From contig OZ320322.1 in NCBI GenBank assembly GCA_976226885.1, positions 42,222,001-42,286,000 on the forward strand: 64,000 nt of DNA, written 5' to 3'. The stretch is from Iphione sp. A-MEVVRFRX5 (Eukaryota). The translations under genes and the position numbers were made by a program. The number at the start of each line of letters is the position of its first letter. Position 1 is the stretch's first letter. Of the stretch, positions 1 to 64,000 are shown one piece after another. Below the pieces are notes generated by a model that saw only the letters and a program-made list of their open reading frames with translations, was not told where the DNA came from and ran no database searches.

Positions 1-11744: not shown

Positions 11745-14700
11745 GCACCACCAGCAAGAACAACCACAACTTCTCCTCCAGCATCAGTTGCAGTGTCGTC
11801 CGATGTAGCATCTGTCCGATATGAGTCTATTCCGGGGCCAAGTCACCGACCAGTGAGTTGAATGAGCTGTTCGACTGAAATAATGATAGAAAATGTATCA
11901 ATTTCCATACGCGTGAGAGTGTGTGCATGTATGTGCGTGTGTGTGTGTGTTTGGATGCAGTCAGTTATCCTATTTTGTTCTGTCTCTCTCTCTCTCTATG
12001 TGAAAAATAAACAGCCGGAAGAAGGATTGGTGAGAGTACTTCCAAGAGAAGAAATGCAGAGTCTATATTCCCTGTCATCATCTCCCTCATCTGACGAGAT
12101 AGAAGAAGTAAGTAAAAAACCTGTGTATTTGTGTTTCCTTACCTGTTTACTGCGAGCCAGCATACTGCAATCTGTTTTTTGTCATATACTCGTCGTATGA
12201 AGTTCCTATAAGAAAACAAAGTACCATGAAGATAACTTACTTCGATTTTTTTTTTAAATACAGGTTGTAAAACAAAGGCAATGTGAGAAGTGCTTGAAGA
12301 AATTTAAGCGTCAAGGCAATGCCAGGCGACACAAAGAAAGCTGTCAGCAATACAAGTGCTCTAAGTGTACCCGGTCTTTTAAGAAAGCTTCACTTATGCG
12401 AAGGCATCTTCTAAGTCACTCACACAGATTAGAATGGCGATGTAGAAAATGTGGCGATTCGTTCGCGAATAAGCGTGAGTTGTATCTACATCGAGGAATC
12501 CAACACGGGGGCGGAGGGAATGGAACCACACTCCATGAAGAGGGTATACCCCTCCAGGTCGAACCGTGGAAGGATGGTGAGCGAGGAAAGAAGGACAAAA
12601 GTAAAAAAAGAAAAAGGGACAAGACCCCAAGCGAGAACAATCAGCATCCACCCTGGTGCAACAGGGAAGGGGAGACCATAGAGCCAGAACTGGAAAGGGT
12701 ATATAGAGCCAATCAGCGCCACATCCTGGCCCACCATACAGATAGAGAAATCACCACCGATTACAATTTCCCCACCAACGATCTGTCACGTGGTCCCCAG
12801 GAACTTCACCAATTCTTGGAGACCATTTTCGAAAGAGAAGACCATACCTTCAAGGTGAATATGTCGTTCGGTATGATATTGCGTAATGTTCAGACGGGTG
12901 AATATCGTTATTTCATCCCCTATAGTAACAGTATGGTATTTAACGAACCCATAGTGGTTTCCCGGGCAAGTGACCTGTCTGAGGTAATGGACACCATAAG
13001 GGCAGTGGACCCGGAGAATTACTTCACCCGGAACCGACCAGACACTAAGTGGCAGGTAGCCATGATAACCAATGTCGTATTTTTCATTACGCGCACCACG
13101 TATCTGATGGGTCGAGGTTTCCTTCCCGAGTTTGTGCGAAATAAACGATGTATCACTTCCTTAGATGATCATAACGATGCTCTTTGCGCCTTTAGGTGTC
13201 TCGCAGTACACCATCAAGAAAACGACGTAGAAGGAGCCGTGAAAGAGTACTATTTGTCATGGCGTCAGTTCCAATCAAGTCTAGGAAACCGCACACTACC
13301 TCCCGACCCCAGTAAATCTAGGGGTGTGGACCTGCGCGACTTGACTCTCTTTGAGGAATGTTTCCAAGTCGGCATCTATGTATACGAATTGAAGATGAAT
13401 GGAAGCATATCCGTCATTAGGAAACCTTTCTCTCGTTTTCCTGACATTATGCACCTTAACCTTCATGCAGGTCACCTCTCTTATGTCAATGACTTCGAGA
13501 CATACGCCAAGAAGTTTCAGTGCCGTCTCTGTCGACGATGTTTCGGCAAGAGACATCACTTTGCGAGGCACTCCAAAGTATGTCCCCTGAGAACACGTTA
13601 TGTGTACCGAGGGGGATACTACAACAGTCCTTCCACCATATTCGATGATCTGGAAGGACTGGGAATAGTCGTTTCCCCTGAGGAACGGACTTATGAAGAT
13701 TTCGCCGTATTTGACTGCGAGGCTATTCTCAGAAGACTCGATGGAGAAAGAGACACCCCTAGTGTGACGTGGATTCATCGACATGAGACCATCTCAGTCT
13801 CCGTGTGCAGCAACGTACCTGGTTTCACAAATCCTCAGTGTTTCCTACACGAAGACATGAAAACGCTAGTTAATCAGATGATCGAATACCTGGAATCTAT
13901 TCAGGAAGAAGCTCTAGAGAGAGCAAAACGAAAATGGGGCGACGTGGTCAGTCAACTGGAGGAACTACTGCAGGAGACAAACGACAAAATAACGAGACAG
14001 TTGGGAGATGCACCCGTTCAAGATCATGTCGTCGAAGACGACGAACTGGTCGATTTCGTCTTGCATCGTGAGGACGAAGAGAATGTCGACGATGATGCGG
14101 ATGCTGCCGGCAACGATGATGCTGCCAATGCTGCTGGTGGTGCTAACGATGATGATGATGCCGATGATGAAGATGACAGAGGTGGTCACCGCCAGGAGGG
14201 GGATCGGACCCACCCTGCCCTGAAGTATAAGAAGACGGTAGAAAAAATACAAGGTAGGTTCTATACCTACATGAGTTCGCTACCCGTCTTGGGTTTCAAT
14301 TCTGCCCGCTACGACCTGAACTTACTGAAGGGGGAACTCTTGAGAACCCTCCAGGTGGACGAACCAGGTTCATTTGTGATCAAGCGAGAGAACACGTACA
14401 TCTCCATTTCCACTGTACGCTTCAAGTTCCTGGACATATGTCAGTATCTGTCGCCTGGTGTGTCCTATGCTCGCTTTCTTAAGGCGTACGGTGCTTCTCA
14501 AGAAAAGAGTTTCTTCTGCTACGAGTACCTTGACTGCCCCGAGAAGTTGAAGGAGACAGAGCTTCCTCCACACGAGGCATTCTACTCTTGCTTGAAAGGA
14601 AGTAACATTTCCATCGCTGATTACGAAAGCCTCCAAGAAGTATGGAGGAAAGAGAACATGCAGTGTCTGGCAGACCTTCTGATTTATTATAACAACCTAG

Positions 14701-17240
14701 ACGTGCTCCCGTTCGTCGAGGCAGTGGAAAAGTTGCAGGCTTTCTATTTCCAGCGGGGTTTCGACTTGTTCAAAATATCCGTATCTGCTCCGGGCATGGC
14801 TCGACGAATGCTGTTCCAGTCTGCCTCCTCTAAGGGAACCGTGTTTCCCTTGTTCAATGGTTCTCAGGAAGATATATACAAGACCTTCAAGAGTAATCTG
14901 GTGGGTGGTCCAGCCATCGTCTTCACCAGATATCACGAGAAGGACAAGACTCTCATTCGAGATGGATTGTCACCCTGCAAGTCCATTCTGGGACTCGATG
15001 CCAACAGTCTATATCTCTCGGCCATAGCCAAAGAGATGCCGATGGGCAACTTCACACGACGAAGGCAGGAGTATGGCTTTGTGGTCGAGAAATTCTCTAC
15101 GTACCAGACCATGTTCGTGTGGTTGGAATGGGAGTCGCGAAGAAGGAAGAAAACCATTCATCACGCCAAGAACCGAGACGGAGGTGAGTTACGCATCGGA
15201 CCGTATCAGGTCGACGGATTCATGTCTCCCTCTACTGCTGGGAAAGGAAACAACCCAAGCCGTGGAACGGTATTCGAATTCAACGGTTGCTTCTTTCACG
15301 GTCATCGTTGCATGAAGGGGAAAATGAACGAACAGGACAGAAGAAAGCGACAGAAGAGAACGGAACAGAAGAAAACTTTTCTGGAGTGGATGGGCTATAG
15401 GGTAGTCACGATGACAGAGTGTTCTTTCAGAAAAATCATGGACGGCAAAGACGAATTGCAGAGCATAGCCAGAGACATTCTTCTCCCCCCGTTCTCCAGA
15501 GTTCGATATGGTAAGATAAGTGGGCAGGAAATCCTTAGAGCTGTAGAAAAAGGTGACCTTTTCGGAGCAGTCGAAGTGGACATCGAAGTTCCAGAAGCCT
15601 GGAGTGAGGGAAAAGAGAAGAGTCTCCCGCCATGGAGTTATTTCGAAGAGATGTCCCCTCTCTTTGGCAAAGCTAGCGTTCGTACCTGTGATATCGGTTC
15701 ACACATGCAAAGACACGTGGCTCAGTTCGAGTTGTCGGAACGTCCTCGTCAGCTGTTGGTAGGGGCAATGAGGGCTAAGAAAACCGTCATCGCCACCCCA
15801 CTCCTGAAATGGTACCTGGAGCACGGATTGAGGGTGACTAACGTCTACCAGGTGATCGAATTCAACTCGTCCACCTGTTTCAGTGACTTTGAACAAGAAA
15901 TCACGGCAGCCCGTAGACGAGGCGATGCCAACCCCGACATGGCAGTCATAGCAGACACCATGAAACTCCTGGGTAATTCTGCATATGGTGGCATCATCAT
16001 GCAGAAGGAGAAGCAGACTGCCATCAATTATTTCTCCGACAAGTGCGAGGCATCGTTAGCTGTTAACTCTCCTTCTTTCAGGAAGATGGTGGAGTACAAA
16101 GGATTCTACGAAATCCAAGCAGCCAAGCCCCACATCGTCCTAGACCTCCCGATCTATTTGGGTTTCTTCATCCTTCAATATGCCAAATTAACGATGTTGG
16201 GTTTCTATTACGATTGCATCGATAAACTGATCGACAGGGACCATTTCGAATACGTTACCATGGACACGGACAGTGCCTATCTAGCTCTGTCGTCCTCCAA
16301 TCTACCCGAAGCCATGTCCGAGGAGAAGAGAAAACTCTATCTGGACGAAGTGTTAGGCAATTGCAGTGATTCTGCCAAGCCCGTCTGGTTCATGCGCGAG
16401 TGCTGTCCACAGCACCAGACGTACGACAGACGGGTACCAGGCATCATGAAAGAGGAGGCTCGAGGAGAAGGGATCGTTGCCCTCAACAGCAAAACCTACA
16501 TTCTGGAGACGTCTACAGACAACTACAAGCTGAGCTGTAAAGGCATTTCCAAATCTCGTCTCGTCCAACCCATGGAAATCTACCGCTCCGTTCTCAGCAC
16601 CCAAAAGTCACGCATTGGAGTCAATATGGGTATGCGCGCCGTCGACGACACCGTCTTCACCTACAAGCAGGAAAGGACGGGATTCTCGTATTTCTATGCC
16701 AAACGAGTGGTTCACGATGATGGCATACACACCACCCCCCTCTCCATCACCCTGTGTCCGTGGAGTGACGACGTCGACAATTACGTATTCGGTGTCGGGA
16801 CAAGAGACGTACTCGGTCCGCATTACGTTTGCGATATGGGGCTAGGGTTCATCTCCTCAGAGCACATGTTCCTTTACGAATTGGCTAGATTTCACAATGC
16901 GGAAGAAGAAGCCAGAGCCATTCATCTCACTCGAGATCACACAGAAATGAGAGCCTATGCCGACTTTGTGGATCTGAGTGAAAGGTGGAGACATATCGGA
17001 AGAGAGGACACGATGAGACAAGTTCTGACACTGAAATTGAACAGGGTGCCGGAAGCGAAGAGAGAACTGGATCATGATCGACGTATAGTCTTTGCCGACT
17101 CGGATCGTTTCTGGGGGGTGGGAATGACGCCGGCTCTTGCTAAGATATCTTCACCCTCGGAATTCAGGGGAGAGAATCGTCTAGGGCAGCTGTGGGAGGA
17201 GCTTCGTGACAGAGAACGCGCGAGAGAGATGGAGTTATGA
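11174..17240 (+). CDS. polB: Protein-primed family B DNA polymerase polyprotein, spliced (about 1849 aa): disordered N-terminus, 3 zinc fingers, terminal-protein-like region, exonuclease, polymerase with VSR-like insert, C-terminal NADAR-like domain
   Basis: Predicted exons 11174-11332, 11429-11557, 11661-11852, 12015-12107 and 12264-17240, all phase 0 and in frame. Motifs FDCE (ExoI), GFNSARYD (ExoII), YNNLD (ExoIII), DANSLY (A), KLLGNSAYG (B), DTDS (C). Polymerase call is very secure; the exon model is sequence-only. Confidence 0.92.
15102..15428 (+). other. VSR/PD-(D/E)XK-like nuclease insertion within PolB
   Basis: ...IGPYQVDG...VFEFNGCFFHGH...LEWMGYRVVTMTECSF between motifs A and B matches the VSR-type pattern (DG, EFxGCxWHG/FHG, GYxVxxxWEC). 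Confidence 0.75.
16780..17220 (+). other. NADAR (YbiA/DUF1768)-like domain fused to the PolB C-terminus
   Basis: After the usual PolB end (DDGIHTTPL): FISSEHMF, W..IGREDTMRQVLTLKLNRVPEAKREL, DRFWGVG and GENRLGQLWEELR, in the order and spacing of NADAR motifs (SEH; W...M...L..K...P.L; DxxWGxG; GxNxLG..L.E.R). Confidence 0.82.
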
Positions 17241-17280
17241 TTGACGCGTGTGGGAAACGGATGTCATTGTTGCCTGAACC

Positions 17281-17916
17281 ATGACCGAGTTAAGTCTACC
17301 TTCGTTCTGCTTTCATTCGCCCAGTACCATATTCATATCTGGAGCCACTTCTACGGGGAAAACTCACTTCGTGAAGCGAATGATCAGAAACAGGAAGCAG
17401 ATGTTTCAGAAGCCACCAGATAAAACGGTGTACTGTTACGGAGCTTGGCAGGACGACTTCACTTCTCTAGAAAACGAAGAAGGAGTGGAATTCAGAGACG
17501 GGATAGACCTCGAAGACCTGACATCTTCCAATGGGGGAGAGACCCTACTCATCTTGGATGACTTGATGGACGAGGTAGTCCAAGACACTCGAGTTCAAAG
17601 GCTTTTCACCAGAGGCTCACATCACCAGGGAATCACCGTCGTATACATGAATCAGAATGCATTCTGTCAGGGAAAGTGTGCCCGCACGATTGCACTCAAC
17701 TCACAATACCTCGTGCTCTTTCGTAATCCGAGGGACGTAAGACAGATAAAACGTTTAGGTGACCAGATGGGCATGCCTGGAGTGACTGAGGCATATCGAG
17801 ATGCCACCAGTGAGCCCTACGGCTACCTGATCGTCGACCTCCATCCACACAACCACACCGACGTGAAGCTGAAGAGTCATGTCTTCCCCGGCGAGGACTT
17901 GATATGGTATAGCTAA
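17281..17916 (+). CDS. A32/FtsK-like genome-packaging ATPase (211 aa)
   Basis: Walker A GATSTGKT, Walker B LLILDD, RGSHH and RNPRD motifs typical of Polinton ATPases. Confidence 0.95.
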   Translation: MTELSLPSFCFHSPSTIFISGATSTGKTHFVKRMIRNRKQMFQKPPDKTVYCYGAWQDDFTSLENEEGVEFRDGIDLEDLTSSNGGETLLILDDLMDEVVQDTRVQRLFTRGSHHQGITVVYMNQNAFCQGKCARTIALNSQYLVLFRNPRDVRQIKRLGDQMGMPGVTEAYRDATSEPYGYLIVDLHPHNHTDVKLKSHVFPGEDLIWYS

Positions 17917-17979
17917 TAGGTGCACCACGACAGACGTCGGGCAGTGGCGACGAAGGCAACACCTCACTAGGTCATCGAC

Positions 17980-18306
17980 ATGTCCTCACCTCGTCTGCGC
18001 GACAACGGTGACTTCGTTCGACTCTTGATACACTCTCCATCGCGTAAGCAAGTGGAAGCTCTCCTGTTCACTGCCAGTCCGGCACAAGTCGAAAGTCTAA
18101 GTGAGATTGCACTGAACCTGATCACTTTACCTCTGCCAGAGTCACTAAAGAAAGAAGTGAATAAGAACAGATCAGTTCTCAAGCGCCTGGCAGATCGCTC
18201 TCTATCCACTAGAGGCAAGACAGGTACGGTGAAACGTAGTCGCAAACGACTGGCTCGCCTCTTTCTTCATCTACCTGGGGAACTGCAGCAGATGACATGG
18301 GAATGA
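17980..18306 (+). CDS. Small conserved Polinton protein (PW-like, tentative), 108 aa
   Basis: Helical basic ORF with ESLSEIALNL, resembling the small protein found next to the ATPase in animal Mavericks; recognised from memory only. Confidence 0.65.
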   Translation: MSSPRLRDNGDFVRLLIHSPSRKQVEALLFTASPAQVESLSEIALNLITLPLPESLKKEVNKNRSVLKRLADRSLSTRGKTGTVKRSRKRLARLFLHLPGELQQMTWE

Positions 18307-18496
18307 GGAAGACAGTGTGCATACCTTTCGAGCGGTATAACGCTTTCTTTTCCAAGAAGCCTCATGCATCCAGCAGCAAAACATCTCCTCCTATAGATAG
18401 AGAAGCTCATCCTCGGGTCGAAAGCGATCAATGTCTTGCACGTGAAATAAATGGTTCTGGAGAGGATTGTTTTGCAGCGGCGGAGGTGGTGGCGGA

Positions 18497-18585
<89 letters not shown>

Positions 18586-18824
18586 AACAAAGCGGGAAGG
18601 GTCTGTCACCGCGAGCGCGGGCGGGGGCGGAGACGCCGCGTTCCACGACAGCATCAGGCAAACGATCACGTTCACCCATTACGCATGTGCAGACAGAGGC
18701 CATCTCCACCTCCAGTACTCTCCCTCCACCACCGGGAAAACCGGTCAGCGGAGTAAAGAGACGGTTGTTACCTAAGAGTTCTCAGCCGGAAAGGACATGG
18801 ACCCAGGCATGGATCAATATTTGA
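18297..18824 (+). CDS. Proline-rich protein with a 29-Pro run (175 aa; start may be the ATG at 18303)
   Basis: Overlaps the upstream stop (ATGA) and the integrase start; ends in a W-rich tail (TWTQAWINI). Tight packing argues it is the coding frame. Confidence 0.65.
18504..18584. repeat. Uninterrupted (CCG)27 trinucleotide repeat
   Basis: Direct reading of the sequence. Confidence 0.95.
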
Positions 18825-19954
18825 GCAGCATCTACTTCAACCCGGCCGAACCAGAGTCCTTTGGAAGTGCCGTGAACCTTCACCGGAGAAGTAAAGCAGA
18901 CGGGAAGGAATACAAATTAAACGACATCAAGCGATGGCTGCATTCACAGGAGAACTACACTCTTTTCTACCCGTCGCGCAGAGTGGGTGGAGTCAAGAGG
19001 CCGCGAGTAATCGTTCCAGACAAACTGTACCAGCTCGATGCCGACACCGTTAACATGTCTCAATGGCGAGGTGAGAACGATTCCTTTGCCTATTTCCTCG
19101 TCTGTGTGGACATCTTCACTCGCTATGCATGGAGTCGACCCTTGAAAACGCTGACCGGGAGAGAAGTCACCTCTGCTCTCAGGAGTATCCTGCGAGAGGT
19201 CGAAGCTGAACCCATACTGGAAGGAACCGTGTCCTACACGTCTTCCCCGTCTCCCAGCGTTCGTGTATTGAGGACGGACGGAGGAAAAGAATTCAACAAC
19301 TCCTTCGCTCGTTCATTTCTCAAACAAAAGGGAATCAAACATGTCGTGACTAGGAACGAAGTCAAAGCCAACTATGCGGAACGGTTGATCAAGTCACTGA
19401 AGAGTCGTCTGGTTAAAGACATGTATCACCGTCAGAGTCATCGTTGGAAAGACAGCTTGGAAACCGTGGTTAAGGCTTACAACAACTCTCTTCACTCGTC
19501 CATAAAGATGTCACCCAGACAGGCCCTCATATCTGCAGAGAGTCCTGTCCTGTGGAGATACCAATACCTAAGAAGGCGAGAGAAAGCCAGCAATTTTAAA
19601 TTCGCAGTCGGAGATGTCGTGAGGATAGCCAGAATGAAGCATGCGTTCTCTAGGGCCTACGACGAGGCCTGGACCCACGAATTATTTATCATCACCGACC
19701 GTTCTGCTGCTCAAGGTATTCCTCAGTACTCTATAAAATCATGGGACAACGAAGAGATCGAGGGACGTTTCTACAACGAAGAACTTGTCAAAGTCCACGT
19801 GGATCAACAGACGCGTTATAAGGTGGAGAAGATCATACGTAAGAAGAGGGTCAATGGAGTAAACGGTTACGTCGTGCGATGGTTAGGTTGGCCTCCCAAG
19901 TACGACTCCTGGGTCAGCGGTTCCGATCTGAAAAACTTGGGTGGAAGAGTATAA
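18797..19954 (+). CDS. int: Retroviral-like (c-integrase) DDE integrase with C-terminal chromodomain (385 aa)
   Basis: CVDIFTRY, RTDGGKEF and AERLIKSLK supply D, D and E. C-terminal YKVEKIIRKKR...YVVRWLGWPPKYDSWV is a chromodomain. Confidence 0.96.
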   Translation: MDPGMDQYLSSIYFNPAEPESFGSAVNLHRRSKADGKEYKLNDIKRWLHSQENYTLFYPSRRVGGVKRPRVIVPDKLYQLDADTVNMSQWRGENDSFAYFLVCVDIFTRYAWSRPLKTLTGREVTSALRSILREVEAEPILEGTVSYTSSPSPSVRVLRTDGGKEFNNSFARSFLKQKGIKHVVTRNEVKANYAERLIKSLKSRLVKDMYHRQSHRWKDSLETVVKAYNNSLHSSIKMSPRQALISAESPVLWRYQYLRRREKASNFKFAVGDVVRIARMKHAFSRAYDEAWTHELFIITDRSAAQGIPQYSIKSWDNEEIEGRFYNEELVKVHVDQQTRYKVEKIIRKKRVNGVNGYVVRWLGWPPKYDSWVSGSDLKNLGGRV

Positions 19955-19992
19955 AAGCTAACCGTCACGTAGGCAGCCTCACCAGTTCACCC

Positions 19993-20385
19993 ATGTTTTA
20001 CATCCAGGCAAGACCGACGACGAATAGCAGTCTCCATCCTTACAACTCTGCGTGGGACTTCACAGTGGAATTATCTCGCCCGTTACAACTACTAGGCGAC
20101 TGGGAGTGTGCATTAGTCAACTTATACACCGAGAGTGTGGGTGGATCAGACGACGTGGTGATATGCTCCGACCTGGTGGACAGTAATAACATCTCGGACA
20201 AATTAGAACCCAGCGTCAGGATACAGAGAGGACAGGGTGGAGAATTTACGCAACTGTGGTACATTCCCTTGGTGCGTCGGCATCTGGAACGTTTTCGCGT
20301 GTATGGGCGGATACTGGGTTCGACCACTCGTAAACCTAGCATCTCCCGTGCTCTATTTCACATCAGACCAGTGACTTCGAAGTAA
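19993..20385 (+). CDS. Minor capsid (penton-like, single jelly roll) protein, about 130 aa
   Basis: FYIQ...NSS..P.N...DFTVELSRPLQLLGDWECAL and ICSDLV...P.VR...F...YIPL match Polinton penton termini. The ATG at 19993 follows TATAAAA at about 19951; the ORF-track start at 19879 overlaps int. Confidence 0.8.
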   Translation: MFYIQARPTTNSSLHPYNSAWDFTVELSRPLQLLGDWECALVNLYTESVGGSDDVVICSDLVDSNNISDKLEPSVRIQRGQGGEFTQLWYIPLVRRHLERFRVYGRILGSTTRKPSISRALFHIRPVTSK

Positions 20386-20399
20386 GTCGAAACCAGACA

Positions 20400-20726
20400 A
20401 TGGACAACGAGACGACTTGGTTTGTCCCCCACGTGCCGAAAGCGGAGGCATTCGGTAGAGTGGAGAGGAAGCGTAACCATTACATCGGAAGAGGACCGAT
20501 GACATCTGCAACGCCTATCACGTTGGTTACCCCTACCGAGCAGGCAGTGGAACGGGCAAAAGCCACTCTCGCCAAAAATCCTCCCAAAAGTCGCAAGCGA
20601 AGGAGTTTCTCGCCCAGTCGACGGAAGGGAGTCAAGAAGAAAAGACGCTCCAAGTCTGCTCCTGCAAAGAAGACGAAGAAGAAGAAGAAGAAGAACACGA
20701 AGAGTAATTATGGCGTTCGTGGTTAA
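20400..20726 (+). CDS. Basic, Lys/Arg-rich putative virion core (DNA-condensing) protein, 108 aa
   Basis: LVTPTEQAVERAKA motif followed by a highly basic tail; lies between penton and major capsid genes. Confidence 0.75.
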   Translation: MDNETTWFVPHVPKAEAFGRVERKRNHYIGRGPMTSATPITLVTPTEQAVERAKATLAKNPPKSRKRRSFSPSRRKGVKKKRRSKSAPAKKTKKKKKKNTKSNYGVRG

Positions 20727-31803: not shown

Positions 31804-31965
31804 CGCTCTTATCTCTTATCATTTGAAAAGTCAAGTAGCGCACTGTTCTTATCATGACGTGATCTCTCTTATCTATAAGTAGGGACAACCCTTATCAGGT
31901 CGTAATCTATCTCCTTATCTATGTAGGTCAAGTTGAAAATGGAAACTCAAGTGGTTCAGGGAAAC

Positions 31966-32036
31966 TCAAGTGGTTTGCACCCAAATAACCTTTTTGCACT
32001 AAAGGGGGTCTAGGGCAGTTACCTTCATACACTACT
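31966..32036 (-). repeat. Right terminal inverted repeat
   Basis: Reverse complement of 8136-8206 (67/71 identical). Confidence 0.95.
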
Positions 32037-32042
32037 ACTACG
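32037..32042. repeat. Right 6-bp target-site duplication ACTACG
   Basis: Identical to 8130-8135. Confidence 0.93.
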
Positions 32043-35000
32043 CCCTGTCTCCCAGGTGGACATGTATTCCATCCAGGTCGCTAATTTGTCACTGTGTTCT
32101 TTTTTCTTTTAATTGGGATCAAAGCAACGTGAATCTATGTTTAGAACACAGAAAAACGAAGAGAATATTATATGCTCACATGGATACCTGGGTAGACATG
32201 AAGGCAGAAAATTATATACGGCATACGCCGACTCATCTAGCATGTATATCTGTACAACCTCGTGTACATGTACATTGTACCTCTAAAGATATTTGCAAGA
32301 AAACAAGCCATGCATTAAGAGTTACAACGATAGCTTTTGTAACTGACATGTTTCAAACAACGATATACGTGTTCATGTACATATACAAATGTAGATTGTC
32401 TGATTTAAGAAACCCATATCAAACCTGTTGGTTATCAAATTGATATCTTCATATCAACAATTGAATCATGCATGATCCTTTTCAAATAACAAATGGCGAA
32501 GAGGATGCACCACCGTGATCATATAGAAGACCAGTATCTGTAGTTATGTACACGTGTATGTATATACAATGTAAATGCATATCCTTTTCATCAAGTAGAG
32601 TTGAGGAGTTCACTGGACAAAAACCAGCAGACTGTGTTTGTAGTATGCTCTCGACAGTATATAGTAAGTCACGAAAAGTGTGTCATGCATAGCAGAACGT
32701 ATAGACGGTTTAGATTTTTCGCAGCCCCCCCCCCCGCGCCACACACACACACCCACACCCACTACCATCAGCTTATTCTAAAGTCATCCGTAACCGAAAT
32801 GTTAAGACCCACATGCACATCGACATTTTCCGAAAATGATAATGCCCCAGGCATATTTTGATGAACAAAAAAACGCACGTGTGCTCGCTCCTACGGGTGC
32901 CGTGTCTCTATGCGGGTAATCATTACGGTATCGCTGAATGAGAATATAATCACTACGCACAACAATTGGTAATATCTGGTTAATAAGTTTGCCGCTGGCG
33001 CGTATATACGGAGCCGCACTGGCTACGACTTGTGTTGAGATGATATATACGGGGAGGGCATGGAGCAGATACAGGAGGTTTATTGTACGATTGAGATGTA
33101 TCGTTTGGTGGGTGGGAACCTAAACAACCGTGGAGCCTTTTATACACAGAAGCAGGTATAGGACCAGTGTGCTTAAATATCAACAATACCACGGGCCAGC
33201 CGTCCGTGATCGATGTGCGTCCACCAGAGGGACTCGCGTTTGAAGGTGGTTAAGATCCCCATGTTTAACACGCTGATCAATGCGCCTGATATGTGTCATA
33301 TACAATTGATATCGACCCTGTGGCCCTGTCTTAAATCATACGCCTTGTTAACAATGATACGGCTATGTGTGTGTGTAGATGTATGTGTGCGTGTGCACGT
33401 TCCTGGCCAGTGGTTTGGGATGTATTGTTTATGTGACACATCAGTCCCGGACATGTGCTTACAAGAAGGGTTTTACGGCCTGTAAAGCTGTGTCCGAATA
33501 CACAGAGGCACTAAGACACTTGAATGTCTATACAGGCCCTCAACAACTATATATCCAGTGTATAGTGTGGGATGAGATAACGTGTCAGTTTCAGAAACGG
33601 GCCTTTCCTATGTGAATTAAAACATGTATTTGAAATTGCGGAATGTTTCTTCGTATTGCAATTTTAATAACCTCTCTTTCATATTGTCTACCTTGTCGGA
33701 AGACCCTCACGTTTTCGTCCATTACCTACTACAGTACACCTTGAGATACATAACCCGCTGTAATGCAGCCGTTCTAGTGGAAAAACACCCTTTAAGTCTA
33801 CTTCAGGGCAAGGCCCTAAACCACCGAACGGGCCTACTAATCGGACCTGTGATCCATGAGTGACAATCCCTCCTGACAATTTGATATCGCCTCTGTAGTG
33901 TTTCTATTTTTGCTGACCCGGTAAAAGTAACGGTGGGGTGGGGGGGTGGGGGGGCATCGGGTGGGGAGAGCTTACAAAGAGGTCCTGAGTGTTTTGTATG
34001 ACGACGGGCCTATATCCAACCTAGAAAACGCTCCATCTGTAGGGTCCGCCTGATACAGTAGGCGGCATAAAGAGCCTCCTCGAGAGGTGGCCGCTCGAGC
34101 GCGGTCCCAGTGTATTAAGTGTGGTGAGTACTACGTTAAGAGAAGCTTGCCCACGCTCCACTGTGATTAATAATAGTGTTAGGCCCTCCAAACCTCAGGT
34201 GTGGCAGAGGTGGCGGACCCCAGGATGACCAGGTGCGGGGAGAGGTGATGATTGCAGGTGGCTTGCTCAGGTGAGACCCGTTACGCCATCCACTCTCACT
34301 CCTCCTTCCACTTAGACGGTCCATTGTCGACGCGTAGGGAGGGGTGTTTGGCAGTGGCCCATCTACAGGCTCCATCCTGTACTGCCGTACTCATATATCA
34401 AGCGAAACTAATATGCCGGGATTTTGGTTTTGCCGACAGATACATTTAAGATCTCAGAGACGTTCTTCTGACCAGGAAAAGATTATCTTATGAAATTCCC
34501 TCGCCGCTCCTGGCGACGGAAGTTCGCGAGCTAACCTACCACCCCCGCACGCGTGGCGCAGTGGTTTGTTCCAGCGCCCATGTGACCACGGCCCACAACC
34601 CCTGCTATCCCTCCAGTCATACACTCACTTGTTAATAGTAGTTTCTCTCGCGTGCAGCGGGTAGCGTGTAGGAGAGAGAGAGCATTTCCGACGTAGCCGC
34701 TTTACTGATCATACCCTGTCATCTCGTGGATAGTTCGTACCATGGAATAACAGTTCTTCTACAAGTACTTTAGTCTGTGGAACATCTTGTACTTCGGACA
34801 GCACGGGCGGAGACTTAAAGGTAAGTTAGAGCTGAATGTAAGAACCCGACGTAGTGGCTTCAGGCCCGGAGGGAGTCTTTAGGAGCTAGGAGACCGCACG
34901 AGGCGGGTAGGAGCTGGCCGGACCAGGCGTGGGGGAGGGCCGGCCGAGCCATTAACACCCGCCCGGTTCTAGCTAATTTAGTCCGAGTAACATCCAGCTA

Positions 35001-38000
35001 CGGTTTGGCAGTTTAAGGGGGCGTACCGTGAATTGGCTTTAATACGGGCAGATTAACATAGGAATTTGCGGGGGCTCCGGTTCTCCCTTGACGCCAGCAA
35101 AAACAAATTAGGAAAAGTATGGCCGTTTTAGGCTGCTTGTGGGGACCTATAGTCCCCTCCCTCGAGGTGATATCTAATAATTTACCTATTCACAGCGACC
35201 TTCGAAGCCTCTGGCGGTGGTCGATGAGAAGGCTGAGGTCCTGACCACAAGTTAACCCTCCCGCCCCCCCTCCTACTGTATCTGTTCACCTGGATGGTAT
35301 GTCAACCCGCCTCTGACCGTCCACGGTGCGTTAAGTGCACTGCCCCGGAGGCTGTGGCCAGCCTGGCCGGTCATCAGGGGCTTGACAGACTTCTTTATGA
35401 CAAAGGATGCATTAAATTCAAGCATAAAACGCCCCGAAAAAAATGCATCATATGCTTTCCAAGTCTGCACGTGTAGTAGCGACTATGCAGTTATCACTGT
35501 GGACACTTGTGAATTCGCAGGGAATGGTAAAAGCATTAGGTTGTATTTCCATGCGCACATAGATTATGCAACTGGACATGATTCTGGGAGTGCATGAAAT
35601 ATGAACTCACTGTATCCTAAATGTACCCTACCTATCTGTGTGTATTTTACGTACTGCAGGACATGAAACAAGTGTCGATCGCTTTGATACCAGTTTTCCC
35701 ACACCTGGAACTATGCGCATGGTGCATGATTGGTACATAACCTACCAAATTAGTTTTCTCCCATCTCTGTCAGGGTGTCTTTGTCTATTGTATTCCTTAT
35801 GGAAATGCCTATTCCGTATCACGCATAGTCATGTGTATTCACTTTGTATCCCAAAGTGGGACTGTGCATAATCTACATGTGCATGCATGGAAAGACTGCC
35901 TTACAGTTTTACAGGATGTACCTTAGCATCACATATCTTATGGGTAAGGACATAATTGTTTACATCAATATATTTGTCAACATTTATCTTAAGGTATTAA
36001 AAAGACCCTCTCTTTGTTTAATGCATAGTAACATAGTACTTGTGTTTTAAACATCTGAGTTCGACATGTAAATGGTTCATGTGCTAAAGGTATACCTATC
36101 TTCTTTAATTGATGCACTTCTAGTCTACGCTTGTAAACTACAATATGCCTTACGTCCCTCACTAATTGGACACAGTAATACACTTAAGTACTCTATTGAG
36201 TGATGACTCTGCACGAAGCTCTTTAGTCATTTGTCCAGTTGCACTTCAGTACATATATTGATCAATACGTGCACCTTGGACGCGTACACGTACGTGGTCG
36301 AACCTGGAAAATAAACGAACTTCTTATAAACCATAACGATCTTTATGATGCAGTGATGTCAGCAGGGAGATATTGTTTCTCCCTTGAAACACAACACCCT
36401 ATTGAAAGGTACATCCGGATAGACTTGAGCTCCTGTCAGTGTCCCATGGGAGGCTCTTTATACGAAGCAGGAGACACTCCCTTAATTACATACAACATAA
36501 ACACTCGTGTCAAGTCCACGCACATCCACACATCCACGTACCTAGTTTAAAGAGAGAGGATATAAGTTTCGGTTGGTGTGGATTGATTGCATACCGTGCT
36601 TGTGTGTGCGTATGTGTTTGCATTTTACTAAGAAAAGCACTCACCGGTCCATATAATATAATTGTATAAGACTCCCCGGAGTCGCATTGGGACACAATGA
36701 AGGTAAAATGCCACACCACTGGGTATGGCACTCTCCACCTGCTCAAAGCATCCTGTCCACATCCGCCGCTGAGAGCCACCTACACAGAACCAAACCGCTA
36801 TCAAGACAATGCTCGTCGGCTCTGTACCTTTGAAAGCACTCACGCCCCTTTTCCCAGCTCCATGCAGGTGGGACCCAAAAATCTGCCCTCGAACTGAGTT
36901 CGGTCGAGAAAGGGAAAGGGGGGGGGGGAGGGGGGGCGGGAGTGGGTGGGTGAAGGCTGCAGTTTGCACAGGTAACCCGTGAAGAGTGATTACCTGGACC
37001 CCGAGCCTTTCTCACGCCTGCCCGCCGCCCGACTGAGCCCTCAGTTAATGGAAGACGGCCCCGTCAAGAGCGGTGGGGGCGTTTTCCTGGGACTTCACAA
37101 GGTTTGTTTGCAGATCTTCTCGCCGTCAGCGGCAGTCTCCCCCCTTGAAGCCAGCTGCTGCTATTCTGATCACAGTTTGCCTGTACGGCGGGCTTGGTTG
37201 TATAGAGAGGGAAGGGCCGCTGGGGTTCCTTCGGGACTCTTTAACCGCACAGAGTCGATTAGTTGGAGCGGGAGGTGGCTTCTGCCGGCCTACCTGTCTC
37301 AGCTGCGGGCGCCCAAGGCCCCACATAGCTCAGACGTCAAGCTATTATCGCAGGGTTTAAAGGCTGCAGCTCGCCCTCAAAAGGCGACAGGACTCTTGTT
37401 GTTGACTGTCCCAACTCGTCCGATAGCTCCCCAAGATAGCGGCGACAGATATGCACCGATAGGCAGAGGGGGGGAAGATCCGTCTTTATCTCACCTTCGC
37501 GCACCGCGTGCATGACTATCTCCCAGAGTGGGCACACCGGTCTGAACAGCTACTACCTGTCCGCGTCCAGGTGACTGGTAGACATCCCTTCGCTCGTTGT
37601 AAACATGTGTAGATTGTCCCACAGTACAAGTTAGGAGCCTGTCCCCGAGATTAGTAGAGGACCTCGAGTGTGTCGTTAAGATATTTGTTCTGATAACTTG
37701 CTCGAGTGAAAATCTTAGGGAAAAAAAGAGAATTGAACGTTTTCAAGTGTATCGATCATGTTGCTTGTTTAGAGGAGGTGCTTCCCCTGTATCCAAGTAC
37801 AGACTGGGACACTACACATGAAGTATTTCTCTCTTTATCATTGGCCCCCTTTTGGGCGCATGCTTTCTAACGCTACCGGAGTAGAAGACCATATAACCTA
37901 CATGATAGAAGTCAACTACTTTTTAAGTCCCCTCGCTAGGGTATTCGCTGTTAAATACCGGATGGTGTCTAGCTATTTTCAAGGTTTCCTGTTGACCCCG

Positions 38001-40129
38001 ACTTGTCTCACTGTGGATGATAACAGGGAAGGACATGGCTCCGAAGTGGAGTAGTGCTCTCCCGGAGCGCTAGGCCCGGCCGCTTGGTGGCAGCCGTCAG
38101 GGTTGGTGTGTAACCTCCACCAGTCTGCACTGATGAGGAGGAACCTCTGGTGGAGCCACCCGGACCAGGGACGGTAGCCAGATGGTCCCGGCAGGGGAGG
38201 CTCCTCCCCCGGGGACCGCACGCTGCGTCCTCGGCGGCCGACGCGTCGGCGTCGTCGGGCGCGGGAACACGGCGTGCCCGGTCCTCCCGACACTCGATGC
38301 CCCTGCCGGTCGACACGGCCGTGACCTGCTCGAGCCGCCCGCTGACTGTAATCTACGCCAGTGCCAAGCCCTCCGTCTCCCAATCAACTCTTGAGAAGTT
38401 AGCCTGGCACCGAGCTGCTCGCTGAGATGCTCAGAAGTGAAGGAGCAGCTCACACCGTAGAAATAGGATACAAATAGCAGTGACGCGAAGGCAAGTCGAG
38501 CTGGACGCCTTATCTAAACTGTAAGGAGCGTGCCCCATCCTCCTTCATCATGGTTCTGATCCCCTAACATCCATTATACCCCAGAGTGACAGCGCTGTGA
38601 ATCAGACTCTTTCACAGGGAGGAGGCCCACCACTTGGCCTTTTCACTGGCACCGTCTCAAACTGGAACGATGAACAATGCACCCCTAACCTTTAATTCGT
38701 CTCAGTACTCGTCACCCCCTCGGCGCCCCTCCTCCAGCGGCTTCATTTAAAAACCTGTATAAGGAAAAAAAGCGTGGGCTCTGAAAAGAAATAAACTCTG
38801 TGGATGTGAAAATAAACTGGACCGGCGAGATGTATAAGTGTATTTGCTCACAAGGGGGTTGCTGTCAGCAAGACGAGGAGGCAGCTGTGGTTATTAACCT
38901 GGAGGGTCAACACAGCACGCGTCACAAACGGAATGGATTTACACCTTGCAAAGGGATGGCATTGCTCGCTTGTATTGTGGGGAGAAATGGGATCTGGTCT
39001 TCTACCGACCACCACCATTACCACCACTACCCCCAGCACCACTTGCACCACCAATACAACTATACAACACTACTAACACTACCACAGCTATACCTCCGGG
39101 GAGGACCCCTCCCCATTGTACCCTAAATGGACTAGTTTGTCGGCTCACAGATCATTAGAGCCTGGATCGAGACGATTCACGGATCATCCTGTGATCAATA
39201 TCTCCTTGACACGCACGGCTCGGTAGACATGTGTCGGCCTCTCCTGAGCAGTGCCTTGGGTGTCGTGCTAGAGATCGGCGAGCGCCTAGCTTGTTGTGTC
39301 CACACAGGTGATCAATATGGAGACGGGCGCGGTGATAGATTAATCTAGAATCAACACAGCCTCGGAGCAGACCTCCATATGGCAAGCGTGGGGAGGGTGG
39401 GGGGCACCACCAACGCGACCTGTTGGCATATGCGATTTATGGCCCTGTCAGTTCGCGCGATTAATTTCCTCTTCTTCATTTGCACAACGTCTGCTCTGGT
39501 CGGACTTTTGGGTCCAAAGTTTTTGTTTGAGGTCAACCTCCCGTATGTGTCTTGTGCCTCTGTATCAGGTGCAGGCGGGACTGTTACAACTGCACCTTAT
39601 TACTTGGTTTACGATGGGGGCATCGGCTAGAATAACATCTATGTTCCTCATTTGATTGTTCATCAGGCGATAACCGCAAGACCAGGTGACCACCAAACGC
39701 TCGGGTACTGCATATCCCGTATTGACGTCCTATGAATATCTCAACACCACATGCTTGTATAGTCGTTCCCTTCTAACAAGCTGGTAGCGCATAGAAATAT
39801 CTATTATTTAGCACCGGACTGTTGCCAAGTGCCAATATGAATAATAATATTGCGTGCAATAGGAAGGTGCTTCTCCCATTTCATTGACAAAATACAAGAC
39901 GGGAGAGGTGTTTGAAGAGCCATGTAATAAGACTTTATTTCCCCTTATTCTTCACACCATGCTTTGATTATTATTACAGCAGCATCCTACAGCTCATGTT
40001 ACGTTCTCTTATCTTTCAGGAGGACCAAGTATAAACCCAACATGGATTGGTATACCTGTATCCTCACCGTGTCCTTGCTCATCTCCTTCCCTGCCATCCT
40101 GGCTATCGGTGAGTACATTGTATAACACT

Positions 40130-41050
40130 ACCGTTGTCTCTGAAGCTAAAGATGTCGTTGTGTTTTCTAGATGTATGGTTCACGAGGTCTAGTTTGTGCA
40201 ACCCGATCAGCTGGTTGTCATTCACTGGCAGTCGCCCGATGCCCGCATGCAACTGGATATGACAGAGGTGGGGAAGGGGGTGGGGGTGGGGGTTTAGTAG
40301 TATATGCCAAGGCCTATCCCCATCCTCATCAGCTATAAGGTCTAGAATATTCTGAAAGAGCAGGTGCTTTCTGTGTCTGCTCGACGTCTGTGCTTCATAG
40401 GAGTGTATGTCATGCCGACACGCAGACCCCGCCCATGCATGTATGGCGATAGATACGATATTCAAAGGCAGACCGTGTTTTTAGTGAGAGGTACCGTTGG
40501 AGTAGGACGCGCTGTGCATGAACACGAAGGGGATTTGATCTCAAAACGGTCGAAGTAAAAAAAACGACTGGAAGAGCATGCAAGACAAGGAGTTATTGTT
40601 CTGGATTTCCGAGCTAGACATGATTTATCATGTGGAGAGGTTATTTAATCGACTCCAGCTTTATCCGCAGGTTTTTAAGGGGAGTAAAAATGGGAAATTC
40701 TATTATGAAGTCTTCTTCAGGTAATGATTAGGGTGAGGGGCTCGAATGGCGATCCTAACCCCGGGCTCCTTCGGTTCGGGGTAGGTATAAGCATTAACCG
40801 TCTAACCTACTGTATCGAATGGCTGAACGAGCCTGTCCAAAACAATCAAGTTCCATATTCTCATAATCAGATAGTCTTGGAGGCGAGTGGGGGTTGGGGT
40901 TTATAAACGCGCTTAAACGTGTACAATGAGGCCCTTAGGGGGGGAGGGCAAGCTGACACGGTTTTCTCGACCAACCTGACACTGACACATGACAATCTCA
41001 CGTGGTCTGGATTACGGCTTCTCACGGCGGACATCATAAAAATCATATGC
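40130..41050 (+). pseudogene. Decayed non-LTR retrotransposon APE endonuclease fragment (tentative)
   Basis: Broken-frame motifs in the expected order: GYDR...GGGGLVVYAK, FIGVYVMP, LDFRAR (GDFNAR-like) and DTVFSTN. Many stops and frameshifts. Confidence 0.35.
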
Positions 41051-42689
41051 TGGCATTTTCCCATCAGCCCTTCCAGGGACGGGCCTGCATCAATCCCCCA
41101 AGACGGTGTTTACTGAGCAGACTCGTCGTCTTCGACTGAAGCCGCCAACTTAATAGATAATCCTCTTCAATTTGAGGCTGGGCGCCGGTAGGTGAAGAAT
41201 TACCTATAGGTCTAAAATCTAGCCTCCACCATATATTCCCTCCGTACATGCTCCCGCTTAAGAACGTGTAGATTAATTCAAATGCAAGGTTTTTGTGACA
41301 GTTGTTGATAGTTTGATAGATATTTTCCAAGACCTGATGAATGCAAGACGTATTCTCTGCCTGGTTTTTTTCCTTTATCGCAGTCTCGGTGGAAATAAAA
41401 ACGTTCTCGTCCAAAGAAGTTATTTACATGTACTTCAGTTTTCACTTATACCTGTCATGGCGAATGACAAGCGGGAAGATCCCACTCGAGATGAATCCAA
41501 AAAGAGCCGACTGGATATAAGATGTGTCAGTCATGATACCTGCAGGCACTTTGAAGTAGAAACTTTTAGACAATATTCAGTCAAGTTCTGCTTCGAAATC
41601 ACTGATCGCACACTATCCGTGCTATAGGTTGAATGAAAACCCTGTTGTTCAAACAAGAATCTGCAAAGTAGAAATTCTTGTCGCTGTCAGATTTTCCAAT
41701 AATATTGATGGATGGACCTCTCCTAGCCTGCCGATGCATCCCGCATACCTGAGGTTTATTAATAAAAAAAGTGCGCATTTTTCGCACACGATATTCAATA
41801 TATGGTTTACATGTATAGATTCACAATACCTATCATTGTCACTGTAAAAAAAATCACCATTAGGCAACAATATACATGTACTAAAAAACTGCGGTTCTTT
41901 TGAGAGAGGGCTCACAATGGGAAAAAGTAGGGGAATTAAGGTAATTTCTCTGCGGCTAGGTAGGTCTAGGCCATAAAAGACAAAGCACCCGGGTTGGCGA
42001 TGCTCGCTAATAGGTACCAGCACCGTCGAAATGTGGGATAAGCATCCGACGGGATGTGACTTCCGGACCTGCATATAGGAGCGACTGGAAGTTGCTTTGA
42101 TCAATATTATAGATTCCCAGGAACTGGAGAGGTTTAGCGCGGTACGAAGGATTATGGAAGTAGGTCGTGTCAAATTAACCCCAGTGGCTTCCCACGCCGT
42201 CGAAGGGAAGCCCGACTCGGACGAGCGCAAACGCTCCACCACAGAGATGCACGGAGTGGTCTGTTGTAATCGTGAAGCCTCCCTTGTTGTGTGGGATCCT
42301 CGAGTGCTGCGCAGTGATCGACGTTAGCAGCAACTCGTTTGATAGTCGTCGGGGAATTAGTCGCAGGACGCTTATGATATACACAGCTCACTCCAGTTAG
42401 GGTCCTTCCACACTCCAGTCAGGGTCCTTTGCCTCGAGTGGTTGGCTGCGAACTCCTTGCAGCACTCGAGGCAGTCAGTGGTAGTAGCTGCAGCGCACGC
42501 TCCCGTGTGTAGCCTGTCGCCCGCCACCAGTTCCGTTAATGGCCCTATGATGTAGTTGTTAGTGTACTTGTGTGAAGGACTGCCGCGTGAACGGATCACC
42601 AACCTCGAGTGTTTTACAGCACCTCCCGCCGTTGTAAAGTTTCGACAGGTGAAACAGTCACCCGTGTGGCCCTGGCTCAACGGAGGTCA

Positions 42690-42697
<8 letters not shown>

Positions 42698-42776
<79 letters not shown>
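42698..42776. repeat. (CT)39 microsatellite
   Basis: Direct reading of the sequence. Confidence 0.95.
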
Positions 42777-42779
<3 letters not shown>

Positions 42780-45700
42780 TCAACGCAGATCTTTAAGAAA
42801 CCGAGTGATTTGTAGTTATTGCGTATATATAAGCATGCTAATGAGACATTCAGAGCACCATGGTGCTTTTCATGTTCGTAGCTGAAAGGACTAGGATCCG
42901 GCATTGCCATGTATGCACGAGCATGCAGACATGATGGTTCGTCGTTGTTGTGAAGGTCATAAGAAGGCACTTAGTATAGAATGTGTATTTTCATTCAAGA
43001 AACCTCGTGTCTTGTGAGAATAGAACAGAGCTGAAACAAAACATGTGAATGTGCATTTTTAACAGGGATACTAGATCCTACGTGGGCATTAATGACCGAT
43101 TTTCTGAGGCCTTTGACGTTTGCTTAGGACGTTTTCATCCATTCCGTCGCTTCATTAATAAAATATTGCACCACAAACTAGAGGTATACGGCGACCTTTC
43201 AGACGTCTCGATAGACGCATAGAACAGGAAATGAGCCCCTTTTACGGGGAGCAAAAGCTAACCGGCAAGAAATGCCTGTCTGTGGTGGCTGTGTTGAGAG
43301 AAGTGGCCCTACCCCAGAGGGATCCTTCACGCTCTCGGTTACGACGTTCGCGGTTCGGACAGAGCCTACTGATGCCGCCTCATTCAGCCGCCCTCCACCT
43401 TCCACCTTACTCACAGCGCCCCCTGGTGAGGGCTCCTGCCGCCGAGCCCTCTTACAAGTGGCAAACCGCCCGCCGGCGCGTCGTGCAAAATCGATCTGGT
43501 GAGTGACTCAGGGGAGCCATACATTTCGGGGAAGTCACCTGCTAGATATCGAGTCGCTTCCTGTTGCTTCTGCTCCTCCCCATCGTCGTCCAGTCCATTC
43601 ACACTGTTCACACTCCTTCCGTAGCCAGTTGCCCCCTATATGTCGACTCAATATGCTCCTGTTCTGCTATTATGGGCCAGTGTTTTTAAGTCTATGACAT
43701 TGTAATAAACAGTAGATGTGACTCGGTCGTATTTAATAAACTCGTTCGTGCTGTTACCGTGGCTCTTCAAAATACCAGTAGGACATTGTCCTAATAGGTA
43801 CTTGGTGGTTGCGGTTTTGTAGAGGAGTACTTTCAAACTGTCACCTCGCACCTAATTAAGCCACAAATGCATGTCGCTGTCGCCCGCGACGTATTTCATC
43901 GTTCGACTGCCACAAAGGGCTGACAGTGCATGAAATTGGACTGGCCACGCTCGCTGATGGTCGCCACATGAGGCGACGGTCGGTCGCCCTGGCGGTCGGT
44001 GGGTGGGCGGCGAGGACGGACGGGCCTGACCGGTGGCCAGCGTGGGAGCGGGCCCGACACCGTCACCATGGCGATTGACCTTGCCGCCAAGCGTGGTGAC
44101 CCCGGGCGGGGTCAGAGGTCAGCGGTCGGCGCGGTGACATATGGGCGCGGGGGCGCAGTGCGCCACATGACAGACAAAATATCCTATTAGGCTATGATGC
44201 ACGTCGCTCTACTGCTGGCCCCCGGCTTGTCGGGGTTGTGATAATGGACCCAGTCGTGTCGGGGGTTTCGATAATGAAGATAACCCGGCGCAAATGGTCC
44301 GTCGGGAGAGGGGCAAGTTGGGCGGTCGGCTCTGGTGGACGCCATGTTTCTGTTGGTAACCGGCAGCCTGTCTCTGTCCCAATCAGGCGGTTGTCGCAGG
44401 CGCGATGGACATCTTGGCCCGAGGGCGGGATGGAGTCGTGACGTGGAGACATCGTGTATGTCAACTCAGGTATTCAGAAAATGTCTTTACATGACACCTT
44501 ACCGATGGAGGCGTCCTGGGTAGGCGCCGATTGGACAGGTAGAACCCTGTATGATTATCTACTATTATTCCGCAGATCAAACGTCTCCCCGGGCATCCTC
44601 TGACCCTTATTAAACCAGTCCAGTTAGTGCTAAAAGAAACCAATCCAAAATAAACCAGGATCTCATTAACTGAGCTACCTTCCGAGACATATACGCATCG
44701 TTCCCTTGACGATTCAGTGGGCAGTCAACAATTCAGCTTCTCTATAGACTAGTATTAGACCATATTGTTGGGTACCAGGGGCCCGCATAGTGCCAACTAT
44801 AAGGTGGTCACAGTGTGACCTGTGCGGTTTCCCACACCTATGTATAGATCATTATTTCCCTGTGCTCACCGAGTTAGACCAAATCTATCCACCGTGGCCT
44901 CCTCGAGAGCCTTCCACGACCTATGCTTCTTCCTTTGAAAGCCGATTGTCCAGGTGGCTGGGTCAATTGTGCTCGGACTACAGGAAAGCTGCTCTGTCGA
45001 GTAAAGCGCGTGAATATGAAGGAGTATGTGTGGGGGGGCCGGGGGGGGGGGGGTTAACAGGGAGTAAAGCGGCGAACACCTTTAGATGGCCACACCTTTT
45101 GTTAACTCCCCACAACGAGTGGCCTTTCACGCGTCGGCCCAGGGGTTGCTAATACAAAAGCTCTCTATCACCATCAACACTTCACAGGTGTATCAAAGTG
45201 AAGCCAGCGCTCAGCGCTGGAGGGCTCCAGGGCTTTGTGCTCTATTGTCGATGTGGACCGATGCGGGTGACTCCGGGGTCCGTGTTATGTCGCTCCACCT
45301 TTAAACAAACAGGGTCTCCTGGCGAGCGATTGTTGTACTAACGATCGTCCATCAAAGGCTGGAGGCCAACGTCCCTGTGGAGGATTCATGAGCCCGGAGG
45401 GGCTCAAGGGTCCTCCAGGGTTTCTGGTAAGGAACCCCCCCGGGCACTTCAATGCTATTGGAGGTGGAGCCATGCTGGGTTCGCAATGGGTCAAGCACCC
45501 ACTCGGAGATCATAAAAAAGTACACAAGGAAAAGCATATCGAGGAGGAGTCTCTAGTTTCTTAAACCCTCGGTGGTTAGGCGTTTTTCTGTCACAGGGTG
45601 TAATTGCCTTTGAATGTCTTTTTTTAAATCCAAATTGAGCTGTCATAGAACAAATGTGCCCCCATGTGATTTTCATCACGTTCTTATACTGCTTCGTGTG

Positions 45701-48700
45701 GTGAACCTTTATTGGTAACTTGTTACATCTTGCAACTTTCACTGACATAGTTGTAGTGTCAAAACATATTACATAACCAGACTGAACAGCCCCGCCGTGT
45801 GTTCAAATTATAAACAAGTGGTTATTATCTACACAAGTATAATACACTTAATACCCTCAAGATTTCGCTTCCAATCCCGACTGACGCCAAGACCCGTCTA
45901 CAAAGACATTGCGGTAATTCACCACATGGAAGGACCTTCACAAAAGGTCAGACAGTTTAGTCAGACCTCCACTCTTTGTACGTTCGTCCTTGTGTCACGT
46001 CTCTTCCTTCGTCACACTTGTATAATGGGCATCACATTTTCCTAGCGCGTCCCCCCGCATCCTTCGGAGGGCCGCCTTGTGATTCTTCAGTGGCAGCGCT
46101 GGCGCCCCCCAGCGGCGTTCAGAGGAGACCAACCTGGCGGGCTGTCCGAGCGGAGAAGCAGCGCCTTGTGTAATTACTGCCAGGATTAGATTCTTAGCAC
46201 ATGTTCCCCGCGGGCCTCCGCGCCTCGCCTTCACGCCTTCTTGTATGGAATCCATGCGATCCGACCGAGCTCCGCTGCTGTGAGGTATTTGTTCTCCAAG
46301 CAAGGAACGGCGCGGCGGGGCGTCCACGTGACAATTCGTTAGATTGGGCGCCCCACCGCCGCTGAGAGCCACTGGGACGACTCCGGGACGAGGAGGATGA
46401 GGGGCCTCTCACAGCGGGGAGCTGTCGCCCCGCTCACGACGGCCATGGGAAAAAGCAGAGGCCGGGGCAGGCATTCCACGGCATGGTATCAGTCTCTGCC
46501 GACCTACGATACCCCGAGAGAGCGCTGGAAGGGAGAGAGAGAGCCAGCGTCATGGTTTCCTTTCACTGCTTGAACTTTCCAGTCAAATCCCTGTCAGATG
46601 CCTGTCTCTGTGGAAGGCTTATGTCGCTCTGCCGCGCACATGTAACAGCTACAGTACACGGGATAGGAAAGCACACAAGTTTTAAAATGGAACATGCATC
46701 GTAAACCCAGGGATTGAAGGTCTAATATTGGGCACTTCTTATATGTCTAGTTAAATAGCTCTCTTAAAGTATGGATCAAATTCTTCTAAATCTCCCAGCA
46801 ACTTAGAGACTTTGTCAGTTTTCCTCTGGGTAAAGGACTGTTTTTCTCCTGATATTTCCTGTGGCGCGCGACTGCGTGCTGGGAACTGACGGGGCAGCCA
46901 GAAAATGGTCCAAATCGATCAACATTACACGCTGAACCGTTGAATCGGCCGCCAAACTGGCTCGACTTGTGTGTATAGTAGTGGGGACTCCTCCCCCCGC
47001 CCACCCGCGACGTCTTGGCGGCACACATGAAAGGAGCTCATCCTACAGCCAGCAGGTGACTTGTCAGTGTCATCATGGCTACAGCGCAGGCGCCATGGCT
47101 ACTCTATCACACCCACCCATCCACTATCCTCCTGTCGACCCTCTGCGGGTCGAGTAGGGGGAGGGGGGCGTGGAAGGTATTGGGAACTCGGGGCGTGGTC
47201 GAAGGGCGCCGGTAGGTGGGAGGTGAGGGTGTGTATGTGGCTGTCAGGGGCCAGCACAGGTCGTGAGATGGGCCAAGCCGTTAAAACCCGTCCGGTATCT
47301 TTAATAACCCGAAGGGTTCGACGTCGGTTACACACCACAGCCGTCCCTCATCTTTTATACGGCGATCTTGATTAGCGAGACACTTGACCAAATTGATGAC
47401 GGAGACAGATGAAAGTAGGTCCGCACCCAGCTAAGGTGTTTGCACATCTCAAATCAGCGTCCCTACATCGCAGTGCGGTTACGTAGTTCTCGTTGAAAGC
47501 ATTGGTTGCGGCTCCTTTCAACGTCAAGGACGCCCTGTGGGATGTGTGTTTGTACTGTGTAATTGAAGGCAAAACTTTGGTAACTGGAATGATAGATTGC
47601 CTGCGTTTTTTTAATCACTCATCGATCTTGTCTGGTGCACGACGAAACTGTAACTTTTTCTTTGCGTGTGCTCGTCTCCGGTCCCATACGACACACGCAC
47701 ACACGGATAAACTTTTCAGAGTACGGAATAGTCTCAATGCCATTCCGTAGTGTGACCTACTCTGGGCTCCACAAAGCCGTTCTGGGCTGCCCGCCGGACG
47801 TGCAAACTGTCTCCCACATGCTTGTCGACCATCACGTCGCCCATGGGAGTTGGCGGGAAGGATGGGTCGGGATGAATAACTGCCAGCGCCGTTTTGGGAT
47901 GGCTCGCCTGTCCCCGAGGGCACAGCTCCCGCTCAGCGCCCACCTCGAATTGCTCACCGCGGCAGCGAGAGCAGCTCGGGCGGCAGTCGGCTTCAATATT
48001 AAAACCTGCTCACTGCTAGCCCCCCAGAACAAACCCTACCGCAGCAGACCGCGCCTAATTAATCCATTAACGTCGGTCCGGGCCGCAAAGAGTACATTAT
48101 GGGGGCGGGGCGCCCCCAACCCTCATCTCCTAATTAGCTGACGCAAAGAGTGCAGTGCAGAATGCAATAATTACACTTGTTGTTGTTTAGTGTGGGAGGT
48201 AGTTCTGCTTACTGAGGCACACGCATTATCAGCAGCACACAGGGCGTTATTCTCTCGCGTTACTTGAATTACTCGCGTTGATTTCACGCGCTGTGGTTAT
48301 CTCGAGCAGTCGTCAGCCTGGGTTGTACTCTCCCAAGTGGCACGCATTGTGTGCATGTGTGTGAGTATGTGCGTGCAGCCCAGAATGGACGGTTTCTCAT
48401 CGCCTCAGTGAGCTGCTCGTTCCCCTCCTGCCCCAGAGATGAGGAGTCGGTCGCCAATGAAATGGGACCAATTACAGCGGCGCTTGGTGGCCCATGTTCA
48501 GTAGACCTGGACGAAAACGGGGCGGGTCAGGCGCGCAAGCGGGCAGGTAAGCCGGTGGGCGGGTGAGAAGGCAAGATGACCCCTTGTGGTGAGGAAGATA
48601 ACTGGTAGGCCCCCCGACCCTCACCCCCTGCGGTTATAGGCCCCCCGACCCTCACCCCTGCGGCTATCTCGTAAAGTCTCTTCCAGGTAGCAGCACTACC

Positions 48701-51700
48701 AGTGGCTTCTGGCATCTAGTGAACTTCTTCGCTCTGTTTACCTGTGCACCTACATTTCTAAATGTCTGTAGAGGTTGAGACACATGTTCACGCTTAGAAT
48801 ATTATATCATATTATAATATCTCACCCATGGCAATCAGCATGGCACCTTAGTGATGAGACTATAACGACACGGTTAACTTTTCCTTAAAAAAAACGCACT
48901 GTTTACTGTACTTCACGAACGCAAGAAACTACTCTATGATTGAAGCCGTCAGCCTCGCCTCCTTCCGCCCATTAATAATTGCCTTCTTGCTGCTATAAGC
49001 ACAGCGTAATGGATCGTGACAATAACTACACACTATTCCCTCTGAGGCCTGCACGCCTGTAGTTCCTACTTGAACCACACATCATCTTTGCCGGCTGAGG
49101 GTGATGAATTCTCGTCCACACACCCCTTGCTGTCTGGTCCCTTTAGCCTCAATCGCTCGCTAAGAATCTGTCTGGCCACACATGGACAAGGCCCTATCAT
49201 CACATCAAGGTCTCTTCGGGCCCCGCCGGTGGGTCTTCCTCGCCTACCTGGGGAAGCTGCAGGTTACAGCAGCGCCGGCCTCCTTCAAATGGAGCCTCCA
49301 AATTCGTTCCAGACACCTTCAATTTCTCCCTGCGCAGCTCATGGTGGCGAACATTTCCGCACGATTTCTAGAATCAGCTAAGCCGCCACGTCTCTTTACG
49401 CGCGCCATATATTTTACTCTTCAAATGACATGGACACTTCTTATGGGATCCAAAATGGAGGAGAAAAAAAGGGGACAAGCATGCCGGTGCAGGAGACAGT
49501 TCTGGAGAAGGCGTTGCATTCACATGTTTCCCATCAGCAGTGCATGTTCGATGTCTCTTCGATTTAGGTCCGTCAGATGGCTATCTTTATTTCTCGTCCT
49601 CAGAAATATAAATGGCAACACTTCATTTCGACGTTTCGATGTTTCTGTATATATCTGCATATACATACATGCTATAATCAATAAAGTTGACACATTTTGC
49701 GTGCTTCCATCAGAGATATAGGGTCGTTTGCCTATCCCCCACATTTTTTCCAGAGTATGTAAGCAGTAAATGACCCAGATGTAGTCACGATCTCCTTGAG
49801 CAGGCCGAATTCCCCTTCGGCAAAATAAGCTAAATGTACTTTCCTAGAGGCCGGGTCCAATTTATGATATACATAAAATAAAGGAAGAGAATCCTTAGAT
49901 GAAATATATGGTAGTGTACAAAACAATACACGTTCTCACTGAAGAAAATAAATAATACTATTTGAACAGTCCACATAATACATGCGCATGTTTCTTGTAC
50001 GTTATATTACAAATTTATGCTGGTATTATACATGTATAGGAAAAGAACATCCTGCTTAGGATTATGTGCAGCGTACGTAGTTAAGGTGTCTAGTTTTCAG
50101 AGTAGCTGGGCTGTGTCTTTTCACTCATTACAGTATATACTGCTCCACTGCCCACTTAATTAGGGGGCATAACAGTTCCTCGCTAATTAGTTCTGTACCC
50201 TCACTTTCAGCCAGGATGTGCTCTTTTGTTGCAGTAAGAGGGTTGGACGGTTAGCACCGTCTACTAAACATGGCTCAATCAAAGGAAGAGGCCTCTTCAT
50301 ATTTCTCTCTTAACCTATTATGACCGAACAATAGCAGTTGTATGAGACTTAAGACAATTGTGTACATGCGGGATAATGAGCAATTAGGCAGGACAAAGGT
50401 ATCTATTAGCAGTCTAAGGCAGGTAGATTACACTACAACTAATCCCCCTATGGACCTGGGGGCTGCAGTACTAACTGTTTGCTCAGGCTTTGCAGTATGA
50501 CACTCATCCCCGCAAAGCCTCACCGGGAGGTGGTGCCCCCCCGTTGGAGAGGGGTGGATAGTAGGGCGTTTGGGGGCGGATGGCAGGGGTTGCCACTCCA
50601 GGTGGGAGGACGCCCATATCCAGGTGCTTGACCGTCTAACTAGTACAAACTACCAGAGGGGGGTAGTGGGTCAACACATTGAGGGATGGCGAGTACCCCA
50701 AAGCATCAATGAACCTGCTTGCCATCCTGTGCGAACGTCACCTGCAGCCCAGGGCGCACGTGCGGACTTTGAAGTGTTTTTCCTTGACACATAACGACTT
50801 AATTTAATTGATTGAAGCTGGAGAGTAGGAACCTTTAATTGGACGAGTTCCTATGTTTAATGCCATTAATAAATACTGCGGGGGAGGTCAGACTTCCTCC
50901 TACTTTCCGGTCTCTGCTTCGACACGTCTGGCCTCTCAAGGGGCGGGGTGATCGGGCCAAAGCAGTTTGGGAGCGTATTTGGTGGGATGTGTGTGTGAGA
51001 GAGGCAGGCGGACAGATGGTGAGGAAGGGCTTCGGCCGTGTAGGCCCCCTGTCAGCCGTGTTGCCGGGCTGGACCAACATGTTCCACCCCACTGGTCCCA
51101 CATGGTGGCCAGGCTGCGCCCCCAACTCCGCCTAGCCCGCCGGGCCCCGGGAGAGAAGTTTATACGCATGCTCTCTGAAATTGAACGTCGCCTACACCGA
51201 AAAGCATAGATCCCGCCGGTGTAGCAAGTGTAATGGGCCGGATGGATGTCGGTGTCTAGTGTATATAACCTGGAACCATTGCAAGGTGTACATGCAGGGG
51301 AATCTCTTGAGTGCGGGGTAAACTCTGCTGTTTTACCGTGGGAGATTCTCTGTATGAGGATCCTTTTCTGATCACCGCTCTTATTCATGACTCGAGCGAA
51401 AACAGAGACGGCCAAGCTAATCATTTCTATTAAAGACCTAACAATTCTAAAAATGAAGTTAGATCGTAGCTGACTTATTCTGACGACGACGTCAAGATTG
51501 TTGCATTAATAATATACTGCAGCCTATATTCATAGCTATCTAAATGCACAAATATAGATCGATGTAGAAACGTGTTTTTTCAGTGGCCATGTATATGTGT
51601 TTAGTTTAAGGAAATTTGCCTTACGCAACGTTTTTTTCTAATATGTGGGTGTGGCAATAACCCAAAATTGCCCAAGGCAAGATATCACAGCAGGTCCTGC

Positions 51701-54700
51701 TTGAAAACGAGTTTCAAGATTACTATAGACAGTTTATGTGGTGAACAGACAGCCCCAAGGGGATGTTCTCTCCCCCTTTAAAGAAGTGAGGCAGATACCA
51801 TGTAGGTAAATATCCACAGGGTACGCGGTTAGTGTGAAATTGAGACAGGTTCAGACACATAATAAGGGAAACTCCGTTTTTGCCGCGATGATAGTCACCG
51901 ATGGTAATTGAGTTTACATGTTCTCATCCTGCTCAATGCCTGTGACCTGTCCCGCGTGACGAGTCGGCATATGACATCATCACCTGAATGATTAATGGAC
52001 ACTATGTTTGGATGAGGGGGAAGGTGGGGGGAAGTCCTGAGCAAACATCTATTACCCTTGCGGCGGTTACAGCGCCGAGTCACCATGAAAGGCCTGGCTG
52101 GTTAAAGTGAGGGCTCGGCCGAGGTAAAAACTGGAGGCGCCGCCTTCAAACGCCTTAGATGAGTGCCAGATGGGCGCAGGCAGTTGGATGAGTCCTTGAT
52201 GAAGCTAGGTCGGCGCCAGAGACTCGCGCCAAGCCGACGCCTCTTGCCGACGCCCGGGCGCCCGGGGGCCAGAAGACGTCTTCCAAGGGATGCCCACAGG
52301 TCGTAGAGGTTCGCCATGGCATGGCAGAGGTAATGATGCTCGGCGATTCTGGTCGTGGTCGTAGCCTGAACGGAGCCATGCCTGCCCAGTGTCTATTTAG
52401 GGGAGTGATTTTCTCCTCACGTGCACGTCAATGGGGAAGAAAGATTACGGTTCTGTTTTTTTTTCTTGTAGTACCTTTCCTGTAGTACTTATCAACAAGT
52501 TTGATATGCGATATCCATACTTGCCCCAAGTCGACCGCGTGTTGAGAGGGGCCAGAGTCATAACTCACTTTTTTTGGAGCCGGGGAAGCAGATAGGTCAT
52601 CATAGCTCAGACTTGCTCACTTAAGATCGGGATGAAAAATACAGACCTTTGCTACTCAAGTACATCGCGAACCTACACTTGCCTGAAGCTCTTTGTTCCA
52701 TCATCAAGCCGTATGTTGGGAAAAAGGCCGGGGCTTATGGCCCTAGACAAGGATGGGCTCGGATCTATTTCAGCCATTTGGCGAGGAACCTGAGTGCCCA
52801 GAGCTGATTGGCAATGCTCCTGGCAGTCACCTCGGTCAGGTCTACACTCTCTCTGCCTCGGCCCGGCGTATATGCACCAGGCCAACCTACTTATAACCAT
52901 CTAACACCACCAGCAGCGGTGCTCAACCGAACGGTTTTAAAGTTCGTGAAAGTAAAGCCTCTGCCTTTTCTGCGCTGTAATAGCGCGAGAAAGCCGTTTT
53001 AATGGTGCATTAAGCGGCGGTCTTTCAGCAGGGGCCAAGCTCATTTGTTTGTCACCAAGGTCGCCGATAGCCTGACAAACGCATGGGATACGGCGTTGGT
53101 TTATGGTATTAGTTCATTGAAGAAGACATGATTCACACTTTTGTATTTGTTTACGTATATATGAGTGTATTGCGTCGAGACTCTCTAAGAACATTTGCCG
53201 AAGGAATATGGCGTCACCAAAAGTTGTCGATGTATCCAAACGGCTTTAATATTTGCTGTTTCTAGTGATTGAGTACGTCAGCATGCTTCAGTGCCCCATA
53301 CAAAATTCATTCAACCATACATATTTGAAGCGTCGATATCTGTATGTAAATGTGTGCGGGATCGTACTTTAAGGAGGTGAAGGGATAAAAAAAAGGTTAA
53401 AAAAGGTACCCGAAGAAATCAAATTGAATTCATCACAGATTTTGTTTACATTCTAAAGTCTTCGTGTGTATACCACAAAAGAGACATCAATCGATTGCTT
53501 TAGTGAAGATAGTACATCTCATTTTCTCAAATCGGATGAACTTTCCTCCCTCCACGCAGAGTTATGCCCATATTGTACCAGGCATTTCGTTTCGGAATAC
53601 GTGTACCTATATCAGGCCGCATGCGTACCCTTTGAATGACTCTCCTAATTATCAGCCGTTCTCCGTTATTCTGTCCCCCCCCCCCTGCATGCATGACCTT
53701 ATAGTGTTTTTTCACAATTGTATCCGTTATTTTTGTTAATTTGGAATGCATTTGTCGAACTGGAAACACAGAGCAGGCGTGATCGAGAGTGGTTGTCTGT
53801 CAGCGGGCAGTGTTTCAGACCTCGGGCGACCGCCACAGACAGTGAGAGACAGAGGCCAGCCAATATAGCCCTCTCCTTAAGAGGTCTGCCTCCAAACAAA
53901 CCACCAAGCCACTACCACTTGAAGGCACTACTTTCACGGCGCGGATTGTCTTCCCGTTGACAGCGAGCGGTGACATCGCGCCCGTCCGCGTGTTGTGATG
54001 CGGCCTGTTGACCCGAGACATATGGACCTGTAGAAATCTCCATAGACACCACCAAATCCCCCAATCCTAACATCTACTGATCTTACCCACCCACCCCCTC
54101 CCACCTCCATCCTGCACCTCCTCCTCCTCCTAGCTACAGCCGCCATCATCACCATCACCCATATAGCTGTACCATCTCGACCCACAGGACGTGCCAGCGC
54201 CTGTAGGGTAAGGCGACATGCTTGGCCTGGCGGGAGCCCGACGGTGACGACCGTTTCGGGCCTTCTCCTCTCAGGTTTCAGCCCCAGACCCGAGGTGTCA
54301 ATCTCCCAGCCACAAATGATGATAGGTCAGAGAGGTTATTTAGACAAAGACGTCGAGAATAGCGAAGTGTCGGCAGAAGTTGCAGCGACTTCATCGCCCC
54401 TTGCTTCAGTGTGAGACTGGATGAACTTAAAGGTAGCAGAACGGGGGTTGGGGGTGGGGGCTGTGCTTGGCCCTGTGAATCAGCCGTGGGGCTAAACTTG
54501 CTGAAGAGGGGACTCTGGTGAGACAAACTCTTTGAGAAAGCGGTATTTTTTTCGATACATAGTAGATTAGGCCCTTGAAGCTGGAGGATTAGCTGACAGG
54601 TGTTCACGTCGACAAACCATAAACTTCAGACGGGGCTTAGTTCACAATTCTACCACAGGATTGTGGCTCACACTACTCACCCATCGCCATGTTTTTCCAT

Positions 54701-56272
54701 AGAAAGTGTTACATTTTCTCAGGATCATTTTCCACTCGCATATAAATTACCATTTATCATGACCGTCCCTTGTCTTGTCAATGATGGAGGAATGGCTAGA
54801 ATTTTAGTCATAATAAATCATCTTCACACAGGTTCATTCTATACATCTATACATGATATTTCTTTCCACAACATACTGCGATCCATATTGATTTAAGAAC
54901 AGTATTCTTGCTCAGTGAAGCAGACTAAAGAAAAATGACAAATTATTTGCTACAGAATACTCTGTCAAAAGCAGACAGGACTGTATTATCCGAACACAAT
55001 TTATGCGTTGCGAAGAAAGCAGCTATAAAACATTGTCAAAAATAAATTCCACGGTGTCTATTCATATTGCAGTACCCTCATAAACTGAAAAAAAACAGGC
55101 TTCACCTATGAACAGAGAAAAATGGCTTGCAAGTTGACAGCTTCTCTGTATGACATTTCCGACATAAAACCCCTTATCTCCGAAGATTAATGCTACCTTC
55201 CAAGGTATGCTGACATTAAGCTTGAAGTACTGTCTTATTTTTATTTCCATCTACCGTATGTATCCGGAGGATAAACGCACGCGTATCCCAATTGAATTCG
55301 CTTTTTCGAAACTAATCTATCACCGAGTCCTACGTCTTTCATAACAAAAGAATACACATGAGCCTTGAAAAATATCACCGAATGGCCCCTAAGATATATT
55401 CGCGCCCTATCAGTCTGAACCTATTTACATTGATAATTGTCTCCTGGGGATTCAAAGGTTGTATACCTTGACGGAGTCTATTAAAGCAGGACTGGCAACT
55501 TTGGCGCTCCTTGCCAGAACTGGCCGTCTGCTTTTATTTGCTCTTCTTGGCTTGGCCGGGGCGGTAGGGAGACTCACCGATAATGAACTACAAGGGAAAC
55601 AAATATCGAGGCCTGGCTGCCCACAGGCCATGGTGGCAGATCCAGGGGTCGGCTGGAGGCCTTCACCATGGATGCTGTGCTTGCATGAAACGTAGACATC
55701 ATTGTCCCATGCATGGTGAGAATTTCCTTTTATTCTTGGGACACAGTCCTTCTTGAGAACACTCGGCCAATCTAAATAGCATAAGAAAATATATTAATTA
55801 GGAAGGGATTAGGCATTCAGTGAAAGAAAACACAGTCCCATATTGACAGAGCGTTTGATGTCGGCTGTTATTTTTACCCCGATACTTGTCAAACCATTTA
55901 TGACGTTTCTGCAAGGACAACTTTGTACCCATTCTTGAGAATTAACCTGTTTACAGATAACCGTCGCTACTGCAATTCAAATGATTTCCCTCATTTTGTT
56001 CATAACGTCAACTTAACGATATATTTCTTACTATGTACACACCCATATATATAATTATCCTGTTTGTTTATTTTATTGTGATTAAGTTGAGATCTTGGAG
56101 CCATAAGCTAATTCATTATTAGCATAAGTTAATTCATTATTAGCAAAACAGCATTCAGTGACATAATTTAATGCGAAGCCATTCCAGCTTGAACTGAAAC
56201 GAATCTACCATGATAGAATCATGCCGTGCTTTTATAAGCCTCTTTCTTCGGCAAGAATGGTGTAGTATGCTA

Positions 56273-56302
56273 GGCGTATAGTGGCTGCAGCCACTATACG
56301 CC
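56273..56302. repeat. Perfect 30-bp palindrome GGCGTATAGTGGCTGCAGCCACTATACGCC
   Basis: Self-complementary; extends to 56267-56308 with one mismatched pair. Confidence 0.9.
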
Positions 56303-57775
56303 AAGCATGTGCTAATGAGATTTTCGTTTATCTCTAAACGTCTTGTTTAAACTCATGATTTGATCACTTGTAGAAACCTGGCTTGTAGATTAAGTGGGGA
56401 AAATAATAGACATCCTACATATATATAGTCTGTCAATCATGTCTTAATCTCATGTCATGGAGACTGTGGTAAATGCTTTGCTTTGTCGTCTGGTATAAGA
56501 GGCACCACTTTCCAGTATGCCTTTCAGTATACCTGTCATGCGGCATGCAGGCCATATCAGTGTCGTGCCCATCCCTCTCACCCCCTCCCCCCCGGCCGGT
56601 GTAATCTTATTGATCCCTCACTGGAAACAGTATCCAACGGAGACAACTTGTCCATGTATCCGCTGCTGTTAAAAAGGGAAGATTGAGGATGTCAATCGAT
56701 GAGGAGAGGGGGGGTTCGATATGGTTCGGGCGCCGAGAGGACAGATTCTTTGGTTGCCACAACGTGAGTAGGGCCCACGACCACCTGAAGGGTCCTTTAA
56801 TCTGGACTCTGGAGATAAAGCATCCAGCGATAGGAGTTTGTTATTAGGCGGCTGATCCTCCATGGCCGAGAGGTGCAGTTCGAGAGGACTGAGTACCAGC
56901 AGGAGGACAGAGGAACAAAGGGCATTATTTTATACTTCAGCCCATGGCTCGATGTCCCACCACATTTATAATGTGTCCTTTGCTTCACGCCTTAGCGCAA
57001 TCACACCACAGAATTCTGGCAACATGATGGTTAACAACAGTGAAATTAACCCATATCACTATTAATAAGTTACACGTTTACACGCGCATATATCTGCTCA
57101 TTCCAAAGACGCGTGCGTACATTGCTGCATTCATTGGTGCAACTGAACAAATAATTCATTGTTCGCGTGGACGCGTTACAGAGACTATTTGTACATATTG
57201 TACACTGCGATGAATGACTTGTGGACTAAATCAGTACCAAATTAGACAGAAGCAGCATCATTAATTGGATAACCACTGCCTCGAGGGGTTATTATATGAA
57301 AATGTGTGTTCATTTTGTGTACTAAACATATGCCCGCGGTGGATGATTACAAGCACCCAGCTTGCCGGCTCCAAATTAACCCAGTTTTACAGCGGTGTAC
57401 GTTCATTGATGTCTTATCGTGGATGACAGTATTTCCATGAACCATGGGACCCCTCCTATCTGACGTGCTCGTGGCCACCCACCACGTCAGGGGACAGTCA
57501 GTGTGAACAGGTGGTCCGGCCTTATCAGGCTAAAGCATCAGTTAACATCGTTAGGAATGACGTCCAAACTTCCTAAGAGCTTGGCCAGACACACTAACTG
57601 GATTCGATTTTGGAAGTCTCCTGAACTTAGTCTGTGGTAATAATTTAGGTTGTCTTTGTAGCCCATACGTAACCACTCCTCGTTATTGTAATAACATTGT
57701 TCAGCGCATCTGTTGCAGCATGGCATGGCAAGGAGACACTCCATGCACTAACGCTCTTCCCATCTGTACTTTCAG

Positions 57776-58048
57776 GTCCGCCGGTAGTGACGTCGCACGT
57801 CGAACGGTGGCAGCACGCTCGCGCCGGCGAGACGGTACGTCTTCCATGTCCGGTCCACGCCGAGCCGGCGCCCATCTTCCAGTGGCTCAAGGACGACGAC
57901 CCCATCAACGGCGGCTGGGACCGCCATCGCGTAGTCTCCTCCGGGCTGAGGATCAAGGACGTCATGGAGGAGGATACCGGCAACTACGACTGCAAAGTCA
58001 CCAACGGTTTTGGCAGCGTCGTCGTGGAGTACTACCTGCACGTGTCAC
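57776..58048 (+). CDS. FGFRL1: Host exon encoding Ig domain 1 of an FGFR-like 1 type receptor
   Basis: 273-nt phase 1-1 exon (TTTCAG|...|GTGAGT). GPP...ARAGETVRLPCPV..EPAP...WLKD...I..GWDRHRV...GLRIKDV..EDTGNYDCKVTNGFGS matches FGFRL1 Ig1 (RLxCPV, GWxRxRV, TNGFGS) as I recall it. Other exons were not located. Confidence 0.85.
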
Positions 58049-59222
58049 GTGAGTACTCTCACCTCGTCAGCCATTTAAAAAAATATACCGACGCCATTCT
58101 CTACGAATTATCTACTGTGCACCCACATGAGCCGCAGGATTTAATTCAAGAAAGATTCTTTCTTTTTATTCAAAGCCCATTTAACATGGGAGGGAACATC
58201 CTTGTGCTTCTCAGTGTCCCTCCATATCCGTTAGCAGAACCATTGATTATAATCAGACTCTTATTACGATTTCGCTTTGAGGTGATGTTGTATGTACATG
58301 GAGCACAAATATATCGACCGATATAACAGATACAGGTGTGTTAAAACACGTCGCGTCTCCTTATTTTGCCTTCAGCCTGAATGTAAAACACTGCATGCCT
58401 GTTTAACCTTTGATCTCTTGTTTGTCTGTTGGTTTTACAGTAAGAACAATAACTATTGGCCACAAAATAGCCTTTAGCAGGAAGAAACACCTGTACTTAC
58501 AACATTTATCGTGGGCTGGTTTGGAAGGTCTCTAATTGGTATTGATGGTAGCCATAGACGGTGCAATCAATCCTTATGCAGGCTAGTAGCTACATATATG
58601 TTGGTATTGAATTTCGGCGCTATGATAGAGCACTTATTCCCCAATACAAACGTCGATGACTTGGTTCGCAGCCAGAGAAAGCTAGTTGATGTTTTGCTTT
58701 CCTTGGAATATGGCCATGACATATAGGCCACTTGAACTCCACGAGTAGTACACAGCTTGTCAAAGGTCGTAAGCGTCAGGGGCACTAGGCCCAGGCTGCA
58801 AAAAGAAAACTAGATTTACTTTCAGGACAAGTAGAGCTAGGGGGGGCCTTGTATAAACAATATGATAGATTTTAAATAAGGGCGCTGGAGTGCTAGGAGC
58901 ATTGTATTTGCAGTGACAGGACAAACACCCAGTGCTAATAGCCCGGGTCTACCAGAGTAAAAACGTTGACTAACATGGCGCTGCAGCTAATGTGGTGGAG
59001 GGGCCATACTGCTGGAGTAACCCCAAAAAGGGGAGGACCACGTAGGAGTATAAAGCAGTAGCGAGATACGAAGACACATGCGTCAAATCAGGCATTACGT
59101 GGGGAAGAATTGCCAGATACGGGTGTATGGACTTCTACGTGGGAAAGGACACGAAGAAGCCTCGCTGTGGTTTATCACTGAGTACTCTCCGCACCAGCTC
59201 GGAACACATTGAATATGCCATG

Positions 59223-59225
<3 letters not shown>

Positions 59226-59257
<32 letters not shown>
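59226..59257. repeat. (TG)16 microsatellite
   Basis: Direct reading of the sequence. Confidence 0.95.
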
Positions 59258-59259
<2 letters not shown>

Positions 59260-62200
59260 TGGTGGGGGAGTAGGGCTAATCCTGATGTACGGATGAACGA
59301 TCCCTTTCTTTGTGGTGCCACTTTCCACACATTATTCGGCCTTATCGTAGAGCTGGCAGCCCTGGGCTTGTTTATGATACCGTTGTCAAGTATGCAGAGG
59401 GCTGTGCCTTCTAAAGGCAAGGAAGCCAAGTCACTTGGGTTTCAGGTTGAGGCGGGTTTGGAATTACACCGAGTGAGACTTCTTCACAAACTCAACCAGG
59501 CATGGTGTAAACCATTATGTTCACCATCTGAGATAAGCTCTCTCGACAGTATTCGTTTCTAGTAGTCTATTATCTTTCAAATTGATCGGTATCAAACATA
59601 TTGTTAGCCTATGGAAAATGAAGACATTTTGGTCATGAGGAATGATTCAGTGTTTTAAAGCAGATCGCCCTTTCACTCATCAACTACACCAACTTTACCA
59701 ACCGGACATGATAGTGTTTATGGGGGAATTTCCCTTGTTATTTAAGTCAATAATGGCAACATCTGTGGGCATGATTGGTTATAACTCCCGGAAATACAAA
59801 GGCCCTACGCGAATCGCTTATTATTCCGGTGTTTCTCAAACGTCCGGGATTAAAAAGCTGCTGTTTTAGTGAATCTGCACAGTGTCGACCAACGTCCAAA
59901 CGCTCACAGGTAAGCTTTCATGCAACAAAGCCCATGAGGGCGTGCTGTGCAGACCCCACGCTGTGGGCGCAGCGTTTCACGTCGGGGACAAGCCTTATTA
60001 AGTTGTCAAACCCAGGCCCAGTCCCATAAACCCTGCAATACAACAGCAGCAAAACGACCACAGATAACCTGCAGGTCCTCATAGGCTCAGCAACCATAAT
60101 TTGGAAAATGCACGGCTCCTCTTTTTGTCCGACAAAGTGAACTTCGACCCAAACCTTCAACAATGCGTATTTTTCAGTTTCGTAGACCATTCAGGAAAAT
60201 ATAATTTCGTATGTTGAAAGCGTTTCCGCTTTGGATTTGTTTTGGAAGCAGTTGACTTTAAAAACAGTCTTTAGCTTCGTCGGGGTCGTTGGGTAAGTGA
60301 AACCTGATCGTTTAATGATGGTTGCTGTCTTAGCTCCGAAGTTGATTCACTTGTATGCCTGCGTCACCATAGATCTTGGTGTTCGTCCGCCCCTTTCCCT
60401 TTGCTATGCTTGAACACCTCTGCTCGTCTCTGCACTGTATAAACCTAATGACTACGTCGCAATACTGTGTATAAAATCTATACATTCCTTACCACAGGTG
60501 CGAGTGATTATTGGCAATTGAATGCAATTGGCTCCCACTCTCCCATGGTCATATTCATCTTTTTCAAGGGGAAAAAGGGCCATCACTTTTGCCTTTACTG
60601 CCAATTGAAATGGTAACGCGTGTAAAGAGAGTTTTTTTCTTCAAATCGTCCAACCTTATCCTTTATGCGCTGTGAGGCTTAGAATATATGACCTAGGGAT
60701 GTCCTGAATCGCCAGATACCCTTTTCATTTTCTGCCCCGTACAGCCAAACTATGTGACGCAAACTTACCGCGCTTTGACCCTTGCTAAATGAATTAACCC
60801 GCAGGTAGCGGGGGTGTATCAGGCCCAGGACTCGTAGCAGTAGGGGGCTCAGCAGGGCGAGTCGTACATGCTCGACAGGGCACTGGAACAAGATGAGGGC
60901 ACCTCAGCCTGTCAATGATAAATGAGAGGAGAAGCGTCCGTACTGGGAGCCATAACTTGGGACCTGGCCGCGGGGTGGCCAGGCCTCGGGCGCGGCAGGT
61001 ATGAAGTTCAGGACACCAACCACCTTGGTGCTGAATGATAAATGTCACGCGCCGGAGGGCCATTGCGACCTGCCGCTCTCCTTCTCTCCCCTTTCACTAC
61101 GTGCAGAATACATGGCTGTCTGGCCCTGCAGGTCACCTTCAACAGCCTCTGGCATGGGACCTACAGCGTGTGAGTAATGAGTGTCAATTAGTAAAGCGCC
61201 CTTCAGTCTCACCTACGAATGGAAAGGCCATGCACAAGAAGATAAAAAATACCCTTATGTTCCCACTCTCATGGCACTACATAGTTTCTCCCTTACCTTT
61301 CACCTTAGCTAAGATACATAGCTTCTACTAAGGAGATGATCCTCCCATACTGGTTGTTATGCTAAATACTATATTCTTTTCATCTGAAACTGTAAAGTTC
61401 AATTTTAGGCGGATGGTTTAGTTGTAAGACTATAAAGGGTCCCGATGTTTCTTGTCTTCTACTATGACCTTAGATTGGTTCCTAGGAGGATGTGTCGACC
61501 CTGGCACTTTTGACAAATAGTTCACTGTAACTAGCATTTAAATAGGTGCGATATACCAGTTCTGTCGTCTGCCACCACCACCCACCCACCCTAAAAAAAC
61601 TTAGTTCTCTCTCAACGCTAGCTTTCCTCGTTTTGATAAATATAACGGTTGCGTTATAAGGCTGTATATACATAATACATGTATACTCTATTCAGTCCGT
61701 TGCTAGGGAGAATAACTTGATTTAAGGGACGTTTGATATCTCGACACGGTCATATTGACAAAGTGCTGCATAACTGTGTCCACAACTGTCTTTCTAACCA
61801 CCTTGTAAGACACAGCCGCTCTCTCCCGATGTCTCCCAGGCCCCCTGGCCTCTCAGTAACCATGGAGCGGGGCAAATTCCGCCATGGCGGGACGTCCGTA
61901 CCTCCGTATCAGGAGAGCTCCACCACAGCCGCACGGAATTCTGGGAATGATTGCATGTCTACGAGGCTGATACGGCGCGATGCGGTTGCCCTTTCGGTGG
62001 TAGGGGAACAGATGTATCAATGGAAGCTGTAATTTCTACCAAATTCTGCAAAGTCTACGAATGTCTTGTCACTTTTGTGGGTGATCTTTTTTCCGGGCTT
62101 GCCCTGTCTTGAAAATATCACCTTATCATTTCCCTCGCCGGTTCCACCCAATTTTTCATACAGAAAAGTGAAGCTGTCTTAAAGCAGAAAGGTCGTTTCA

Positions 62201-64000
62201 ACAGCCACACCATGTTGCTATTAGCAGTATTTTAGCTGCCAAGCGATATGCCATATGGTGCCGAAGCAGGAGTTCATACAAACCTTCCGAAGCCAGTACA
62301 TTTGAACAAGGTTTGAAAAAAAGAGTCATATCCGGTGGTTATGTTATAATTCAGGATGCTGTAAAGGAACCCTTATTGCAAAGAGCTTCCTTGATCTGAT
62401 CCTGGCAATATCTGTTGTTTGAAAAAGTCATCGCATCTATTTCCCAAGCTTTCATGCTGTGAACAATCCTGCTTCCATGTTGAGACCTTACCTTCTGTTT
62501 GATCCCAGTGAGGACATGTGGTCTGCTGGGAACTATTAGCGTGTTGATCTAAGAAGCAGGTGCTCAGAGGTAAAACGAGGGAGGGTGGTGATCTTATGAC
62601 TGACTCGTCTGCTTGCAACAGACAGACGGTGTTTTACAGAGAGAGAGAGAAAGAAAGAGAACAATATATATGTACAGAAATTCATATATACATATATGTA
62701 TGTATACATGTACTCATGATTCTAGATGTAGGAAGGAAACCATAGTAACCAGACACAGTTTCAAAGCGTCTGCCCTCGCAAATATGAAAGCCACTTTTAA
62801 TATACATATTGGATATCTTTTTTTATTATTGACAGGCAAAGCGCAGCACAGAAACTTGGGTAAGTCGGTCTAGGATATCGGTTGGATATATGGAGCCTAG
62901 GATTTTAAGAATTCACAGACGTTTACGTTGCACCGATTAGGGGATGATGACAAGGTACACGTAACATAAGTTAAGACATTTTAAAAACATATTTTTCCTT
63001 TCTATTAACACCACGTCAAGCCCTCCGTGTCTCTAATGTGTGCCTAATCTGTAACACGTTTGACCCTTCACGTGTAGAAGGGGTCGTGACTGTTAAGATG
63101 ACAACACCACTAGCGTGCCAATCATTAGGTCCTTGCTTGTCGTTCACCTGTAATCACCAGACGGCTACAGTTGGTGCCAACCTGTTTATTGTTCACCGAA
63201 ATTGACCAGCACCAAACGTGGCCGAGCGTGTTATTCTTGGTGGCGGTGAACCACGTTTGACGCATACACGCAAGGTGAGCGATATTAAGGCGACAGGGGC
63301 GTGAGGGGCGGGGCGGGGGGGGCGGAGACAGGAACGCTGGGAGGGCGCGAAGATCGAGACGAAACCGGAACCAGATCGGACGCTGATGGCTTTCACCTTC
63401 AACCTGCAAATCATGCAAATATCGCCAATGGCTACCTTCCGCCTGTGAAGCCGTCGGCGACTAACGAGATGGGCCTGTGAAAACGTTGGCGGCGCGATGG
63501 GCAGCGCGGCGTCGGCGTTTACTCAGATGGAGGCGCCGGGCGCCGGCTGTTTTCGCGCTGGCCGCGCTGGAAGCACTCAGCGATCGTGCGTCTTTTTTCT
63601 TTTTTGTTACGGCGCGCGCACCTGGTCTCAATTTGGGGAGTAGTTATTTTCTCATAGAACAAGCGCTGGGAGTCATCAGCGCGCTCAGACCGACTGGCGG
63701 GTGCTACAATGCCACTTCGGTTTACAGATCACACATCAAACGATACCACTGATCCCTACAACTCTCGATTCACAAAAGGTTAGGCGCGGGGGCGCTGCTG
63801 TGCCAATGCCATTTCGGGATAGGACCGGCAAATTCCACCGGCCGACTTAATCAACAGCGGGTCGAGAACAAAGGCGACGGACATGTGAGAAATCTATCAA
63901 ACCTCCGCATCTACACCCATGCACCCATGTATATATCGAATGGTTTACATGTATTTCATTTCGATATGTCGGTGTAAACTATTAGATATCCGGTCCCGGA

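Follow-up and report, generated by a model that had tools for sequence, protein, structure and literature searches.

The pPolB polymerase gene of a Polinton in Iphione sp. was found to end in a NADAR-fold domain (hereafter the tail) that lacks two residues required in active NADARs, the catalytic Glu and an essential Lys. The gene lies in the 64,000-nucleotide stretch of contig OZ320322.1 analysed here (hereafter the window). We consider the tail to be a docked, non-enzymatic accessory domain, i.e. a retained pseudo-enzyme, with a probability of roughly 0.6. The initial annotation had described a NADAR-fold domain fused to a Polinton polymerase, and this was borne out by the open frame, the Pfam match and the predicted fold. 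The architecture is apparently undescribed and is distributed over a clade of Polinton polymerases.

The pPolB-NADAR gene

Features of the window are listed in Table 1. Because the open frame spans 1660 codons, the true start of the gene may lie upstream of its first ATG. The Exo and Pol motifs of the polymerase were intact (VFDCEA at 13707, LDANSLY at 14994, KLLGNSAYG at 15963, and MDTDS at 16260). No match to PF03175 was obtained on the window's protein in the Pfam search; its identity as a pPolB is indicated by 531 relatives found with the polymerase part, many of which carry PF03175. The insert with the motifs QVDG and FEFNGCFFHGH is one that we take to be a VSR nuclease, a reading that also fits how JGI has named the relatives P0056 and P0067.

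The typical pPolB end, DGIHTTPL, was located at 16719-16742. The initial annotation had the frame continuing for about 160 aa beyond it, and the frame indeed runs stop-free for about 165 residues into the tail. All the tail motifs it had quoted were present, with the Glu of SEH (E1489) and the Asp of DRFWG (D1570) 81 residues apart, and the position of the usual VEAS motif does read VFAD.

Table 1. Features of the Polinton and of the pPolB-NADAR gene in the window.
Feature	Position	Strand	Remarks
Polinton/Maverick element, whole	8136..32036	.	23,901 bp (~23.9 kb), intact; termini AGTAGT...ACTACT
Target-site duplication ACTACG	left 8130..8135, right 32037-32042	.	6 bp
Terminal inverted repeat	left 8136..8210, right arm 31963-32036		~75 bp; self-BLAST 93% over 75 bp
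pPolB-NADAR fusion gene	12396..17240	+	One open frame, 1614 aa from first ATG
VSR-like nuclease insert	15207..15305	+	Between Pol A and Pol B; core motifs QVDG and FEFNGCFFHGH
Polymerase-core end and linker	16719..16766	+	DGIHTTPL-SITLCPW; common to tail-less relatives
NADAR/YbiA-fold domain	16767..17213	+	aa ~1458-1606; likely catalytically inactive
E1489 (E43 of 8BAU, ribose contact)	16860..16862	+	Kept; 43/50 own-genome tails
L1496 (at essential K50)	16881..16883	+	Replaced; Lys/Arg in 0/50 own-genome tails, 35/35 canonical NADARs
D1523 (at pyrophosphate-binding R79)	16962..16964	+	Charge reversed; Asp/Glu in 37/50 tails, Arg/Lys in 35/35 canonical NADARs
F1566 (at catalytic E125)	17091..17093	+	Replaced; Phe/Tyr in 50/50 own-genome tails, Glu in 35/35 canonical NADARs
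D1570-x-x-W1573 (D130 and W133)	17103..17114	+	Kept; 49/50 and 50/50 own-genome tails
Packaging ATPase, A32-like	17281..17916	+	Pox_A32 E 0.019, under cut-off; Walker A in sequence
rve integrase with chromodomain	18797..19954	+	PF00665 E 1.4e-8, PF00385 E 1.9e-8 (clear match)
Probable major capsid protein	20710..22050	+	446 aa; size and position only, no Pfam match
Adenain-like cysteine protease	22031..22528	+	Peptidase_C5 E 0.0027, under cut-off

Predicted fold and packing of the tail

Both checks proposed for the identity of the domain, a Pfam profile match and a comparison with YbiA/NADAR structures, came out in its favour. Pfam NADAR (PF08719) matched aa 1480-1606 with an E-value of 5e-12 and 46.8 bits against a curated cut-off of 35.1. 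An AlphaFold2 model of the tail alone (pLDDT 88.8, pTM 0.83) contained the five core helices and small sheets of the YbiA fold, and in Foldseek it matched the Phytophthora nicotianae NADAR (8BAU; probability 1.00, TM 0.76) and Escherichia coli YbiA (2B3W; probability 1.00, TM 0.71), with all other PDB rows at a probability of 0.06 or lower. Phmmer with the tail alone against the PDB gave nothing relevant, whereas a profile built from 24 tails of the same genome found 8BAU at an E-value of 8.5e-8.

In the prediction, the tail also lies packed against the polymerase, as suggested by the pTM and the linker confidence. A fused model of aa 820-1608 reached a pLDDT of 92.2 and a pTM of 0.89, and the linker had a pLDDT of 86-87 in this model versus 42-67 in the tail-alone model. 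We infer a fixed position because the tail makes up a fifth of the modelled chain, and its free placement would be expected to lower the pTM.

Active-site residues

Residues of the window's tail were mapped to 8BAU by sequence alignment via the host's canonical NADAR, and columns were counted over 50 distinct own-genome tails, 35 canonical NADARs, and 27 LINE NADARs. As described in PMC11543638, 8BAU holds the distal ribose with E43 and E125 and the pyrophosphate with K50, R79, W89, R93, W133, and a water-bridged D130, and K50 touches both the adenine and the pyrophosphate. Hydrolysis requires the equivalents of E125 and K50, and changing E43 to Ala had a minor effect in vitro. The acid differs among NADAR subfamilies (Glu, Asp, or His), and in DarT1-linked NADARs an Asp two residues off the aligned Glu serves as the acid (PMC11543638). 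In SCO5665, E167D and E167Q each abolish all activity, according to PMC12945103.

None of the 50 own-genome tails carried Glu, Asp, or His at the last-strand position occupied by F1566 in the window, or the phosphate-binding Lys at the position of L1496, which is Leu or Met throughout. The equivalents of E43, W89, D130, and W133 (E1489, W1531, D1570, and W1573) were kept, all four together in 43 of the 50 tails including the window's, and apparently correspond to the residues that the YbiA N-glycosidase requires, as mapped from the homologues covered in PMC9303266. The K75 position was basic (R or K) in 41 tails, and the G78 position was mostly Ala. One own-genome clade (L081-L084) also lacks E43 and W89. 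Two residues after F1566, the Asp of VFAD (D1568) recurred in 23 of the 50 tails, with S, N, C, T, or V in the others. Among the LINE NADARs, E125 was present in 22 of 27 and K50 in all 27, and E43, K50, and E125 were kept together in 22.

The initial annotation had treated the Asp of DxxWG as catalytic; its 8BAU counterpart, D130, makes a water-mediated phosphate contact (PMC11543638). Nor is an active DNA de-ADP-ribosylase supported for the window's tail, in which E125, K50, and R79 have become F1566, L1496, and D1523. The caveat attached to that proposal, that a change from VEAS to VFAD might alter activity or specificity, became the decisive point because both the Glu and the Lys needed for hydrolysis are replaced. 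As far as these substitutions indicate, the proposed role of the window's copy as an eraser at the replication fork is likely wrong.

Copies in the same genome and selection

The tail was matched in at least 150 places in the genome (150 of 1811 candidates were scored), at identities from 100% to 41%; by manual count, about 100 of these scored matches sit in frames of at least 1500 codons. Identical tails were found in 11 places including the window, on several contigs and in frames of 1660-1668 codons. The initial annotation had named a stop or an assembly error between PolB and the domain as something that would refute the fusion; the frame has no stop there, and the same fusion recurred in independent assemblies. 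Because identical tails occur in independent full-length copies, an artefact of assembly or frame that joins two genes can be dismissed for all practical purposes.

Ten of ten more distant own-genome polymerases, chosen by the polymerase part alone, bore the tail, one of them cut short. The tail profile matched none of the 20 loci in two other own-genome Polinton polymerase groups (L114-L133, two with broken frames), which end at TLPYG(Y/F/N) or TLAYGH.

The tail is under purifying selection. Ten of 990 pairs, about five of them independent, were usable for dN/dS (polymerase dS 0.1-1.5), and in these the tail had values of 0.06-0.18 with a median of 0.12, compared with 0.067 for the polymerase; the tail evolved at about twice the polymerase rate. 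In the clade without E43 and W89, the tail dN/dS was 0.11-0.12. Each of the three deep own-genome clades had full-length tails, even at identities as low as about 40%. Across 25 diverse tails, the invariant residues were mainly those of the scaffold (L and P of the linker, F36, K98, L109, and GxNxxG). The net charge was -5 in the window's family (median -2); the tail is thus not basic, so DNA binding is not favoured.

Relatives outside the genome and history of the fusion

Among the best 120 outside relatives of the polymerase part, PF08719 was precomputed in 16, the tail profile matched 19, and 14 more had an eroded tail as judged by eye. The survey of Polinton PolB C-termini suggested by the initial annotation thus recovered the NADAR tail repeatedly, and about 85 of the 120 (manual count) were tail-less. 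Relatives with names were molluscan (Pinctada, Tegillarca, Haliotis, Mytilus, Argopecten, and Solemya). A HMMER search with the tail profile over representatives yielded, among the best 150, 33 new proteins with a pPolB C-end before the domain; together with the 19 from the polymerase-part search, and with P0061 left out, these gave 52 outside fusions.

K50 was kept in 28 of the 52 outside fusions, and an acid or His occupied the E125 position in four. The full YbiA-type site (E43, K50, K75, W89, E125, D130, and W133) was kept in two, P0148 and P0150, and one other, P0177, combined E43 and K50 with a phage-type His at the E125 position. The sequences of P0148 and P0150 are fragmentary, lying on contigs of 1275 and 1751 bases, respectively, and their linker, PL-x-L-x-L-x-PW, is that of the other fusions. 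From these residues, it is probable that some pPolB-NADAR fusions are, or once were, active erasers. The eraser idea is likely to fail for the window's copy, with its Glu and Lys replaced, but is still viable for the family, in which P0148 and P0150 retain the full site and are predicted to be active.

Word-index searches with the tail only returned no relatives; this was misleading, since the polymerase-part and HMMER searches gave many. Viral contigs held no polymerase relative and one distant giant-virus protein, a dual-specificity phosphatase fused to a NADAR without K50 and E125 (L101:5290-6225). Six loci were found in metagenome contigs, and none of the five inspected had a polymerase fusion.

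A NADAR tree (92 rows, 158 columns, 30 of the 102 pPolB tails, midpoint root, bootstrap not fully settled) placed the 30 pPolB tails and one long-branch giant-virus row together, separated from the other rows by a 98/96 branch. Within this set, the first to diverge were P0150 and P0148, and the tails without E125 formed a 99/91 subset. The nearest free NADARs included zinc-knuckle proteins of the ORF1 type. Capture from the LINEs of the window's own genome was unsupported, as these were not the nearest rows. A giant-virus origin of the tail, prompted by the Phe at the E125 position of L101, was set aside: L101 forms a single long branch (1.6) that is nested among the tails, and its position is unsure.

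In the polymerase tree (FastTree; root weak, on long, gappy branches), tail-bearing forms made up a grade, and most tail-less forms fell in one nested group (96). P0148 grouped with tail-less forms in a short polymerase tree of 183 columns (SH-aLRT 95), and from this placement its intact NADAR may have been captured anew at a later stage and need not reflect the ancestral state. Polinton polymerases may have captured NADAR repeatedly.

Other C-terminal arrangements were also observed. A related pPolB, P0021, ends in DUF4326 rather than NADAR (E 1.9e-19); DUF4326 has been linked with ADP-ribose processing in PMC9503650. P0061, which was nested among tail-less forms, is a pPolB that carries degenerate NADAR-like repeats, two in tandem. 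In a clade with shortened tails of about 140 aa (P0081, P0082, P0086, P0088, P0089, P0091, P0092, P0098, P0101, P0105, and P0113-P0115), all that remains of the fold is the end with W-x-x-G and G-x-N-x-L-G, as recognised by eye below the profile threshold.

Other NADAR and PARP genes in the genome

PF08719 gave 4416 first-look candidates in the genome, of which 150 were scored. LINEs with an ORF1-terminal NADAR were abundant (L052-L080, L272-L275), and in all four inspected, the ORF1-NADAR was followed by a separate ORF, presumably SGNH-esterase-like, and by an APE-RT ORF. An ORF1-NADAR fusion is known from oyster Tx1 elements, as noted in PMC12477816. The canonical host NADAR is a single-exon gene with the full catalytic set (L051:1360-2346, minus strand), closest to Bacteroidota and Paenibacillus proteins at identities of up to 61%.

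An exon-wise search with the Scabin-like, DarT, and Pertussis_S1 profiles (PF22596, PF14487, and PF02917) gave no genome match, and its controls were silent as well. It was aimed at the cognate transferase that a DarT1-NADAR type of counter-defence would require, and it lent no support to the host defence by DNA ADP-ribosylation that the initial annotation had implied. PARP domains were matched 28 times in the genome. At C4:4188061-4328866 and C15:58698981-58700078 of this genome (G000), long frames of up to 2281 codons are clustered and carry tandem, intron-less PARP catalytic domains.

Possible roles of the tail

The accessory-domain reading is favoured because E125 and K50 are missing from every own-genome tail, yet the tail dN/dS is about 0.12; the equal constraint on the clade that has also lost E43 and W89 likewise counts for a non-enzymatic role. 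Counting against it are the joint retention of E43, W89, D130, and W133 in most own-genome tails and the frequency of tail-less relatives. Those four residues, together with the basic K75 position and the intact predicted fold, would also suit a non-catalytic reader whose pocket still recognises ADP-ribose, or a base or protein that bears it, and which steers the polymerase or shields the mark. We judge such a reader unlikely, since K50, which contacts both adenine and pyrophosphate in 8BAU (PMC11543638), is always replaced by Leu or Met, the R79 position is mostly acidic, the G78 position is mostly Ala, and constraint is no weaker in the clade that lacks E43 and W89. In a weaker form of the initial annotation's proposal, the same pocket residues could instead belong to an N-glycosidase that is active but has a rearranged chemistry or acts on another substrate, and in which D1568 could replace the lost acid. 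Such a shift would resemble the displaced Asp of DarT1-linked NADARs and the variation of the acid among subfamilies (PMC11543638), and in P0148, P0150, and P0177, E43 and K50 are retained together with an acid or a His. The odds of this are likewise low: fewer than half of the tails (23/50) have the displaced Asp, conservative changes of the acid killed SCO5665 (PMC12945103), and the essential Lys is missing as well. That the tail is a neutral relic in slow decay is very improbable; many relatives have an eroded tail or none and the tail changes faster than the polymerase, but dN/dS was far below 1 in every usable pair, and full-length tails persist in all three deep clades.

For a docked accessory domain, the history may have run as follows. 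A Polinton lineage would have acquired a NADAR that was still active, its probable source being the ORF1-NADAR pool of retrotransposons, and the catalytic Glu would have been replaced first, in most descendants; the Lys would have followed in the lineage of the window's genome, and further residues after that. The fold would have been retained because it was already part of the polymerase, in which the tail would most likely brace or extend the thumb region and offer a surface for binding DNA or a partner. In other lineages, the tail would have been eroded to about 140 aa or dropped, or DUF4326 would have come to occupy the same end.

A more far-reaching scenario, tentative and on balance doubtful, is that marine-invertebrate Polinton polymerases took an ADP-ribose eraser from retrotransposons to the site of replication, with P0148, P0150, and perhaps P0177 still active and the disarmed form reading or shielding the mark. 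If true, this scenario, taken together with thousands of candidate LINE ORF1-NADAR loci, would suggest that animals possess a so far unrecognised defence in which the nucleic acid of mobile elements is ADP-ribosylated.

Comparison with known systems

The initial annotation knew of no described pPolB-NADAR fusion, and none was found in the literature searched; an earlier mention may exist in Repbase, in supplementary files, or in de Souza and Aravind (2012). The main text of the viral NAD-ADPr survey (PMC9503650) contains no occurrence of Polinton or adintovirus, and the main text of the pPolB2 preprint (bioRxiv 10.1101/2023.08.22.554363) none of NADAR.

The tail shares with YbiA-family NADARs (8BAU, 2B3W, and SCO5665) the fold, PF08719, the E43/W89/D130/W133 equivalents, and the GxNxLG helix, and differs from them in having Phe for Glu, Leu for Lys, and Asp for Arg79, and in its fusion to a polymerase. 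As in the Tx1 LINE ORF1 of Crassostrea gigas and the Gypsy Pol of Ectocarpus, the NADAR is part of a larger replication or packaging protein of a mobile element (PMC12477816); those are retroelements with the catalytic set mostly kept (22/27 in the LINEs sampled here), whereas the window's fusion involves a DNA virus-like polymerase. With the mollusc-type pPolB2 that has a VSR insert, as described in the above preprint, it has in common a Polinton pPolB with a VSR-like insert; the motif and the molluscan hosts of the named relatives agree, and it may belong to that group. Adenovirid and bidnavirid pPolBs keep an inactivated vOTU domain for which a structural role has been proposed (PMC11161782); this too is a captured enzyme domain kept after catalysis was lost, although it is N-terminal, has a protease fold, and is of unrelated origin. 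Further, T4 gp30.3 and the NADARs of other phage counter-defence systems, NCLDV, and nidoviruses are likewise borne by viruses in a setting of host conflict, but in PMC9503650 they are free-standing or parts of RNA-virus polyproteins, unlike the polymerase-fused tail.

The fusion adds a domain architecture over a whole clade of Polinton polymerases. Within the family, the forms are graded: some keep a full active site, others are likely pseudo-enzymes, and in still others the tail is eroded, absent, or exchanged for a different domain linked to ADP-ribose. Intact relatives of the P0148/P0150 type are candidates for testing the eraser idea. The presence of NADAR in two unrelated classes of mobile elements in one genome raises the question of which ADP-ribosylated substrate animal elements meet.

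The surrounding Polinton

Polintons/Mavericks are characterised by terminal inverted repeats with AG...CT ends and a 6-bp target-site duplication. Both were found in 8136-32036, and a pPolB and an rve integrase are encoded in the same element. The boundaries agreed with four other copies, about 99% identical, which aligned from 8135/8136 to 32036-32040 and each had a 6-bp target-site duplication of its own. A run of N at 31662-31803 lies inside the right end. In the packaging and capsid set, the ATPase and protease matches were under the cut-off, and the capsid genes were placed by position alone.

Accessory ORFs were detected at 9726-10634 (plus strand), 29739-30485 (minus), and 28321-29100 (minus). 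Two further accessory ORFs, at 22769-23764 (minus) and 24434-25606 (plus), had no Pfam match above the cut-off; each has a signal-like start, a Ser/Thr-rich stalk, and a transmembrane-like segment, and resembles a cell-surface protein. The ORF at 9726-10634 gave a SOCS-box match (E 3.6e-4, under the cut-off), which suggests that its product may recruit host ubiquitin ligases.
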